DNA of 64,000 nucleotides from Gammaproteobacteria bacterium. Its GTDB lineage: Bacteria; Pseudomonadota; Gammaproteobacteria; JBCCGL01. This document shows, in pieces, positions 1 to 64,000 of the stretch. The DNA is taken from the NCBI GenBank assembly GCA_965277715.1, contig OZ255836.1, positions 4,202,767 to 4,266,766 of the forward strand, written 5' to 3'. Numbering within the stretch: the first letter of the stretch is position 1; every line of letters starts with the position of its first letter. A program made the position numbers and the translations under genes. The notes beneath the pieces were generated by a model. The model did not search any database. It was not told the DNA's origin and worked only from the letters and a program-made list of their open reading frames with translations.

Positions 1-44
1 GTATTTTCAGGCGAATGAAAGAGTGGTTCCAATCCAATTTTTGA
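1..44 (+). CDS. ftsA: ftsA, 3' end only (gene starts upstream of window)
   Basis: Frame 3 reads IFRRMKEWFQSNF-stop (stop 42-44), like the C-terminal amphipathic membrane helix of FtsA. It lies directly upstream of ftsZ, as in dcw clusters. Confidence 0.5.
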   Translation, partial: IFRRMKEWFQSNF

Positions 45-137
45 TGTGTTTTTGGTTTAAACGAGCCGGGTCGAAATTGAATCGACGCGATGTAACAGTG
101 GTTAACAATTTTTGAGACATTTTAGGGGAGAAAACCT

Positions 138-1307
138 ATGTTTGAATTGATGGAAGGCGCACCGCAGAATGCAGTAATAAAACTGATCGGTGTCGGTGGC
201 GGTGGCGGCAATGCGGTGGCGCATATGGTGCGTTCCAGCATCGATGGGGTCGAGTTTATCTGTGCCAACACCGACGCGCAGGCGCTGAAAAGCATACCGG
301 CCAAGGTATCACTGCAAATCGGTGGCAACATCACCAAGGGCCTGGGTGCCGGTGCCAATCCAGACGTTGGTCGGCAGGCGGCACTGGAGGATCGCGAGCG
401 AATCCAACAGACCATCGAAGGCACCGACATGCTGTTTATTACAGCGGGCATGGGCGGGGGCACGGGGACAGGTGCTGTACCGGTGGTGGCACAGATTGCC
501 CGCGATATGGGCATCCTGACCGTTGCCGTGGTGACCAAACCGTTTCCGTTTGAAGGCGCCAAGCGTATGCAACTCGCCGAGGCGGGCCTGCGCGAGCTAA
601 GCCAGCACGTCGATTCATTGATCACCATCCCCAACGAAAAACTGCTGTCCGTACTCGGTAAAAACGTGACTCTGCTGGATGCCTTTAGCGCCGCAAATGA
701 TATTTTACGCGGTGCCGTGCAGGGGATTGCCGAGTTGATTACCTGCCCGGGTTTAATCAACGTCGACTTTGCCGACGTGCGTACCGTCATGGCTGAAATG
801 GGCATGGCGATGATGGGCACAGGCATTGGCAGCGGTGAACAGCGTGCCACCGAGGCAGCCGAGGCGGCGGTTTCCAGCCCACTGCTGGAAAACGTCAACC
901 TGGCGGGGGCCAAGGGTATTCTGGTTAACGTCACCTGCGGGCTGGACATGGCCATCGGTGAGTTTGAAGACGTTGGCAATGCCATCAAAACCTTCGCCTC
1001 TGACGATGCCACGGTAGTGGTCGGCACCGTTATCGACCCCGAATTGCAGGGTGAAATGCGGGTGACCGTAGTGGCTACCGGGCTGGGACAACTGGAAAGT
1101 GCCAGCGTGCCCAAAATCCGCTCGGTCTACCCACCGCGCAACGACGGCAAAGTCGACTACGAACGTTTGGATAAACCCACAGTGATCCGCAATAAACCCA
1201 TCGCAACCGACAGAACAGACACGCTGTCCCGGGTGGCGGCTGTTGCGGGTGAAGGCGAGCTGGACTACCTGGATATTCCGGCGTTTTTAAGAAAACAGGC
1301 GGATTAG
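138..1307 (+). CDS. ftsZ: Cell division GTPase FtsZ
   Basis: 389-aa ORF with the tubulin signature GVGGGGGNAV and the conserved C-terminal peptide DIPAFLRKQ. A GGGGAG ribosome-binding site lies upstream of the ATG. Confidence 0.97.
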   Translation: MFELMEGAPQNAVIKLIGVGGGGGNAVAHMVRSSIDGVEFICANTDAQALKSIPAKVSLQIGGNITKGLGAGANPDVGRQAALEDRERIQQTIEGTDMLFITAGMGGGTGTGAVPVVAQIARDMGILTVAVVTKPFPFEGAKRMQLAEAGLRELSQHVDSLITIPNEKLLSVLGKNVTLLDAFSAANDILRGAVQGIAELITCPGLINVDFADVRTVMAEMGMAMMGTGIGSGEQRATEAAEAAVSSPLLENVNLAGAKGILVNVTCGLDMAIGEFEDVGNAIKTFASDDATVVVGTVIDPELQGEMRVTVVATGLGQLESASVPKIRSVYPPRNDGKVDYERLDKPTVIRNKPIATDRTDTLSRVAAVAGEGELDYLDIPAFLRKQAD

Positions 1308-1467
1308 TCTATATATCCATATGATTATTATTAGGCTGCTTCCAGGATAATTACAGGTATGTCAGTTTGGCTGTTTTCGTTTATCGTCGTGATGTATTAT
1401 TGCCGCCCATCTTATATGGCACATCAGTACGTTGCGCATCGACCAGATGCAAGGGCAAAAAAATAAC

Positions 1468-2382
1468 ATGATTAAGCAACGGACCCTCAAAAACACTATT
1501 CGGGCGACCGGCGTCGGCTTGCATACGGGTAAAAAAGTCTACCTGACCTTGCGCCCCGCTGATATAGACACCGGTATTGTCTTTCGTCGGGTCGACTTTG
1601 ACACCCCAGTGGTTATTCCCAGCCACCCTATGAACGTGGAAAACACCGAACTTGCCACCTCGCTGGGCAAGAATGGTGTGAGAATCTCCACCGTCGAGCA
1701 CCTGATGGCTGCACTGGCGGGGCTGGGCATCGACAACGCCTACGTCGATTTGAGCGCTGACGAAGTACCGATTATGGATGGCAGTTCCGGGCCGTTTGTG
1801 TTTCTGGTGCAGTCGGCGGGTATCGAAGAACAGAATGCGCCGAAAAAATTCATCCGTATAAAAAAGCCCATACAGGCTGAGAGTGATGACAAATGGGTAC
1901 GCTTCGATCCCTTTGATGGTTTTAAGGTGAGTTTTACCATTGAGTTTGACCACCCCATGTTCAACAACCTCAGCCAGCAGGCCGAGGTGGATTTTTCCAC
2001 CACATCCTTTGTTAAAGAAATCAGCCGGGCGCGTACCTTTGGTTTTATGCGTGATATTGAAGCCTTGCGCCGCCGTGATCTGGCGTTGGGGGGTAGTCTG
2101 GATAACGCCATTGTGGTTGATGATTACCGGGTGCTCAACGAAGACGGTTTGCGCTATGGCGATGAGTTTGTCCGGCACAAAATCCTCGATGCGATTGGCG
2201 ATTTATACTTGCTGGGGCATACATTGATCGGGGCTTTTTCCGGGTATAAATCCGGGCATGCGTTGAATAATCAATTACTGCGGGCGTTGCTTGAGGATGA
2301 GACTGCCTGGGAGCAGGTGACGTTTGACGATGCCAGGGATGCGCCTATTTCTTATGTTCAGCCTATTGAGTCGATTGCTTAG
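1468..2382 (+). CDS. lpxC: UDP-3-O-acyl-N-acetylglucosamine deacetylase LpxC
   Basis: Collinear with E. coli LpxC from memory (MIKQRTLK..., [26 protein letters not shown]). The ORF track starts at an upstream in-frame ATG (1432); the MIKQ start at 1468 is preferred. Confidence 0.95.
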
Positions 2383-2603
2383 CGCCGGGTGCCCCAATTG
2401 GCGCTAAATTCTGCAAGGGGCTTTACGTGTTTGTGTTTGCCCCAGGGCGCGGGGTTATCGTTGCAGGGGAGGTAAGCTGATCAAGATGGTGGTAATACAG
2501 GGTTGATTGTTCTATTCGCTGCGCTGCTTGTTTTCCATGAATTTTCTTACATCACCATTATCAACAAGGTAATAGACCTCTTCCACCGGCAGCGTTACAT
2601 CAT

Positions 2604-2701
2604 CCTAAATTCCTCAGTTGAACCTACTGCGACCACCTAATGCACTGAATCTAATTCAGCACCTTAGACGCCCTCGCTACGATTCAACTGCGGAATTTAG
2701 G
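2604..2701. repeat. Family-A palindromic dispersed element, full 98-bp copy
   Basis: Arms CCTAAATTCCTCAGTTGAA ... TTCAACTGCGGAATTTAGG are inverted complements, with an inner hairpin CTGAAT-cta-ATTCAG. A second full copy lies at 33281-33455 and arm fragments at 22313-22335. Confidence 0.8.
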
Positions 2702-3029
2702 TTAAAGCGTTTTGTGCAAGGGCTTGAGAAGGGGAGTGGTTTGGCGGGCAGCCTGCTTAAACAAGTGGATCAAGGGCGGCGGATTGCCACAGAGTTAAGC
2801 GGGTATTTTGAGCCGGTTGCCCGGTGGTTTGGGGTCGCAGATGAGTGCGGTACAGGCCGTGAGAATATCCTGCTAATCAAGATAGACGCACGCCAACTGT
2901 TTTTGTGGAAAACAGGCTGACGCCGATTGCTGGTAGCATGGGCGTGTGTTTTGAGTTCACATAATCGGATGGCCGAGGAATGCGTTATACACAGTGTGTT
3001 TGCCATACTGTTTCTGATAACCGTGCAGC

Positions 3030-3995
3030 CTATCCGCTTTGGCTGAACTGCCGGTTAAATTTCTCGATAAAATGCTCTATATCCTGTGTTGGCAGGTGGT
3101 TAATGCCCGCTGCCGCTTTACGGCCCCCGCCTGTTTCAAATTGCATACACAAAGTATCCGCGCCGTGCTTACGGTTGAGCGGGGCGCGTACACTCACCAG
3201 ATAACCACCCGCTGGCAGTATATTTAATAATGCGTGCGCCCGGTCGGGGTGTGCACGTGCCAATTCGTTGGCGTATACGCCACTGATTCGGCGGGACCAT
3301 TTTTCCTCTGGCAGTACCAGTATCAACCCGCAATCGTTCGCCTGTACAGGTGCCAGTTGTCTGGCGTTGTCAATATCACCCGCATAACCGTCACGCAGGG
3401 TAATAAAGGCGGTATCACTGCTGATAAAGTCAAAGGGGTTGGGGTAATGGTGTATTGTCTTGTACAGCGTTTCAGGGTCAAAAAACAGGTCGTCGATATG
3501 TGCGCCGTAACCGTTGTAATTGATTAATGTGCCTAGTTGTTCGAGTGCATCGATCTGGGGTTTGGATAAACCGAGTGGCTTTGCGGCGGCCTGTGCACTG
3601 GCGTGTAAATTGTCGCCAAATGCCGCGACGACAGCCCAGGGTAGGTGAGCGCCGTTTAGGTAGGCGTTGACCAGCAGGCTGGTGCAGGTGTTGGCTGCGG
3701 TGTCAATATGTGCGTCAAGTTGCCTGTGGCTGGGCACTTCCCCAGCAAAGTGATGATCGAAATATTGCACAGGCACGTTTGCATCGAGCAATGCCTGTAC
3801 GCCTGCGCGGTTTTTGTCGAAAGAAATATCCAGCACGGTGGCTGAGCTGACCTGTTGTGGATCGACTTTTTTCAGCAGCCCAATGTCGCGTTTGACGCCG
3901 CTTACCAATGTGCTGTCGATAGGGTGGTTCAGGCGCAACTGCTGCAGTGCGCAAATACCATCGGCGTCGCCATTAAAAAAATCGTAGTGAGGCAT
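3030..3995 (-). CDS. DHH/DHHA1-family phosphoesterase
   Basis: 321-aa ORF with FNGDADG near the N-terminus, FDHH, and a C-terminal GGGRKAAAG (DHHA1-like GGGH region). Confidence 0.7.
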   Translation of the reverse strand: MPHYDFFNGDADGICALQQLRLNHPIDSTLVSGVKRDIGLLKKVDPQQVSSATVLDISFDKNRAGVQALLDANVPVQYFDHHFAGEVPSHRQLDAHIDTAANTCTSLLVNAYLNGAHLPWAVVAAFGDNLHASAQAAAKPLGLSKPQIDALEQLGTLINYNGYGAHIDDLFFDPETLYKTIHHYPNPFDFISSDTAFITLRDGYAGDIDNARQLAPVQANDCGLILVLPEEKWSRRISGVYANELARAHPDRAHALLNILPAGGYLVSVRAPLNRKHGADTLCMQFETGGGRKAAAGINHLPTQDIEHFIEKFNRQFSQSG

Positions 3996-3998
3996 GGT

Positions 3999-5033
3999 TT
4001 AGGTCTTTTTTATATTGGTTTTGTTTAATGCGTTAACACAATCGCCAATCAGACTGGGGCCGTTATAGATTAAGCCAGAGTAGATTTGTACCAATTGGGC
4101 GCCCGCGTTAATTTTCTCCCGTGCATCGTCACCACACATAATGCCCCCTGCGGCAATAATAGGAATGTCGCTCTGCAAGCGATTGGCGAGTTGGCGCATA
4201 ATCGCGGTCGATTGGGTGGTTAAGGGCGCGCCGCTAAGCCCGCCGGTTTCACTGGCATGGCGCGAGGCGGCAATGCCATCGCGGGCGTTAGTGGTATTGG
4301 TGGCAATAACAGCATCGATGCAGTGATGGCGAAGGGCATCGGCAAGGGTGTCGACTTCCTGTGGCTGTAAATCAGGGGCTATTTTGATTGCCAGTGGCAC
4401 GTATTTCTGGTGTTTGTCGGCCAGTGATTGTTGCGCTGATTTTAGTGTACTAAATAACGATTCCAGTGCCTCACCATGCTGCAGTGCCCGTAGCCCTGGC
4501 GTGTTTGGCGAGGAGATGTTGACGGTGATGTAGCTGGCGTAAGGGTAAACGGCGCGCAGGCAGATCAGGTAATCGTCGCTGGCATTTTCGATGGGGGTAT
4601 CGCGGTTTTTACCGATATTGATGCCCAATACACCCTTAAATTCTGCCGCCTGAACCCGCTTTACCAGGTGGTCTACTCCGGCGTTGTTGAACCCCATGCG
4701 GTTGATAATGGCGTGTTGCTCGGGGAGACGGAAAATACGCGGTTTTGGGTTACCGGGTTGGGCGCGTGGGGTCACTGTGCCTATTTCGATAAAACCAAAG
4801 CCCAGATTGGCCAGGCCGTGGATGCATTCGCCATTTTTATCCAGCCCGGCGCATAATCCTACCGGGTTGGGAAACGGGATGCCCATTACCTCGATGGGGT
4901 GTGGGGGTACCCGGCTTTTCAGGCAGTGCGCCAGTGGGCCGCGATTGAGCTGCTTTAGCGCGGTTAAGGTGAGGTCGTGTGCCGTTTCCGCATCGAGGGA
5001 AAACAGCGCTTTGCGCAATAGCGAATACAACAT
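3999..5033 (-). CDS. pyrD: Dihydroorotate dehydrogenase (quinone), class 2
   Basis: 344-aa ORF collinear with E. coli PyrD from memory ([11 protein letters not shown]-like, [39 protein letters not shown]). Confidence 0.95.
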
Positions 5034-5593
5034 TAAAGACCTTCGCTATTGTTGTCGGTATCGTCCAGGGTATTTAGCGCATAGCGCAGGATGATGTAGT
5101 CGCGGTGATCCCAGATAAGGGCGACCGACCACTCACCGCGCTGCCAGCGGATATGCGCAAACCCTTTGCCGGCGTTGATCGCGTTTAACCGCGAGCTGCG
5201 CGATGTGGCGTAGTCGGGAAACTGCCCCAATGTCTCGCCCTGCCCATAGAGGCGGATCAGCTTGGCTTTCCAGTGGGTGAAATTGAGCCAGCTCCCCGGC
5301 GCTTCCCGCCGTGCTACTGCGCTGATTTGGTTATTGTGTGTACTCAGCTCCAGGTGTTTTTTTTCATCGCGCACCCGGTAGACCACGGTGCCGTTTTGCG
5401 CGCTGATCTGTTCGGCGCTAATGGACAGTGAACCGGGTGTCGCGCCGAGGCAGTAACGGTTAAATACCTGTTTTACACACGCTTGAGCGAGTGTGCTCGG
5501 GCTTAAAAATACTGTCGGCAACGTTAACACCAGCAAAACGGAAAAGCGTACAATTCGCGTTTTTAATGGTGTGATCTTGGTGGGTGAAGTCAT
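5033..5593 (-). CDS. Hypothetical secreted protein
   Basis: ORF 5033-5674. The probable start MTSPTK (5593) gives a signal-peptide-like N-terminus ending LSPSTLAQA. No family recognised. The stop overlaps the pyrD start codon. Confidence 0.5.
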
Positions 5594-5678
5594 AAGGGGA
5601 ATTCTCCAGTACACGGATAGATTGCGCAAGCCACCTGTTGTAGATTGTTTTATTTCCACACGCTGATTAAGCATTTAT

Positions 5679-6725
5679 ATGAGATTGTACCCGGATAAGC
5701 TCGATAGCCACCTGGCCCGGCACCTACAGCCGGTTTACTTCATCAGCGGTGATGAACCGCTACAAATGGTGGAGTGTGCGGATCGTATTCGCCAGCGTGC
5801 ACGCGCTTTGGGGTATGACACCCGCGAGGTATTTGTCGCCGATACCGAATTCGATTGGAATCACTTACTAACGGCTTCAAATAGCCTGTCGCTGTTCGCC
5901 GAACAGCGCATACTGGAGTTGCGTCTGGACAGTGGCAAGCCGGGGCGTGAGGGAGGGAAAGCCCTGAAGGCGTATGCCGAGCGCCCGGTAGACGATGCGA
6001 TTTTGTTGGTGATGAGTGGCAAAGTTGATAAGTCCGGTCAGTCGAGTGCTTGGTATAAAGCCATCGATAAGGTGGGTATCACTCTTCAGGTGTGGCCGGT
6101 TTCGCCACAGGATCTACCGAATTGGGTTGTTCAACGTATGCGCGCCAGGGGGTTGCGCCCTACGCGGGATGCCGCCACGTTGATCGCTGATCGCGTCGAG
6201 GGCAATATGCTGGCGGCACAGCAGGAAATCGATAAACTTGCCCTGCTGTTCGCCGACAGTGAAATTAATATCCAGGAAGTGCTGACGGTAGTGGCCGACA
6301 GCGCACGCTATCAAACCTTTGACTTAGCCGATGCCGCATTGCTCGGCAACGCTAAACGCGTGGTGGCGATTCTCGATGGTCTGCGCAGTGAGGGTATCGA
6401 CCCGGTTCCGGTGTTGATTGCGTTAACCATGCAGGTGCGCAGCGCAGCGCAGATTGCCCTGGCGAAAGCACGCGGCAGTTCAACCGCTGAGGCGATGCGT
6501 GAAGCACGTATCTGGCAAAACCGGCAGGGTATTTTTCAACAGGCGCTGAATCGTCACGATGCATTGTCGTGGAATCGTATGTTGTTGCGTTGTGCGGAGC
6601 TGGAATTGGCGTGTAAAGGATTTACCCGACGAGGTAATCTATGGGATGAGTTGTTGGAGTTAGCGCTTTTTATCGCGGGAAAAATAGCGCTCCAGCGTAT
6701 GGGGTTTTCGCGTAATGCGGGTTAA
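5679..6725 (+). CDS. holA: DNA polymerase III delta subunit
   Basis: 348-aa ORF. The N-terminus MRLYPDKLDSHL...YFISGDEPLQ resembles E. coli HolA (MIRLYPEQL...LLLGNDPLL), and the length fits. Confidence 0.85.
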   Translation: MRLYPDKLDSHLARHLQPVYFISGDEPLQMVECADRIRQRARALGYDTREVFVADTEFDWNHLLTASNSLSLFAEQRILELRLDSGKPGREGGKALKAYAERPVDDAILLVMSGKVDKSGQSSAWYKAIDKVGITLQVWPVSPQDLPNWVVQRMRARGLRPTRDAATLIADRVEGNMLAAQQEIDKLALLFADSEINIQEVLTVVADSARYQTFDLADAALLGNAKRVVAILDGLRSEGIDPVPVLIALTMQVRSAAQIALAKARGSSTAEAMREARIWQNRQGIFQQALNRHDALSWNRMLLRCAELELACKGFTRRGNLWDELLELALFIAGKIALQRMGFSRNAG

Positions 6726-6864
6726 AGTCGGCGCTATTTTTTAATCGCTTCTTATGTAGTGGATCTGGATATACTACGACACTGGATTTTTAGGATAAAA
6801 AAATATACTTTATAAATTCAAAAAGATACTTACACATTCAATTAGGAACAATCGGAGCAATACA

Positions 6865-7890
6865 ATGAAAAAAGCTTATATACCCCTTCTTCTGGCATCC
6901 AGTTTTGGTTTTCTCTCATCTTGTGGCGGTGGTGGCGGCGGCGGAAGTGGTGCTGGTGGTGTTCCACTTCCAGTTATACCCAACACACAAGTCACCATTG
7001 CCAATAGTAATGCTGATGTCACCACAGCGACCAGTTATGATGCCAGTACTGGATTAAATTCACCTTCACAAAGTGCTACTAATACTCTGGTTGGGGCAGT
7101 AACAACGACCCCTGACGTTGACTTATCACCGATTATGCTCACCCGTGACCAGCTTTTGCTTGCACGCAGTTTGTTTACGTCTAACTCAGGGTCTGGTGTT
7201 GTAGGGATTGTTACCAGCAATGCGATGAGTTGTGGCGGTGGTGGCTCTTTTGTCTTTACTTTGAATGATGCAGACAGTAATGGGCAATTGGGCACTGGTG
7301 ATACAGTAAGCATTACGTATTTTAATTGTGTTGAACCTGGTATTGCGTTGAATGGCGGTATAAGTCTTACCAATATAGCTACCACAGGTACCCCAACTAT
7401 GGTTCCTTATTCAATTAGTGTTTCTGCGGTATATAGTAATTTTCAAGCAGCTGCAGGTAATATTATTACCATACTGGATGGTGATATTACGGCTTCGGTA
7501 GCAAATACTGATGGTGTCAATTTGAATACGCAAGCTTCGGGTAACAGCTTATTAGCAGTAGGTAGTGGGCGGACTGATCGCCTGATAAATTTTGCTTTTT
7601 CATCTACCCAGACTGTTGCTACAGGTGCTTACACAACGACTGTCAACGCAACGGTTGACAACAATACTCAGGGAGGGCGTACAGTTTTTACTACAGTGAC
7701 TGCTTTTCAAGGAACCAGCGCCAGTGCCGATCCATTTGTTGGTGAAGCACTGATTACCGGAGCGGGTGGCAGCAGTATTCGCATGATTATGCTAGATGCC
7801 AGAACTGTGCGTTTGCAAATTGATGAGAATGGGGATAGTGCGGTAGATATAACCCGCGATACTACCTGGTCTGCATTGAACTTACTGTGA
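6865..7890 (+). CDS. Hypothetical lipoprotein with poly-Gly linker
   Basis: 341-aa ORF with lipobox LSSC followed by GGGGGGGSGAGG. It is Thr/Ser/Asn-rich. No family recognised. Confidence 0.7.
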   Translation: MKKAYIPLLLASSFGFLSSCGGGGGGGSGAGGVPLPVIPNTQVTIANSNADVTTATSYDASTGLNSPSQSATNTLVGAVTTTPDVDLSPIMLTRDQLLLARSLFTSNSGSGVVGIVTSNAMSCGGGGSFVFTLNDADSNGQLGTGDTVSITYFNCVEPGIALNGGISLTNIATTGTPTMVPYSISVSAVYSNFQAAAGNIITILDGDITASVANTDGVNLNTQASGNSLLAVGSGRTDRLINFAFSSTQTVATGAYTTTVNATVDNNTQGGRTVFTTVTAFQGTSASADPFVGEALITGAGGSSIRMIMLDARTVRLQIDENGDSAVDITRDTTWSALNLL

Positions 7891-8783
7891 CACCGCTTCC
7901 CAGGCAGCCAGCGTGGCAGGTATTGCCGTGCTGGCTGGCTGCTTGTATAACCAACAGGTTTACCAGGCAGTTAGCTGGTTTGTGTTTTATAGGTCTTTTG
8001 TCAGGCTTGCCGCTGCCTACTTTAGCAGATAGCTGGCAAACCGCATTAGGTGTAACTGCCATGCGTTTTACATTTGATGAGACCGACATGAACGGTAATC
8101 GATTAGTCAGAGAGCGTGGGACAGTTCCTGGTCTCACAATTTCCAGTCACTATCAGACAGGCGACTGGGGGCTTTTACTAGATGCCAGTGTCTATTCTGG
8201 TGAGGTAGGCTACGATGGACAAACACAGGCGGGGCAAGCATTTTTGTCCGAGACAGATGAGGTGCTTTACACGCTGAGATTCGCTGCTCTGTATCACTTA
8301 CACCGTTACCAATCGCTGCCATTATCTATCTATTCCCGCTTTGCTGTGGGCGCCCACTGGTGGGAAAGAACTATTCAGGGGCGAGGTAGTGTGACAGGGC
8401 TTGATGAGGTGTATCAATGGCAGACTGTGTACGCTGGTATAGTGTTAGATTACGCTTTTGCTGACCAAAGTCTCCTTACTGTAAATACAGGTGTTACACG
8501 AAGCATTAACCCGAAGGTAAAGGTTGATTTCGGCGGTCAGTTTGATCGCATTACCCTCGATTTAGAGCCCGATTATGGGCTGCGTATGGAAATATCGTGG
8601 GTGAAGCCGGTTGCTGAAAATTTGGCTATTAATGTGGGTGCTTTTTTCGAGGCGTGGGATTTTGGTGCAAGCGATAGGGAGGTGCTCAGAGTGAATGGTT
8701 CGCCTGCCGGTTTTGTATTTCAGCCAGCGTCTGAGGCACAGCAGGTAGGGGCTTTCTTCTCTGTTGGGCACCTTTGGCAGTAA
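7887..8783 (+). CDS. Hypothetical outer-membrane beta-barrel-like protein
   Basis: 298-aa ORF whose GTG start overlaps the lipoprotein stop (GTGA). It has a signal-like segment ...GLPLPTLA followed by alternating aromatic/hydrophilic strands. The exact start is uncertain. Confidence 0.55.
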   Translation: MTPLPRQPAWQVLPCWLAACITNRFTRQLAGLCFIGLLSGLPLPTLADSWQTALGVTAMRFTFDETDMNGNRLVRERGTVPGLTISSHYQTGDWGLLLDASVYSGEVGYDGQTQAGQAFLSETDEVLYTLRFAALYHLHRYQSLPLSIYSRFAVGAHWWERTIQGRGSVTGLDEVYQWQTVYAGIVLDYAFADQSLLTVNTGVTRSINPKVKVDFGGQFDRITLDLEPDYGLRMEISWVKPVAENLAINVGAFFEAWDFGASDREVLRVNGSPAGFVFQPASEAQQVGAFFSVGHLWQ

Positions 8784-8971
8784 CTTATCGTAGATGTAGG
8801 CAAAGTGATATAGGGTGAATCTAAATGGGCTTGTATAGAATCTAAAGAGTCCTCTTCGTATTAAAGGTAGATATTTGTAGTAAACGTTTTTATGCTTGCC
8901 GACGCCCGGTAACATGGCGTATTACCCCATGCCCGCTACCAAACAAACGTAAAAAATAGAGACAATGAAAC

Positions 8972-9790
8972 GTGGCCTCTGCAGTAAACAACCTGAGCAT
9001 CGAAGAAAATTACATCGAAGACGAACCGTATTACGCCGCCAATGGTGATGAGGTCACAGTATTCGAGGCCGCTTATAACAATCACTTGCCGGTTTTGTTA
9101 AAAGGCCCGACCGGTTGTGGTAAAACGCGCTTTATGGAGTATATGGCCTGGCGCCTTAAACGGCCATTGATCACTGTCTCCTGTCACGATGATTTAACCG
9201 CCTCCGATTTGGTGGGGCGTTATCTGATTAAAGGCGGGGAGACAGTCTGGATCGATGGGCCGCTGACACACGCCGTGCGGGCGGGCGGTATTTGCTACCT
9301 TGATGAAGTGGTCGAGGCGCGCAAAGATACGATGGTGGTTATCCATCCGCTCGGCGATGACCGCCGCGTATTACCAGTGGAAAAACGGGGTATTCTACTG
9401 CCCGCACCGCCTGAGTTTTGCCTGGCTATCTCCTACAACCCCGGTTATCAAAGTGTATTGAAAGATCTGAAACAAAGCACGCGGCAACGCTTTGTCGCCC
9501 TGGCGTTTGACTACCCGGATGCCGCCCTGGAGTCACGCATTGTCTGCAAAGAGTCGGGGGTCGATGAAAATACCGCCGGGCGTTTAGTGCAGTTTGCCGG
9601 GATGACGCGCAACCTTAAGGGCAGTGGCCTGGATGAGGGGGCCAGTACGCGCCTGCTGGTGCACGCGGCTAAGCTTATTGCCAGCGGCGTCCCGCCGGTA
9701 GTCGCCTGCCAGGGTGCGATCACTCAGGCCCTGAGTGACGATGGCGAGATGATTGCAGCGGTCAACGAGCTGTCGTCATCGCTATTCTAG
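8972..9790 (+). CDS. CbbQ/NorQ/NirQ-type MoxR-class AAA+ ATPase
   Basis: 272-aa ORF with Walker A GPTGCGKT and Walker B CYLDEV. Size and sequence are typical of the CbbQ/NorQ family. Confidence 0.85.
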
Positions 9791-9888
9791 ACCGCGCATC
9801 GCTGGCGGCAGGCGATATTGAGGCGCGCCTGGACGCCTGCCTGGACGTTGAGTTTTCATTTTGCAACACCGCCATTCCCGCCATAGAG

Positions 9889-11898
9889 TTGGCCACGCTG
9901 GCACGTGCTGACCAGGAATATATTCTCAACTGGGTAGAGCGCGTTGCCAGCACGAATATTGAGCTGGCCTATCGGCTCTCTTGCCAGGGTAAACGGGTGC
10001 TGGATGAAACCGACCGGTCAGTAATCGAGGCCTGGGCGCTGTTGGTGATGGATACCTATGATCGCAGTGGCCTGCGCAAAGCGATTGAAGTGATGGAGTC
10101 GCTGGATAATTTTGTCGCGGTCAATCACGCACGCGTCAATGGGCAGGCCTTGGAGGCGTGTGAGTCGGTGCTTATGGGGTTTGTCTGTGGCTTGTCGGGG
10201 CGGCGCCTACAGATACAGCATGGTGAATCGGTGTACACCGATACCGAAACCCTGTTTTTGCCGGAGCTGCAATCGGGCCTGCAAAATACCCAGGATAATT
10301 TTCTGCATTATAAAATCCAGACGACATTGCTGTGGGCGCAAACGCGTTTTGGCAGCTTTCGCAAACCCATCGTCGATGCGCTGCTGGCACGCGATGATGA
10401 AAAATTTACCGCCTTGTTTCACCTGTTTGAAACCTGCCGGTTGGAGGCGTGTATTGCGCGTGAGCTACCGGGCCTGTTTCGCGAATTGCTGCGAATAAAA
10501 GGCGAGCTGGGCTACACGCAGGAAGCTGCGTATTGGCCGCAAGTCGAGCCATTGCTGAGTGAGCCGTCTGCCACTGCTGCGCTGTCACTGGAATTGGCGG
10601 ATACGTATTTTGACCGGGATATACCGTTGCAAACGGCATGGCTGGATGCCCTGCAACTTGAGCAGATCGACGATTGTATGCGCCGTCGTATGGCGCGTGA
10701 AAAAGCCCTGCTGCGCTTATCACTAAAGAAAATCAGCGATGAACAGGTGCAGGAAAACCCGGGTGATGACGATGCCCCGGCGTTTCAGGCGCGGCTCGAC
10801 CCGGATGCAGACGAGCGGGATGAACTGGACGTGGAGATTATGGTGGGTGATCAACCCGTTCCACTGCCGGATACTGCATTGGCTGCGGTGCGTTCGATCA
10901 TGCTCGATCTCGGTAACATCCCCGATGATTATCTGGAACCGGCGGGGGCCGGTGAGTACGATCCCGCTTTGTTTGTCGAAGAGGAGGATGGGGCCGACGA
11001 TGTGTGGAGTGGCACTTACCACGAGCAGGGCGCGACGCTCTACCCTGAGTGGGATTTTCGCCGCCAGCACTACCGCAAAAACTGGTGTGCGGCGCGTGAA
11101 AAATCGGTGGCGCCGGTATACGACAATTTTGTACCCAAAACACTGAATAAATACCGGGGGTTAGTAAAGCACCTGCGCAAAACCTTTGAAGCAATGCGTG
11201 ATGTCGACCGTTTGCTGAAGCGCCAGCCGGATGGTGATGGCATTGATATCGACGCCCTGGTCGAGGCGCTGGCAGATGCCCACGAGGGCGCGGAAATGAG
11301 TGATCGTCTGTTTACCCGCATGTACCGCAATGAGCGCAATATCGCCGTGGTGTTTATGGTCGATATGAGTGGCTCGACCAAAGGCTGGATCAACGATGCC
11401 GAGCGCGAATCGTTGGTATTACTGTGTGAATCGCTGCAAACACTGGGTGACCGCTATGCGATTTATGGTTTTTCCAGCGTGACCCGCAAACGCTGTGAAA
11501 TTTATCATATCAAACACTTTCACGAGCATTACAGCGATGAAGTGCAGGCGCGTATCAGTGGCATCGAACCGCAGGACTATACGCGCATGGGGTTCGCTAT
11601 TCGCCACCTCACGCATTTATTAAAGCAGGTCGATGCGCGCACGCGAATATTGATTACCCTGTCTGATGGCAAGCCGGACGATTACGATCACTACCGGGGC
11701 GAATTTGGTATCGAAGACACGCGTCGGGCGTTAATTGAAGCGCGCCGGGATGGCATTCACCCGTACTGCATTACAATCGATGAAACAGCGCGGGATTATC
11801 TGCCGAGGCTGTATGGGCCAGCGGCCTATACGGTGGTGAAAGAAGTGCGCGATCTGCCGGTAAAGGTGTCCGATATTTACCGGCGTTTGACGACGTGA
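9889..11898 (+). CDS. NorD/CbbO-like von Willebrand factor A domain protein
   Basis: 669-aa ORF with a C-terminal VWA domain and a MIDAS-like VVFMVDMSGST. It lies directly downstream of the CbbQ/NorQ ATPase, the usual partner arrangement. Confidence 0.8.
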   Translation: MATLARADQEYILNWVERVASTNIELAYRLSCQGKRVLDETDRSVIEAWALLVMDTYDRSGLRKAIEVMESLDNFVAVNHARVNGQALEACESVLMGFVCGLSGRRLQIQHGESVYTDTETLFLPELQSGLQNTQDNFLHYKIQTTLLWAQTRFGSFRKPIVDALLARDDEKFTALFHLFETCRLEACIARELPGLFRELLRIKGELGYTQEAAYWPQVEPLLSEPSATAALSLELADTYFDRDIPLQTAWLDALQLEQIDDCMRRRMAREKALLRLSLKKISDEQVQENPGDDDAPAFQARLDPDADERDELDVEIMVGDQPVPLPDTALAAVRSIMLDLGNIPDDYLEPAGAGEYDPALFVEEEDGADDVWSGTYHEQGATLYPEWDFRRQHYRKNWCAAREKSVAPVYDNFVPKTLNKYRGLVKHLRKTFEAMRDVDRLLKRQPDGDGIDIDALVEALADAHEGAEMSDRLFTRMYRNERNIAVVFMVDMSGSTKGWINDAERESLVLLCESLQTLGDRYAIYGFSSVTRKRCEIYHIKHFHEHYSDEVQARISGIEPQDYTRMGFAIRHLTHLLKQVDARTRILITLSDGKPDDYDHYRGEFGIEDTRRALIEARRDGIHPYCITIDETARDYLPRLYGPAAYTVVKEVRDLPVKVSDIYRRLTT

Positions 11899-11905
11899 CA
11901 GAGGG

Positions 11906-13174
11906 TTATTCGGTTACCGCGAGCTTAATGCAGACGACCAGTGCGTTGAGCGCCTGCTCTAATTCGTCGAGTGAGGGAAAGGTGGGTGCAATCCGAATAT
12001 TGCTATCGTGTGGGTCTATCCCATAGGGGAAGGGTGCGCCGGGCGCTGTCAATTTAATACCGGCTTCAGCCGCTAAGCGAATGATTTTTTTAGCATAACC
12101 ATCGGGCACATCTACGTTAACAAAGTATCCGCCCTGTGGTTTGCTCCACCTGGCGATATTCATCGCGCCCAATTCCCGTTCGAAAATGTCATTTACCCGA
12201 TCAAATTTGGGCTTTAGCAGTTGCGCGTGTTTCTCCATGTGCGCGTTGAGTGCCGATAGGTTACTGAATAAGTTTAAATGCCTGAGTTGATTCACCTTAT
12301 CTGGCCCGATGCTTTGAACACCGATATGTGTTTTAGCGTTGGCCACATTGGCAGCACTACCCGCCATCGCCGCGACCCCTGAGCCTGCATAACTGATTTT
12401 TGAAGTGGATGCAAAATGCACCACTCTATTTGGGTGTCCGGCTGTGTCTGCGTGTTTTGAAATATTTTCCAATACCGGTCGGTGACCGCTAAAGTGATGC
12501 ACTGCGTAGGCGTTGTCCCACATTATCCTGAAGTCTGGCGCTGCACATTTCATCCGGGCGAGCCGCTGAACGGTCTCCCGGCTGTAACAGACTCCTGTTG
12601 GGTTACTGTATTTGGGCACACACCATATGCCTTTGATCGTGTCATCTGCGGCAACAAGCGATTCCACTTTATCCATATCGGGGCCAAAATCATTCATATC
12701 CACGGGTATTAACTTAAACCCAAGGTGCTCGGTAATCAGAAAGTGTCGGTCGTAACCTGGTGTAGGGCACAGAAACTTTCGTTCAGTGATGTTATTCCAG
12801 GGACCGTTACCGTCAACCACACCGAATTGGCACGCCCGGCTTAAGACTTCGTACATCATGGTCAAACTGGAGTTTCCACCGACAATCACATTTTCCGGTT
12901 GGACATCGAGTATCTCCGCGAACAGTTTTTTCATCGCGGGTAATCCATCCAGGCCGCCGTAGTTGCGCGCATCAACGCCATTGCTATCAATGCAGCGCTC
13001 TGGGGATAAAGCGAGCATCCCATCGGATAATGCCAGCTGAGCTGTAGAGGGTTTACCGCGTGTTAAATCCAGTGATAGTTTTAACGTTTTGATACGCTCG
13101 TAATCATCGATGTATTGTTGGCGCTGCCCGGGTTGGCATTGGCTGGCAAGTTGGTTTTTGATTTTAACAGGCAT
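11906..13174 (-). CDS. PLP-dependent aminotransferase (class I/II fold)
   Basis: 422-aa ORF with a PLP-lysine region ASTSKISYAGSG. The overall pattern matches fold-type I aminotransferases. Confidence 0.75.
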   Translation of the reverse strand: MPVKIKNQLASQCQPGQRQQYIDDYERIKTLKLSLDLTRGKPSTAQLALSDGMLALSPERCIDSNGVDARNYGGLDGLPAMKKLFAEILDVQPENVIVGGNSSLTMMYEVLSRACQFGVVDGNGPWNNITERKFLCPTPGYDRHFLITEHLGFKLIPVDMNDFGPDMDKVESLVAADDTIKGIWCVPKYSNPTGVCYSRETVQRLARMKCAAPDFRIMWDNAYAVHHFSGHRPVLENISKHADTAGHPNRVVHFASTSKISYAGSGVAAMAGSAANVANAKTHIGVQSIGPDKVNQLRHLNLFSNLSALNAHMEKHAQLLKPKFDRVNDIFERELGAMNIARWSKPQGGYFVNVDVPDGYAKKIIRLAAEAGIKLTAPGAPFPYGIDPHDSNIRIAPTFPSLDELEQALNALVVCIKLAVTE

Positions 13175-13408
13175 ATTCAGGTGTGCTTTTTGTTATTTAG
13201 GGATAGTGGTGGTTTTATTCTAGTGGTTCACCCTGCAATTGTTCACCACCGCCAGTTGAGGGGGGTTATGAAAGTGGTAAATGATCAGCGAGAAAATGGG
13301 ACATTACAGTGGCCCATCAACAATCCATGGCTATAACACAAGGGCACATACTAACTGTTCTCATTATGGATTTTCAATATTCGTTGACGCATAAGTGTTA
13401 GGTATTCG

Positions 13409-14479
13409 TTACTCGCCTTGTACAACAGCCTGGCTTTCAAGGTAGGAGATTGGCGGGTATTGGGGTGGGTAGTTTTTGTCGTAACATGTTGGCAGGCACG
13501 CCATTTTATAGTCTGCGTTAGCATTAAAGAAAAACGGAATGGAGTAACGCGGGCTATCACTGGTATTGTTGTTGGCAAAATGCTTGACGCTGACAAATAA
13601 ACAATTTGACCACTGTTTAAGTAATTCACCGGTATTAACGATAAAAGCATCTTCAATAACCGGCGCGTGAATCCAGCACTGTCTTTTTTCACTGTAGATA
13701 ACCAGGCCGGGGCTATCTTGTGCCAGTATTGTGAAGAAGGTGGTGTCAACGTGTGGCGCAATACCGTATTCATCTGTTTGGGTTTTAGGAATGGCCGGGT
13801 AACGTGTCATCCGCAAACGGTACATGGGGGACGTAAATGCAGGGGTGAAGAAGTCTTGTTTGAGGTTGAGTGCGCGTGCGTAAATCGGTAGCAGTCGCTT
13901 GGCCAGTTTTTCTATTTGTTTTGCGTAGTGGCCAATATTTTCCCGAAAGTGGGGCAGTTGGTTTTCCTCTGGCCATTGGTTGTCATTCAGGGTCGTTTGG
14001 TGATCCCGCTTTAGTACAAATGCCTCATTGAGATTACCCTTGTCACGGGTGGGCAATTTGCGGTTTTTGACGGGGAGATAACCCACTCCCTTGATTGGCC
14101 AGTCGGGCCGGTCCATGAGCAGTGAATGCTTTATTGGCAATGGTAGTGCGTGAAATCGTTGCGCTTCGGCGAAGGTTTGTTTCAGTAGACCTTCGGGAAA
14201 CTGGTGACCGATAATGGAGCAAAAACCAACGTGTAAGCAGGCTTCGCACAATTGGGTGGCGATGGTTTCCAGCGCTGACTGGCTTTGCGTGGTGAAATAC
14301 TCGCTGACATCGATCAGTGGAATGTCACCAGCTTGTGCTGTTTGCACCTGACTGGTATCCCAGCTACGCGATTCATTGCGCAGTTGTGCCTCTTTTTTAT
14401 ATGGGTCGAACGTGTCGACAGTGGTGGATGTTGTTGCGTTATTATGAGGTGAGGCGGTCATCAGTGATTGCTCTGTCAT
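13409..14479 (-). CDS. 2-oxoglutarate/Fe(II)-dependent oxygenase (isopenicillin N synthase family)
   Basis: 356-aa ORF with the HxD motif HVDTTFFTIL, a distal His in VKHFANNN, and RYSIPFF (RxS). Confidence 0.8.
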   Translation of the reverse strand: MTEQSLMTASPHNNATTSTTVDTFDPYKKEAQLRNESRSWDTSQVQTAQAGDIPLIDVSEYFTTQSQSALETIATQLCEACLHVGFCSIIGHQFPEGLLKQTFAEAQRFHALPLPIKHSLLMDRPDWPIKGVGYLPVKNRKLPTRDKGNLNEAFVLKRDHQTTLNDNQWPEENQLPHFRENIGHYAKQIEKLAKRLLPIYARALNLKQDFFTPAFTSPMYRLRMTRYPAIPKTQTDEYGIAPHVDTTFFTILAQDSPGLVIYSEKRQCWIHAPVIEDAFIVNTGELLKQWSNCLFVSVKHFANNNTSDSPRYSIPFFFNANADYKMACLPTCYDKNYPPQYPPISYLESQAVVQGE

Positions 14480-14768
14480 AAATATCGTTGAGTGACGCTA
14501 TGCTTTGTAACATATCGTTGAATAAATCGGGGAGTACTTGCGCCTTGGGTGGCATGTAGTCAGTGCCGACAATGGTGACACCTCCACAGCGAAAACACCC
14601 CCGTTCAAGTGCTTCTTCCCTGGCGGCAACAGCGTGCAAGGTCATGTTGATACCCCCCAGTTGCACAGCGTCATAGACGAATGTGGCAAGCTCCCGTTTC
14701 GCCAGCGCCAGGGCTTTGGGTTTGTTGACGGTCATCGCATTTAAATCAGCGTTTTTCATGCTATGCAA
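14442..14768 (-). CDS. Hypothetical protein
   Basis: 108-aa ORF, co-directional with the oxygenase gene and overlapping its annotated start by 38 nt. No family recognised. Confidence 0.4.
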   Translation of the reverse strand: MHSMKNADLNAMTVNKPKALALAKRELATFVYDAVQLGGINMTLHAVAAREEALERGCFRCGGVTIVGTDYMPPKAQVLPDLFNDMLQSIASLNDIYDRAITDDRLTS

Positions 14769-14840
14769 CTATCTACGTTATGGTGATGTTAGTCAAATAG
14801 GCGGTTATTTCCTCTCTCTCCTCTTCCCCCGGGTTTCTTG

Positions 14841-14869
14841 TTGACATGGCAAGCTGTTATTTATAGTAT
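14841..14869 (+). promoter_or_regulatory. Sigma70-type promoter for the peroxiredoxin-like/TetR operon
   Basis: TTGACA (14841-14846), a 17-nt spacer, then TAGTAT (14864-14869). It lies about 40 nt upstream of the ATG at 14909, which has a GGGAG ribosome-binding site. Confidence 0.55.
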
Positions 14870-14872
14870 TCT

Positions 14873-14886
14873 GGAACGTTCGTTCC
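14873..14886. promoter_or_regulatory. Palindromic operator candidate GGAACGttCGTTCC
   Basis: Perfect 6+6 inverted repeat immediately downstream of the -10 box. The TetR-family gene is the second gene of this operon. Confidence 0.45.
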
Positions 14887-14908
14887 ATTATTGCGGGAGT
14901 TGTTTTTT

Positions 14909-15454
14909 ATGTCATCACGTACTTCATTAATGCCGCGTGAGGCGGTACCTTCTTTGGCATTACCGCTGGTAGGCGGTGACCATTGGTCACTGGCGGATCA
15001 GCAGCCGGAAAATTTTACGCTGATAGTGTTTTACCGTGGCCGACATTGCCCTATTTGTTCGATGTATCTTGGTGATTTGAACCGTAAAGCGGCCGATTTT
15101 GCCGCACGCGGTGTAACGATTGTTGTTGCATCCACCGACGGTGAGGCACGCGCAGCCGATGCTAAAAGTGAGTGGAAACTTGAAAACCTGGCGGTTGCCT
15201 ATGGTATGAGTATCGAAAAAGCCCGTGAGTGGGGTTTGTATGTTTCTGCCAGCCGTGGCAAAACGTCTATCGGTATCGAAGAGCCTGCACTGTTTGGCGA
15301 GCCGGGCGTGTTTTTGATACGCCCCGACCAAACGCTGTATTACGGTGCCACGCAGACCATGCCTTTTGCCCGTCCTGGGTTTGCCGATTTGTTAAAGGCT
15401 GTTGAATTTGCCGTTGATAAAGATTACCCAGCGCGTGGGGAAGTGGCGGGCTGA
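14909..15454 (+). CDS. Peroxiredoxin-like (AhpC/TSA/redoxin family) protein
   Basis: ORF 14891-15454; the ATG at 14909 is preferred because of the RBS. It has a thioredoxin-fold pattern with HCPICSMY (CxxC-like) after FYRG. Confidence 0.7.
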   Translation: MSSRTSLMPREAVPSLALPLVGGDHWSLADQQPENFTLIVFYRGRHCPICSMYLGDLNRKAADFAARGVTIVVASTDGEARAADAKSEWKLENLAVAYGMSIEKAREWGLYVSASRGKTSIGIEEPALFGEPGVFLIRPDQTLYYGATQTMPFARPGFADLLKAVEFAVDKDYPARGEVAG

Positions 15455-15487
15455 TTTGTTTGATGCCTACACGGTTGCGTATTAATT

Positions 15488-16084
15488 GTGGCCAGAACGA
15501 AGCATTTTGACCGGGATACTGCACTTGAAGCGGCGATGACGCTCTTTTGGAAACGGGGGTATCACGCCACGTCGGTGCAGATGCTGGTCGATGCCACTGG
15601 GTTGAGTCGATCCAGCCTCTACGCGTCATTTGGTGATAAGCAGGTTTTGTTTTTGGCCGCTATTGAGCTGTATTTGGAAAGTGTAAACCGGGCGCGTATT
15701 GCTCAGATGATGGCGAGTGAATCGCCGCGTGATGGGATCGAGCAGTTTTTTAATGACATGATTGATTTTTCAACCGGTAAGGGTAAGCGGTTGGGGTGTC
15801 TGCTGACAAATTCCGCTATCGAGTTTGGGCGGGGTGACGGTGAGGTTCAAGCGAGAATTTTCGGGGTTTTTAGTTCCGTTGAGAGTGCCTTTGCAAAAAC
15901 AGTTGCCAGAGGGCAGGCGCGCAAAGAGATTGCGACGGCACAAAGCCCTCAGGCGATGGCACGTTTTTTAATGACGCTGGTGCAGGGGGTAAGGGTAATG
16001 TCCCAGGTCAATCCAAAAAAGGCATGGTTGCGTAGTGCGCTGGCTGTTGGTTTGGGGGTTATCGATCATCAGCAGGCGGTATAA
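15488..16084 (+). CDS. TetR/AcrR-family transcriptional regulator
   Basis: 198-aa ORF with an N-terminal HTH (FWKRGYHATSVQMLVDATGLSRSSLYASFGDK) typical of TetR. Confidence 0.9.
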   Translation: MARTKHFDRDTALEAAMTLFWKRGYHATSVQMLVDATGLSRSSLYASFGDKQVLFLAAIELYLESVNRARIAQMMASESPRDGIEQFFNDMIDFSTGKGKRLGCLLTNSAIEFGRGDGEVQARIFGVFSSVESAFAKTVARGQARKEIATAQSPQAMARFLMTLVQGVRVMSQVNPKKAWLRSALAVGLGVIDHQQAV

Positions 16085-16098
16085 GTTATTGTTATTTT

Positions 16099-16266
16099 TT
16101 ATTTGGATGTACGATTTTTTATCGATTGCACCACGTCTACAGACACCAGAATTATTACAAAGGTGACAATGGCAATAAAAGGCAGCTCGCCGATGGATTC
16201 GGCCAGCCCGCCTACGAAGGCGATAAAGACGATAGCTGATAAAATACTGCTGATTATATTGTCCAC
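16099..16266 (-). CDS. Small hydrophobic protein (55 aa), not in ORF track
   Basis: A GTG start gives MDNIISSILSAIVFIAFVGGLAESIGELPFIAIVTFVIILVSVDVVQSIKNRTSK, which has two predicted TM segments. It lies 33 nt downstream of the amidase stop on the same strand. Confidence 0.35.
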   Translation of the reverse strand: MDNIISSILSAIVFIAFVGGLAESIGELPFIAIVTFVIILVSVDVVQSIKNRTSK

Positions 16267-16299
16267 GGGATTCTCATTTTGTTTAATTGGATTGCGGGT

Positions 16300-17625
16300 T
16301 TATTCTTCAATCTGTTGCAACAGCCAGCGTGCCGTTCTGAACAGTCTGGCATCGTCACCCCTGGCCGCGACTAATTGTGCCCCAACCGGCAAACCGCCTG
16401 ACCCCTGGAATAGGGGGAGATTAAGGGCTGGCATACCGCACAATGTCCACAAGGTGCAGAATGCCGGGTCACCTGTGGTGCGTATACCCGGTGCCTCGCC
16501 TGCTGCTGAGGGGGTCAGTATTGCATCGTAATCTTCCAATATGCTGTTTAAAAGCAAGGTGTAGATTTCAATTCGCTCTATGGCGTTGTTGTAATCTGTG
16601 GCCAGTATGCGCTGCCCGCTTTCGATCATTTCACGCAGTTTTTCGCTCAATTGGTCTGCACCATCGCGGTGGTAGCGGGAGAAGTTTTTTGCCAGGTCGG
16701 CTTCCATAATAATACGCTGGTGTTCCAATGCGGTGTCGAATTCTGCTGCGAGGTCAACCACATCGACCGGTGAGCCGATGTGTTCGATCAGTTCTTTGAA
16801 GGCTTCTTTTGTCGCATCGTCCGCACGTTCCCAGACGGGGGTGCGAACAAAGGCGATGCGGGGCTCCACCGGTGGCGGCGTCGCCATAACCTGGCCAATA
16901 TAGGGCCGGGCTTGTGGGCGCATGGCCCTGTCCCTGGCATCGTAGACCATTAAGGTATCTGCAATTAGCGCGAGGTCGTCGAGGTTGCGCGCAAATACAC
17001 CGACTGTATCGAGCGCGTGGGATTGTTTGAGCACACCGTATCGGGAGATTCTGCCATAGCTGGGTTTGAAGCCGAATACACCACAAAATGAGGCGGGGCG
17101 AATCACCGAGCCGTTGGTTTGTGTACCGACCGCCAGGGGTGTCATATAGGCGGCCACGGCGGCGGCAGAACCGCTTGAGGAGCCACCGGGGGTGTGTGCA
17201 GGGTTGTGCGGGTTGCGGGTTTTACCGGGGGCGTATACCGCCAGTTCAGTGGTGACTGTTTTGCCCAGTATAATCGCGCCCGCTTCACGCAGTGTACCGA
17301 TCAAGCTGGCATCTGTGGACGGGGTTCTACCGGTGCACAGTGCCGTGCCGTATTCGGTGGGTAGGCTGGCGGTGTCGATAATGTCTTTAATACCGACGGG
17401 CACACCGTGTAATGGCCCGGTGGGCCTGCCGTGGCTGTGCAATTGGTCAGCCTGGCGTGCCTGCTCCAGGGCCAATCCGGCGTCGAGGTGCGCCCAGGCG
17501 CCGATGTCCGGCTCAAATTCACTGATTCTGTCGAGGCAGGATTGCACCAGTTGCCCGGCGGTGATGCTGCCTTCCCGGATAGCCTCAGCGGCTGCGGTGG
17601 CGCTAAGTTGATTACCCTGCATCAT
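16300..17625 (-). CDS. Amidase (amidase-signature family)
   Basis: 441-aa ORF with the AS motif GGSSSGSAAAVAA. The start overlaps the stop of the TRAP large permease. Confidence 0.9.
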   Translation of the reverse strand: MMQGNQLSATAAAEAIREGSITAGQLVQSCLDRISEFEPDIGAWAHLDAGLALEQARQADQLHSHGRPTGPLHGVPVGIKDIIDTASLPTEYGTALCTGRTPSTDASLIGTLREAGAIILGKTVTTELAVYAPGKTRNPHNPAHTPGGSSSGSAAAVAAYMTPLAVGTQTNGSVIRPASFCGVFGFKPSYGRISRYGVLKQSHALDTVGVFARNLDDLALIADTLMVYDARDRAMRPQARPYIGQVMATPPPVEPRIAFVRTPVWERADDATKEAFKELIEHIGSPVDVVDLAAEFDTALEHQRIIMEADLAKNFSRYHRDGADQLSEKLREMIESGQRILATDYNNAIERIEIYTLLLNSILEDYDAILTPSAAGEAPGIRTTGDPAFCTLWTLCGMPALNLPLFQGSGGLPVGAQLVAARGDDARLFRTARWLLQQIEE

Positions 17626-18974
17626 TATTTTCCAAACAGCGCTTCAGGCAGCCAAAGTACCAGTGACGGGACGTTGTATATAATTACCATCGCCAGAATC
17701 ACGATCAATAAATAAGGCATGATGCCGCGAAAGATTTCCATTAGCTGGATGTGGGGTGGGGCCACGCCTTTCAGGTAGTAGGCGGCCATCGCCATCGGCG
17801 GTGTCAGAAAGGAGGTCTGTAGATTGAGTGCCACCAATATACCAAAAAACAGCGGGTCGACGTTGAAGGTCGCCAGCATTGGCAGAAAGATCGGCACGAA
17901 GATAATGATGATCTCGGTCCACTCCAATGGCCAGCCCAGCAGAAAAATAATTGCCTGGGCGAGTATCAGAAAGCCCACGGTGCTGAGGTCGAGCGACAGT
18001 ACCCATTGGTTAATCAGTTCGTGCCCACCGAGGTAGGAGAATACGGCGGCAAACGTCCACGAGCCAACAAACAACCAGCACACCATCGCCGAGGTTTTGG
18101 CGGTGAGGTAAACCGCTTCTTTCAGGCGTTCCCAGGAGAGTGTGCGGTACAGTGCCGCCAGGAGCAGGCCGCCAAAAGCGCCGACGCCAGCCGCTTCAGC
18201 CGGTGTTGCCAGCCCTAGCAGGATGGCGCCCAGGACGCTCAGTATCAGTATCGCCAGTGGCACAAATGAGGTGAGTAACTCCCACAGAATTTTACCCATT
18301 GGGGGAATGTCCTCTTCGCGTGGCTTCGGCGCCAGCGAAGGGTTGAGTGCCGCACGACCAACGACATAGATCATATACATGCCCGCCAGCATCAGGCCGG
18401 GGATCATGGCGGCGGCGTATAAGCGCAAGGGCGATATTTCGGCTATCGCCGAGTAGACGATGAGCATGATAGACGGTGGAATCAGAATGCCAAGACAGCC
18501 CCCGGCGCAAATCACACCCGTGGCAAAACGGTGGTCGTAACCCGCTTTGAGCATGGCGGGCAGGGCCAGCATGCCCATCAGGGTGACCACTGCGCCAATG
18601 ATGCCCGTCGCGGTGGCAAACACTGAGCAAGTGACCAGCGCGGCCACTGCCATAGAGCCAGGCAGGTTGCGGGCGGCGAGCTGGATGCTGAAAAACAGGC
18701 GGTTAACGATGTTGGCGCGCTCAACCACGTAGCCCATGAATAAGAATAGCGGTACGGCTACCAGCACGTCGTTAGACATGACGGAAAAGGTATTTTGTAC
18801 AAATAAATCAAAAATGCGGTTATCGAATAAGTGATCCATACGAAAGGGGTCGTAGTAGGCGTAGTAGCCAAAACCGATGCCCATAGCGATCAGGGTGAAG
18901 GCGATTGGAAAGCCGAGCAGAACCATGAAGATAAACAGGCCCAGCATCATAATGGCGATTTGTGGGTCGGTCAT
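17625..18974 (-). CDS. TRAP transporter large permease (DctM family)
   Basis: 449-aa polytopic membrane ORF typical of DctM. It is coupled (ATGA overlap) to the upstream small permease. Confidence 0.9.
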   Translation of the reverse strand: MTDPQIAIMMLGLFIFMVLLGFPIAFTLIAMGIGFGYYAYYDPFRMDHLFDNRIFDLFVQNTFSVMSNDVLVAVPLFLFMGYVVERANIVNRLFFSIQLAARNLPGSMAVAALVTCSVFATATGIIGAVVTLMGMLALPAMLKAGYDHRFATGVICAGGCLGILIPPSIMLIVYSAIAEISPLRLYAAAMIPGLMLAGMYMIYVVGRAALNPSLAPKPREEDIPPMGKILWELLTSFVPLAILILSVLGAILLGLATPAEAAGVGAFGGLLLAALYRTLSWERLKEAVYLTAKTSAMVCWLFVGSWTFAAVFSYLGGHELINQWVLSLDLSTVGFLILAQAIIFLLGWPLEWTEIIIIFVPIFLPMLATFNVDPLFFGILVALNLQTSFLTPPMAMAAYYLKGVAPPHIQLMEIFRGIMPYLLIVILAMVIIYNVPSLVLWLPEALFGK

Positions 18975-19558
18975 GATGCCTGCTCCTGGTGTTGTGCCGT
19001 TTGTTGTTCACGCATCAGCCTGGTTTCTGTTTCCTGCACATCGTGAAGCCGGGCGGGCCACTGGCCGGTTTTTATACAGATAATGCAGCGTACCGACTCG
19101 GCGAATCCCTGTAATAGTACTAACAGACCGGCAATTGGAATTAACGATTTGAAAAAGTAGATCTGGATGCGCGAGGGGCTGCTCCAGCTCACTTCTTTGT
19201 AAAACCAGGAATCTGAGGCGAACCAGTAACCGTAGTAAAGCAGTGCTACAGCACCTGGCGCCAGAAACAGGATGTATAGCACCAAATCGATACTGGCTTG
19301 TACCCGTAGTGGCAGCAGGCGGTAAACCACATCACCGCGCACGTGTGCACCCTGTGACAATGCGTAGGCACCGGCCATCATAAACAGCGCGCCGTACATT
19401 TGTACGCTCATATCGAAAGCCCACACGGTGGGGGCATTGAGCACGTAGCGAACGAACACTTCGTAGCAGGTGGAAAATGTCAGGATAAGGATGCACCAGG
19501 CGAATGTTTTACCCATCCAGGCACTGAGGTTATCGATAAAGTGGAGTAGTCGGGTCAT
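18971..19558 (-). CDS. TRAP transporter small permease (DctQ family)
   Basis: 195-aa ORF with four hydrophobic segments, positioned between the DctP-like and DctM-like genes. Confidence 0.8.
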   Translation of the reverse strand: MTRLLHFIDNLSAWMGKTFAWCILILTFSTCYEVFVRYVLNAPTVWAFDMSVQMYGALFMMAGAYALSQGAHVRGDVVYRLLPLRVQASIDLVLYILFLAPGAVALLYYGYWFASDSWFYKEVSWSSPSRIQIYFFKSLIPIAGLLVLLQGFAESVRCIICIKTGQWPARLHDVQETETRLMREQQTAQHQEQAS

Positions 19559-19582
19559 GGCGGGATACCGCAGAGGGAAGGC

Positions 19583-19620
19583 GTAAAAAACGAGGGGTGG
19601 TGCAAAAAGGCACCACCCCT
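19583..19620 (-). terminator. Intercistronic intrinsic terminator/attenuator between dctP-like and dctQ-like genes
   Basis: The minus-strand RNA reads AGGGGTGGTGC-cuuuuu-GCACCACCCCU (11-bp perfect stem) followed by CGUUUUUU. Confidence 0.7.
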
Positions 19621-19644
19621 GTCAAACACTTATGCACAGGCTTC

Positions 19645-20766
19645 TTAGAGCTTGCCGTAGTAGTGCTCGTAAGCGCCCCGGTAATCTGGTGCGTTGTTGA
19701 GCGCGTAGGCGCCGTGGCGTTTCGCCCAGGCTTTTTGCGAATCGATGACTTTCTTAAAGAAGTCGTCAGAGGCACTGATACGCTCGACAACCACATCCCA
19801 GGCTTTGAGTTGGTCCTGCATCACACTGTCTGGTGTGCGGTGGACATTGACACCGTAGTCCTGCTTGAGGCTGACCAGATCCTGCGAGTAGCGCTCCATG
19901 GCTTTCCAGGCCATATCGGAAGAGGCGGCTTCAGATGCGTATTCCAGTATTGCCTGGTGTTCTTCCGGCAATTTTTCATACAGGCCCTTGTTGTAGATAA
20001 TCTCGAAACATTCCTGTGACTGATGAAAGCTACCCAGGTGGTAGTCTTTGGAGACATCCTGCATACCAAAGTCTTTATCTGAGGTTGGGTTGTTGAATTC
20101 AGCCGCGTCGATTAAGCCGCTTTTCATCGCCGGTTGAATTTCGCCGCCGGGGAGCTGTACCACGGACATACCCATTTCCTGCAAAACGTCCGCAGCCAGG
20201 CCGACTGTGCGGTATTTAAGGCCTTTCATCTGGCTGGGTTCAGAGATTTTTTCTTTAAACCAGCCCAGTGGCTGGGCGGGCATGGGGCCTGAGAAGAAAC
20301 CCACCAGATCGAGCCTTAAGCGGTCGTGCATCAGCTCGTAGTAGAGCTCTTTACCACCACCGTATTGAATCCATCCCATCAGCTCGTTGGCGGTCCAGCC
20401 AAAGCAGGGGCCTGTGCCAAACAGTGATGCCACCGGGCTTTTGGAATACCAGTAAGCGGTGACCAGGTGGGCGCCATCGAGCACGCCTTTGTGCACAGCG
20501 GTTTGCATTTCTGCGGTTTTGACCACGGCACCCACGCCGAGCAGGTCAATTTTCAGGCTGCCGCCAGACATTTTGTTAACGCGGTTAACGTAGTCCTTGG
20601 CAAATTCCAGGAAGATGCCACCACCCCAGGCCGCCTGAACTTTCAGTACGATAGGTTTGGCCCCGATGGCAAAGGTTGGCAGTGTTGCTGCAGTGGCGCC
20701 TGTCGCTAGCGCAGCACCACCTGCTTTGAGGAATTTTCTGCGGGATGTTGTCTGTTCATTACTCAT
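19645..20766 (-). CDS. TRAP transporter substrate-binding protein (DctP family) with Tat-type signal
   Basis: 373-aa ORF with an N-terminal SRRKFLKAGGAALATGA twin-arginine signal. It is the first gene of the PQM order. Confidence 0.85.
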   Translation of the reverse strand: MSNEQTTSRRKFLKAGGAALATGATAATLPTFAIGAKPIVLKVQAAWGGGIFLEFAKDYVNRVNKMSGGSLKIDLLGVGAVVKTAEMQTAVHKGVLDGAHLVTAYWYSKSPVASLFGTGPCFGWTANELMGWIQYGGGKELYYELMHDRLRLDLVGFFSGPMPAQPLGWFKEKISEPSQMKGLKYRTVGLAADVLQEMGMSVVQLPGGEIQPAMKSGLIDAAEFNNPTSDKDFGMQDVSKDYHLGSFHQSQECFEIIYNKGLYEKLPEEHQAILEYASEAASSDMAWKAMERYSQDLVSLKQDYGVNVHRTPDSVMQDQLKAWDVVVERISASDDFFKKVIDSQKAWAKRHGAYALNNAPDYRGAYEHYYGKL

Positions 20767-20881
20767 AGTTGAAATCTCCGGTGATCTATGTGGTAAATAC
20801 TTAGTTGGATTACATGCTCCGCGCTACGCCTATTCTACTGTCGATAGGTTGATTGAATATATGGAGCAGTGCCTGTTAGTT

Positions 20882-20893
20882 CTGGTATACCAG
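20882..20893. promoter_or_regulatory. Perfect palindrome CTGGTATACCAG upstream of the TRAP operon (operator candidate)
   Basis: 12-bp perfect palindrome about 115 nt upstream of the dctP-like start. GT..AC cores are typical of GntR-type operators, but no regulator is assigned. Confidence 0.25.
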
Positions 20894-20993
20894 CGCAAAG
20901 ACTACGTTACTGTTTGTTAATATGCAAGGTGGCCGGAAAGTTCTTATCGGTAGCTCGATAGCTCGATAGCGGTGTGTGGCCCGCTGGATAGCA

Positions 20994-21962
20994 TCACACT
21001 AATCTGTCACGCGGTGCCTGCCCGCTAAAAATAGCGTCCAGGTTATCCAGCGCACGAAACCCCATTGCATCCCGGGTTTCATCGGTGGCGCTACCGATAT
21101 GGGGGAGTAAAAATACATTGTCCAGTTGGCGATACTGCGGGTGAATATCACGCGGCTCACCGTTGAACACATCCAGCCCGGCGGCCCACAATTTACCGGA
21201 TGTCAGTGCATCGATGAGTGCGTCATCATCGACAATGGCACCGCGTGCCGTGTTGACCACAATGGCACCATCGGGCAGGTGGTTTATCCGCTCAGCATTG
21301 AGCAGGCCGGTTGTTTGAGGGGTCGCAGGGCAGTGAATGGACAACACCTCACTGTGAGCCAATAGGCTCTCTAGCGTGTCGTGGTAGCGATAACCCGTAT
21401 CGGCATCATTCGCCAGGGGGTGGCGGTTATGGTAGTGAATCTGCATATCAAACCCGCGCGCACGGGCGGCGGTAATCTGGCCCACGCGACCCATACCAAT
21501 AATGCCCAGTCGTTTGCCGGTAATTTGTTTACCAACCATAAATGCCGGGCTCCAATCGCGCCAGGCTTTGCTGCGCACCAGGCGTTCACCCTCACTGCCA
21601 CGCCTTGCAGCACCGAGCATCAATAGCAGCGCGATTTCTGCTGTCGCATCGCTTAGCACATCGGGGGTGTTGGTGACGATGATGCCTTTTTTCTTCGCGG
21701 CATCGAGATCTACATGGTCGGTGCCCACTGAAAAATTAGCGATGGCTTTGATATTGGCGGGGAGTTGTTGAATAAATTCAGCGGGGAATTTCTCGGTATG
21801 GCAGGGCAGGATAGCGTCGGCCTTTACACAGTGTTCGAGCAGTTCCCGGTGGGTGTACAGTGTGTCCTCTGGATTTAGTAGCGCCTGATAGTCCCGTTGT
21901 AGGCGTTGTTCGACGGCTTTGGGTAGTTTGCGGGTAACCAGAATTGTGGGTTTGTCGTTCAT
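20994..21962 (-). CDS. D-isomer-specific 2-hydroxyacid dehydrogenase (glyoxylate/hydroxypyruvate reductase-like)
   Basis: 322-aa ORF with the NAD-binding motif GIIGMGRVGQ and a catalytic region ending PHIGSAT. Confidence 0.88.
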   Translation of the reverse strand: MNDKPTILVTRKLPKAVEQRLQRDYQALLNPEDTLYTHRELLEHCVKADAILPCHTEKFPAEFIQQLPANIKAIANFSVGTDHVDLDAAKKKGIIVTNTPDVLSDATAEIALLLMLGAARRGSEGERLVRSKAWRDWSPAFMVGKQITGKRLGIIGMGRVGQITAARARGFDMQIHYHNRHPLANDADTGYRYHDTLESLLAHSEVLSIHCPATPQTTGLLNAERINHLPDGAIVVNTARGAIVDDDALIDALTSGKLWAAGLDVFNGEPRDIHPQYRQLDNVFLLPHIGSATDETRDAMGFRALDNLDAIFSGQAPRDRLV

Positions 21963-21978
21963 TGTATTATCTCCGGGT

Positions 21979-22263
21979 TCACTCAGTTTTTACTGCCGAC
22001 GGTTTATCTGTGGTGTGTGTCCATAGTTGCTGCACTGTTTCGCTGAAGCGATTGGGTTGATCGCGGGGTGCAAATGCCGCAATTAGCAACCAGATAAGGG
22101 CAGTAATAATGACGGTGCATTGAAACGCATTGGCCAGATGCGGCTTTGCCATCAGTGTTTTTAACCATTGGCGATTGCTGTAATAGACCTGTACTAATAC
22201 CCCGATTAGGTTGCCAATGGCTTTAAAGGGGAGAAGGTAGAATGTTTTGAGCTGCGCCAGCAT
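21979..22263 (-). CDS. Hypothetical small membrane protein
   Basis: 94-aa ORF with two hydrophobic segments. No family recognised. Confidence 0.4.
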   Translation of the reverse strand: MLAQLKTFYLLPFKAIGNLIGVLVQVYYSNRQWLKTLMAKPHLANAFQCTVIITALIWLLIAAFAPRDQPNRFSETVQQLWTHTTDKPSAVKTE

Positions 22264-22312
22264 GATGGCCCTGGGTGTTTATTTTGAGACGGTGTTTAGC
22301 GTACTAAATGAA

Positions 22313-22335
22313 CCTAAATTCCTCAGTTGAATCTA
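22313..22335. repeat. Family-A element, arm fragment
   Basis: CCTAAATTCCTCAGTTGAATCTA matches the left arm of the 2604 and 33281 copies. The right arm is missing. Confidence 0.6.
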
Positions 22336-22448
22336 GGTTGAACGAATCAACGATACATCAGTAGTGTATCGTCAGGGTCTGTGCATTGATAGCGTTTAGC
22401 TGGGTCTGCCTGGGGCTGGGTTTGGTGTCGTGTGCCGCTTTGGGCCTG

Positions 22449-22913
22449 TCAGTCAGTTATTTTAGGGGGAGTTGCATCCGCTGTATCTGGTCTGCTATTG
22501 CTATAGTCCAGAATGGCCTTCGTCATTGCAATGAAGTGTTTGCGTATTGTGGGTTGCAGCGTTTTCGGCAGTTTGTTGAGTGCGTGGTTTAGTTCAGCGT
22601 TAGGGCTGTAGTAGGTTGCCTGCAGGTCGTTGACGTTTTTTGCAGGTGCATCGGGTAGGATTGAACCCTGCCCTGAGATCAACCATTGGCTGTTGACGCC
22701 AAGTTCTTTGGCGATAACATTGATTCTGAGGGCTTTGGGTAGGGTTCGACCATCCAGCCATTTTTGGGCAGCCTGCGGGGTTACCTGAAATGCCCCGGCT
22801 ACAGCGCGCTGGCGCCCATTGCCAGTGACCGGGTATTCTGCCATGTCCAGCGCCTGGTTGAGCCGCTGGGCAAAGGCGAGTGCTTCGTTATCAGTCAGTA
22901 TATCTATAGCCAT
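22449..22913 (-). CDS. HTH-domain protein (phage-repressor-like N-terminus, no peptidase domain)
   Basis: 154-aa ORF. The segment AVAGAFQVTPQAAQKWLDGRTLPKALRINVIAKELGVNSQWLISGQG resembles XRE/CI-type HTH proteins. Confidence 0.6.
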   Translation of the reverse strand: MAIDILTDNEALAFAQRLNQALDMAEYPVTGNGRQRAVAGAFQVTPQAAQKWLDGRTLPKALRINVIAKELGVNSQWLISGQGSILPDAPAKNVNDLQATYYSPNAELNHALNKLPKTLQPTIRKHFIAMTKAILDYSNSRPDTADATPPKITD

Positions 22914-23149
22914 GTAACCGGATATTACCTTATTGTCTATAATAATCAGTTGTTTGAATTTGGTAACTATTAGTTGTACAATTTGTATGCCAATACCTTA
23001 ATAAAGGCATGTGATGGCTGTTTCGGTGATTTGTCAGATATTGTCTTTAATATTGGGCTGAAAGGTGTCAGTCGTTTGATTTTTGGGCTTCGTAGGCACT
23101 GTTTTTTTAACATTTTGATGTTTTTTTAACATTTTGATAATGGATAATA

Positions 23150-24385
23150 ATGGAAAAAGAATGTATTAATCTGCACCCGGCCAGGCGGGTGTTGACCAGG
23201 GGGGCGTTGTTCTGCTCTCAGTCTTCGTATTTGCCGCTACTCCATATACTGTGCTCGCTGTTTCCCGCTGGGTTGGCAAGTGCGTATCTACCCGCCCATC
23301 TACCTGTCTGGCTCCCGTTGTTGGGTTGGGGGGCATTGGTGGGTATCAGCGTCCACTGTTTTCGCTGGTTGCGTGTGTCACGTTGTCGGTCTGGTTTTTT
23401 TAAATACAGGCTGTTTCAGTACCGGATGATTATTTATGCCCTGTGTATCGGTCTGGTATATGGCTTGAGTGGCGTTCTGGGGTTGTGGTGGTTGCCAGTT
23501 TCCTCTCACGGGGTTTTTATCGCAGTATTGGCTGTAGTCAGCACAGTAGGGGTGCTGACATTTTGTGTTGACAGAGTGACGTTTGGTGTTTACTCACTGG
23601 CTGTTTTTATGCCAGTGCTGTTGTTGGCGGCTATTCACTCAGAGATACCTGACGGTCTTACGGTTGTGGCGGGGCTTATCGCCCTTGTACTGATGTGCAG
23701 TGTGTTCATCGGGCACTCGCTATTGATGCAATCGTCAGTTGAGAGGCAGTTGGCTAGTGCAAACCGTGTAAAACGGTTGGCCGTGGACAATCGTCGCCTG
23801 TTGCGCCTGTCCACTCTCGACCCCCTCACTACGCTGGCTAATCGGCGGTTATTTGATAGCACGCTGGAATGCGAGTGGCGGCGCGCAATGCGGGCGGGTA
23901 CGTCGTTATCGGTGATGATGATGGATGTGGATTTTTTTAAGGAGTACAACGACCACTATGGACATTTACAGGCGGATGAATGCCTGCGACAGATTGCCCG
24001 TGTGCTGCGCAGAGAGACCCAGCGCCCCGCCGATTTGGCAGCGCGGTTTGGTGGTGATGAGTTTTGCGCGGTTATCCCCGATACGCCGACTAACGGCGTG
24101 CTGCATTTTGCCAACCGGGTTTATCACGGTGTTGCACGATTGCGCCTGCCGCATCGGCAGTCACCCTGTGGGCGCATTTCGGTATCGATTGGGGTGGCGA
24201 CTGTGGCACCCAGTGAGTCTCTGACGTGTGAGGCGTTGCTACACGCGGCGGATTGCGCGCTGTACCGGGCTAAAGCGAGTGGGCGAAACCGTATTCACGT
24301 CGGCAAGATTGATTGGTGTGATCTGTCGCTTACGGATAACCCACTCCCCAGAGGGGATGCACCCAGCCACTATTTTACATTGTAG
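23150..24385 (+). CDS. Membrane-anchored diguanylate cyclase (GGDEF)
   Basis: 411-aa ORF with an N-terminal multi-TM region and a C-terminal GGDEF domain (RFGGDEFCAV). Its 3' end overlaps the convergent RND gene by 16 nt. Confidence 0.9.
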   Translation: MEKECINLHPARRVLTRGALFCSQSSYLPLLHILCSLFPAGLASAYLPAHLPVWLPLLGWGALVGISVHCFRWLRVSRCRSGFFKYRLFQYRMIIYALCIGLVYGLSGVLGLWWLPVSSHGVFIAVLAVVSTVGVLTFCVDRVTFGVYSLAVFMPVLLLAAIHSEIPDGLTVVAGLIALVLMCSVFIGHSLLMQSSVERQLASANRVKRLAVDNRRLLRLSTLDPLTTLANRRLFDSTLECEWRRAMRAGTSLSVMMMDVDFFKEYNDHYGHLQADECLRQIARVLRRETQRPADLAARFGGDEFCAVIPDTPTNGVLHFANRVYHGVARLRLPHRQSPCGRISVSIGVATVAPSESLTCEALLHAADCALYRAKASGRNRIHVGKIDWCDLSLTDNPLPRGDAPSHYFTL

Positions 24386-27300
24386 AGCAGCGCGTACATA
24401 ACGGGCACGATGCACAAGGTGAGCAGTGTTGAAAACAGTAACCCAGCGATAATCGCAACGGCCATTGGCTCCCACATTTCACCGCCGCCAAAATACAGCG
24501 GCAGCAGGCCCAGCACGGTTGTGGCGGTGGTGAGCAGGATAGGGCGAAGCCGACGTTGCGCGGCCTCGACAATCCCGGCCAATGGCGCCAGGCCGTTATC
24601 TTCAATTTCCTGTTTGATGCGCTCCAGCAATACGATGGCATTGTTAATCACGATACCCGACAGTGAAATAATACCGAGAAAGGTCATAAAGCCGAAGAAT
24701 GATTGCGCAATCAATAAACCGAAGATGACGCCGATAAACCCCAAGGGGATAGTGATTAAAATAATCAGAGGTTTGCGCAGGGAGTTAAATTGCGCCACAA
24801 GTAATAGCAGGATAATGGCGATGGCGATAGGCAGTTTGTCGGCAATCGATTGATTGGCCTTGCCGGAGGATTCGGCCTCACCGCCCAGTTCGTAACGATA
24901 ACCCACGGGCCAATCGCGCTGTTGCTGTGCCAGCCAGGGAGTGAGCGCGGCAAAGGCGTGGGTTGCCGAAGCACCCGCCGTCAGTTGCGCGCCGACAGTA
25001 ACGGTTTTTAGCCGGTCGCGCCGCAGTATCTTGGCAACTTGCCATTCAATCGCCAGGTCGGCGACTTGGGTGAGTGGCACCGACGTGCCACTCGATTGAG
25101 AGTAGACGGCCAGTGCCTGCAATGTGCTGATGTCCTGCCGGTTGTCGCCGGTGGCGCGGAGTGTGATGGGGAGAGTGTCTCCACCCTCACGGTACTGGGT
25201 CAGCTCCAGACCGCTGAGGCCGGTTTGTAATGAGGAGGCGATGTCCTGACTGGAGACACCGGCGCGCAGCGCACGCGCCTGGTCGATGTTCACCCGCAAT
25301 TTCTTTATGCGTTGCCCCCAATCGTCGTTGATATTTTTGAGTGTGGGCATTGATGCCATTTTTTGTTTAAGCGCCGACACAATGCGAAAGAGTGTATCGG
25401 TATCACGGCCGTATAAACGTATTTCCACGGGGTTGGCTACCGATGGGCCACTTTCTATTTTTTTCAGGGTGACTTGTGCATCGGGAAAGTGTGTAAAGGT
25501 GTAATCGTCGAGTTTTTGAATTGTCGCGTTGATTATTTTGGCAGAGGTGGTGTTGATGACCAGCAATGCGTAGTTGGCGCTGGCCGCTTTTGCCGTGTGC
25601 GATATAACAAAACGCGGCCCACCTGAGCCGATATAACTGACCCAGTTGGTAATGCCTTCACCATTGCCTGTGCCTGTTCCGCTGTGCAATGTATCGGCCA
25701 TGTAGCCTTCTATTTGTTTGACGATGGTTTCAGTGCGGTAGATTGTCGTGCCCAGTGGCAGCTCAATCTCGGCGGTAAAGAAGGCTCTGTCTGAGGGGGG
25801 AAAGAACAGACTGGGTATGTATTTAAAGCAACTTACGGCGATAAAAAATAACAGCGCCACGGCTAACAGCGTCAGGTAGCGAAAGCGTAGCAGGCTGTTT
25901 AACAGCGCTCTATACAGTGTGTAGAAGGTATTATCGAATGGGTTTTTTTGTGGGCTGGTTTTTAAAAAACTCACACACAAAAGTGGAATAATGGTGAGAG
26001 ACAATAACCATGAGCACAACAGGGTAATGGTGACCACTTTAAACAGTGAGGCGGTAAATTCGCCGGTGCTCGATTCGGCCAGAAATATGGGCAAAAATGC
26101 AGCGGCGGTCGTCAGGGAGGATGTCAGTAGTGGAATGCGTAACTCCAGCGCTGAGTCAACGGCGGCATCGACAGGCTTTTGCCCGCCGTTCATGCGCACC
26201 AGTATGTTCTCTGACATAACAATGCCGTTGTCGACCAACATGCCCAGGGCAATAATCAATGCGGCGAGTGAAATTTGATCGAGGCCGATATCGAGCACTG
26301 ACATTACCAATACCGCCAGCACCATACTGGCGGGTATCAATACCGTCACCACCAGCCCGGTACGCAAACCGAGGCTTAGGATAATGACTGCCGCCACCAC
26401 CGCAATTGCCTGCACCAGGTTTGAAATAAAGCCGCTGACCTTATTTTCAACTTCCTGCGGCGAGAAGTTAATAGTTTCGAAATCGATACCGTACGGGTAG
26501 GCGTTTTGTAATCGCTGTATGACGGCGGTTACCTGCCTGCCAAGCGCAATGTTATTGCCACCCTCGCGCATCGAAATGGCCAGGGCAATTGCCGGTGCGC
26601 CAGATGCCCTCACTTTAGTTGAAGGCGGGTCGATATAGGCACGGCTAATAGTGGCTATATCGCGTAAGTAAAACACCTGGTCGCTACCGGGGATCTGAAT
26701 GATCGTCTGCCCAATATCCTCAAGCGATTGAAAGTTGCCGGTGGGTTCCAGCTCGATACGTTCATTGCCGAGCACGATGGAGCCGCCGGGCACCAGGATA
26801 TTTCTGGCGCTGAGTATTTGTGACAGTTGCCCCGGTGACAATTTGAGCTCTGCCAGCCGTGCGTTGTTGTATTCGACGTACACCCGTTCCGCCTGTGCGC
26901 CGTAGATATCGACCTTTGCGGTATCCGGGATATGCAATAACGCCTCGCGGGCATTATCGGCGTAGCTTTTCAGCTCGGCGTAGCTAAACCCCTCGCCGGT
27001 AAGTGCGAGCACAATGCCAAATATATCGCCAAATTCATCGTTGACAATCGGCCCGATAACGCCGCTGGGCAGGTCGTTTTTTACCCCTTCAATTTTGCGT
27101 CGCAGGCTGTCCCAGATAGGGCGCATATTGGTGTAGCTCTCCTTGATATTGACAATGATAATCGAGACGCCGGTGCGCGATTCGCTGCTGACAAAATCCA
27201 GCTCGGGAATTTCCTGGACGACTTTTTCAATCTTATCGGAGATAAGCGCTTCGATACGTTCTGGGCTGGCACCGGGAAAATGGGTGACTACCTGTGCGGC

Positions 27301-27429
27301 GCGGATAATAAAGCCGGGGTCATAGGCGCGTGGCATACTCAGGTAGGCCTGTGTGCCAGCGAATAAAATAACCACCAGTAAAACCCAGGTGGTGCGGTTA
27401 TTTTCAATCGCTAAACGCGTGATATTCAA
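24370..27429 (-). CDS. RND efflux transporter, inner-membrane subunit (AcrB family)
   Basis: 1019-aa ORF with 12-TM/two-large-loop organisation, downstream of the adaptor gene. Confidence 0.92.
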   Translation of the reverse strand: MNITRLAIENNRTTWVLLVVILFAGTQAYLSMPRAYDPGFIIRAAQVVTHFPGASPERIEALISDKIEKVVQEIPELDFVSSESRTGVSIIIVNIKESYTNMRPIWDSLRRKIEGVKNDLPSGVIGPIVNDEFGDIFGIVLALTGEGFSYAELKSYADNAREALLHIPDTAKVDIYGAQAERVYVEYNNARLAELKLSPGQLSQILSARNILVPGGSIVLGNERIELEPTGNFQSLEDIGQTIIQIPGSDQVFYLRDIATISRAYIDPPSTKVRASGAPAIALAISMREGGNNIALGRQVTAVIQRLQNAYPYGIDFETINFSPQEVENKVSGFISNLVQAIAVVAAVIILSLGLRTGLVVTVLIPASMVLAVLVMSVLDIGLDQISLAALIIALGMLVDNGIVMSENILVRMNGGQKPVDAAVDSALELRIPLLTSSLTTAAAFLPIFLAESSTGEFTASLFKVVTITLLCSWLLSLTIIPLLCVSFLKTSPQKNPFDNTFYTLYRALLNSLLRFRYLTLLAVALLFFIAVSCFKYIPSLFFPPSDRAFFTAEIELPLGTTIYRTETIVKQIEGYMADTLHSGTGTGNGEGITNWVSYIGSGGPRFVISHTAKAASANYALLVINTTSAKIINATIQKLDDYTFTHFPDAQVTLKKIESGPSVANPVEIRLYGRDTDTLFRIVSALKQKMASMPTLKNINDDWGQRIKKLRVNIDQARALRAGVSSQDIASSLQTGLSGLELTQYREGGDTLPITLRATGDNRQDISTLQALAVYSQSSGTSVPLTQVADLAIEWQVAKILRRDRLKTVTVGAQLTAGASATHAFAALTPWLAQQQRDWPVGYRYELGGEAESSGKANQSIADKLPIAIAIILLLLVAQFNSLRKPLIILITIPLGFIGVIFGLLIAQSFFGFMTFLGIISLSGIVINNAIVLLERIKQEIEDNGLAPLAGIVEAAQRRLRPILLTTATTVLGLLPLYFGGGEMWEPMAVAIIAGLLFSTLLTLCIVPVMYALLYNVK

Positions 27430-27523
27430 CCTAAAAACCTCAGTTGAAAAAAGGATAATGCATTGATGTTAACCATCATTAATACAGAGGATATACGGTC
27501 AACTGCGGCTTTTAGATTCAAAG

Positions 27524-28642
27524 TTATTCCCTGGTTTCCAGGCGTACCTTTAGACCCGCATGTATTTTACTCATACCGGCTACGATGACGTAATCCCCAT
27601 CCTGTAAACCGGTATCGACAATGATTCCCTGTGAGGTAATTTTGCCGACGGTGATATTCGTGCGTTGTACTATGCCGAGTGCGTTATCGGCCTGGTTTTG
27701 GGTAGCCTGGTTTTGGGTAGCCTGGGGTTGAGCTGTGTAGACAAAACGCCCCTGTTCATCCTCCAGTACCGCGTGGGACGGCAGGTAGAATACGCCGGGG
27801 GCGTCGTTGTCGATATTGCGTCGTGCGTGAACGGTGCTGGTCATACCCGGCAGTATCGAATAGCCGGTGGTATTTGACATAGTGAGCGCGACTTTAAAGG
27901 TTTTGGTGGCCTTGTCTGCCTGGGTGGCGGCTTCCTTGAAGGTGAGGGGAAATTGCTCGCCTTCGATCGCGTCAAATGTGGCGTAGGAGGTATAGGGCTT
28001 TTCTTCGTCGCCCTTGACGGCAATCATCAGGCTTTCCGGTACATCAATCGATACCACCAGTCTGGAGAGGTCTTGAATTGAGATAATGGTTTGCCTGTTG
28101 CTGACCTCTTCAAAGCGCTCGACGTGGTGCTTGGCCACCACGCCGGCAAAAGGGGCGAGCAGACGGGTGTATTTTATATTTTGTTTCGAGGCTGAGAATT
28201 GCGCTTTCGCGGTGCTGTAACTGGCTTTGAGGGTCTCGAAGTCAGCCTTGGAAATATGCCCTTTATCGACCAGTGATCGGCCACGTTTGAAGGCTGATTC
28301 GGCGCTGTTGAAGTTGGCTTTGTCTTTGCTCAGTGCAATGGCAAAATCGGCCTGATCCAGCTCGGCCAGTAGCTGGCCTTTTTTAACCTCCTCACCTTCG
28401 TTGACCAGGAGTTTCTTCACCACGCCCGATACCCTAAATGCCAGCTCGGCTTTGCGCACGGCGTCGACAACACCGGGTAGCTGGCGGATGTTTTGGTTTT
28501 TGCTGGCGCTAACGCGCAGCGTTTTTACCGGTCTCAGCACCGTTTCGGTCGTTTCTGGCGCCGATTCACTGCCACAGCCGGTTAGCCAAAGAGCGGATAA
28601 CAGCAGGGCGATTAGCTGACAGGCGATCAGGTTTTTGTGCAT
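27524..28642 (-). CDS. RND efflux periplasmic adaptor (membrane fusion protein), lipoprotein
   Basis: 372-aa ORF with lipobox LTGC and an HlyD-like coiled-coil/barrel pattern. It contains the tandem peptide QATQNQATQNQ, encoded by a 15-bp direct duplication. Confidence 0.88.
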   Translation of the reverse strand: MHKNLIACQLIALLLSALWLTGCGSESAPETTETVLRPVKTLRVSASKNQNIRQLPGVVDAVRKAELAFRVSGVVKKLLVNEGEEVKKGQLLAELDQADFAIALSKDKANFNSAESAFKRGRSLVDKGHISKADFETLKASYSTAKAQFSASKQNIKYTRLLAPFAGVVAKHHVERFEEVSNRQTIISIQDLSRLVVSIDVPESLMIAVKGDEEKPYTSYATFDAIEGEQFPLTFKEAATQADKATKTFKVALTMSNTTGYSILPGMTSTVHARRNIDNDAPGVFYLPSHAVLEDEQGRFVYTAQPQATQNQATQNQADNALGIVQRTNITVGKITSQGIIVDTGLQDGDYVIVAGMSKIHAGLKVRLETRE

Positions 28643-28665
28643 AAGAAAATCTCAGTCGCTACCTG

Positions 28666-28754
28666 GGAACCTGTCGGATTCAGAACGGCTCTACTGCGGA
28701 AAAGCCCCAAACCGGTCCTTCCCCCGTTACGAGCGCCTAAACTCGACAGGCTCC
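28666..28754. repeat. Family-B palindromic dispersed element
   Basis: GGAACCTGTCG...CGACAGGCTCC arms. The core CCTGTCGGATTCAGAACGGCTCTACTGCGGAAAAG recurs at 40794-40881. It lies between the fpr stop and the adaptor gene start. Confidence 0.7.
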
Positions 28755-29497
28755 TAGTGGTATTTTTCGGTGGTGTAGTGTCCGGGCTCGCGTCGGCGGT
28801 GGCGCTGCATACCACGCGATTCGAGTACCGTGCTCACGTCTTTAATCATCGCGGCACTGCCGCACATCATCACGTGTGCATTATCGGCAGTGAGTGAAAT
28901 GCCCGCCCGGCTCTCCAGCGTGCCATTTTCAATGGCCGCCGGGATGCGCATCCGCAGTGCATGGTCAACATCTTCACGGGTGATCAGTGGAATAAAACAA
29001 AATTGCCCGGTGTGATCGCTTACCAGTTTGGCTATGATGTCTGAATACGCCAGCTCTTCAGCGTTGCGAACACAATAGCACAGCGTTATACGTTGAAAGC
29101 GCTGCCATACAGCCCCGCTGTTGAGAATAGAGAGAAAGGGGCCAATTGCAGTGCCCGTTGCCAGCATCCACAGGTGGCGTGCCTCAGGTACTTCGTTGAC
29201 GGTGAGGAATCCGGTCGGGTTCGTGGCGACTAACACACTGTCACCTTTTTGCAGGGTAAATAGCCTGGGTGATAACGGGCCTTCTGGCACGCGATTAAAG
29301 TAGATTTCCAGTGGTGATGCTGTTGGAGCGTTGACCAGTGAATAGGGACGGGCAATAATCTCGCCCGCAATCTCCAGCCCAACGCGAACGAATTGGCCCG
29401 CCTGAAACTGGCCTAATGGGGCGTCAATTTTTAACGAGGTAAGTCGTTCGTTCCAGCGATAATTTTCGACAACAGTGCCGGTGTGCCACTTAACCAT
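28754..29497 (-). CDS. fpr: Ferredoxin/flavodoxin-NADP+ reductase
   Basis: 247-aa ORF collinear with E. coli Fpr from memory (RPYSLVN, LSPRL, LWMLATGTAIGPFLSIL, HVMMCG, ...EKYH end). Confidence 0.92.
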   Translation of the reverse strand: MVKWHTGTVVENYRWNERLTSLKIDAPLGQFQAGQFVRVGLEIAGEIIARPYSLVNAPTASPLEIYFNRVPEGPLSPRLFTLQKGDSVLVATNPTGFLTVNEVPEARHLWMLATGTAIGPFLSILNSGAVWQRFQRITLCYCVRNAEELAYSDIIAKLVSDHTGQFCFIPLITREDVDHALRMRIPAAIENGTLESRAGISLTADNAHVMMCGSAAMIKDVSTVLESRGMQRHRRREPGHYTTEKYH

Positions 29498-29587
29498 TGG
29501 CCTGACCCTTTACTAATAAAGTAAATAGTAGTTTAGCGCATTCCGGCAGGTTCCTAGAAGCCTGTGCAGCGTCTATAGAGAAGAATA

Positions 29588-30475
29588 ATGCAACAGCACA
29601 GATATGGGTTTGGTGTTTTACTGGTGGTCGTTGGCGGGGTGTTTCTCAGCACAAATGGCATCGTATTGCGCAATATGGAGCAGGCCAGTGGCTGGCAGAT
29701 TCTTTTCTATCGTGGCCTGGCATTTTCGATAACGCTGTTTCTGATTTTACTGTTTCGCTACCGGGCGGGCATAGTGGGTGCGTTTCGCGCCATCGGTCAG
29801 CGTGGGATATGGGCGGGGGTGGTACTTGGCTTAGGGTCGTGCTGCTATGTGTTTGCCCTGTTGTTTACCACAATTGCGAATGCGGTGTTTATTATTGGTG
29901 CCGCCCCATTGGCGACAGCCTTTGTCGCCTGGTTGGTATTGGGTGAGCGCACATCGGTGAGTGGGGTTATCGCGATGCTGGTGTCACTGGGCGGCATAGG
30001 TTTGATGTTTGTCGATGGATTGATTGCCGGTCGTTGGTTTGGCAATGTGATGGCGCTGTTGGTGGTGGCATCGTTTGTTATTTACCTGCTGATTCTGCGC
30101 GGTAAGCGCGACACCGATATGTTGCCGGCAACCTGTATTGGTGGTGTCGTTATGGCGGTGGCGGGGCTGCTCGGTGCACAGCATCTGTTGGTATCGACGC
30201 ACGATTTACTGCTTGCGGTGATGATGGGTTGTGTGCAGTTTCTGGTGGGTTTTATGTGTTTCACTATTGCCACGCGCTACATTCTTGCTGCCGAGGTGGC
30301 TTTGTTTGCCCTCACTGAATCAATACTGGCGCCTATTTGGGTCTGGGTGGGGATAGGGGAAACACCCAGTGTGCTAACGCTGACAGGGAGTGCGATTGTG
30401 CTGGTATCGGTTGTCGCTTACTGTGTAATGGAAATTGCCAGGCAGCGGCGCGCTGTGGATCCGGTCACAACGTGA
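29588..30475 (+). CDS. EamA/DMT-family transporter
   Basis: 295-aa ORF with ten hydrophobic segments in two EamA-like halves. Confidence 0.8.
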   Translation: MQQHRYGFGVLLVVVGGVFLSTNGIVLRNMEQASGWQILFYRGLAFSITLFLILLFRYRAGIVGAFRAIGQRGIWAGVVLGLGSCCYVFALLFTTIANAVFIIGAAPLATAFVAWLVLGERTSVSGVIAMLVSLGGIGLMFVDGLIAGRWFGNVMALLVVASFVIYLLILRGKRDTDMLPATCIGGVVMAVAGLLGAQHLLVSTHDLLLAVMMGCVQFLVGFMCFTIATRYILAAEVALFALTESILAPIWVWVGIGETPSVLTLTGSAIVLVSVVAYCVMEIARQRRAVDPVTT

Positions 30476-30570
30476 TGTGGCTCCCTCTCTGAGGGAAGTA
30501 GTGGTATTGGGTTTTGTGGTTTCGCTTAGTGACTTGCTCAAGCAAGCGGGAGAGAGGGGTTTTTGCTTGA

Positions 30571-30753
30571 TTAATATTTACCTGCATAACCCATGAAGAT
30601 GTGTACCAGGCGGATGAGGTGTTTGTCATCAGTACCGCTGGTGGTGTTATGTCGGTGTGCAAGGTTGATAATCAACTGCTATCTGGTGGTACTGTTGGCG
30701 TGTTAACAAGTCAGCTATCAGTACTGGGCACTGCACGCATTGACGGAATATAG
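30571..30753 (+). pseudogene. Relic of the C-terminus of a class IV (BCAT/D-amino-acid) aminotransferase
   Basis: Open frame reads ...ITHEDVYQADEVFVISTAGGVMSVCKVDNQLLSGGTVGVLTSQLS...IDGI-stop. The ADEVF(L/V).ST...V..V motif is the conserved C-terminal block of fold-type IV aminotransferases. There is no upstream coding continuation (stop at 30568). Confidence 0.55.
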
Positions 30754-31082
30754 ATGCGATATTGAATACTAAAAAATACAGTTCTGCGGTTTATATGAAT
30801 GTAGTGCCATTTTACATTTATGGTGATTTTGGTGTTGCTATTGGAGGTGGAATGAAATTGGATGTAGGCTGGTAAACAACAGACGATTGTGCTGTTTCGG
30901 TCTTCTTACATCCATAGTATCAAAGTGCTACCCTATTTTGAAATGCCTGCCTGTTTAAAGATCGTGGAAGCTGAGCCATCCCAGCGTTTGGACACCTTGT
31001 TATTACTGTTGGATCAGGGAGAAGCGTGTTCTATTGAATTAGCTGTAAGCAGAGAAATTCCTATCATTATTGATGAACGTAA

Positions 31083-31220
31083 GGAACGTGCACGAAACAA
31101 ATTCCGGGATTCATCAATGCATCGATTCACCTTATAGTTGAGTTGGCTAAGCGTGTTATTAATACATAGCGCACTATTTAAATAACATTATAAAAGTGGA
31201 AATTATTTTGTGTACGTTCC
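31083..31220. mobile_element. 138-bp MITE copy A (IS5-like termini)
   Basis: Bounded by GGAACGTGCACGAAA... and ...ATTATTTTGTGTACGTTCC. It aligns along its whole length with the reverse complement of 54188-54325. Confidence 0.75.
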
Positions 31221-31304
31221 ATAACACCCTACACTGCCTACATAGAAAAAGAGTAGACATTAGCTCACCTTTTATTAATCTTTGTATTTATTCGTGGTGC
31301 TATA

Positions 31305-31744
31305 GGGGTTTCGTTCGCGAAGCGTAAGTATCTTTCTCCACTGTATACAGTGCGAACGAGTTACTTTTTGCTAGCGCACAAAAAGGAACCAAAAATGCGC
31401 TTTCGGTGTTCAGTTTGAATTGATAGGCCAGTGGGGCGTGCGTTTAGCTTTGGTTTTCTTTTTTGCTGCGTTCATCACGCCCACGAGATCCGGGCAGCTT
31501 ATTGGCTGGCATTGTTCCCTGCGCCATAAGTGAATTGGGCCTTTTTATTCATACCATTACCATGTGATCGGGGAAGTCAGTTAGGATTGGTTTATTAGAA
31601 AAATACGGAAATAACAGATCGACATAAGCCGGAACTGCTGAGGGGGAGGTTCCCGCGGCCTACTCACCTGGGCGTAGACAAAAAGTAACTCGCTCGCTCT
31701 GTAAAGAGTAAATAAAAACACCAAGGTATCGCGAGAGAAACCCC
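31305..31744. repeat. Inner inverted-repeat element (about 73-bp arms) nested inside the 790-bp insertion
   Basis: 31305-31377 and 31672-31744 are imperfect inverted complements (GGGGTTTC...GAGTTACTTTTTG...). The arm contains the palindrome ACTGTATACAGT. A related fragment lies at 53955-53985. Confidence 0.65.
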
Positions 31745-32238
31745 ATAACCCCCCAGGGAAATTGCACTACAACACCATGTATACTCTATGTGTTAATAAC
31801 ACGCTCAGCTAACTCAAAGATAAGGTAGATTGGTCCGCTTACGAATCCCGGAAGTTATTTCGTGCACGTTCCTAAGGGGCGGCAAATTGCAAAGAAAATG
31901 GGGGTGCAGGTCATAGGTTTTGTTGGTTTATTAATACAGGCAGTGCGTAGGGAAATTCTTGATAAGCAAAGCGCGGTAGAGAACAGTTTATATTTGTCAG
32001 TATCATTGCGTCGAGAGGTACAGGAAGTGCTGGAAAGTTTTTAAGTTGAATGGATACTGTTCAAGTGGTGTTTTTTTTACCTATCCTGCAAGGTTAAAAA
32101 TACCGATATACCCGAAAGCGACGGGTATGGCTTTGTTGTCGTTATCGCTACGCCTGGTGGTTGGTATAAGGTCAGTCAGTATTCAAAAGGTGAAGGGTAA
32201 AAAATGAAAGGATACTGTCTCTTTATAATTTGGTGTGG

Positions 32239-33075
32239 TTAGAAGTAGTGTGTCCTGGGGCTTAATGGTGTGCCACGTTGGGTACATTCTTGTGTAGGTA
32301 GTATGTCCATGCTTGGCCATAGTCCGGTTAATAGGCTGTCTGCGTAGGCGTTGCTTAAACCGGCGCTGGCCATTGCATTGTTTGCCTCTAATGCATCAAC
32401 GTTGACGGCCAGGTGGTCAATGCGGATTTGGTTTTTATCTTGTTGCCATATTGAATACCAGCCACGCTGGGTGCCGTCATTGGCGGGCATACCAATGACA
32501 CCGGGGTTGTGCCAGAGCTTGTCATTAATCTGTTGCGTAAATGGCAGGCCACAATGGCCGCCAATGACACCATCAGTGCCCGCGAGTGCAAGTTCGTCGT
32601 GTTTGGTGTGATGATCTGTCGAGGCAAAAACAAATTGGTTGATGCGGCTGACGCTGCCGTGTATCACGGCAAAGTGCCTCCCGGCGTAGCTGAAGTTAAT
32701 GCGTTTTGGCAGGGTGCGCATCCATGTGCGGTGTGCTGTTTCGACATGGTGGTTGGTGTAGTTGTACCAGGTATTAGACAATATATCGCAGGCGCTACCC
32801 GTAGCAAAACCACAACCACAATCATCGGTGCTCCAGCCAATCGATTCCTCACAGTTACCCATTAGCACGGTGACACCCCAGTCGCGCAGTGCTTTGATGG
32901 TTTCATTGGGTTGTGCGCAGTAAGCGACAACATCGCCGGTACAAATGATGTTTTTTGCAGTAATACCCCGTTTTGTCGTTTCTGAGTGAATGGCCTGCGT
33001 GGCGTGTAAATTGCTGTAAGGGCCGCCAAAGAATACGAGTGGGCCTTCAAGGTTACCGAGGTCGAGTGTGTTCAT
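32239..33075 (-). CDS. Metallophosphoesterase-family protein (atypical motif I)
   Basis: 278-aa ORF with calcineurin-like motifs CTGDVVAY (GD), LMGNCEE (GNxE), AVIHGS and IGGHCG. The first motif reads GGPYSNLH instead of the usual DxH. Confidence 0.7.
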   Translation of the reverse strand: MNTLDLGNLEGPLVFFGGPYSNLHATQAIHSETTKRGITAKNIICTGDVVAYCAQPNETIKALRDWGVTVLMGNCEESIGWSTDDCGCGFATGSACDILSNTWYNYTNHHVETAHRTWMRTLPKRINFSYAGRHFAVIHGSVSRINQFVFASTDHHTKHDELALAGTDGVIGGHCGLPFTQQINDKLWHNPGVIGMPANDGTQRGWYSIWQQDKNQIRIDHLAVNVDALEANNAMASAGLSNAYADSLLTGLWPSMDILPTQECTQRGTPLSPRTHYF

Positions 33076-33280
33076 AAACGCATATTTTTTTGAAAAAAAC
33101 CTAAACGGTTATTGCTAATTAAGTGTTGTTTGGTACGGGAACAACAGCCAAATAACGATGAATTCCTATCGGCTACAAACACCTGTGTAGACTTAGACAT
33201 CAGATTGACGCGCCTGCTAAATACTCTACCATGCGCATGGATGTGCGCATATTGCAAAGGAACAAGCTCTGAGACATGAA

Positions 33281-33455
33281 CCTGAATTCCGCAGTTGAAT
33301 CTACTGCGAGCACCTGATGCACAGAATCTAAAGCGCTTTAACCCGCATTTCAGCTTCACCTGTAGAATGACGACAGGATGGCTAAAATGCTGGTAAAAAC
33401 ACTTCATCTTCAGCACCTTAGACGCTCTCGCTACGATTCAACTGCGGAATTTAGG
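33281..33455. repeat. Family-A palindromic element, 175-bp copy with 77-bp internal insertion
   Basis: It has the same arms and core as 2604-2701, with extra sequence inserted at the loop of the inner hairpin (after ...GAATCTAA). Confidence 0.8.
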
Positions 33456-33490
33456 ATTATTTAGATTGAAAAATATAGTAAGAATGTTGT

Positions 33491-34489
33491 CTACGTTTTT
33501 GGTGTATTTTGTACTGAATATTTATTCTTTTTATCCCGCCACTGCCGAATGCGGTCTTCATCTGATAGTGCCTCACTTTTTTGACTGGAAGCAGTGGGTG
33601 TTTGTAGCCTGGGAAGCTGATCCTCTAAGAAATCACTTACATCCATGAGTAATTTTGACGAGGTAATATCATCCTTTAACCACTGGTCAGACTGTTCTTT
33701 GGCAAGGAATCGGCGCATCTCCTGTTTGAATTTACGGTGTGTTTCCGTACTGGCCAGGTCATTAATGCGGGTATTTAGGCGGTCGATCAATGGCTTTATG
33801 TCACCACCGTCAATCAGGTGGTAATCTGCCGCTTTACTGCGCACCCAGCCGTGATGCAGGTCGATTCCCTTGTCTCTTAACCACTTAATATCCCAAATAT
33901 CCCGTGCTTTTATGTATCTGCGACCGGCAATTGCAATGACTTTATCAGCCAGGATTTCTCTTTCAGACGATACGTTCAGCACTACCGCTCCAGCCCCAAA
34001 CTGAGAATAGAGGCTATTGATCATTCGCGGTCTTGCGTCATAGGCAGGAATGTCAGCGATCTCAATATGAAGCTTCTGATTTCGTGTGCCCTCTTTTTCG
34101 ATTTCAATGGTTGCGATCCAGCGATGAACAGCTACTGATTTTGCAGTGGTGCGTTCATTCATAGACCGCTTGGGATCAGAGACCCGAACGCTTAGCGCAA
34201 ACTTTTCGGCCAGCGATGCCTTTAATGTCTCTTTGAAGTGCTCAAAGTGTGTCGGATTCAGTGGCATATTACGGACAAAATTCAGGTCTTCGCTGTATCG
34301 TTGGTTGCCATAGCACAAGCGCAATGCGGTTCCACCCTGAAGTACCAGTGACTTCCCCAGCTCGGATTTTTGCAAGGCCAGCAAAATATTGGCATGAAGT
34401 ACTTCTTTTAAGATGGTGTCCTTAAGGCGGTTTTGCCCGGCTGCCAGTCGATCGGCGATAATTATCAGATCCTCAAATGACTTTTTCAT
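33491..34489 (-). CDS. abiEii: AbiEii/AbiGii-family nucleotidyltransferase toxin (type IV TA / abortive infection)
   Basis: DUF1814-type motif LQGGTALRLCYGNQRYSEDLNF. The MKKSFEDL start (34489) overlaps the antitoxin stop by 17 nt. The ORF track start at 34519 lies further upstream in frame. Confidence 0.85.
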   Translation of the reverse strand: MKKSFEDLIIIADRLAAGQNRLKDTILKEVLHANILLALQKSELGKSLVLQGGTALRLCYGNQRYSEDLNFVRNMPLNPTHFEHFKETLKASLAEKFALSVRVSDPKRSMNERTTAKSVAVHRWIATIEIEKEGTRNQKLHIEIADIPAYDARPRMINSLYSQFGAGAVVLNVSSEREILADKVIAIAGRRYIKARDIWDIKWLRDKGIDLHHGWVRSKAADYHLIDGGDIKPLIDRLNTRINDLASTETHRKFKQEMRRFLAKEQSDQWLKDDITSSKLLMDVSDFLEDQLPRLQTPTASSQKSEALSDEDRIRQWRDKKNKYSVQNTPKT

Positions 34490-35033
34490 AGATTGCCTTC
34501 TTTGCCTGTTTGCCAACAAGATGGCTTGCCTCTCGATTGCTTTTCATCAAGTCCCTTAATGCCAGCTCAGCATCTGCCATCAATAGACCTGTTTCGTTAT
34601 CGATAGTCGTATGATCGAGAATAAATGCCATGGGTCTTTTTGTATGGGTAAACTCAACGGTTCCGTAGGGCGTTTTAAATGTCTGAGAGCTCCCGTTGGT
34701 CATTAGCGATAAGTAATTTAACGGTATCTGTGAAATCACCCCTAACTGGCTTAGGCGTGATTCCTGAGATAAGTAGCTAATGTTTCCAGGCTTCAACCAG
34801 TGAACCAGTGCAGGTAACTTATCCGCAGGCGCACAACGCGCCTTCTCATTTGCGTATAGCCCTCTTTTGATTTGTATCAGCAAGCCAGATTTTACGTGGC
34901 GCCGGAGGCTCATTTTCAATGAATCTTTAGACTCCACCGGAAAAAGAACGCGAAAGGTCGCCAGGGTAAACAGCCATAGATGGTTTTCCCGATCCTGCTT
35001 ATATAATACTGTCAGTAATGCTGCTGCCTTCAT
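34473..35033 (-). CDS. abiEi: AbiEi-family antitoxin/transcriptional regulator
   Basis: 186-aa ORF with an N-terminal winged-helix pattern (...SLRRHVKSGLLIQIKRGLYA) typical of AbiEi. It lies immediately upstream of the AbiEii gene and overlaps it. Confidence 0.8.
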   Translation of the reverse strand: MKAAALLTVLYKQDRENHLWLFTLATFRVLFPVESKDSLKMSLRRHVKSGLLIQIKRGLYANEKARCAPADKLPALVHWLKPGNISYLSQESRLSQLGVISQIPLNYLSLMTNGSSQTFKTPYGTVEFTHTKRPMAFILDHTTIDNETGLLMADAELALRDLMKSNREASHLVGKQAKKAIYEKVI

Positions 35034-35136
35034 TTGGGTGCCCAGGGGTCTGTCGGGTTCAGGGTTACTCTACAGAGGATGGTTGATACATTTGTGAATG
35101 TAGAAATGCCTATTCTTAGCAATCTATAAAAAATAT

Positions 35137-35180
35137 ATGTCTATACTAAAGGTACTAAAAAATACCTTTACTATAGACAT
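35137..35180. promoter_or_regulatory. 18-bp inverted repeat, candidate AbiEi operator
   Basis: ATGTCTATACTAAAGGTA-ctaaaaaa-TACCTTTACTATAGACAT has one mismatch in 18. It lies about 100 nt upstream of the abiEi start. Confidence 0.5.
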
Positions 35181-35243
35181 GTAGGTATAAAAGGGCAAAT
35201 AGTCAACCTTGTCCAGATTGATAATGAAAAGCTGAAAGCTATG

Positions 35244-35334
35244 GTTAAACACCTAAGTTAAACACCTAAGTTAAACACCTAAGTTAAACACCTAAGTTAA
35301 ACACCTAAGTTAAACACCTAAGTTAAACACTTAA
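35244..35334. repeat. Tandem repeat, 13 bp x 7 (GTTAAACACCTAA)
   Basis: Six identical units plus a seventh with one C>T change, in head-to-tail arrangement with no spacers. Confidence 0.95.
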
Positions 35335-35701
35335 TACGATACTCCTGTTTCCCCTACGCCTCTGGATACCATTCCATACCAACGAGACGGAGCTTTGATA
35401 TTTACTTTAAGGCAGGCGCTGTTTCAGAATACGGATATTGCAGGCCTGCTGGCAAGAAAGCGGTGATTAATTTTAGGATAATTACTCGATCTGGACTATC
35501 GCATCGGGGTTGTTGTAGTAATCAATGTACTTGGGGGCGTGGCCGAATCGACCATAACTATTACAGGGCGTTTAGTTTTTCCTTGTTCCATTGAAAAACC
35601 AATATCAGGGCGCTATATATCTGCCCGGTTTTTTTTGAGCTTACGCCAGATATGGCATTCAACCACAATAAATAAACGATCAATCAACAAGGTTGTTAAC
35701 G

Positions 35702-36679
35702 ATGATTCAAGTACAAAATATAAGTAAAGCATTTGGCGGGTTTGTCGCTGTCGATGCGCTTTCCTTTCAGGTGTCACCGGGTGAGGTGCTGGGGTTTCTC
35801 GGCCCGAATGGGGCGGGTAAATCCACTACCATGAAGATGATCAGCGGTTTTCTTAAACAGGATGCCGGGTCGATCAGCGTGTTTGGCCACGATGTGCAAA
35901 GCGCCCCGCTGGAAACGAAAAAGCTGATCGGCTACCTGCCTGAAGGCGCCCCCGCCTGGGGAGAGATGACCACCTCGGCATTTCTCAGTTTTATCGCCGA
36001 TATTCGCGGTTTGCGGGGTGATGAGAAACAGTGGCGTACCGCAGCGGTAATCGACCAGCTCGAACTACACAGCGTGCTGGGCCGCCCTGTCGATGACTTA
36101 TCGAAGGGGTTTAAACGCCGTGTTGGCATCGCCCAGGCGATCATTCACGACCCTAAAGTACTGATTCTCGATGAGCCGACCGACGGCCTCGACCCCAATC
36201 AAAAACACCAGGTGCGCGAGTTGATCCGCAATCTGGCGACCGACAAGATCGTGATCGTCTCGACGCATATCCTCGAAGAGGTGCACGCGGTGTGTTCACG
36301 CGCCCTGATTATTGCCGATGGCAAACTGGTCGCCGATAACACCCCCGCCGAGCTTGAACTGCAATCGCGCTACCACAACGCGATCACGCTGGAGTTGGCG
36401 CCGGACAGCCAGATGGATGTGGCCAGCGCTCTCGGCGGTTTACCAGGTGTCGATAAGGTTGAGAGGAACGCCTTGCAGCGCAACCGCTTTACTGTTTTTC
36501 CAAGCCAGGGCCAGGCAATTTACGCCACCGTCAACGAGCAGGTGCAAAACAACGGCTGGCCTGTGCGCGCACTGTATACCGAGCGTGGTCGGCTCGATGA
36601 TGTGTTCCGGCAGATTACCCAGCAACCCATTGCGCCACAACAGGGCACTCACCAACAATCGGGAGCGGCAGCGCAATGA
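35702..36679 (+). CDS. ABC transporter ATP-binding protein (GldA-like)
   Basis: Walker A GPNGAGKST, signature LSKGFKRRVG, Walker B LILDEPTDGLD. The ATG at 35702 (MIQVQNISK) is preferred over the upstream TTG at 35693. Confidence 0.9.
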   Translation: MIQVQNISKAFGGFVAVDALSFQVSPGEVLGFLGPNGAGKSTTMKMISGFLKQDAGSISVFGHDVQSAPLETKKLIGYLPEGAPAWGEMTTSAFLSFIADIRGLRGDEKQWRTAAVIDQLELHSVLGRPVDDLSKGFKRRVGIAQAIIHDPKVLILDEPTDGLDPNQKHQVRELIRNLATDKIVIVSTHILEEVHAVCSRALIIADGKLVADNTPAELELQSRYHNAITLELAPDSQMDVASALGGLPGVDKVERNALQRNRFTVFPSQGQAIYATVNEQVQNNGWPVRALYTERGRLDDVFRQITQQPIAPQQGTHQQSGAAAQ

Positions 36680-37407
36680 GTATCACTACCACTATCCTCA
36701 AGCGTGAGCTATGCAGTTATTTCGCAACGCCACTGGCGTATGTGTTTATTGTGATTTTTTTGATGTTGTCGGGTTTGGTCACCTTCGCTATCGGTGGTTT
36801 TTACGAGCGTGGCCAGGCCGATTTGCAATCCTTCTTTACCTTTCACCCTTGGCTGTATCTGTTTTTAGTACCGGCAGTGGCGATGCGTTTGTGGGCTGAG
36901 GAGCGCAAATCGGGCACCATTGAATTACTGCTGACGCTGCCAGTGACCTTGCAGCAGGCGGTGATGGGCAAATTTTTGGCCGCCTGGTTGTTTGTGGGTA
37001 TTGCCCTGGTGCTGACGTTCCCACTGTGGGTAACGGTTAATTACCTCGGCAGCCCAGACAATGGGGTTATCCTCGCCGCCTATATTGGCAGTTGGCTAAT
37101 GGCGGGGGCCTTTCTGGCGGTGGGGTCGTGTATGTCCGCCGCCACTGGCAATCAGGTGATCGCCTTCATCCTCACCATTGTGGTGTGTTTCCTGTTTGTC
37201 GTTTCCGGGTTTGGCCTGATCCTCGATTCGTTTCAGGGGTGGGCACCGTTGCAGGTGGTGGATGCGGTGGCCAGCCTGAGTTTTACCAGTCACTTTGCGG
37301 CGATTAGCCGGGGAGTGCTGGATCTGCGCGATGTACTGTATTTCGCCATTATGATTGTCGCCTGGCTGTTTGCCACGGCGGTGGTAATCGACATCAAAAA
37401 AGCGTAA
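36676..37407 (+). CDS. ABC-2-type permease (GldF-like)
   Basis: 243-aa six-TM ORF, overlapping the ATPase stop by 4 nt. Confidence 0.8.
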   Translation: MSITTTILKRELCSYFATPLAYVFIVIFLMLSGLVTFAIGGFYERGQADLQSFFTFHPWLYLFLVPAVAMRLWAEERKSGTIELLLTLPVTLQQAVMGKFLAAWLFVGIALVLTFPLWVTVNYLGSPDNGVILAAYIGSWLMAGAFLAVGSCMSAATGNQVIAFILTIVVCFLFVVSGFGLILDSFQGWAPLQVVDAVASLSFTSHFAAISRGVLDLRDVLYFAIMIVAWLFATAVVIDIKKA

Positions 37408-37425
37408 TTGCGAAGGGATAACAAA

Positions 37426-39372
37426 ATGAATACCCCATTATTATTTTCTAAATCCGGATTATTTTCCAAAACCGGCTTAATCGTCCTGGCCGTTGTCTGT
37501 GCTATCGCGATTGGCGTTATTAATCTCGCCTGGAATGGTGTGCGCATTGATCTCACTGAAAACAAACTGTACACCCTGTCTCAAGGGAGCCGGAATATTC
37601 TCGATGGGCTTGAACAGCCGGTTACCCTGCGCTTCTATTTTTCTGCCAGACAAACCGAATCTTCACCCGCCCTGCGTAACTATGCACGCCGTATTCAGGA
37701 ATTACTGGAGGAGTATGCACAGTTTGGCGGTAGCAATATCGACCTGCGGGTTATCGACCCGGAGCCGTTTTCTGAAGAGGAAGATGCCGCCGATGCCTAC
37801 GGCCTGCAAAAGGTGCGGCTCAGTGTGGGCGGGGATCAGTTATTAATGGGCCTGGTGGGTGAGCGCGAAGGTGGGCAGCCCGAGAGGATTGCCTTTTTTC
37901 ACCCAGACCGTGAAGAATTTCTTGAGCAGGATATCAGCAAGTTGATTTTTTCTGCCAGCCGGGGGCGCAAGCCGACGCTGGGAATTATGTCCAGCCTGAA
38001 CGTCAACGGGGGTGTCGATTTGAACACCCGCCAACCCACCCCCGCCTGGGCGGCCATTACACAGCTACGCAGGCTCTACAACGTACTTAATATCAGCACC
38101 CTGGATAAAAGTATCGCTGATAACGTTGATCTGTTGTTACTGATTCAGCCAGGTACTTTGCCAGAATCGGCACTGTACGCGATCGACCAATATGTTATGC
38201 GCGGCGGTAATGCGATTATTTTTACCGACCCAATGAGCGATATGGCACTTCTGCAGGGTGGTGCACCGGCTGTACCGGAGGCAGCGACATCGATTACCCG
38301 CTTGCTGGAGCACTGGGGGGTAAAAGTTGTGCGGGATAAGATTCTGGGCGATGCGCGCTATGCCCTCAGTGTGAGCCGTGGTGCCAACCAGACACCGATT
38401 CGCTACCTGGCCATTCAGGGTTATGGGCGTGCCAATTTCCCGCAGGACGATGTAATTACCAACAAGCTTGAAACCATTAACGTGGGCAGCACGGGGGTTA
38501 TCGACGCACTGGCCGACAGCGATATCACGTTTACACCGCTGATTACTTCCAGCAACCAGAGCATGCCGATTGAGCGCAGCAAATTTGAACCAGCGCCAGA
38601 CCCGGCCAGACTGCTCCAGGGTTTTACGCCAACGGGTAAAAAATACACCATAGCCGCACGCGTAACAGGCGATTTTAAAACCGCATTCCCGGAGGGTTAT
38701 ACACCGCCGGAACCGGAGAAAAGCGAAGAAGACCAGGCCAATAGCGAAGCGGACAGCGAGGCAAAAGTTGCGCAGGAAGCGGCGCAACTGCCCGAGCATA
38801 TAGATGCTACTGCGCAGCCGGGTAATCTGATTGTGGTCGCGGACTCAGACATCCTCAGCAACCGTTTGTGGGTGCGTGTGCAGGACTTTTTTGGTCAGCA
38901 AATCACCTCACCGTTCGCCGACAATGGCGACTTTTTGCTAAACGCGGTGGACAACCTGTTAGGCAATGCCGATTTGATCAGCATTCGGGGGCGCAGCCGT
39001 TACTCACGCCCCTTCGAGGTGGTTGATGAATTGCGCCGGGATGCAGATGCGCGTTTTCAAAACAAAGAGCGCGAGTTGTTGGTGCGGTTGCAGGAGGCGG
39101 AGAGAAAAATCGCCGAGCTACAGCAGAAAAAGCAGGGTGAAGAAGGCGCTTTAACCCTCAGTGAAGAGCAGGCCGAGACGGTGAAGGGTTTTCAGCAGGA
39201 GAAACTAAAAGTACGCAAGGAATTGCGTGAGGTGCGTCATCAACTGGGTAGCGATATTGATAATCTGGGTAGCTGGTTGAAGTTTATCAATATCGCCTTG
39301 ATACCGATCCTGTTAACGCTTGGAATACTGTTGTTTAAGGTGGGTAGAAGAATCCGTTTGGTTCGTACCTAA
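37426..39372 (+). CDS. GldG-like ABC-system auxiliary protein
   Basis: About 648 aa with N- and C-terminal TM anchors around a large soluble region and a coiled-coil near the C-terminus. It occupies the third position of a GldA/F/G-type operon. The ATG at 37426 is preferred. Confidence 0.7.
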   Translation: MNTPLLFSKSGLFSKTGLIVLAVVCAIAIGVINLAWNGVRIDLTENKLYTLSQGSRNILDGLEQPVTLRFYFSARQTESSPALRNYARRIQELLEEYAQFGGSNIDLRVIDPEPFSEEEDAADAYGLQKVRLSVGGDQLLMGLVGEREGGQPERIAFFHPDREEFLEQDISKLIFSASRGRKPTLGIMSSLNVNGGVDLNTRQPTPAWAAITQLRRLYNVLNISTLDKSIADNVDLLLLIQPGTLPESALYAIDQYVMRGGNAIIFTDPMSDMALLQGGAPAVPEAATSITRLLEHWGVKVVRDKILGDARYALSVSRGANQTPIRYLAIQGYGRANFPQDDVITNKLETINVGSTGVIDALADSDITFTPLITSSNQSMPIERSKFEPAPDPARLLQGFTPTGKKYTIAARVTGDFKTAFPEGYTPPEPEKSEEDQANSEADSEAKVAQEAAQLPEHIDATAQPGNLIVVADSDILSNRLWVRVQDFFGQQITSPFADNGDFLLNAVDNLLGNADLISIRGRSRYSRPFEVVDELRRDADARFQNKERELLVRLQEAERKIAELQQKKQGEEGALTLSEEQAETVKGFQQEKLKVRKELREVRHQLGSDIDNLGSWLKFINIALIPILLTLGILLFKVGRRIRLVRT

Positions 39373-39401
39373 AAGAGCCATAACCGGGATAATCGGGGGG
39401 G

Positions 39402-39878
39402 CTAGGAAGCTTTATAGTCCCCTGATTTACCGCCTGATTTTTCCAGCAAACGCACCGATTGGATCACCATGCCCCGGTCGACTGCCTTGCACATATCGTA
39501 GATTGTCAGCAGCGCTACCTGCACGGCATTGAGCGCTTCCATTTCCACGCCGGTACGGCCATGTGTTTCGGTGCGTGCGGTGCAGTTAATGGCGTTTCGC
39601 GCTGTATCGTGGGTAAAGCTGACTTCGGCGTGGTTTAACCCAATTGGATGGCACAGCGGGATAAGTTCCGCTGTCTTCTTTGATGCCATAATCCCCGCCA
39701 CGCGGGCAATGCCGAGCACATCCCCTTTTTTGTGGTCGCCCGCGAGTATCATCTGCAAAGTAGTGGCCTGCATCAAAATCTCACCACCTGCAACGGCAAT
39801 GCGTCGGGTAACGTCTTTGGCGCCGACATCGACCATATGTGCCTCGCCTTGGGTATTAAAATGGGTGAGTCTGGACAT
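39402..39878 (-). CDS. moaC: Cyclic pyranopterin monophosphate synthase accessory protein MoaC
   Basis: 158-aa ORF collinear with E. coli MoaC from memory ([41 protein letters not shown]). Confidence 0.95.
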
Positions 39879-40007
39879 TTTTTCTTCGCCTATTTAGAGG
39901 GTGCCGGAAAACATTGCGAGCGCGGTAGCTTCCCGGCACTCTCTGTAATTGATCGTCAACTTAACGCATACTACAGATACATTGGCCTTATATTCAAACA
40001 ACAATCG

Positions 40008-40241
40008 ATGACAATCCAGGTAAAATTTTTCGCCAGCCTGCGCGAGACACTCAATCTTTCCCACATTCAACTCGAATCATCGGAGTCGCTTGATGCCCAC
40101 GCAGTGTGGGTACAGGCAACCGACAACACCCCCATGCCAGAAAATACCCTGTGTGCTGTCAACCTGTCACACGTTGAGTTGGAACACCTAGTGTGTGATG
40201 GCGATGAAGTGGCTTTTTTCCCGCCAGTAACCGGGGGGTGA
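40008..40241 (+). CDS. moaD: Molybdopterin synthase small (sulfur-carrier) subunit MoaD
   Basis: 77 aa, MTIQVKFFASLRE... ending in the diagnostic FFPPVTGG. The longer ORF-track version (39732) overlaps moaC and is rejected. Confidence 0.9.
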   Translation: MTIQVKFFASLRETLNLSHIQLESSESLDAHAVWVQATDNTPMPENTLCAVNLSHVELEHLVCDGDEVAFFPPVTGG

Positions 40242-40242
40242 T

Positions 40243-40680
40243 ATGGCGGTTCAGCTTTTTTCTGCCCCGTTTGATCCCTATGCACTGTTACAGACCTGGC
40301 AGGCTGATGCGCTGGAGGCCGGGTGTTTTGGCGCCACGGCCAGTTTTGTGGGCAGCATGCGTGACTTTAATCAAAACGATACTGTGCGGGCGATGACGCT
40401 GGAACACTACCCCGGTATGACCGAGGGTCAGCTTGAGTCGATTGTCGAGGACGCCAAACAAAAATGGCCACTGCTCGATGCATTGATCGCACACCGTATT
40501 GGTGAAATCAGCCCCGGTGAGCCGATTGTGCTCACTGTGTGTTGGTCGGCGCACCGTGCTGCTGCGTTTGATGCCTGTCGGTTTTTGATGGAGGCGTTGA
40601 AATCGCGGGCGCCGTTTTGGAAGAAGGAAACGCTGGAGGGCGATGCTACCCGTTGGGTTTCGGGTAATACGATTGGTTAG
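40243..40680 (+). CDS. moaE: Molybdopterin synthase catalytic subunit MoaE
   Basis: 145-aa ORF starting 1 nt after moaD. It has the conserved HR.G....GE and FWKKE segments. Confidence 0.9.
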   Translation: MAVQLFSAPFDPYALLQTWQADALEAGCFGATASFVGSMRDFNQNDTVRAMTLEHYPGMTEGQLESIVEDAKQKWPLLDALIAHRIGEISPGEPIVLTVCWSAHRAAAFDACRFLMEALKSRAPFWKKETLEGDATRWVSGNTIG

Positions 40681-40793
40681 ATGTGCATGTATTAACTTGC
40701 ACACAAGTCAATATATGATGTCTGACGTATTAGCCAATAATTGTTCCAGAAAAAAGCGCTCTGGAACAATTAGTTGCAAGTTAATACATATCA

Positions 40794-40881
40794 GGAGCCT
40801 GTCGGATTCAGGACTGCTCTATTGCGGAAAAACTGATTTGGCCCTTTTTTGTGCGTCCATTTCTTGCGTACTACCCCGTTA
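40794..40881. repeat. Family-B dispersed element, second copy
   Basis: GGAGCCTGTCGGATTCAGGACTGCTCTATTGCGGAAAAAC...CCCCGTTA matches 28666-28754. It lies between the convergent moaE and MBL genes. Confidence 0.65.
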
Positions 40882-40900
40882 AATAGAACCACTATATTCC

Positions 40901-41767
40901 TCAATAAAGCACATCAAGCGGAATCTTGAGATACACAATCCCATTACCCTCTGCCACCGGTAACCTACCCGCACGCATATTGACTTGCACAGAAGGTAAA
41001 AGCAGCTTAGGCACGGTCGAATCGTCATCTCGTTTTTTGCGTATTGCTACAAAATCACGCTGGGTCACGCCGCCGCCAAAATGGATATTGTGGTTGCGCT
41101 CGTCAGCTACAGTGGTTTCCCATTGATAATGATCTCTGCCAGAAGGCAGGTAGTCGTGGCACATAAACAGGCGGGTTTCATCTGGCAGCGCCAATACTCT
41201 TTGGATTGATCGATACAATGCATCCGCATCACCGCCAGGAAAGTCGGTGCGGGCGGTGCCAAAATCCGGCATGAACAAGGTATCGCCAACAAAGGCGGCA
41301 TCGCCAATCACATAAGTTGAGCACGCAGGTGTATGGCCGGGTGTAAACAGTACCTTTGCACACAGATCACCAATCTGAAAACATTCTTCATCCTCAAACA
41401 GATGGTCGAACTGCGAACCGTCAGTGGCGAATTCCGGCCCTGCGTTAAAGAGGTTTTTGAAGGCCGACTGCACCTCGGTAATACGCGAGCCAATCGCAAC
41501 TTTACCGCCCAATGTCTCGGCCAAATAGGGGGCTGCTGTTAAGTGGTCTGCGTGTACATGTGTTTCCAGAATCCACTGAACGGAAAGGTTTTGGTTGCGC
41601 ACGTACTCGACAAGCTTATCTGAAGATTCGGTACTCGTGCACCCGGAGGCAGGGTCATAATTCAGAACCGGGTCGATAATGGCGCAATGTTTGCCATTGG
41701 GTTCGGACACAACATAGCTGATCGTATGGCTGGCTGCGTCGAAGAAGGCTTCAATCACTGGGCTCAT
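40901..41767 (-). CDS. MBL-fold metallo-hydrolase (persulfide-dioxygenase-like)
   Basis: 288-aa ORF with HVHADH (HxHxDH) and TPGHTP, as in ETHE1/PDO-type enzymes. The function is not certain. Confidence 0.7.
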   Translation of the reverse strand: MSPVIEAFFDAASHTISYVVSEPNGKHCAIIDPVLNYDPASGCTSTESSDKLVEYVRNQNLSVQWILETHVHADHLTAAPYLAETLGGKVAIGSRITEVQSAFKNLFNAGPEFATDGSQFDHLFEDEECFQIGDLCAKVLFTPGHTPACSTYVIGDAAFVGDTLFMPDFGTARTDFPGGDADALYRSIQRVLALPDETRLFMCHDYLPSGRDHYQWETTVADERNHNIHFGGGVTQRDFVAIRKKRDDDSTVPKLLLPSVQVNMRAGRLPVAEGNGIVYLKIPLDVLY

Positions 41768-42061
41768 AAGTTTTATTTGCCTTTAGTAATAGTCAGTATG
41801 ACTATTTATTATAAGCGTATTCTAAAAAAATATAATTCTGAAACTGTAAATATACCCCTTTCAGAATAAGGTAAACGGTGTACTTAGGAGTCTGGTGCTG
41901 ATTGCTGGTAGTATGAGATTGTGCTTTTGAATGTATTGCTTACTTATTCAGTACGCCGCCGGTTCTGAATTGATGCGTTATCGGTTTCGGTAAGTTAACT
42001 TTGATAACCTTACTATATCAATCGATGCAACGTCGGCGGTGTACCGGGACAACAACGGCCA

Positions 42062-43471
42062 TTATTTTAACAATACAAAATAAGCCCGATTGCCACGTTG
42101 AATATTGAGCAGAATTTCACCGTTCGGCCCCGCATCAATCACCCGCTTCATATCATCAACATCACTAATGCGCGCCCGATTAATTGACAACACAATGTCA
42201 TCCTCGCGTATGCCCGATTGTGCTGCCGGGCTGCCCGGTTCAACGCTTTCTATGACGACATAACGCACCGTTTGGTAACGGTCTTTTTTCTCCACGTCGA
42301 CAAACACAGCACCCGATAGCAACGGTGAGGCGCTGACACCTCTCAATACCCTGCGCTGCTGCGCTTCAATCGTCGCGTTGACCACGCGCTCGACACCCCC
42401 GCGCACCACTTTCATCTTCACTGTCTGGCCAACCCGCAATAAGCCAATGGTATTTTTAATATCGTTGCTGTAACGCACCCGGCGGCCATCGACTGCGGTG
42501 AGTACATCGCCCGTCTGTAAACCGGCCCGCGATGCAGGGGAGTCTGGTTCCACCTGAACAATGACAACGCCCCTTTTAATATCCAGGCCGAATGCCTGCG
42601 CCAATTGACCGGTCAACTCCTGCACGGCAATGCCCAGTCGCCCCCGGCGGACTTCGCCAAATTCGATAAGCTGCTGCATGATCTGCCGCGCCATATTGGC
42701 CGGAATGGCGAAGCCAATACCGATATTGCCACCGTTAGGCCCGAGGATAGCGGTGTTGATACCGACCAGGCTCCCGCGCAAATCGATCAAAGCACCCCCT
42801 GAGTTCCCCGGATTAATTGAGGCGTCGGTCTGGATAAAGTCTTCAAAATCCTCAATGCCCAACCCCGAGCGGGACAAGGCGCTGACAATACCTGAGGTAA
42901 CCGTCTGGCCCAGGCCAAATGGATTGCCGATGGCGACGACAAAATCCCCGACGCGCAGTGTGTCTGAGTCAGCCCAGTCCAACGCGGTTAAATCATCCGC
43001 AGGGATCTGTATCACCGCGACATCGGCGAGTGGGTCGCTACCCACTTTGCGTGCGCTTAGCTCGCGCCCATCGGTCAGGGTCACGGTGATCTCGCTGGCA
43101 TTTTCGATCACATGGTGGTTGGTCAGAATTAAACCCTCGTCGGCGTCGACGATCACGCCAGAGCCAAGGCTTTGGGTTGGCCGTTCACGGGAAGGGCTTG
43201 GCAAATCAAAAAAACGCCGAAAAAACGGATCTTCAAACAGTGGGTTGCTGCGTACCCGCACCGAGCCACGGGTGGCGATATTGACGACGGCGGGCGTGGT
43301 TTTTTCCAGTATGGGTGCCAGGCTGGGCAGAGGCTGCCCTTCAATGACAGTCGGCAGGGCAGCCCATAATGGTGATGTAAAGAGAGCGAGGCAGGGGATT
43401 CCGCAGTGGTATAAGCAGGCGATGGGCAATGCAATGAATCTATTTGTTTGCATAAGATACTCAGTAAACAA
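42062..43471 (-). CDS. Periplasmic serine endoprotease, DegP/DegQ (HtrA) family
   Basis: 469-aa ORF with a trypsin-like domain (TNHHV, GNSGGAL) followed by two PDZ-like regions. An alternative start lies at 43456. Confidence 0.92.
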   Translation of the reverse strand: MFTEYLMQTNRFIALPIACLYHCGIPCLALFTSPLWAALPTVIEGQPLPSLAPILEKTTPAVVNIATRGSVRVRSNPLFEDPFFRRFFDLPSPSRERPTQSLGSGVIVDADEGLILTNHHVIENASEITVTLTDGRELSARKVGSDPLADVAVIQIPADDLTALDWADSDTLRVGDFVVAIGNPFGLGQTVTSGIVSALSRSGLGIEDFEDFIQTDASINPGNSGGALIDLRGSLVGINTAILGPNGGNIGIGFAIPANMARQIMQQLIEFGEVRRGRLGIAVQELTGQLAQAFGLDIKRGVVIVQVEPDSPASRAGLQTGDVLTAVDGRRVRYSNDIKNTIGLLRVGQTVKMKVVRGGVERVVNATIEAQQRRVLRGVSASPLLSGAVFVDVEKKDRYQTVRYVVIESVEPGSPAAQSGIREDDIVLSINRARISDVDDMKRVIDAGPNGEILLNIQRGNRAYFVLLK

Positions 43472-43627
43472 ACCGTCTATGCATTATAGAACGCCGCTCG
43501 AATCCAATCAGTAAAATTAACTTTTCCTGAATCTGTGCGAGACAAACTTTCACTTTAACGATACGCTGCAGGCTGTAGCGATTTTTATACCCAAGTACAC
43601 ATCGGTCACGCAGTTTTCCACACACTT

Positions 43628-46216
43628 ATGTTTAAAACCCTCCAATCCGTTGCGGCATTATTGCTTAGTTTCGGTCTGTTTATTATGGCCAATGGCCTAT
43701 TCTCCACACTGCTCGGCGTGCGTACCACCATTGAGGGATTCTCTGCGGGGATGGCGGGTTTAATCGTCGCCTGCTATTTTTTTGGCCTGCTTATTGGGGC
43801 GCGTTACGCGGTGCGCTTTGTCGGTGTCGGTGGCTATATCCGCACCTTTGCGGCATTTGCCTCGGTAATGTCGATCTCGGCTTTATTGCATGTGATTTGG
43901 GTCGACCCTTACGCGTGGATGGCGATGCGTATGCTGTCGGGGTTTTGTATGGCCGGGTTGGTGATGATTACCGAGAGCTGGCTCAATCAGCGTGCCAATA
44001 ACGCCATGCGTGGGCAGTTACTGTCATTTTATATGATCACCAACTACCTCGGTGGTGGTTGTGGTCAGTTTTTACTGCCGCTGGCTGACCCTGAAAAATT
44101 TCACCTGTTCAGCCTGGTCTCCATTTTGTTTTCGCTGGCATTAATTCCCGTTTTGATGACGCGCTCCAAGGCACCGCCACCGCCAAAACCGATGCCGATC
44201 AACCTGCGGGCACTGTTTCGCCTGTCGCCAGTAGGGGTATTCGGCGCGTTTTGTGCCGGTTGGATCAGCGCGACGAATAACGGTTTGTTGCCGGTATTCA
44301 CCCGCGAAATCGGCATGACGATAAACGGCACTTCAGTGTTTATGTTTTGCCTGATTTTTAGCGGGCTGTTACTACAGTGGCCTATCGGCAAACTGTCCGA
44401 CCGTATGGACCGCCGCCGCGTATTGCTGATTGTGGCCTCGGTAACACTGGTTTCCAGCGGTTTGATGTTTGTCGCGGTATATACCCGTGATCAATTTGGT
44501 TTTACGCCGTTGTTTATACTGGCGGCAGTGTACGGCAGTACGTTTTACACCCTCTACTCGATCAGCTCTGCACATATCGCCGATAACGCCTCGGCGGCGG
44601 GCGCTAGCATGGTAACCGTGGCCAGCGGTATTTTGGTGGTGTACGGCAGCGGTGCGATTATTGGCCCGATTGTCGTAGGGCAGGTAATGACTGTGCTGGG
44701 GCCACAGGGCATCTTTTTTACCATTGGCGCGATATTACTGTTGTTGTGTTTATACGTGGTGTATCGCCGCAATCGCCGTGTCGCGGTCAACGACAGCGAG
44801 AAACAGCCCTTTATACCGATGCCCGGCACGCAATTTACCGGGGCTGGGTTGTACAGCGCTGCCCGCCGGGAAGTTGACCGCGCCTTTTCAAAGCTGACCA
44901 GTGGCTTTGGATTGCGCGAACATTCAGACGACCCTACACTGGCGGCTTCACCGCCACAGCCAGCCGGAAATAACACCATGAGCCGCATCACCTCCTACCC
45001 CAAAGACCACTGGTCATTACAAGTGGATATTCCCTACAGCATGGGGGTAAAACAGGGTGGCTTAATTTTTCTCAGCGGGCAGGCGGATTTACGCGGTAAT
45101 GGCGAGGTATGCCATCCTGGTGATCTATTGAAACAGACGGCAGCGGCGATTGCCCATATCAAGACACTGTTTGCCGACCTTGGTAGCGACAGTGAAAAAC
45201 TGGTTAAGCTCACAGTGTTTTATGTCAACCGTGGTGATGTCGACCAGGGCGCGTATCAAGCAGAGATTGCCCGCTTACTCGGCACGCACAACCAGCCAGT
45301 GGTTGCGATGGTGCCACTGAGTCATTTCTTCTATCCCGGTGCGCTGGTTGAAATCGACGCAGTGGGTGTCGATTCGGTGGCACCGCGCCAATACGTTGCC
45401 GACCCGGCCTATGGCCCGGTGACACTTGGGTTAAGCCAGGCCTTGCGTTGTGGTGAGTATATTTTTATCGGTGGTACAACGGCGATAAGTGCCGATGGTA
45501 CGGTGCAACACCCCGACGATAGCGTGCAACAAACGCATCAGGTATTGGCCCGGCTTGAACGCTTGCTCGGTGAATTTGGGGCGGACAGGCGTGACCTGGT
45601 TAAGCTGAATAACTGGTTTGTTATTGCCGGTAATGCTGAAGAATGGTCGCAGAGTGCACAGGTGCGCGCTGATTTTTACCCCGAGCCTGGGCCGGTCGCG
45701 ACCGGCCATCCACTGCAAACCCTCGGTGCGCTAGGGCTTGCCATCAGCACCGATTGCTGGGCGATGCTCGGCGAGGATGGCAGCCGCATACCTAAACAAC
45801 ACGCCTGGCCTGAAGGGCACTGGGACTGGCCGATTCATTTGCCGTTCAAGCACGGCTTGATGTGCCCTTTAAGTACAGGTGGCAAGCTGATTTTTATGGG
45901 GGGGCAGGTATCGCTCGATCAGCAGGCCAATGTAATTGACCCCGGCAAACTGGCGGAACAAACGCGCACCAGCATGGAAAATATTGGCAAAGTACTGGCT
46001 GAGTTCGATGCGGGTTATGCCGATATTTTGAAATTGAACACCTGGTATCAGGGGAATAATGACCCTGATACAGACGCGGAGGCGCTGCATACCAGTGTGA
46101 ATACCCGCTCTGCGTACTTCCAAAAACCCGGCCCGGCGTCGACGGGTATACCTTTAGATAATTTATCTTATGAGGATATGCTGACCGAAACTGAGGTGGT
46201 GGCCTACCTGGAATAG
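43628..46216 (+). CDS. Fusion protein: YcaD-like MFS transporter plus three tandem RidA/YjgF domains
   Basis: Uninterrupted 862-codon ORF. Residues 1 to about 385 resemble E. coli YcaD (12 TM). A linker ...DDPTLAASPPQPAGNNT follows. Then come three segments of about 135-140 aa, each with the RidA pattern (GLIFLSGQ...LVKLTVFY...VEIDAV; YIFIGGTT...LVKLNNWF; LIFMGGQV...ILKLNTWY...TEVVA). Confidence 0.8.
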   Translation: MFKTLQSVAALLLSFGLFIMANGLFSTLLGVRTTIEGFSAGMAGLIVACYFFGLLIGARYAVRFVGVGGYIRTFAAFASVMSISALLHVIWVDPYAWMAMRMLSGFCMAGLVMITESWLNQRANNAMRGQLLSFYMITNYLGGGCGQFLLPLADPEKFHLFSLVSILFSLALIPVLMTRSKAPPPPKPMPINLRALFRLSPVGVFGAFCAGWISATNNGLLPVFTREIGMTINGTSVFMFCLIFSGLLLQWPIGKLSDRMDRRRVLLIVASVTLVSSGLMFVAVYTRDQFGFTPLFILAAVYGSTFYTLYSISSAHIADNASAAGASMVTVASGILVVYGSGAIIGPIVVGQVMTVLGPQGIFFTIGAILLLLCLYVVYRRNRRVAVNDSEKQPFIPMPGTQFTGAGLYSAARREVDRAFSKLTSGFGLREHSDDPTLAASPPQPAGNNTMSRITSYPKDHWSLQVDIPYSMGVKQGGLIFLSGQADLRGNGEVCHPGDLLKQTAAAIAHIKTLFADLGSDSEKLVKLTVFYVNRGDVDQGAYQAEIARLLGTHNQPVVAMVPLSHFFYPGALVEIDAVGVDSVAPRQYVADPAYGPVTLGLSQALRCGEYIFIGGTTAISADGTVQHPDDSVQQTHQVLARLERLLGEFGADRRDLVKLNNWFVIAGNAEEWSQSAQVRADFYPEPGPVATGHPLQTLGALGLAISTDCWAMLGEDGSRIPKQHAWPEGHWDWPIHLPFKHGLMCPLSTGGKLIFMGGQVSLDQQANVIDPGKLAEQTRTSMENIGKVLAEFDAGYADILKLNTWYQGNNDPDTDAEALHTSVNTRSAYFQKPGPASTGIPLDNLSYEDMLTETEVVAYLE

Positions 46217-46428
46217 TGAAGAGGCTAATCGAATTTTTCGATGCCATAAAAGTAGCAACTGTACCTAACTTAGAGAAGGCTTGGTAGAGTGGTTTGAACT
46301 GAACGGTGATAGTCCTTTTTTTTAGTATTATTTTGGAGTTGTCTTCTACAGAGTGCCCTCTCTGAATTGAATTAGCGCTGTTCTGCATTATTAAAAAATA
46401 ACCCTAAACAATCAGATAGGGAAAAGTT

Positions 46429-47400
46429 ATGCCTTCAACACGAAACCAGATGATCGACTTTATTCAACGAGGAAATATCGAACCTGAGCATGTTGATGCT
46501 GCGCTTGCCGTCTCAGGCATTAGGCCCAGCCCAAAGAGCTGGCGCCAGTTCCTTGAACGGTTATCAGTGGTGCTGGGGGGGCTATCACTGGCTTTCGCGC
46601 TGATGTTTTTGGTCGCTTATAACTGGGGGAGCATTGGTCGGTTCGAAAAATTCGGGTTGGTTCAACTCTCGATTGTGCTTGCGATTGGCGGTTACTGGAA
46701 ACTGGGTGCCGACACACTTTCGGCAAAAATTTCACTACTGGTCGGCTCGATTCTGATCGGTGTACTCCTTGCGTTATATGGCCAGACATACCAAACCGGT
46801 GTCGACCCCTGGCAACTCTTTTTTAGCTGGGCGCTTTTGTTATTGCCCTGGGCGTTACTGGGGCGGTTCGCCGCCCTCTGGGTCGTTTGGCTATTACTCA
46901 TTAACCTGAGTTTAGTGTTATACCACCAACCGATCCACAGGGGGGTTTGGTTTCCCTTTGAACTTGAGGTCGATTCGTTATGGATATTGTTTATTTTTAA
47001 CAGCTTTGCATTACTAATCTGGGAGCTTGCCGCTGGCTATTTCCGATGGCTTTCGGCGCGATGGCCCACACGGTTATTGGCAGTGATGAGTGGGGTTTTA
47101 ATTACCTGGCTGGTAGTGATGGCCATATTTGATAATAGTGATGCCCACAGCCCCGGTGTTTTAGTGTGGTTGATCTGGGTGCCGGTTATTTATTTTACCT
47201 ATCGCACACTTCAACCTGATCTCTTTATGCTTGCGGGCATGTGTTTGTCGGGCATTACAATTATCGTTTCGGTTCTGTTGTGGCTTACGGTCGATGGTCT
47301 CGAAGAAGGTGGTTTCCTGTTGATTGCGATCACTTTAATCGGCTTGAGCAGTGGTGCGACGCTCTGGTTAAAAGGCATTCATCGGGGGTGGCAGTCATGA
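46429..47400 (+). CDS. DUF2157-like integral membrane protein
   Basis: 323-aa ORF with a soluble N-terminal segment of about 40 aa followed by multiple TM helices. It is the first gene of a translationally coupled triplet. Confidence 0.6.
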   Translation: MPSTRNQMIDFIQRGNIEPEHVDAALAVSGIRPSPKSWRQFLERLSVVLGGLSLAFALMFLVAYNWGSIGRFEKFGLVQLSIVLAIGGYWKLGADTLSAKISLLVGSILIGVLLALYGQTYQTGVDPWQLFFSWALLLLPWALLGRFAALWVVWLLLINLSLVLYHQPIHRGVWFPFELEVDSLWILFIFNSFALLIWELAAGYFRWLSARWPTRLLAVMSGVLITWLVVMAIFDNSDAHSPGVLVWLIWVPVIYFTYRTLQPDLFMLAGMCLSGITIIVSVLLWLTVDGLEEGGFLLIAITLIGLSSGATLWLKGIHRGWQS

Positions 47401-48464
47401 GTGGCTCACAACTGTGGCAGACATTGTGTGAGGCAGGCTTAGTGTCGGGCGCGATGCCAGAGGCCGGTGATACCCATTCGCCTTGGTATATCGCCGTCTT
47501 AATGGCTATCCTGGGATGGCTTGCCGCCGTATTTCTCCTTGGGTTCATCTTTGGGGGGTTGGGCATTCTCGAAAACCCGGTGGCCTTGTTCATCGTTGGT
47601 AGCCTGATGATCGGTGGCGCTTACCTGTTGTTGCGAAATAATCAGGCTGTCTTTGCCGAATACTTTTCTTTGACTGTCAGCCTGGCCGGGCAGGTATTAG
47701 TACTATGGGGGCTCTTCCTGTCGAACGATGCTGAAACATACCTCTTCTGGTTCACGATGATGACACTACATAGTGCACTGGCCTTTTTTATGCCGGGGGC
47801 TGTGCACCGGGTGTTTTCGGCTTATTTCGCCTGTATTGCTTTTATCGCGCTCTTAACTCTCTCGGGTGCGCAGCATCTTGGTGCCGGGCTGATACTGGGT
47901 TGTGTTGTATGGCTATGGTTAGCCGAATTTCGTTACGTCAAATACATGCCACAAATTCGTAGTGTGGGGTACGGATTGGTATTGGCATTACTCACTATCA
48001 AAGGCTTGTTGCTCGTACCATTCTTCAGTGATATCTGGTGGAGTGACAGTCCCCAGCCCGATATCTGGGTTCAGCCCTGGGCGGGGCAACTACTATCTGG
48101 TCTTGTTTTAGTTTATCTGGCCTGGCAGTTGCTGCATCGGCAGCATTGCGCGCCTGACAACAACCCGACGCCCCGAACCCTGGTTGCCGGATTGGGTGCT
48201 GCCGTTATTATTGCCGCTGCCTCATTTGAGGCAGCCGGTATTATTGTCGGTATCGTTATATTGCTACTTGGTTTTGTCGGCAGTAATCGAGTGCTTTTTG
48301 GTCTGGGTGGTGCCTCATTATTATTTTACATTTCGGCCTACTACTACCTGCTCGACAACACATTGTTGGTTAAATCAATGTCGTTGCTATCGCTTGCTAT
48401 TGTGTTATTTGGTTGCCGGTTTTGTCTGAACCGATTGGTAAAGGAGAGGCCTGTCGATGCGTAG
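47397..48464 (+). CDS. DUF4401-like integral membrane protein
   Basis: Start MSGSQLWQTL at an ATGA overlap with the previous stop. Polytopic, about 355 aa. The ORF-track start at 47241 is rejected. Confidence 0.6.
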   Translation: MSGSQLWQTLCEAGLVSGAMPEAGDTHSPWYIAVLMAILGWLAAVFLLGFIFGGLGILENPVALFIVGSLMIGGAYLLLRNNQAVFAEYFSLTVSLAGQVLVLWGLFLSNDAETYLFWFTMMTLHSALAFFMPGAVHRVFSAYFACIAFIALLTLSGAQHLGAGLILGCVVWLWLAEFRYVKYMPQIRSVGYGLVLALLTIKGLLLVPFFSDIWWSDSPQPDIWVQPWAGQLLSGLVLVYLAWQLLHRQHCAPDNNPTPRTLVAGLGAAVIIAAASFEAAGIIVGIVILLLGFVGSNRVLFGLGGASLLFYISAYYYLLDNTLLVKSMSLLSLAIVLFGCRFCLNRLVKERPVDA

Positions 48465-48990
48465 AAATTTAGCATTGCTCTCGATGGTGGTGATTCTGGC
48501 TGGCATTAACGGATCGATCTGGAATAAAGAAAAGCACCTCGCGATGGGTGATATTGTTTATCTCGATCTAGTGCCGGTTGATCCGCGCTCATTAATGCAG
48601 GGCGATTATATGGCCTTGCGTTTTCGCATCGGCGAGGAGGTTTATCAGGCCTTGCCAAAAAGTGAGGAATATAAGCGTTGGCGTCATAATGCCGACGCTG
48701 AAGATGGCTATGTCGTCGTCGCGCTGGATGATAGAAGCATCGCCCGGTTTAAACGGTTGTACAGCGAGGGCGAACCGCTAGCTGAAAACGAATTGCGATT
48801 GCGTTATCGGGTTCGCAATGGTGCGGTCAAGTTCGCGACCAATGCGTTTTTCTTTGAAGAGGGTCAGGGTGAGGTGTATCAGCCTGCTCGCTATGGTCAA
48901 TTTCGAGCCGATGAATCGGGTGAGCTGTTACTGGTTGCGATGTACGATAAGGATCTGCTTAAGCTTGAAGCCAATGGGGAAGGTTCGTAA
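48457..48990 (+). CDS. GDYXXLXY-domain protein
   Basis: 177-aa ORF with an N-terminal TM/signal segment and the eponymous motif GDYMALRF. It overlaps the previous gene by 8 nt. Confidence 0.7.
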   Translation: MRRNLALLSMVVILAGINGSIWNKEKHLAMGDIVYLDLVPVDPRSLMQGDYMALRFRIGEEVYQALPKSEEYKRWRHNADAEDGYVVVALDDRSIARFKRLYSEGEPLAENELRLRYRVRNGAVKFATNAFFFEEGQGEVYQPARYGQFRADESGELLLVAMYDKDLLKLEANGEGS

Positions 48991-48992
48991 CC

Positions 48993-49607
48993 TTATTGGG
49001 GTAGCTTTTCCTGAGCTGAAGTTTCCCTTGCATCGAATTCGGCGATTCTCTCATCGCCGCACTTTCCCACTACCTCGTGCAGCTTTTTTACATAAGGCAT
49101 TAACACAGCCAATTGTTCACGGGTGATTTTATAACGCCGATCATAGCGTGCGCCGATATAGGCGTAGTCCAATAACTCAAATAATGTTCTTTGTGCGTCG
49201 GTTTCGCGGGGTAGCACACCGATAAGATCAGGGCAGTAGTCTGCGGCTAAATCCTCCAGAATATCGAGGTGGTGTTCTTGCGGGCTTTCAGCGGCGAAGA
49301 TCAGCAAAATGGTTTTATAGGCGTGTTCGCATGCCTGGTGTAATTCAAATGCAGCCAGCTTGTAACTCTCCCGGTCAAAGTTTGTATTGCTGCTGATAAA
49401 AAACTCTTTGGCAAATACAAACACTTCATCCAGATCGGCCTGGATAAGCCGCTTCTCCTGCGCAGGGGCTCGCACTCGATTTTGATCAAATTCCAGATTG
49501 CCGCTGTCATACAGCGATATGCCCTGCTGTATGATTTCGGTAAAAAAATATTGCCCCTGGCGGAGCTTGTAATTGATGAAGTCAATATCTCGGGCAAGAA
49601 TGCGCAC
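48993..49607 (-). CDS. HEPN-domain protein; 5'-truncated nucleotidyltransferase-HEPN fusion
   Basis: HEPN-like helices (...ELHQACEHAYKTILL...LLDYAYIGARYDRRY). The frame stays open upstream to 49736 and reads SDYDILAVTRHEY..., the distal part of a minimal nucleotidyltransferase domain. The GS...D catalytic head and any start codon are missing. Confidence 0.6.
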   Translation of the reverse strand: MRILARDIDFINYKLRQGQYFFTEIIQQGISLYDSGNLEFDQNRVRAPAQEKRLIQADLDEVFVFAKEFFISSNTNFDRESYKLAAFELHQACEHAYKTILLIFAAESPQEHHLDILEDLAADYCPDLIGVLPRETDAQRTLFELLDYAYIGARYDRRYKITREQLAVLMPYVKKLHEVVGKCGDERIAEFDARETSAQEKLPQ

Positions 49608-49855
49608 GTAGGCGCTGACGTTTAACCCCGCGCAGGCGTCTTTGATTGTGTCCCAAAGTGCGATATTTGTCGCGATATACTCGTGGCGGGTAACGGCAAG
49701 GATGTCGTAGTCGCTCCTTTGTAGACATTGGGGCTTTTATATCGGGTACTTTGCAGGGAATGGTGGCAGGCAAGCCGGTGTTACAGGTAATATGCTGCCC
49801 GTGCCAGGCCGTGCAGCGGCTTAGGTTAAAAACCCAAAAAAACCTGGAGGAAGCA

Positions 49856-50995
49856 ATGAAAAAAATCTTATCTGGTATCGCCGCAGCCGGGCTGGCGATG
49901 TGTGTGTCGACAGCCTCGATGGCGACGGTGAAAATTGGCATGATTACCACGCTGTCCGGCGGTGGTTCCGGGCTGGGCATCGATGTGCGCGATGGCTTTA
50001 TGCTGGCGGTTTCGCAGTCGGGCCGCGACGATATTGAGGTGTTGATTGAAGACGATACCCGCAAGCCCGATGTCGCTAAGAAAATCGCCAATAAGTTTAT
50101 CCAAAAAGATAAGGTGCAAATTCTCACGGGTATTATCTGGTCTAACCTGGCGATGGCCGTGGTGCCCGCCGCCGTGCGCGAGGGGGTGTTTTACCTCAGT
50201 CCCAACGCGGGCCCTTCGCAGTTAGCGGGCAAGGGTTGCCATGAAAATTACTTCAACGTCGCCTGGCAGAATGACAATCTGCACGAGGCGATGGGCGGTT
50301 ATGCCAGTGAGAGCGCCTACAAAAATACGTTTATTCTGGCGCCAAATTACCCGGCGGGAAAAGACGCCCTGACCGGCTATAAACGTTTCTATAAGGGCGC
50401 GATTGCCGGTGAGATCTATACCAAGCTGGGGCAAAAGGATTACGCCGCCGAGATTGCCCAGGTGCGTGCGGCAAACCCGGATTCGATTTTCTTTTTTCTG
50501 CCGGGCGGTATGGGTATTTCGTTTATGAAACAGCTCGCCCAGTCCGGTATCGATGTGCCGGTACTCGGCCCGGCTTTTTCCTTTGATCAGGGCATTTTAA
50601 AGGCGGTGGGTGATGCGGCGCTGGGGGTTAAGAATGCCTCGCAGTGGAATAAGGATATCGATAACAGTGCGAATAAAGCCTTTGTCGACAGCTTTCAAAA
50701 AGAATATGGCCGTCTGCCGTCGCTGTATGCCTCGCAGGGGTATGACACCGCCCGCTTGATTCTCGCCGCGCTGGATAAAGCCAGTGTCGACGATGCCGCC
50801 GGTTTTCGTGACGCGCTGAAAGCGGCTGATTTTGACTCGGTGCGCGGTAAGTTTTCATTCGCTAAAAACAACCACCCGATTCAGGATATTTATGTGCGCG
50901 AGGTGGTCAGGGAGGGCGATGTATTGACCAATAAGATTATCAGTGTGGGCCTCAAAGACCACGCCAATGCGTATGTGGATGACTGCACTTTATAA
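49856..50995 (+). CDS. ABC transporter substrate-binding protein (Leu/Ile/Val-binding family)
   Basis: Start MKKILSGIAAAGLAMCVSTASMA (signal peptide), preceded by GGAGGA. It has a type-1 periplasmic binding fold pattern. The ORF-track start at 49751 is rejected. Confidence 0.88.
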   Translation: MKKILSGIAAAGLAMCVSTASMATVKIGMITTLSGGGSGLGIDVRDGFMLAVSQSGRDDIEVLIEDDTRKPDVAKKIANKFIQKDKVQILTGIIWSNLAMAVVPAAVREGVFYLSPNAGPSQLAGKGCHENYFNVAWQNDNLHEAMGGYASESAYKNTFILAPNYPAGKDALTGYKRFYKGAIAGEIYTKLGQKDYAAEIAQVRAANPDSIFFFLPGGMGISFMKQLAQSGIDVPVLGPAFSFDQGILKAVGDAALGVKNASQWNKDIDNSANKAFVDSFQKEYGRLPSLYASQGYDTARLILAALDKASVDDAAGFRDALKAADFDSVRGKFSFAKNNHPIQDIYVREVVREGDVLTNKIISVGLKDHANAYVDDCTL

Positions 50996-51037
50996 ACCGC
51001 TTTTTCCGGGTTGCAGATCTGCAACCCGGACGCTTCA

Positions 51038-51964
51038 ATGACCTTTGCGCTTTTTCTTGAGCAGCTATTAAACGGCCTACAGCTCGGCATTATGTTGTTT
51101 TTGACGGCGGCCGGGTTGACCCTGGTTTTTGGGGTGATGGGGCTGATTAATCTGGCGCACGGTTCGCTGTATATGACCGGCGCGTTTTTTTGTGCCTGGG
51201 TGTCTCAGGTTTCCGGTTCGTTCTGGCTGGGGCTGGTGGCCGGTTTGCTGTGTGCCGCCGCTGCCGGTGCGCTGATTGAGGTGTTGGTTGTGCGCACCCT
51301 GTATGACCGTGGGCACCTCGACCAGGTGTTGGCCACGTTTGCCTTGATTCTGATTTTCAGTGAAGGGGCCAGCCTGTTGTTTGGCGCCCGGCCACTTTAC
51401 CTGGATATACCCGCGCTGCTCTCCGGTGCTGTGGCGTTGCCAGGGGGTGGTCAGTACCCGGTTTATCGCCTGGCGATTATCGCTATTGGCCTGCTGTTGG
51501 CGGTGGCTTTGTATTATCTGATTACACAAACCCGGCTCGGGATGCGTATCCGGGCGGGGGAGTCTGATCGGGAGATGATCGGGGCGCTCGGCGTGAATAT
51601 CAAAAATCTGTACACCTTGGTCTTTGCTCTGGGGGCCGGGCTTGCCGGTGTCGCCGGAGGGCTGGTGGGGGCGATTCAGTCGGTGCAGGTGGGTATGGGG
51701 GAGCCTGTGCTGATTTTGTCATTTGTGGTGATTGTTATCGGTGGTATTGGCTCGATTAAGGGCGCCCTGGTCGGCGCGGTGCTGGTCGGCGTTGTCGATA
51801 CCATGGGCCGGGTGTTTTTGCCGGGGTTTTTCAAGTTGTTCTTACCCGCAGCCGAGGCCACGGCAATTGGCAGCTCGTTGTCGTCGGTGGCGATTTACGT
51901 GCTGATGGCGGGGGTGTTGCTATGGCGGCCAAAGGGTTTGTTTCCCGCTAACGGGCACCACTGA
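51038..51964 (+). CDS. Branched-chain amino acid ABC permease (LivH-like)
   Basis: About 308-aa polytopic ORF beginning MTFALFLEQLLNGL, typical of LivH. Confidence 0.88.
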   Translation: MTFALFLEQLLNGLQLGIMLFLTAAGLTLVFGVMGLINLAHGSLYMTGAFFCAWVSQVSGSFWLGLVAGLLCAAAAGALIEVLVVRTLYDRGHLDQVLATFALILIFSEGASLLFGARPLYLDIPALLSGAVALPGGGQYPVYRLAIIAIGLLLAVALYYLITQTRLGMRIRAGESDREMIGALGVNIKNLYTLVFALGAGLAGVAGGLVGAIQSVQVGMGEPVLILSFVVIVIGGIGSIKGALVGAVLVGVVDTMGRVFLPGFFKLFLPAAEATAIGSSLSSVAIYVLMAGVLLWRPKGLFPANGHH

Positions 51965-51965
51965 A

Positions 51966-53021
51966 ATGAGCAGTCAACGACCAGAGCAGTGGATCAACGG
52001 TGTACTGTTTGGTCTGTTGGTCGCCTGCCCGTTGCTGGCCAGCGCTTTGGATGAAGCGTTTTATATTTCCCTGACTACGCAAATTGTTGTACTGGCGATG
52101 GCCGGTGTGGGGCTTAATCTGGCGCTCGGTGTGGGGGGGATGGTCAGCTTTGGGCACGCGGCTTTTTTTGGTCTCGGTGGTTATGTGGCGGGTATTTTCG
52201 CCTACCATGCGTTTGAGTCCTCGCTGTTGTTTAGCTGGCCGTTTGCCGTTGCGGGCAGCGATCAGTTGTTGTTGATCTGGCCGGTGGCGCTGTTGGTGAG
52301 TGCTGTGGTTGCGCTGTTTATCGGTGCTTTGTCGCTGCGCACGGCGGGGGTGTACTTTATTATGATTACCCTCGCTTTTGCACAAATGATCTATTACCTG
52401 GCGGTGTCTGTGCCCACCTATGGCGGTGAGGATGGTTTGTCGATTTACCTGCGCAATCAATTGCCTTTGGTGGATACGGGTAACCCGCTGGTGTTTTGTT
52501 TTATCTGTATTGCGCTGTTGTTTTTGGTTTTGCATATTTTCTGGCGTATTAACGGCTCGCGTTTTGGGGTGGCCTTGCAGGCATCGCACAGCAATTCGGT
52601 ACGGCTCGCCACGGTCGGTATCGCGCCCTTTAGGGTGCAGCTAACGGCCTTTGTTATCTCCGCGATGATGACCGGCTTGGCGGGGGCTTTGTATGCGGAT
52701 TTAAATGGTTTTGTCGGGCCATCGATGTTGTCCTGGCAGCGCTCCGGGGAGATTATGGTGATCGTGATTCTCGGTGGCGTGGGGCGGCTCGCCGGGCCGC
52801 TTGTGGGGGCTGTTGTGTTAGTTCTGTTGGAGACTTTTTTGGGTGAGTGGACGGCACACTGGCAAATCTTCCTCGGCTTTGCATTGCTGGGTATTGTGCT
52901 GTACGCCAGAGGTGGGGTGATGGGTTTGTTGTTGTCGGTTATCTCCCGCGTGGCGCATCGGCTGGCGAATGGCGGGCCGAATCGTCGGGGTACAACTCTC
53001 TCAGAGAATCGGCATGGATAA
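51966..53021 (+). CDS. Branched-chain amino acid ABC permease (LivM-like)
   Basis: 351-aa polytopic ORF immediately after the LivH-like gene. Confidence 0.85.
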   Translation: MSSQRPEQWINGVLFGLLVACPLLASALDEAFYISLTTQIVVLAMAGVGLNLALGVGGMVSFGHAAFFGLGGYVAGIFAYHAFESSLLFSWPFAVAGSDQLLLIWPVALLVSAVVALFIGALSLRTAGVYFIMITLAFAQMIYYLAVSVPTYGGEDGLSIYLRNQLPLVDTGNPLVFCFICIALLFLVLHIFWRINGSRFGVALQASHSNSVRLATVGIAPFRVQLTAFVISAMMTGLAGALYADLNGFVGPSMLSWQRSGEIMVIVILGGVGRLAGPLVGAVVLVLLETFLGEWTAHWQIFLGFALLGIVLYARGGVMGLLLSVISRVAHRLANGGPNRRGTTLSENRHG

Positions 53022-53036
53022 GCCACGCTTAGGTGT

Positions 53037-53894
53037 TTGCGCCGGTCTGGCCCGGCGGTCGTTTTCCCCTGCACGCAAAGGCGAAAGGGTGCGGTTTTGG
53101 TAGCGAAAGAACGTGGCAATAGCCTCTGGGATAAACCAGTGGAAGTGGCTGAACCACGCTTGCGGCTCGATGGGGTGAGTAAGTCATTTGGGGCGATTCG
53201 TGCCACAGATGATGTGTCGTTGGCTTTTGCGGATAATCGCATCCATGCACTGATTGGTCCCAATGGTGCGGGCAAGTCCACGCTGATTCAGCAAATAGCG
53301 GGGTGGCTGAGGCCGGATGCCGGTCGCATTGTGTTTGGTGGTGAGGATATTACTGCGTTGTCTGTTGCCGGGCGGGTGAAAAAAGGCTTGGCGCGCACGT
53401 TTCAGGTGTCATCGCTGGTGCAGGATTTTACGGTGCTTGGCAATGTGCGCCTGGCGATTATGGCCAGGCAGGGCAGTTGTTACCGGTTCTGGAAGCCGGT
53501 AAAGCATGACAGTGTGTTTATTCAGCAGTCGATGGCGGTATTGGCGCGTGTCGGTCTGGACGCCCGTGCGAAGGTGTTGACGCGGGCGTTGTCACACGGT
53601 GAGCGCCGACAGCTTGAGCTTGCCTGTGCGCTGGCGCTGGAACCCAAGGTGTTGTTGCTCGATGAGCCGATGGCGGGGCTGGGTTTGGATGGCTCGAAGC
53701 GCATGACGGGTCTGCTCGACAGTCTGCGCGATGAGGTGTCGATTGTATTGGTCGAGCATGATATGGATGCTGTGTTTGCTTTGGCAGATGATATTTCGGT
53801 GTTGGTGTATGGGGGGGTGGTTGCTACAGGTTCGCCTGATGTTATTCGTACTTCGCGGGTTGTGCGGGGGGCTTATTTGGGCGGAGAGGGGTAG
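53037..53894 (+). CDS. ABC transporter ATP-binding protein (LivG-like)
   Basis: Walker A GPNGAGKST, signature LSHGERRQLE, Walker B LLLDEPMAGL. The start is uncertain: TTG at 53037, or in-frame GTG at 53139 or 53145. Confidence 0.88.
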   Translation: MRRSGPAVVFPCTQRRKGAVLVAKERGNSLWDKPVEVAEPRLRLDGVSKSFGAIRATDDVSLAFADNRIHALIGPNGAGKSTLIQQIAGWLRPDAGRIVFGGEDITALSVAGRVKKGLARTFQVSSLVQDFTVLGNVRLAIMARQGSCYRFWKPVKHDSVFIQQSMAVLARVGLDARAKVLTRALSHGERRQLELACALALEPKVLLLDEPMAGLGLDGSKRMTGLLDSLRDEVSIVLVEHDMDAVFALADDISVLVYGGVVATGSPDVIRTSRVVRGAYLGGEG

Positions 53895-53997
53895 CTAGTG
53901 TCCTGTCAATTCTGGATGGGTACGGGGTTAGTGGGTTTCGCTCGTGGTGTTTCAGTGTTTTTTCTTTACTCTTTACAGAGCGAAGCTACCGCTTCTC

Positions 53998-54103
53998 GGT
54001 AACTGCTCCTGCGTTACTCTATCTCCTGTATCCATACAGTCGTCGGCAACTGCTCCTGCGTTGCTCTATCTCCTGTATCCATACAGTCGCCGGCAACTGC
54101 TCC
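53998..54103. repeat. Tandem repeat, 47 bp x about 2.3, each unit with hairpin CTGTATccATACAG
   Basis: Units at 53998-54044 and 54045-54091 differ at 4 positions (3 within the shared core). A partial third unit reaches 54103. The ORF 53944-54234 across it is judged spurious. Confidence 0.9.
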
Positions 54104-54187
54104 TTGTGGAAAGCAGCCCGATCGATCGCAATAATCGATGGCCATTGCACCCTATCGATTTCCCAGAGATTGATAAAAGCCAGCTAA

Positions 54188-54325
54188 GGAACGTGCGCGA
54201 AATAAATTCCATTTTTATAACGTTATTTAAATAACACACTGTGTTTTAATAACGCGTTCAACCAACTCAGATATAAGGTAAATCGGTGTATTTACGAGCC
54301 CCGGAATTTATTTTGTGCACGTTCT
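54188..54325. mobile_element. 138-bp MITE copy B (inverted relative to copy A)
   Basis: GGAACGTGCGCGAAATAAATTCC...GGAATTTATTTTGTGCACGTTCT. Its reverse complement aligns end to end with 31083-31220. It lies in the livG-livF spacer. Confidence 0.75.
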
Positions 54326-54375
54326 TTATCTGGGTGATTTTGTACACTCATTAACCTAGAGTTGGAGAAGTACTT

Positions 54376-55062
54376 GTGTTGCAGGTGCAAAATATCAGTG
54401 CTTGGTATGCCAGTTCGCAGGCTTTATTCGATGTCAGCCTGGATATTGGCGAGGGGGAAATGGTGGCCCTGATGGGCCGTAATGGTATGGGTAAAACCAC
54501 AACCATTCGCGCTATTTGCCGGTTGACGCCACCCGCTACCGGTGGCGTTATACTGTGCAGTGAAAACCTCGCTGATTTGCCAGCGCACGCGGTGGCGCAG
54601 CGGGGTATCGGCCTGGTGCCAGAGGGGCGGCGGATTTTCCCCAATTTGTCGGTACAGGAAAATCTATTGGTCACTGCGCGTGATGGACGCTGGGATTTAG
54701 CTGCTGTATATGCATTTTTTCCACAGTTGGCGCAACGCAAACAGCAGTCGGGCGGAACGCTTTCAGGGGGAGAGCAACAAATGCTGGCGATTGGCCGGGC
54801 ACTGATGACCAACCCAAAGCTATTAATTCTCGATGAAGCCACCGAGGGGCTGGCTCCGCTGGTGCGCCGGGAAATCTGGTCGGCGATTCACGCGCTCAAA
54901 GATCAGGGGCAATCGGCATTGATTGTCGATAAAACCATCGATGAGTTACTGCCGGTGGTGAATCGCTGTTTTATTCTGGAAAAGGGTGTGAGCGTTTGGT
55001 CTGGCAGTGCAGTTGAGCTGGCGGCGCAACCCGCCGTTAAAGACCGTTACCTGGGAGTGTAG
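54376..55062 (+). CDS. ABC transporter ATP-binding protein (LivF-like)
   Basis: Walker A GRNGMGKTT, signature LSGGEQQMLA, Walker B LILDEATEGLAP. Confidence 0.9.
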   Translation: MLQVQNISAWYASSQALFDVSLDIGEGEMVALMGRNGMGKTTTIRAICRLTPPATGGVILCSENLADLPAHAVAQRGIGLVPEGRRIFPNLSVQENLLVTARDGRWDLAAVYAFFPQLAQRKQQSGGTLSGGEQQMLAIGRALMTNPKLLILDEATEGLAPLVRREIWSAIHALKDQGQSALIVDKTIDELLPVVNRCFILEKGVSVWSGSAVELAAQPAVKDRYLGV

Positions 55063-55079
55063 ACATTAATAAGAAAACC

Positions 55080-55676
55080 TTGCGCAGGCAGTTGCAGGCG
55101 CTGGCCGATAAGGACGCGGATATCGCTACAGGCCTGGCGTTGGTGGGATACCCGGAACCCCGCGTTCGGCCAGAGGGAATGGAAACTTTCTTATCGATCG
55201 TCGTCGGCCAGCAGATTTCGACGGAAGCGGCGGCGGCCATTATGGGGCGGGTGCGGGTGTTGTTACCGGATATCACCGCCAGTGCATTATTGGCCCTACC
55301 AGATGACGCGCTGCGCATTGCGGGTCTGTCAAACCGAAAAGTGGAATACGCCTATGGTCTGGCCAATGCAATTGAAAGCGGTGCGTTACAACTGGATCAG
55401 TTTCACCAGCAGGACGATGCCTGTGTTATTGAACAAATCACGGCATTGCGTGGCTTTGGCCGCTGGAGTGCTGAAATTTATCTGATGTTCTCTCTGCAAC
55501 GCGAGGATGTATTTCCCGCTGATGATCTGGCCTTGCAGGTCGCGCTGCAAAAGCTCAAGCGTATGCGTGCACGGCCCACACCGAAAAAGGCGCGTGAGAA
55601 AGTGGCTCGCTGGTCGCCGTATCGCAGTGTGGGGAGTTTATTTTTGTGGCATTACTACCGGGGGGCACCGGGCTAA
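55080..55676 (+). CDS. DNA-3-methyladenine glycosylase II-like (HhH-GPD superfamily)
   Basis: 198-aa ORF: ...FLSIVVGQQISTEAAAAI..., GLSNRKVEY, GFGRWSAEIYLMF...DVFPADDLAL. Confidence 0.8.
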   Translation: MRRQLQALADKDADIATGLALVGYPEPRVRPEGMETFLSIVVGQQISTEAAAAIMGRVRVLLPDITASALLALPDDALRIAGLSNRKVEYAYGLANAIESGALQLDQFHQQDDACVIEQITALRGFGRWSAEIYLMFSLQREDVFPADDLALQVALQKLKRMRARPTPKKAREKVARWSPYRSVGSLFLWHYYRGAPG

Positions 55677-55924
55677 ACAATAGCTCTTACCCCAGGTCGA
55701 GCCTGACCCCAATACCGCTTTATTGACTATGCCATGGGAAAAAGTATCAAGAAAAAGGAGCAGGGGAAATGTCATTATTCAGCACGCTAATAACGTCATT
55801 AACCGCCAATGATCTGTTACTGGCAGATCGTACTGTGCTTATGCTGTTTTAGCCTCTCTAGAATCGAAAGGGGTGGTAATATGCGCGCCACTTTACTTTA
55901 TTTTCACGATGGTTAGACAAAGCA

Positions 55925-56614
55925 TTGAGCACTGCAAAGAGTTTTAAACACGGTCTCTTGTCTTCCGGTAGTTACTTCCTGTCGACTTCTATTTTTGGTG
56001 TTCTGTTCGGTATCGCTGCCGTTTCTGCGGATGTCTCAGATTGGCAGGCGTTACTTATGTCGGTATCTGTGTTCAGCGCGTCAGCACAATTTGTTTCACT
56101 CGAATTCTGGCAACAACCGCTACCAATTGCCACCATCGCACTGTCTGTCGCATTAGTTAGTGCGCGCAATCTATTACTCGGCATGTCGATGACCCATCAT
56201 TTTGATGGTCATAGTATGAAACGCAGAGTGATTTGTTTGTTTATTTTGAATGATCCCGGTGTTATTACATCATTTCAACTCGAACCCCCGGTTGATCGTC
56301 TTAGCTATGTGACCGGGTATGGCGTTGCGCTAATGACAGCCTGGTTATTATCAACCTGGACGGGTTTGCAACTGGCCGAATGGTTTGCCAGTACCGATCT
56401 GGGTTCATTAAGGTTCGCCGGGCCTCTGGTGATGGCAACGATGATGATGTTGTTTATAAAAGGGTCTACGTCGAGCCCGGTTCCATGGGTTGTGTCAGGG
56501 TTAGTTGCGCTAGCCCTATTTGAGGTTGCCGCGCCCAATTACGTTATTCTTTTGGGTTCGGTCGTGGTCGGTGTTATCGCTGCGGTTATACAGAGTAAAC
56601 GCCGCAATGATTGA
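55925..56614 (+). CDS. azlC: AzlC-family branched-chain amino acid exporter subunit
   Basis: 229-aa polytopic ORF followed by an overlapping AzlD-sized partner. Confidence 0.75.
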   Translation: MSTAKSFKHGLLSSGSYFLSTSIFGVLFGIAAVSADVSDWQALLMSVSVFSASAQFVSLEFWQQPLPIATIALSVALVSARNLLLGMSMTHHFDGHSMKRRVICLFILNDPGVITSFQLEPPVDRLSYVTGYGVALMTAWLLSTWTGLQLAEWFASTDLGSLRFAGPLVMATMMMLFIKGSTSSPVPWVVSGLVALALFEVAAPNYVILLGSVVVGVIAAVIQSKRRND

Positions 56615-56921
56615 TTCAAATAGTGTTTATTTAACCATACTGGTGATGGCGTCAATCGTGTACGCCACGCGCCTCGGTGGGTATTTGATCGGATTACAGT
56701 TGCGGCATATTACCGGTATCAAACCTGTTCTTGAAGCTTTGCCCGGTTGTGCGTTTATGGCCATTCTTGCTCCTGCTGTGAGGCAGGGTAGTTGGGTAGA
56801 GGTACTGGCGATGGTTGCTGTCATTGGCATTATGTGGAAAACCAATAATGTCTTTATTGCTACTTTGGCCGGTCTGTTGGTTTTATTATTTTGCGATAGT
56901 TTGTTGGTGAATATTTTATGA
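56607..56921 (+). CDS. azlD: AzlD-family small membrane subunit
   Basis: 104 aa with start MIDSNSVYLTIL at an ATGATTGA overlap with the azlC stop. Three to four TM segments. Confidence 0.7.
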   Translation: MIDSNSVYLTILVMASIVYATRLGGYLIGLQLRHITGIKPVLEALPGCAFMAILAPAVRQGSWVEVLAMVAVIGIMWKTNNVFIATLAGLLVLLFCDSLLVNIL

Positions 56922-56952
56922 CCATTGATATTTTCCTGTTCTGGGAGAAGTT

Positions 56953-57351
56953 GTGCTCAACGGTGTAAATCACATTACACTTGCGGTAAGCGATTTGGAT
57001 AGGTCGTTTTATTTTTATGTCTCGGTTTTAGGTATGAAGCCGGAGGTAAGGTGGGATACGGGTGCTTATTTATCCGCTGGGGATTTATGGTTTTGCCTTT
57101 CTCTCGGTGAGGTTTCGCCTGCCCGGGATTACAGTCATATCTCTTTCGGCGTGCCTGAATCCTTATTTGATATTTATTGTTCTCAGTTGCTATCGGCTGA
57201 AGTAAAAATGTGGAAAGAAAATAGCAGTGAAGGTAAATCCCTTTATATTCTCGATCCAGATGGTCATCGATTGGAAATCCATGTTGGGAATCTTCAGAGT
57301 AGATTAGAAGAACTAAAAGTGAAACCTTACAAAGGTTTAAAGTGGTACTAA
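56953..57351 (+). CDS. fosA: FosA-type fosfomycin-resistance glutathione transferase (VOC superfamily)
   Basis: 132-aa ORF collinear with P. aeruginosa FosA from memory (NHITLAV, WDTGAYLS.GDLWFCLS, WKENSSEGKSLYILDPDGHRLEIHVGNLQSRL). Confidence 0.85.
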   Translation: MLNGVNHITLAVSDLDRSFYFYVSVLGMKPEVRWDTGAYLSAGDLWFCLSLGEVSPARDYSHISFGVPESLFDIYCSQLLSAEVKMWKENSSEGKSLYILDPDGHRLEIHVGNLQSRLEELKVKPYKGLKWY

Positions 57352-57616
57352 AAAAAGACTGGTATAGGTAAATGGGATGGTATTAAACGTTTTTTGGTTT
57401 GTGAGGATTTTTTCTATTTTTAATCAATAAAAGAACACACCCATACCCTCTTACCCACGTCCTGTGGGCCAAAAATGCGTTTGGGCTAAACGTTTAACAC
57501 TTTGTCTGTGGAAGGTAGGCTGGCGTTAATATGGATAGCATAAGGTTGCGCCTCTGCTGCATCGTCTGCTTACTTTGGTTACCTTATATATAAATCAATT
57601 CAAAGCCGGGGAAATG

Positions 57617-58879
57617 TTAGGCTGAAACCGGCGACCAGCGCGATTGTCCATTTTCCGCAATTAATGATTCGTTGATATTTTTACCCTGCAGTTCGATGTG
57701 GGCAAAGCCATTTAAAACCCGGATTGGGATGGTGGGGTCATTTGCCAGTTCGGTTTCATACCAGAGCACTTCGTTGGCGTTGGCCAGTTCGCTGGCATTA
57801 CCGTAGGGAACGGCGGCGTGGCCGATGCAGCGGTTGTAGATAGGTGTGCTGCCGTAGTGGTTGGGTTTGTAGATCACTGCGTTGTGGGCGTGGCCCCAAT
57901 ACCAGTAGACTTTTTCATAACGCGGTGTGCTGCCGTTGCTGCCGAGTAGTGGTTCCAGTACTTCGTTGTAGAGCGCAAGGGGTTTATTGCCTTGAAGGTC
58001 GTAACCCGTGTGGTGTGAGAGTAGGATCAGGCCCTGTTTGGCGGGCAGTTTTGCCAGCCAGTCCCGCTGGTCGCTTTCGATTTGGCCATCCATGTAGAGG
58101 TTCCATTTGTCTGAGTGGTAGGCGCTGTCCAGGCCTACGATTAACCAGTGATCATTTTCCAGCGAAAAGTAACTGCACCCTTGTTGCAAGGTAAAATGTT
58201 GGGCGAGTGCATCGAAATAGGCGAGGGCGCCATTGTACATCTCGTGGTTGGAGTTGAGTGTATAGCTGCCTAACCTACCCGCAGGCCAAATATCAATTAA
58301 GTTGTTTTTCTCTTGCTCTGCAGTGCCAGCGTAGTAGACATCACCCAGGTGCAGACTGATATCAGGCTTGAGTGAGGTGATGACGTTGGCTACATTTTCG
58401 GCGGGGCTGGTGGGTGTGGTGCGCCAGTATCCTGTGCCCCAGTCACCAGCAATGGCCAGCGATGTGCTATTGGGAATTGTGCGCGCAGTGGGCTCGGTGG
58501 AAAAGGATGCCTGGTGTTCAAGGTGCTCCAGCCAGCCTATCAGTGACTCTATCCAGCCAGGGTCGAGCAGTTCCCACTTGCCTGTACCTAAAATGCTGCC
58601 ATCTGACTGGACTTTAGGTGTGAGCAACTCGGTGGCACTCTGCGGTAATTGCCCGCGCTTGGTCAGTTGTGGTTCAACGATGGCCAGTGCGTGGGCGAAT
58701 TCGGCATTGTGCACGCTGCTCTGTGCACCGTTTAACGCATCCCAAGTGTTGTTGTGGATATCGCTCAGTAGTTTGAGCACCGCTTGTTTCTCTTCTTCCC
58801 TGGCGCTGTTGCGAAAGTTTTGGTACGCCTTTTGTAAACGTTGTTCTATTGACATGGTTTGCTCCCGGAGCGTTTTCAT
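57617..58879 (-). CDS. Metallophosphoesterase (calcineurin-like)
   Basis: 420-aa ORF with motifs IAGDWGTG, LGDVYYAG, NSNHEMY, LLSHH and WGHAHN. Confidence 0.8.
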   Translation of the reverse strand: MKTLREQTMSIEQRLQKAYQNFRNSAREEEKQAVLKLLSDIHNNTWDALNGAQSSVHNAEFAHALAIVEPQLTKRGQLPQSATELLTPKVQSDGSILGTGKWELLDPGWIESLIGWLEHLEHQASFSTEPTARTIPNSTSLAIAGDWGTGYWRTTPTSPAENVANVITSLKPDISLHLGDVYYAGTAEQEKNNLIDIWPAGRLGSYTLNSNHEMYNGALAYFDALAQHFTLQQGCSYFSLENDHWLIVGLDSAYHSDKWNLYMDGQIESDQRDWLAKLPAKQGLILLSHHTGYDLQGNKPLALYNEVLEPLLGSNGSTPRYEKVYWYWGHAHNAVIYKPNHYGSTPIYNRCIGHAAVPYGNASELANANEVLWYETELANDPTIPIRVLNGFAHIELQGKNINESLIAENGQSRWSPVSA

Positions 58880-58955
58880 AAACTCAGTCAGTTGCCATTT
58901 TTGTCACACACCGAGTGTGTGGCATACCCGTGATCGGTATTATTCATGTATACAT

Positions 58956-61900
58956 TTAGTGGGCATGCTGATTTAGATGGTCGACGATGTAGGGGTAGAC
59001 ATCGTCATCCGCCTGATCACCAAAGATGCAGTCGATATGGCCGTAGCCGGGAATCACCTGACGGCTGTATTGCTCGTGACCAAACCGCTGACAGAGCGCT
59101 TCATACGTCAGTTGGGTGCTCTTTGGCAGGTAGCATTCGTTTTCCGCCCCAGAGATGAAAAGGATGGGCAGGTTGAGCCGGTCCAGGTGGGGCATGTAGG
59201 TGTTTTCACCGGTGTGGCTCATCAGTTGTTCGGCGCGGCACATCAGTGCCAGGTGTTCGAAGGTCTCCATATTCGATTCGGCGAACAGTTCATCGATATT
59301 GTTGTGCAGGCGTTGGTTGAGTCGTGCGTGCCTGTACAGCGATGCGTACATAAAGGTGATGCGGTGGCAGCTCTCGTTGTTGCAGGTGCCCTGCGCTTCA
59401 GCCAGGGCGTACAGCGATAGTGCTTTGTCGTAGAGTTTGGTGAGTACCGATCCGCCACCTTCGGGAACGCGTGCGGTGAGCGATTCAACGCCGAGCTTGT
59501 CGAGAAAGCCTGGCAAGTGCAGCCCGGTTTTTACCTGGGTGGCCGTGGGGGTGATGATATTGCAAGCGATTTGTGAGCAGACGATGCTACGGATGCCCTG
59601 GAGCCCGGCCAGCATGGACATAAAGAATGTGGTGGCGCCGTAGCAGTGGACTACCGCCTGTAGGTCTGGTGCGCCAGTGGTGGTGAGGATTTTACTCACT
59701 GCGGCGGGAAAGTCGTATTTGGCTACCTGGTCACCGTTGCTTTGTTGGTGTGCTGCCGGCAGGAGGATGCTGACGCGAAAATCCAGCAGCCAGACATCGT
59801 ATTCGTGCGCTACCAGGTATTCCAACAGGTTGGTATCGATCAAGTCGGTGGAGAAGATGGAAGAGGCCACCCCGAGCCCGTGTACCAACATTACAGGGCC
59901 TTTGTCACCGCCGCAGTAGCGGGTTAAGCGCAACGCCACGCCGTCGTCGGTGGTAAAGCCGTGTACCTCGGGTGCGGGTGCGCGCAGGGGGCGCTTTTTG
60001 CGCGGCGGTTTTTGCTCTGGGTCTTTTGGGTTGTAGAAGATACTGCCGTAGCTCTCCCACAGTATGCCGGCAAAGAATTTACCAAAGCGCGCCAGAGCCT
60101 CCAGTTTTTGGGCTGTGCCGCTGGCGTTTGTCACCGTCATGGTTGTCATCTGTACGGCGAAGTCGGCTGGCTCAATGTGCATCACAGCCTTGCCCAGTAG
60201 TGGCGCCTGGTCATCGGTGCCACGGTAGATGCTGACGTAGAGCGTTGATGTGTCAGGCCAGATATCCAGTGCGTTGGGGTCGTTTTTAACCAGCTTATAA
60301 CCTTTGAAGTAATACGCCTGGCCCTCCTCGCTACTGAGCACCATGGAGTAGATCATATGGCGCGTATCCGGCGGTGACGGCATCTGTTCAAATAGGTTGA
60401 AGACTCCCTCGCTGGCTGTCAGCGGTTGCTTTGACAGCGCCTGGCAGTTGACGCTACCGCTGATTTTGGCCGGGTGGCTGGGGTCGTTCAGCATCGATTC
60501 GAGGTCGTGCGAGAAGATGGTCAAAGTAAAGTCTATCGAGAGGTCATCGGTCTCGCCCTGGGCCGCTGCGGTACGGTAGGTTGAGAGGGCCTCGCCGCTC
60601 TGGGCGTCAGTGGAGAGGTAACCTTTCATCGTTTCGGTGAAACGCACACCAAGCCTTTTATCTGCGTGGGGTCTTGTGGGGGCTGAGGGCAGGGTGTAAT
60701 CGATCTGCCAGTCGCGATCCTGGGTGAGTAAGGTGCAGCAGCGCTCGGTCAGTGCAGAGATGGTGAGCAGTGGGTTAACGGCCAGTGAGGTGGGAATCAC
60801 TGAACCATCACAGATGTAGAGATTGTCATAGACTGCATCGCCCTCGCCTGTGAATAACTGGTTTTTATGGTTGACCGTGCCCCGGCTGGCATCCGCGCCC
60901 ATACCACAGCCGCCTAACGGGTGTACGGTAATCAAGCTGTGCTTAAACAGTTTCGTCCAGATGGGGTTTTCGACGTAGATGCCGCCCAGCGCCGCAGTCG
61001 CCTTTTTCAAATTCTCATTGCCGAGGATAAAGTTGCGTTGTTCGCCGACGTTGGGCCAGTCGATGATCATGCGGTCCTCGTCGTTGAGTTCGGCCTTACC
61101 CTCGGCATTATCGTGGCTCATAATTAGATAGGTTTGGGTGTTGTCAACTGCGCCGTGGTAGGGGCCTCGAAGGAGGCTGGTCATCGCTCTGCCAGCGTCG
61201 TGCAGCTTATCGCTGAAGCTATTGGCCGTGTTTTGGCCGATGATGCCAGTGACCGCAGAGAAGGCGGTGGCGAGAAATGTGCCAATCGCGCCGGGGATCG
61301 ATCCCTCTTCGATCACCATACGCTGCTCCCGGTCTTCGCCCTCGCGCAGGTCGATAATGCTGGTGATGCACGGCCCTACGGGTGGTAGCTCGCCGGGTGC
61401 GTTGGTGCCGTAGCCGATACCGTGAATCGGTTGGTCACAGTTGTAGCCAAAACCGAGGATATCACCATTGCCACTAAAGCCCTTGCCGACGCGATCAGAG
61501 CAAGCCAGACCCTTGGCTTTACTGCGCAGCATGATCTCGTTGGAACCGATGGTGCCAGCGGAGAGCACAACAATATCGGCGTGCACGAACAGTGTTGGGG
61601 CGTCGAATTTCTCTCGACCCACATCCAGGTACTGATAGTGCACCAACCAGCCATTATCAGTTTTTTCCAAATAGCGTACCTGTGCCTGGCAATAGATTTC
61701 AGCGCCGTGGTTCCAGGCATCGGGTAGGTAGTTCATCAGCGTGGTGTTTTTAGCGGCGTAGTTGCAGCCGGAAACGCAGTCACCGCAGTTAGTGCACTTT
61801 TTCTGGGGCACGCCAACATGGTTCAAGCCACCCGGTGGATCTTCAAAGGTCACGTTGATTGGTGGCCGGTAGAAGTGCTCGCCCTTGCCCATGTATCGGG

Positions 61901-62408
61901 CTGATTGTTTATTGGCCTGGAGTTTTGCCAGCGTTGGGTAATCTTCGGGATAGGGGGTGGGTTTGAGCATCGCACGGGCGAGGGTATACCCGTCCTGCAG
62001 GAGTGTGTCGCGGTGCTGGCGAATTTCCTCGGGCCAGTTGGGGTCGTCGAAGACCTCGGGCTTTGCCTCCAGCGCGACATTGGCGTTGATCAATGAAGTG
62101 CCGCCAAGGCCACAGCCAACGACGGCGTTTTGCTGTGCATTGACATGGATATCGTATAAACCGGTGCGCGAGCCGATGTGCCCATCCGGGGTGTGGAACT
62201 GTAGGTCTTCAGCCGCTTCAGTCGGTGTGTCAGGGTAGTCGCCGGGTAGAATTTCGCGACCGCGCTCCAGCAGGCAGACTGAGCGACCGGCCCGCGCCAG
62301 CCGTGACGCGGTGATACCGCCGCCGTAGCCGGAGCCAATGACGACTACCTCATAGCTCGATTTAATGTCACCAATAGGGGATGAAATAGGTTTTATGGTG
62401 GGTTTCAT
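58956..62408 (-). CDS. Giant fusion: cholesterol-oxidase-like GMC oxidoreductase + middle region + alpha/beta-hydrolase domain
   Basis: 1150-aa ORF with the N-terminal FAD motif VVVIGSGYGGGITASRLA and GMC-type C-terminal catalytic region (...TVHPLGGC...). The C-terminal approximately 350 aa are alpha/beta-hydrolase-like (VMLVHGLGV..., elbow VVHCYGA). Confidence 0.8.
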   Translation of the reverse strand: MKPTIKPISSPIGDIKSSYEVVVIGSGYGGGITASRLARAGRSVCLLERGREILPGDYPDTPTEAAEDLQFHTPDGHIGSRTGLYDIHVNAQQNAVVGCGLGGTSLINANVALEAKPEVFDDPNWPEEIRQHRDTLLQDGYTLARAMLKPTPYPEDYPTLAKLQANKQSARYMGKGEHFYRPPINVTFEDPPGGLNHVGVPQKKCTNCGDCVSGCNYAAKNTTLMNYLPDAWNHGAEIYCQAQVRYLEKTDNGWLVHYQYLDVGREKFDAPTLFVHADIVVLSAGTIGSNEIMLRSKAKGLACSDRVGKGFSGNGDILGFGYNCDQPIHGIGYGTNAPGELPPVGPCITSIIDLREGEDREQRMVIEEGSIPGAIGTFLATAFSAVTGIIGQNTANSFSDKLHDAGRAMTSLLRGPYHGAVDNTQTYLIMSHDNAEGKAELNDEDRMIIDWPNVGEQRNFILGNENLKKATAALGGIYVENPIWTKLFKHSLITVHPLGGCGMGADASRGTVNHKNQLFTGEGDAVYDNLYICDGSVIPTSLAVNPLLTISALTERCCTLLTQDRDWQIDYTLPSAPTRPHADKRLGVRFTETMKGYLSTDAQSGEALSTYRTAAAQGETDDLSIDFTLTIFSHDLESMLNDPSHPAKISGSVNCQALSKQPLTASEGVFNLFEQMPSPPDTRHMIYSMVLSSEEGQAYYFKGYKLVKNDPNALDIWPDTSTLYVSIYRGTDDQAPLLGKAVMHIEPADFAVQMTTMTVTNASGTAQKLEALARFGKFFAGILWESYGSIFYNPKDPEQKPPRKKRPLRAPAPEVHGFTTDDGVALRLTRYCGGDKGPVMLVHGLGVASSIFSTDLIDTNLLEYLVAHEYDVWLLDFRVSILLPAAHQQSNGDQVAKYDFPAAVSKILTTTGAPDLQAVVHCYGATTFFMSMLAGLQGIRSIVCSQIACNIITPTATQVKTGLHLPGFLDKLGVESLTARVPEGGGSVLTKLYDKALSLYALAEAQGTCNNESCHRITFMYASLYRHARLNQRLHNNIDELFAESNMETFEHLALMCRAEQLMSHTGENTYMPHLDRLNLPILFISGAENECYLPKSTQLTYEALCQRFGHEQYSRQVIPGYGHIDCIFGDQADDDVYPYIVDHLNQHAH

Positions 62409-63059
62409 GGTGCATCCTCGTAGTTTTTATGTTGTTGGTCTCACCTGAGTTGATGGGTTCAGGTTTAATTATTAAGGGCGTCAATATCTATAGGTGAATG
62501 CCTTGTAGCCATTGATTTTTATGATTTTACTTGCCTGAACCACCATGCATTTACCCGTATGCAGGTCGACGCATGGTATCTGGTGTTTTATTAATTTTGA
62601 ATTTATGTATTACTGGTTTTAATAAATTGACTTCAATATCTTTGGGTTTCCTCGTGTGTTAAGTAATGTGGAATTAGAGATGTATTAGTGCAGTGCGCTA
62701 AGCTAGTTGCCAATAAAAACTTAATTTTCAATTACTTGCTTTTAATAAAAATAAATATAACCAGAAAATCTGGGGTGATTCCTATCGAATAACCAAGGTA
62801 ATGCGCTGGAAATTCACCCGGTTTAAAAATTAAGCCGATGTAAAAATTTTAAATAATGCTTTTATAACTAAAATATATGTAAAGTTTTTTAAATTCAATG
62901 AGTTACATTTTTATGCTTTTCGAGTTCAATAGCATTCCCCTGGTTTTTTCACGACGCTATCGTGTTAAATTTGTGGAGTTAAACAATGAGTATAGACAAG
63001 AATTAGTGTAATTAAAGAAATATGGGGAAAGTATAAGAAGAAAATTGCAGGTAGATACG

Positions 63060-63344
63060 CTATCCCCTCTTGTACCAGTATTCCATCCAGGCTGATGCCG
63101 TATTCCATTGGCCAATTTCTACATCAAAATCCCTTACTCCAAATGCGCCGGTTTTTAGCGCTGGTGTGAATAACGTAAAGTTCTCTTTGAATAGCACAAT
63201 ACGCTTCTTTACGCTCGCATCTGGAGCTGTTGAGGTATTTATACCAATGTAAGCGACAAAAACCCTGCTAATTTTGCCAAAAGAAGCACGCTGTAAAAAT
63301 ACACGGCAACTCAACCGGTAACGGTTGTTGATTGTCCCGCCCAA
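63060..63344 (-). CDS. Hypothetical ORF (possibly a gene fragment)
   Basis: 94-aa ORF overlapping the permease stop by 34 nt. No family recognised. It is followed by a long A/T-rich spacer. Confidence 0.25.
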   Translation of the reverse strand: MGGTINNRYRLSCRVFLQRASFGKISRVFVAYIGINTSTAPDASVKKRIVLFKENFTLFTPALKTGAFGVRDFDVEIGQWNTASAWMEYWYKRG

Positions 63345-64000
63345 TCATTAACCCGGCGACATAAACAACCAATCCCCGCACGTAACAGCACAGTAAAAAC
63401 ACATAACACAATCAGCGCCGCGAACATTAAATCGGTCTTGACCCTGCCATTGGCCAGTAGCATTAAATACCCCAGGCCTTTGGAGGCGCCGACCCATTCA
63501 CCGATAATGGCGCCAATAGGGGCGTATACCGCCGCCAGTCGGAGGCCGGATGTCAGTGCCGGTAAACCGGCGGGTACGCGCACTTGAAAGAGGATGCGCA
63601 GTGGTGTTGCGCGCATGGTGTGGGCCAGGTTGAGGTAGCCTTTTGGGGTGTTGCGCAGGCCATCGAAAAACGTTGAGGCGACGGGGAAGTAGATGATTAA
63701 AAGTGTCATCACGATTTTTGAAAGTAAACCGTAACCAAACCATAAGGTGAGCAGCGGTGCCAGGGCAAATACTGGCACGGTCTGGCTGAGTACCAGCATG
63801 GGCATCAAAAAGCGCTGGGCGAGTCTTGACATCATTAGGAATAGGGCGGTTGCAGCGCCCAATACGCTGCCTAACAATAAGCCAATCAAGACTTCTGTAA
63901 CGGTGATCAGGGCGTGCTCTGCCAGCAGTTGGTAGTTGTCAATCAGTGCGCGCAGCACAGGCACTGGCCCCGGCAGAATAAAAGTGGGAACGTTTGTTAT
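63311..64000 (-). CDS. ABC permease, nitrate/sulfonate/taurine (TauC/SsuC-like) family, 5' end outside window
   Basis: The frame is open to the window edge (...ITNVPTFILPGPVPVLRAL...). It is a polytopic protein with a BPD-transporter-type loop (...FDGLRNTPKGYLNLAHTMRA). Confidence 0.8.
   Translation of the reverse strand: MTNVPTFILPGPVPVLRALIDNYQLLAEHALITVTEVLIGLLLGSVLGAATALFLMMSRLAQRFLMPMLVLSQTVPVFALAPLLTLWFGYGLLSKIVMTLLIIYFPVASTFFDGLRNTPKGYLNLAHTMRATPLRILFQVRVPAGLPALTSGLRLAAVYAPIGAIIGEWVGASKGLGYLMLLANGRVKTDLMFAALIVLCVFTVLLRAGIGCLCRRVNDWAGQSTTVTG

Follow-up and report, generated by a model that had tools for sequence, protein, structure and literature searches.

A single open reading frame at positions 43628..46216 of the forward strand of the window (the whole 64,000-nucleotide stretch of DNA analysed in this study) encodes an MFS transporter that continues in frame into three tandem Rid domains (hereafter 3xRid). 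This gene is a genuine and evolutionarily recent merger of two adjacent genes. The tandem-triple Rid layout itself is already known, and what is rare is its fusion to an MFS transporter. We consider it rather probable that this recent operon fusion has yielded a non-canonical Rid pseudo-trimer tethered to an MFS protein and probably acting on the cargo of that transporter. Our analysis shows directly the ORF and the domains that it encodes, how the fusion arose, the predicted fold, which residues have been lost and how rare the architecture is; the action of the enzyme on the cargo, the direction of transport and the chemistry are inferred.

Composition of the fused gene

According to the ORF listing, the frame starts with ATG and runs for 862 codons plus a stop codon. 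An earlier note on this DNA had described it as an uninterrupted ORF that joins an MFS transporter to three RidA/YjgF domains in frame, and both the listing and the Pfam matches bear this description out. MFS_1 (PF07690) matches residues 11-336 and a second stretch with 111.5 bits (cutoff 33.4), and Ribonuc_L-PSP (PF01042) matches three stretches with 123.6 bits in total (cutoff 27.3).

The transporter core comprises residues 1-381 (43628..44770, forward strand), as delimited by MFS_1, PRK03633, AlphaFold (AF2) and Foldseek. In the AF2 model, residues 2-381 contain 12 long helices (pLDDT ~90-98) and a central loop at residues 177-200, and Foldseek matches it to the solved MFS transporters NorA, NupG, G6PT1 and FLVCR1 at TMt 0.72-0.82. 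Passing the PF07690 gathering score and folding into twelve helices in two six-helix halves, it belongs to the MFS; a search of the PDB found no sequence homologue of this half at E<1e-3. A motif-A-like GKLSDRMDRRR can be read in the TM8-9 loop. The best NCBIfam MFS model is PRK03633, which we take to represent E. coli YcaD. This model (382 positions) matches residues 7-380 with 129.1 bits, compared with an equivalog cutoff of 361, and we therefore describe the transporter as YcaD-like and not as a YcaD orthologue. Its likeness to the YcaD-type MFS proteins is that their model is the best named MFS model and spans the whole 12-TM core; it differs from them in its score (129 vs 361 bits), in an extra conserved cytoplasmic tail of ~50 residues and in the enzyme module that follows the tail.

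The tail consists of residues 382-433 (44771..44926), reads RRNRR...QPFIPMPGTQFTGAGLYSAARREVDRAFSKL, and is shared with the orthologue from locus L001 and with the MFS proteins encoded by genes of their own at loci L002 and L003, which are described below; the free MFS of L002 stops ~10 residues past the ...DRAFSKL of this conserved tail. AF2 places a helix of low confidence at residues 408-426, and the pLDDT falls below 50 at residues 400-417 and 427-449 of the full-length model. The Pro/Ala-rich junction that follows (residues 434-450, 44927..44977) stems from the end of the former MFS gene and has no similarity among the window, L001 and L003. The linker runs as ...REHSDDPTLAASPPQPAGNNT-M up to an internal methionine, M451, which is encoded by the ATG at 44978 (43628 + 450x3) and succeeded by SRITSYP. 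Proteins of the 12-TM MFS type usually have an N-in/C-in topology. Because the Rid module is positioned after TM12 and the RRNRR stretch, this usual topology leads us to expect the module on the cytoplasmic side, where the earlier note had also placed it.

The three Rid domains are encoded on the same strand at 44978..45385 (domain 1, D1, residues 451-586, with a Pfam stretch at 468-579), 45386..45793 (domain 2, D2, residues 587-722, with degenerate pocket residues) and 45794..46213 (domain 3, D3, residues 723-862, the most conserved). Each segment aligns separately with solved RidA, YabJ or PH0854 chains: D1 with YabJ (1qd9), D2 with 5v4f and the Arabidopsis RidA 5hp7, and D3 with PH0854 (2dyy). 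Pairwise identity among the segments is 26-30% (BLASTP E 1e-14 to 1e-18), and the three domains would be the products of an ancient triplication that has left an asymmetric pseudo-trimer.

A Shine-Dalgarno sequence is found neither at the internal ATG at 44978 nor at the main start at 43628. Production of a free 3xRid protein from the internal ATG, as had been suggested, is possible in the window and cannot be general, given that the L001 orthologue does not have that methionine. The promoter scan found no promoter, terminator-like matches inside the ORF reached at most ~2x the number expected from shuffles, and neither an Rfam match nor a tRNA was found in the window.

Predicted structure

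AlphaFold predicts the 3xRid part to be one compact globule with a pLDDT of 94.7 and a pTM of 0.94, and Foldseek superposes single Rid chains on this model at TMt ~0.85. The only whole-chain matches of the model in the PDB are the chorismatases FkbO/Hyg5 (5a3k, 5ag3 and 4bps), which align over ~370 columns with E 1e-14 to 1e-15, TMt 0.63-0.69 and an identity of 13-16%. The three PF01042 stretches, together with the match of each domain to solved Rid chains in both sequence and fold, place the module in the Rid superfamily; the domain count, the compactness of the model and the whole-chain chorismatase match identify it as a 3x-RidA architecture, that is, three Rid domains on one polypeptide. 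These predictions agree with the pseudo-trimeric packing that had been proposed from the sequence.

The chorismatase monomer is reportedly a single-chain YjgF-like pseudo-trimer whose pseudo-threefold symmetry is related to that of RidA/YjgF trimers, and chorismatases are said to work without the use of all three clefts. On the strength of the Foldseek match and this pseudo-threefold symmetry, the single-chain pseudo-trimeric YjgF-like fold would be common to chorismatases and the 3xRid module of the window, and by analogy the partial use of the clefts may correspond to the asymmetry of the module. However, the chorismatase model TIGR04444 scores the module at only 19.9 bits against a cutoff of 325, so that it falls outside the FkbO/Hyg5/XanB2 family; chorismatases are soluble, whereas the Rid module of the window is bound to a transporter by fusion. 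No shikimate or chorismate genes occur near the fusion.

The full-length AF2 model (pLDDT 90.6, pTM 0.58) consists of two rigid bodies. With this pTM and a linker pLDDT below 50, the model contains no confident docking of the Rid body on the transporter, and the earlier picture of a trimer assembled against the transporter finds no support in it.

Origin and rarity of the fusion

The same ORF is present in two further loci. In L085, which derives from the independent Logan assembly DRR248315, it again encodes 862 amino acids, and 2562/2589 nt are identical to those of the window with no indels; seven amino-acid changes separate the two products, two of them in the linker/junction. In L001 (GCA_024449935.1), the orthologue P0002 has 859 amino acids, 75% identity and the same architecture, and has lost the internal methionine. 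The identical frame in an independent run and in a 75%-identical orthologue rules out a sequencing or assembly frameshift as the cause of the fusion and disposes of the worry about the reading frame around the linker.

The separate state of the two genes is seen in L003, a related MAG, where an MFS gene of 452 aa (76% identity) at 4646-6004 is followed by a 3xRid gene of 409 aa (70% identity) at 6001-7230. The junction in this locus, ...GAC TCA TGA / ATG AAC, is a stop/start overlap of 4 bp (ATGA). In the window, the corresponding junction reads ACC ATG AGC in frame and CCA TGA in the +1 frame, a relic of the ATGA. By comparison with L003, the ATGA at 44978..44981 (forward strand) is the former 3xRid start codon (Met451) overlapping the former MFS stop codon TGA, which is now out of frame. 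In L002, a single gene of opposite orientation has been inserted between the same MFS/3xRid pair. The ancestral operon would thus have carried a YcaD-like MFS gene whose stop codon overlapped the start of a free-standing 3xRid gene, and a frame change just upstream of the ATGA overlap would have created one reading frame.

Among 5.8 billion sequences, no more than three, which form two clusters at 90% identity, carry the fusion. When JGI metagenome contigs were scanned with the junction region, two free-standing Rid genes and no further fusion were recovered, and the long proteins of an exhaustive search contained no MFS domain, being either multi-Rid proteins (one with six domains) or proteins with no Pfam domain other than Rid. 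In a neighbour-joining tree, the window and L001 are sisters in 66/200 bootstraps, and the quartet site counts are 11, 5 and 8; these values do not separate one shared fusion event from two.

The tandem-triple Rid protein was named '3x-RidA' and read as a covalently linked trimer, with EF_0115 of Enterococcus faecalis as an example (Niehaus et al., 2015; PMC4433059, BMC Genomics 16:382). The C-terminal 412 residues of the window protein have the same tandem-triple layout, and none of the 3x-RidA proteins described in that paper is fused to a transporter. Our literature search found no published account of an MFS-Rid fusion and no function of 3xRid beyond that work. The architecture had been taken to be uncharacterised: this holds for the fusion to an MFS protein, but not for the covalent Rid trimer.

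It is possible, if on the doubtful side, that the merger is a neutral read-through, in which a small indel by the ATGA overlap joined two co-translated genes and tethered their products with no mechanistic gain, the merger being tolerated since the C-terminus of the MFS protein and the N-terminus of the Rid protein are both cytoplasmic and flexible. The restriction of the fusion to two clusters, the split genes of close relatives (even parted by an inserted gene), the unconserved and disordered junction and the failure to predict docking are all in keeping with this explanation. However, the frame has stayed open across lineages 25% apart while the linker diverged completely, and one lineage has lost the internal start, which makes its Rid part dependent on the fusion. 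Moreover, a neutral merger is compatible with a functional link between the two halves, and it differs from the explanation that we prefer only on whether the tethering matters.

Pocket residues and chemistry of the Rid module

According to Burman (2007; PMC1884159), the RidA signature comprises Tyr17, Gly31, Asn56, Asn88, Arg105, Pro114 and Glu120. The numbering is that of E. coli TdcF/RidA, in which the arginine binds the carboxylate of the substrate. In three independent HMMER alignments to RidA homologues in the PDB (YabJ 1qd9 for D1, 5v4f/5hp7 for D2 and PH0854 2dyy for D3), the Arg105 position of the window protein is occupied by Val, Ala and Ser, respectively. A comparison with the E. 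coli RidA sequence likewise yields no arginine at position 105 and agrees with these alignments. In the 45 family members compared, all three domains are without the arginine, and the position is I/V/L in D1, Ala in 41/45 in D2 and Ser in 39/45 in D3. At positions 17, 31, 56, 88, 105 and 120, the residues are Y, G, H, Q, V and E in D1, L, G, R, S, A and S in D2, and F, G, N, H, S and E in D3; the Pro114 position is not reliably alignable. Consequently, at most three of the six assessable residues (of seven) survive in any domain, and the protein does not carry the RidA signature. Nor does the fused protein reach the cutoff of TIGR00004, with 85.4 bits summed over the three domains against 106.25.

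Compared with the RidA/TdcF/YabJ homotrimers, the module retains the domain fold (TMt ~0.85, PF01042) and, in D1 and D3, Glu120, Gly31 and an aromatic residue at Tyr17. It differs in using one chain for three subunits, in the loss of Arg105 and Asn88 from every domain, in the retention of Asn56 in D3 only and in the degeneracy of D2. Glu120 is confined to D1 and D3, which also retain the GQ motif, and the Glu120 and Gln32 positions of D2 vary across the family. The retention of the Arg/Glu pair in each cleft had been raised as a point to be checked; the arginine is missing everywhere, and the glutamate stands in two of the three domains. Conservation is uneven as well, with 38 positions conserved at >=90% in D3, compared with 19 in D1 and 22 in D2. 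H461, H731, W732, K741, H742, C746, H821, R827, E854 and E575 are among the positions conserved to this degree. D3 carries the invariant motif WPxGHWDWPxHLPxKHGxxC, in addition to R827 and E854.

In the plant and Salmonella enzymes, hardly any imine hydrolysis is left once alanine replaces the arginine, and Rid types that have no arginine 'presumably serve other functions' (Niehaus et al., 2015). The same authors place 3x-RidA within the RidA subfamily, which contains the arginine, and the family of the window, with no Arg105 in any domain and with a D3 motif of its own, departs from this classification. With the arginine missing family-wide from every one of the three domains, canonical enamine/imine quenching becomes doubtful. 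The earlier note had suggested that the fusion couples transport to the quenching of a reactive enamine or imine or of a related intermediate; by the criterion of Niehaus et al. (2015), the module is an Arg-less type, and that suggestion is weakened accordingly.

We consider it improbable that the module works as a true RidA-type trimer, quenching enamines or imines (2-aminoacrylate-like) that arise from, or alongside, the transported compound. The Rid fold of all three segments and the retained Glu120 and GQ motif of D1 and D3 fit such a trimer, and ~10% of the proteins of the RidA subfamily have serine in place of the arginine (Niehaus et al., 2015), as does D3. Some family members also lie beside genes for FadH/OYE-type flavoenzymes, amidases or DDAH-like enzymes, although a release of imines by these enzymes is speculation. 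Against it stand the family-wide absence of Arg105, the few surviving signature residues and the TIGR00004 score. From its residues, therefore, we regard a canonical 2-aminoacrylate/imine deaminase activity of the 3xRid module as doubtful; by analogy with the chorismatases, it is more likely to be an enzyme of another kind, working on a small molecule in one or two of the inter-domain clefts. A single-chain Rid scaffold of the chorismatase type may here have been turned to another reaction. Given the loss of Arg105 and the asymmetric, strongly conserved D3, the database label 'RidA family / enamine deaminase' is probably misleading for this family.

Free-standing relatives and gene neighbourhoods

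Free-standing 3xRid homologues of ~400-410 aa are abundant: the family comprises at least 113 clusters at 50% identity with E<1e-30, and a relative is encoded in 354 of the stretches that a motif had singled out as candidates in species-representative genomes. Their gene neighbours are often catabolic or concerned with uptake, and include ProV-type betaine/choline ABC importers, DDAH/amidinotransferase-like enzymes, amidases, FadH/OYE-type flavoenzymes, aldehyde dehydrogenases and SDRs. Among 80 genome loci with a free 3xRid gene, an MFS gene of this kind adjoins it only in the closest locus and in two alphaproteobacterial ones. In the latter (the MAGs L049 and L058), a YcaD-like MFS gene (~25% identity) lies directly upstream of the 3xRid gene on the same strand. 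P0057 and P0059, which are close relatives on the Rid side, have no MFS partner as far as their contigs extend, and no Rid neighbour was found for the MFS relatives at 47-50% identity.

Taken together, the natural fusion, the split overlapping pair and the independent alphaproteobacterial adjacency amount to a 'Rosetta stone' link between the MFS and 3xRid families, and the cargo of the transporter is probably the substrate or the product of the 3xRid module. Beyond these two, no gene keeps a consistent linkage in the window, L001, L002 and L003, which leaves the substrate unconstrained. The fusion joins two uncharacterised families, the YcaD-like MFS transporters and the free-standing 3xRid proteins. 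Rare and recent as it is, it serves as a functional clue and does not represent a widespread new system.

A working model of the fusion

In the model that we prefer, the product would be a 12-helix transporter whose cytoplasmic tail passes into a disordered tether of ~50 residues and then into the single-chain pseudo-trimer. Going by gene linkage, the Rid module would act on the cargo of the transporter at the cytoplasmic face. This action would probably occur just after a small nitrogen-containing compound has been imported. Fusion would then simply make permanent a 1:1 stoichiometry and a closeness to the membrane towards which the overlap of the two genes already tended. An analogous arrangement is said to exist in LplT-Aas, where an MFS lysophospholipid transporter and an acyltransferase that re-acylates its cargo are reportedly adjacent in one operon and fused in some bacteria. 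We regard it as a possible precedent, by analogy and with no claim of homology, for transport coupled to immediate processing at the cytoplasmic face; its enzyme belongs to an unrelated family, and its substrate is unrelated as well.

A stronger version of this model, which we consider unlikely, makes the protein a working transporter-enzyme chimera, in which the Arg-less pseudo-trimer would employ a chemistry so far undescribed for Rid proteins and built around the invariant His/Lys/Cys/His/Arg/Glu set of D3. Located at the cytoplasmic mouth of the MFS protein, it would convert emerging cargo at once (metabolic trapping) or make an exported species just before efflux. If true, this version would provide the first function for the widespread free-standing 3xRid family and for an orphan clade of YcaD-like MFS proteins, and transport-coupled catalysis would gain a new kind.

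Very improbable, in our opinion, is a ligand-sensing regulatory role, in which the Rid pseudo-trimer would be no enzyme and would sense a cytoplasmic metabolite so as to gate or tune the transporter: Rid clefts do accommodate ligands, small carboxylates among them (Burman, 2007; PMC1884159), the canonical catalytic arginine is gone, and other members of the MFS clade (P0039 and P0043) bear long non-enzymatic C-terminal extensions, but the module is orthologous to a widespread free-standing protein that usually has no adjacent transporter and sits in enzyme-rich clusters, the invariant polar set of D3 (His, Lys, Cys, His, Arg, Glu) looks catalytic, and no docking to the MFS protein is predicted.

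C-terminal additions are found elsewhere in the MFS clade. Several relatives have a length of ~700-720 aa (P0036-P0052), and in the two that we read, P0039 and P0043, the tail is an acidic helical repeat with no enzyme. A candidate for a further enzyme fusion, P0010 (728 aa, 'MFS + enoyl-CoA hydratase'), was rejected: its MFS part breaks off at about residue 290 into an Arg/Ala-rich low-complexity sequence, so that the protein looks like a frameshifted read-through. A sister fusion is found in P0023-25, which carry a PcaD/RutD-like alpha/beta-hydrolase on the same MFS clade.

The fused reading frame

Positions 43628 to 46216 of the window (+ strand) form one open reading frame of 862 codons with an ATG start, which matches the Pfam families MFS_1 (111.5 bits, cutoff 33.4) and, in three stretches, Ribonuc_L-PSP (123.6 bits, cutoff 27.3). 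Among the NCBIfam models, the best transporter match is PRK03633, which aligns with residues 7-380 (model length 382 positions) and scores 129 bits (equivalog cutoff 361); the Rid models TIGR00004 and RutC are below threshold, and the FkbO/Hyg5 chorismatase model gives a very weak match. The ORF listing and these profiles bear out the uninterrupted transporter-Rid frame described in an earlier note on this DNA. The first of the three Rid segments, D1 (residues 451-586), D2 (587-722) and D3 (723-862), opens with an internal Met (codon 451, ATG at 44978), and their mutual identity of 26-30% indicates an old internal triplication. The GC content shows no break over the MFS/Rid junction.

The fused frame is real. 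The second member of the window protein's 90%-identity cluster is P0321, a protein of 862 aa from the Logan assembly of the independent run DRR248315; 855 of its 862 residues are identical, and two of the seven changes fall in the linker. Its gene, on contig L085 of this 99%-identical strain, has the same gene neighbours and agrees with the window at 2562 of 2589 nt with zero indels. An orthologue, P0002 (859 aa, 75% identical; locus L001 of GCA_024449935.1), repeats the architecture in another gene neighbourhood. The internal ATG had been proposed as the start of a free three-domain protein. That start codon is present in the window; in P0002 the Met is replaced (…RETAGRITSYP), and the Rid part could hardly be made there outside the fusion.

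Predicted structure

An AlphaFold2 model of the 412-residue Rid part, built on a 45-sequence alignment, is one compact body (pLDDT 94.7, pTM 0.94). Its top PDB matches in Foldseek are the chorismatases 5a3k, 5ag3 and 4bps (E 1e-14 to 1e-15, ~370 aligned columns, TMt 0.63-0.69, 13-16% identity), and ordinary Rid monomers rank after them, each matching one domain with a TMt of ~0.85. The chorismatase monomer is reportedly built like the RidA trimer, with pseudo-threefold symmetry, and we take chorismatases to be a structural precedent for a covalent Rid pseudo-trimer. On this basis the whole-chain match supports the pseudo-trimer reading of the earlier note. By profile score the Rid module is not itself a chorismatase (TIGR04444, 19.9 bits; cutoff 325).

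The full-length model, for which the register of the alignment was checked, has a pLDDT of 90.6 and a pTM of 0.58. Its twelve helices (within residues 2-381) and its Rid body are predicted with confidence, whereas pLDDT drops under 50 at residues 400-417 and 427-449. These values predict two rigid bodies joined by a flexible tether of ~50 residues, and the model contains no confident docking of the Rid body on the MFS. The MFS fold is ordinary: this half matches the generic MFS structures NorA, NupG, G6PT1 and FLVCR1 in the structure search, and no PDB homologue was detectable by sequence. The usual topology of 12-TM MFS proteins is N-in/C-in. As the Rid module comes after TM12 and a stretch reading RRNRR, this topology would place it in the cytoplasm, in agreement with the earlier note.

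RidA signature residues

According to Burman et al. (2007; PMC1884159), the RidA pocket has seven signature residues, Tyr17, Gly31, Asn56, Asn88, Arg105, Pro114 and Glu120 (TdcF/RidA numbering), of which Arg105 binds all ligands seen in crystals of TdcF and Glu120 extends over the subunit interface. Whether this Arg is present or missing divides Rid subfamilies into predicted imine hydrolases and those with "other functions" (Niehaus et al., 2015; PMC4433059). In HMMER alignments to YabJ, Arabidopsis RidA and PH0854, the Arg105 position of the window protein is Val in D1, Ala in D2 and Ser in D3, and across 45 family members it is I/V/L in D1, Ala in D2 (41/45) and Ser in D3 (39/45). The active-site Arg, whose retention in each cleft the earlier note proposed to check, is thus missing from all three domains throughout the family; the Glu named with it is kept in D1 (44/45) and D3 (45/45) and is variable in D2. 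Asn56 is lost from D1 and D2 and kept in D3, and the Asn88 position is variable in D1 and D2 and His in D3 (42/45). Positions conserved at 90% or more number 19 in D1, 22 in D2 and 38 in D3, where the invariant residues include WPxGHWDWPxHLPxKHGxxC, R827 and E854. The Rid module is asymmetric, in the manner reported for chorismatases. Without Arg105, it fails the defining RidA feature despite its Rid fold.

Frequency and origin of the fusion

Searched alone, the Rid part matches hundreds of free-standing proteins with three tandem Rid domains (3xRid), which are about 400-410 aa long and up to 74% identical. The MFS + Rid architecture occurred only in the window's cluster and P0002 in a word-indexed search of 5.8 billion clusters. 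Of the 1846 representatives that an exhaustive HMMER search gave at E<=1e-3 with the Rid part as query, 113 reached E<=1e-30; almost all are of ~400 aa, and the few longer proteins lacked an MFS. One of these longer proteins, P0312 (803 aa), has six Pfam Rid stretches, which would make a single chain of two pseudo-trimers. Scanning metagenomes with the junction region yielded no additional fusion, MFS relatives of 47-50% identity are solitary and have no Rid gene beside them, and the close Rid relatives P0057 and P0059 have no MFS within the contig sequence available. In a scan of species-representative genomes, 354 of 429 motif-pattern candidate stretches encode a relative. The neighbourhood survey covered the 80 loci kept, and only L003/L005 place the window-type MFS beside a free 3xRid gene. 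Two alphaproteobacterial MAGs (L049 and L058) have another YcaD-like MFS, ~25% identical and again best matched by PRK03633, immediately upstream of 3xRid on the same strand. The fusion is thus rare and recent, and the MFS-3xRid linkage is real, recurrent at least twice and far from universal.

The fusion was derived from an overlapping operon pair. On L003, a MAG contig to which L004 and L005 are identical, a 452-aa MFS gene (4646-6004; 76% identical to the window MFS part) overlaps by ATGA a 409-aa 3xRid gene (6001-7230; 70% identical to the Rid part). An RnfH gene lies upstream, as it also does in L001. In L002, one inserted opposite-strand gene parts the two genes, and the MFS ends ~10 residues past the conserved …AARREVDRAFSKL. 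The window junction reads ACC ATG AGC, which in the +1 frame is CCA TGA; the old MFS stop codon is still physically present, out of frame. The frame with this TGA is open just 27 codons upstream, which places the frame change within roughly 80 nt before 44978. Junction sequences could not be aligned among the window, L001 and L003; regarding one versus two fusion events, the window and L001 were grouped in 66 of 200 bootstraps, and the quartets had site counts 11, 5 and 8.

Genomic company of 3xRid genes

Neighbours of free-standing 3xRid genes were clustered and the cluster representatives scanned. A FadH/OYE-type Fe-S flavoenzyme of 665 aa ends ~35 nt upstream of 3xRid on the same strand in at least 10 loci (L020, L021, L022, L024, L028, L033, L036, L037, L039, L078; ~2 kb upstream of position 6001 in most) from Binatia, Thermodesulfobacteriota and Gammaproteobacteria, often with an SDR directly downstream. 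This tight, uncharacterised operon may be the best handle on the role of the 3xRid family. SDRs and aldehyde dehydrogenases are recurring neighbours, a ProV-type betaine/choline ABC importer (above the TIGR01186 cutoff) occurs with a DDAH/amidinotransferase-like enzyme in L009, L010, L027, L031, L035 and L065, and an amidase lies directly downstream in L011, L015, L017 and L019. Such surroundings look like pathways that break down small nitrogen-containing compounds, frequently alongside an uptake system. No other gene is consistently linked across the four MFS-linked loci, and MFS and 3xRid therein appear to be a self-contained two-part module. Three proteins of the same YcaD-like MFS clade (P0023, P0024 and P0025; 667-712 aa) have a C-terminal fusion to a PcaD/RutD-like alpha/beta-hydrolase, which supports a possible tendency of these transporters to recruit a cytoplasmic hydrolase-type partner.

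Proposed function and novelty

The window gene encodes a fusion protein with a flexibly tethered, cytoplasmic, single-chain Rid pseudo-trimer without the RidA arginine. The invariant polar constellation, the enzyme-rich contexts and the chorismatase precedent suggest that the module is an enzyme, and the gene overlap, the fusion and the independent alphaproteobacterial adjacency suggest that it acts on the MFS cargo. Uptake systems recur beside free family members, and the direction would probably be import followed by conversion; tethering would fix stoichiometry and proximity. Taken whole, a real fusion of an overlapping pair that yields a cargo-converting enzyme is in our judgement moderately probable, the uncertainty residing mostly in the functional half. 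A selectively neutral read-through fusion, which departs from this account only on whether tethering matters, is rather unlikely. The coupling of transport to enamine/imine quenching favoured by the earlier note is quite improbable for a module lacking Arg105 in all three domains, and a regulatory ligand sensor is very improbable.

The covalent Rid trimer is an architecture already described, 3x-RidA (Niehaus et al., 2015; PMC4433059), with a tandem-triple layout common to the Rid part of the window protein. Our literature search found no paper on an MFS-3xRid fusion, in line with the earlier note, which knew of no characterisation of the whole architecture. This fusion, the Arg-less 3xRid family with its WPxGHWDWP motif and the link of that family to YcaD-like transporters all appear to be undescribed. 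The fusion is a useful Rosetta-stone clue to two orphan families, and it counsels care with the "RidA" label.

Other observations

The L001 fusion is flanked by ATP sulfurylase/APS reductase genes and a napFDAGHBC nitrate-reductase cluster (L001 262-4794 and 13236-19424), which suggest a sulfur-oxidising, nitrate-respiring organism; the contig name, JAANSS011997034, is that of a very large WGS project, so the organism might be a symbiont or a contaminant within the assembly of a eukaryote. Directly downstream of the window fusion (46429-48990, +) lie three membrane-protein genes of unknown function (DUF2157, DUF4401 and GDYXXLXY), kept in L085 and missing beside the L001 fusion. A nucleotidyltransferase (Polbeta)-HEPN gene is intact in L085 (8226-9350, 301 aa) and in the window strain appears to be truncated or a pseudogene: there, only a 204-aa HEPN ORF is open (48993-49720, -) and ~397 nt of L085 (8954-9350) are absent at ~49719/49720 (alignment with a 1-nt gap). 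The window also contains tandem repeats at 35244-35334 (13 nt x 7, 98% matches, unit GTTAAACACCTAA) and 53996-54104 (47 nt x 2.3).
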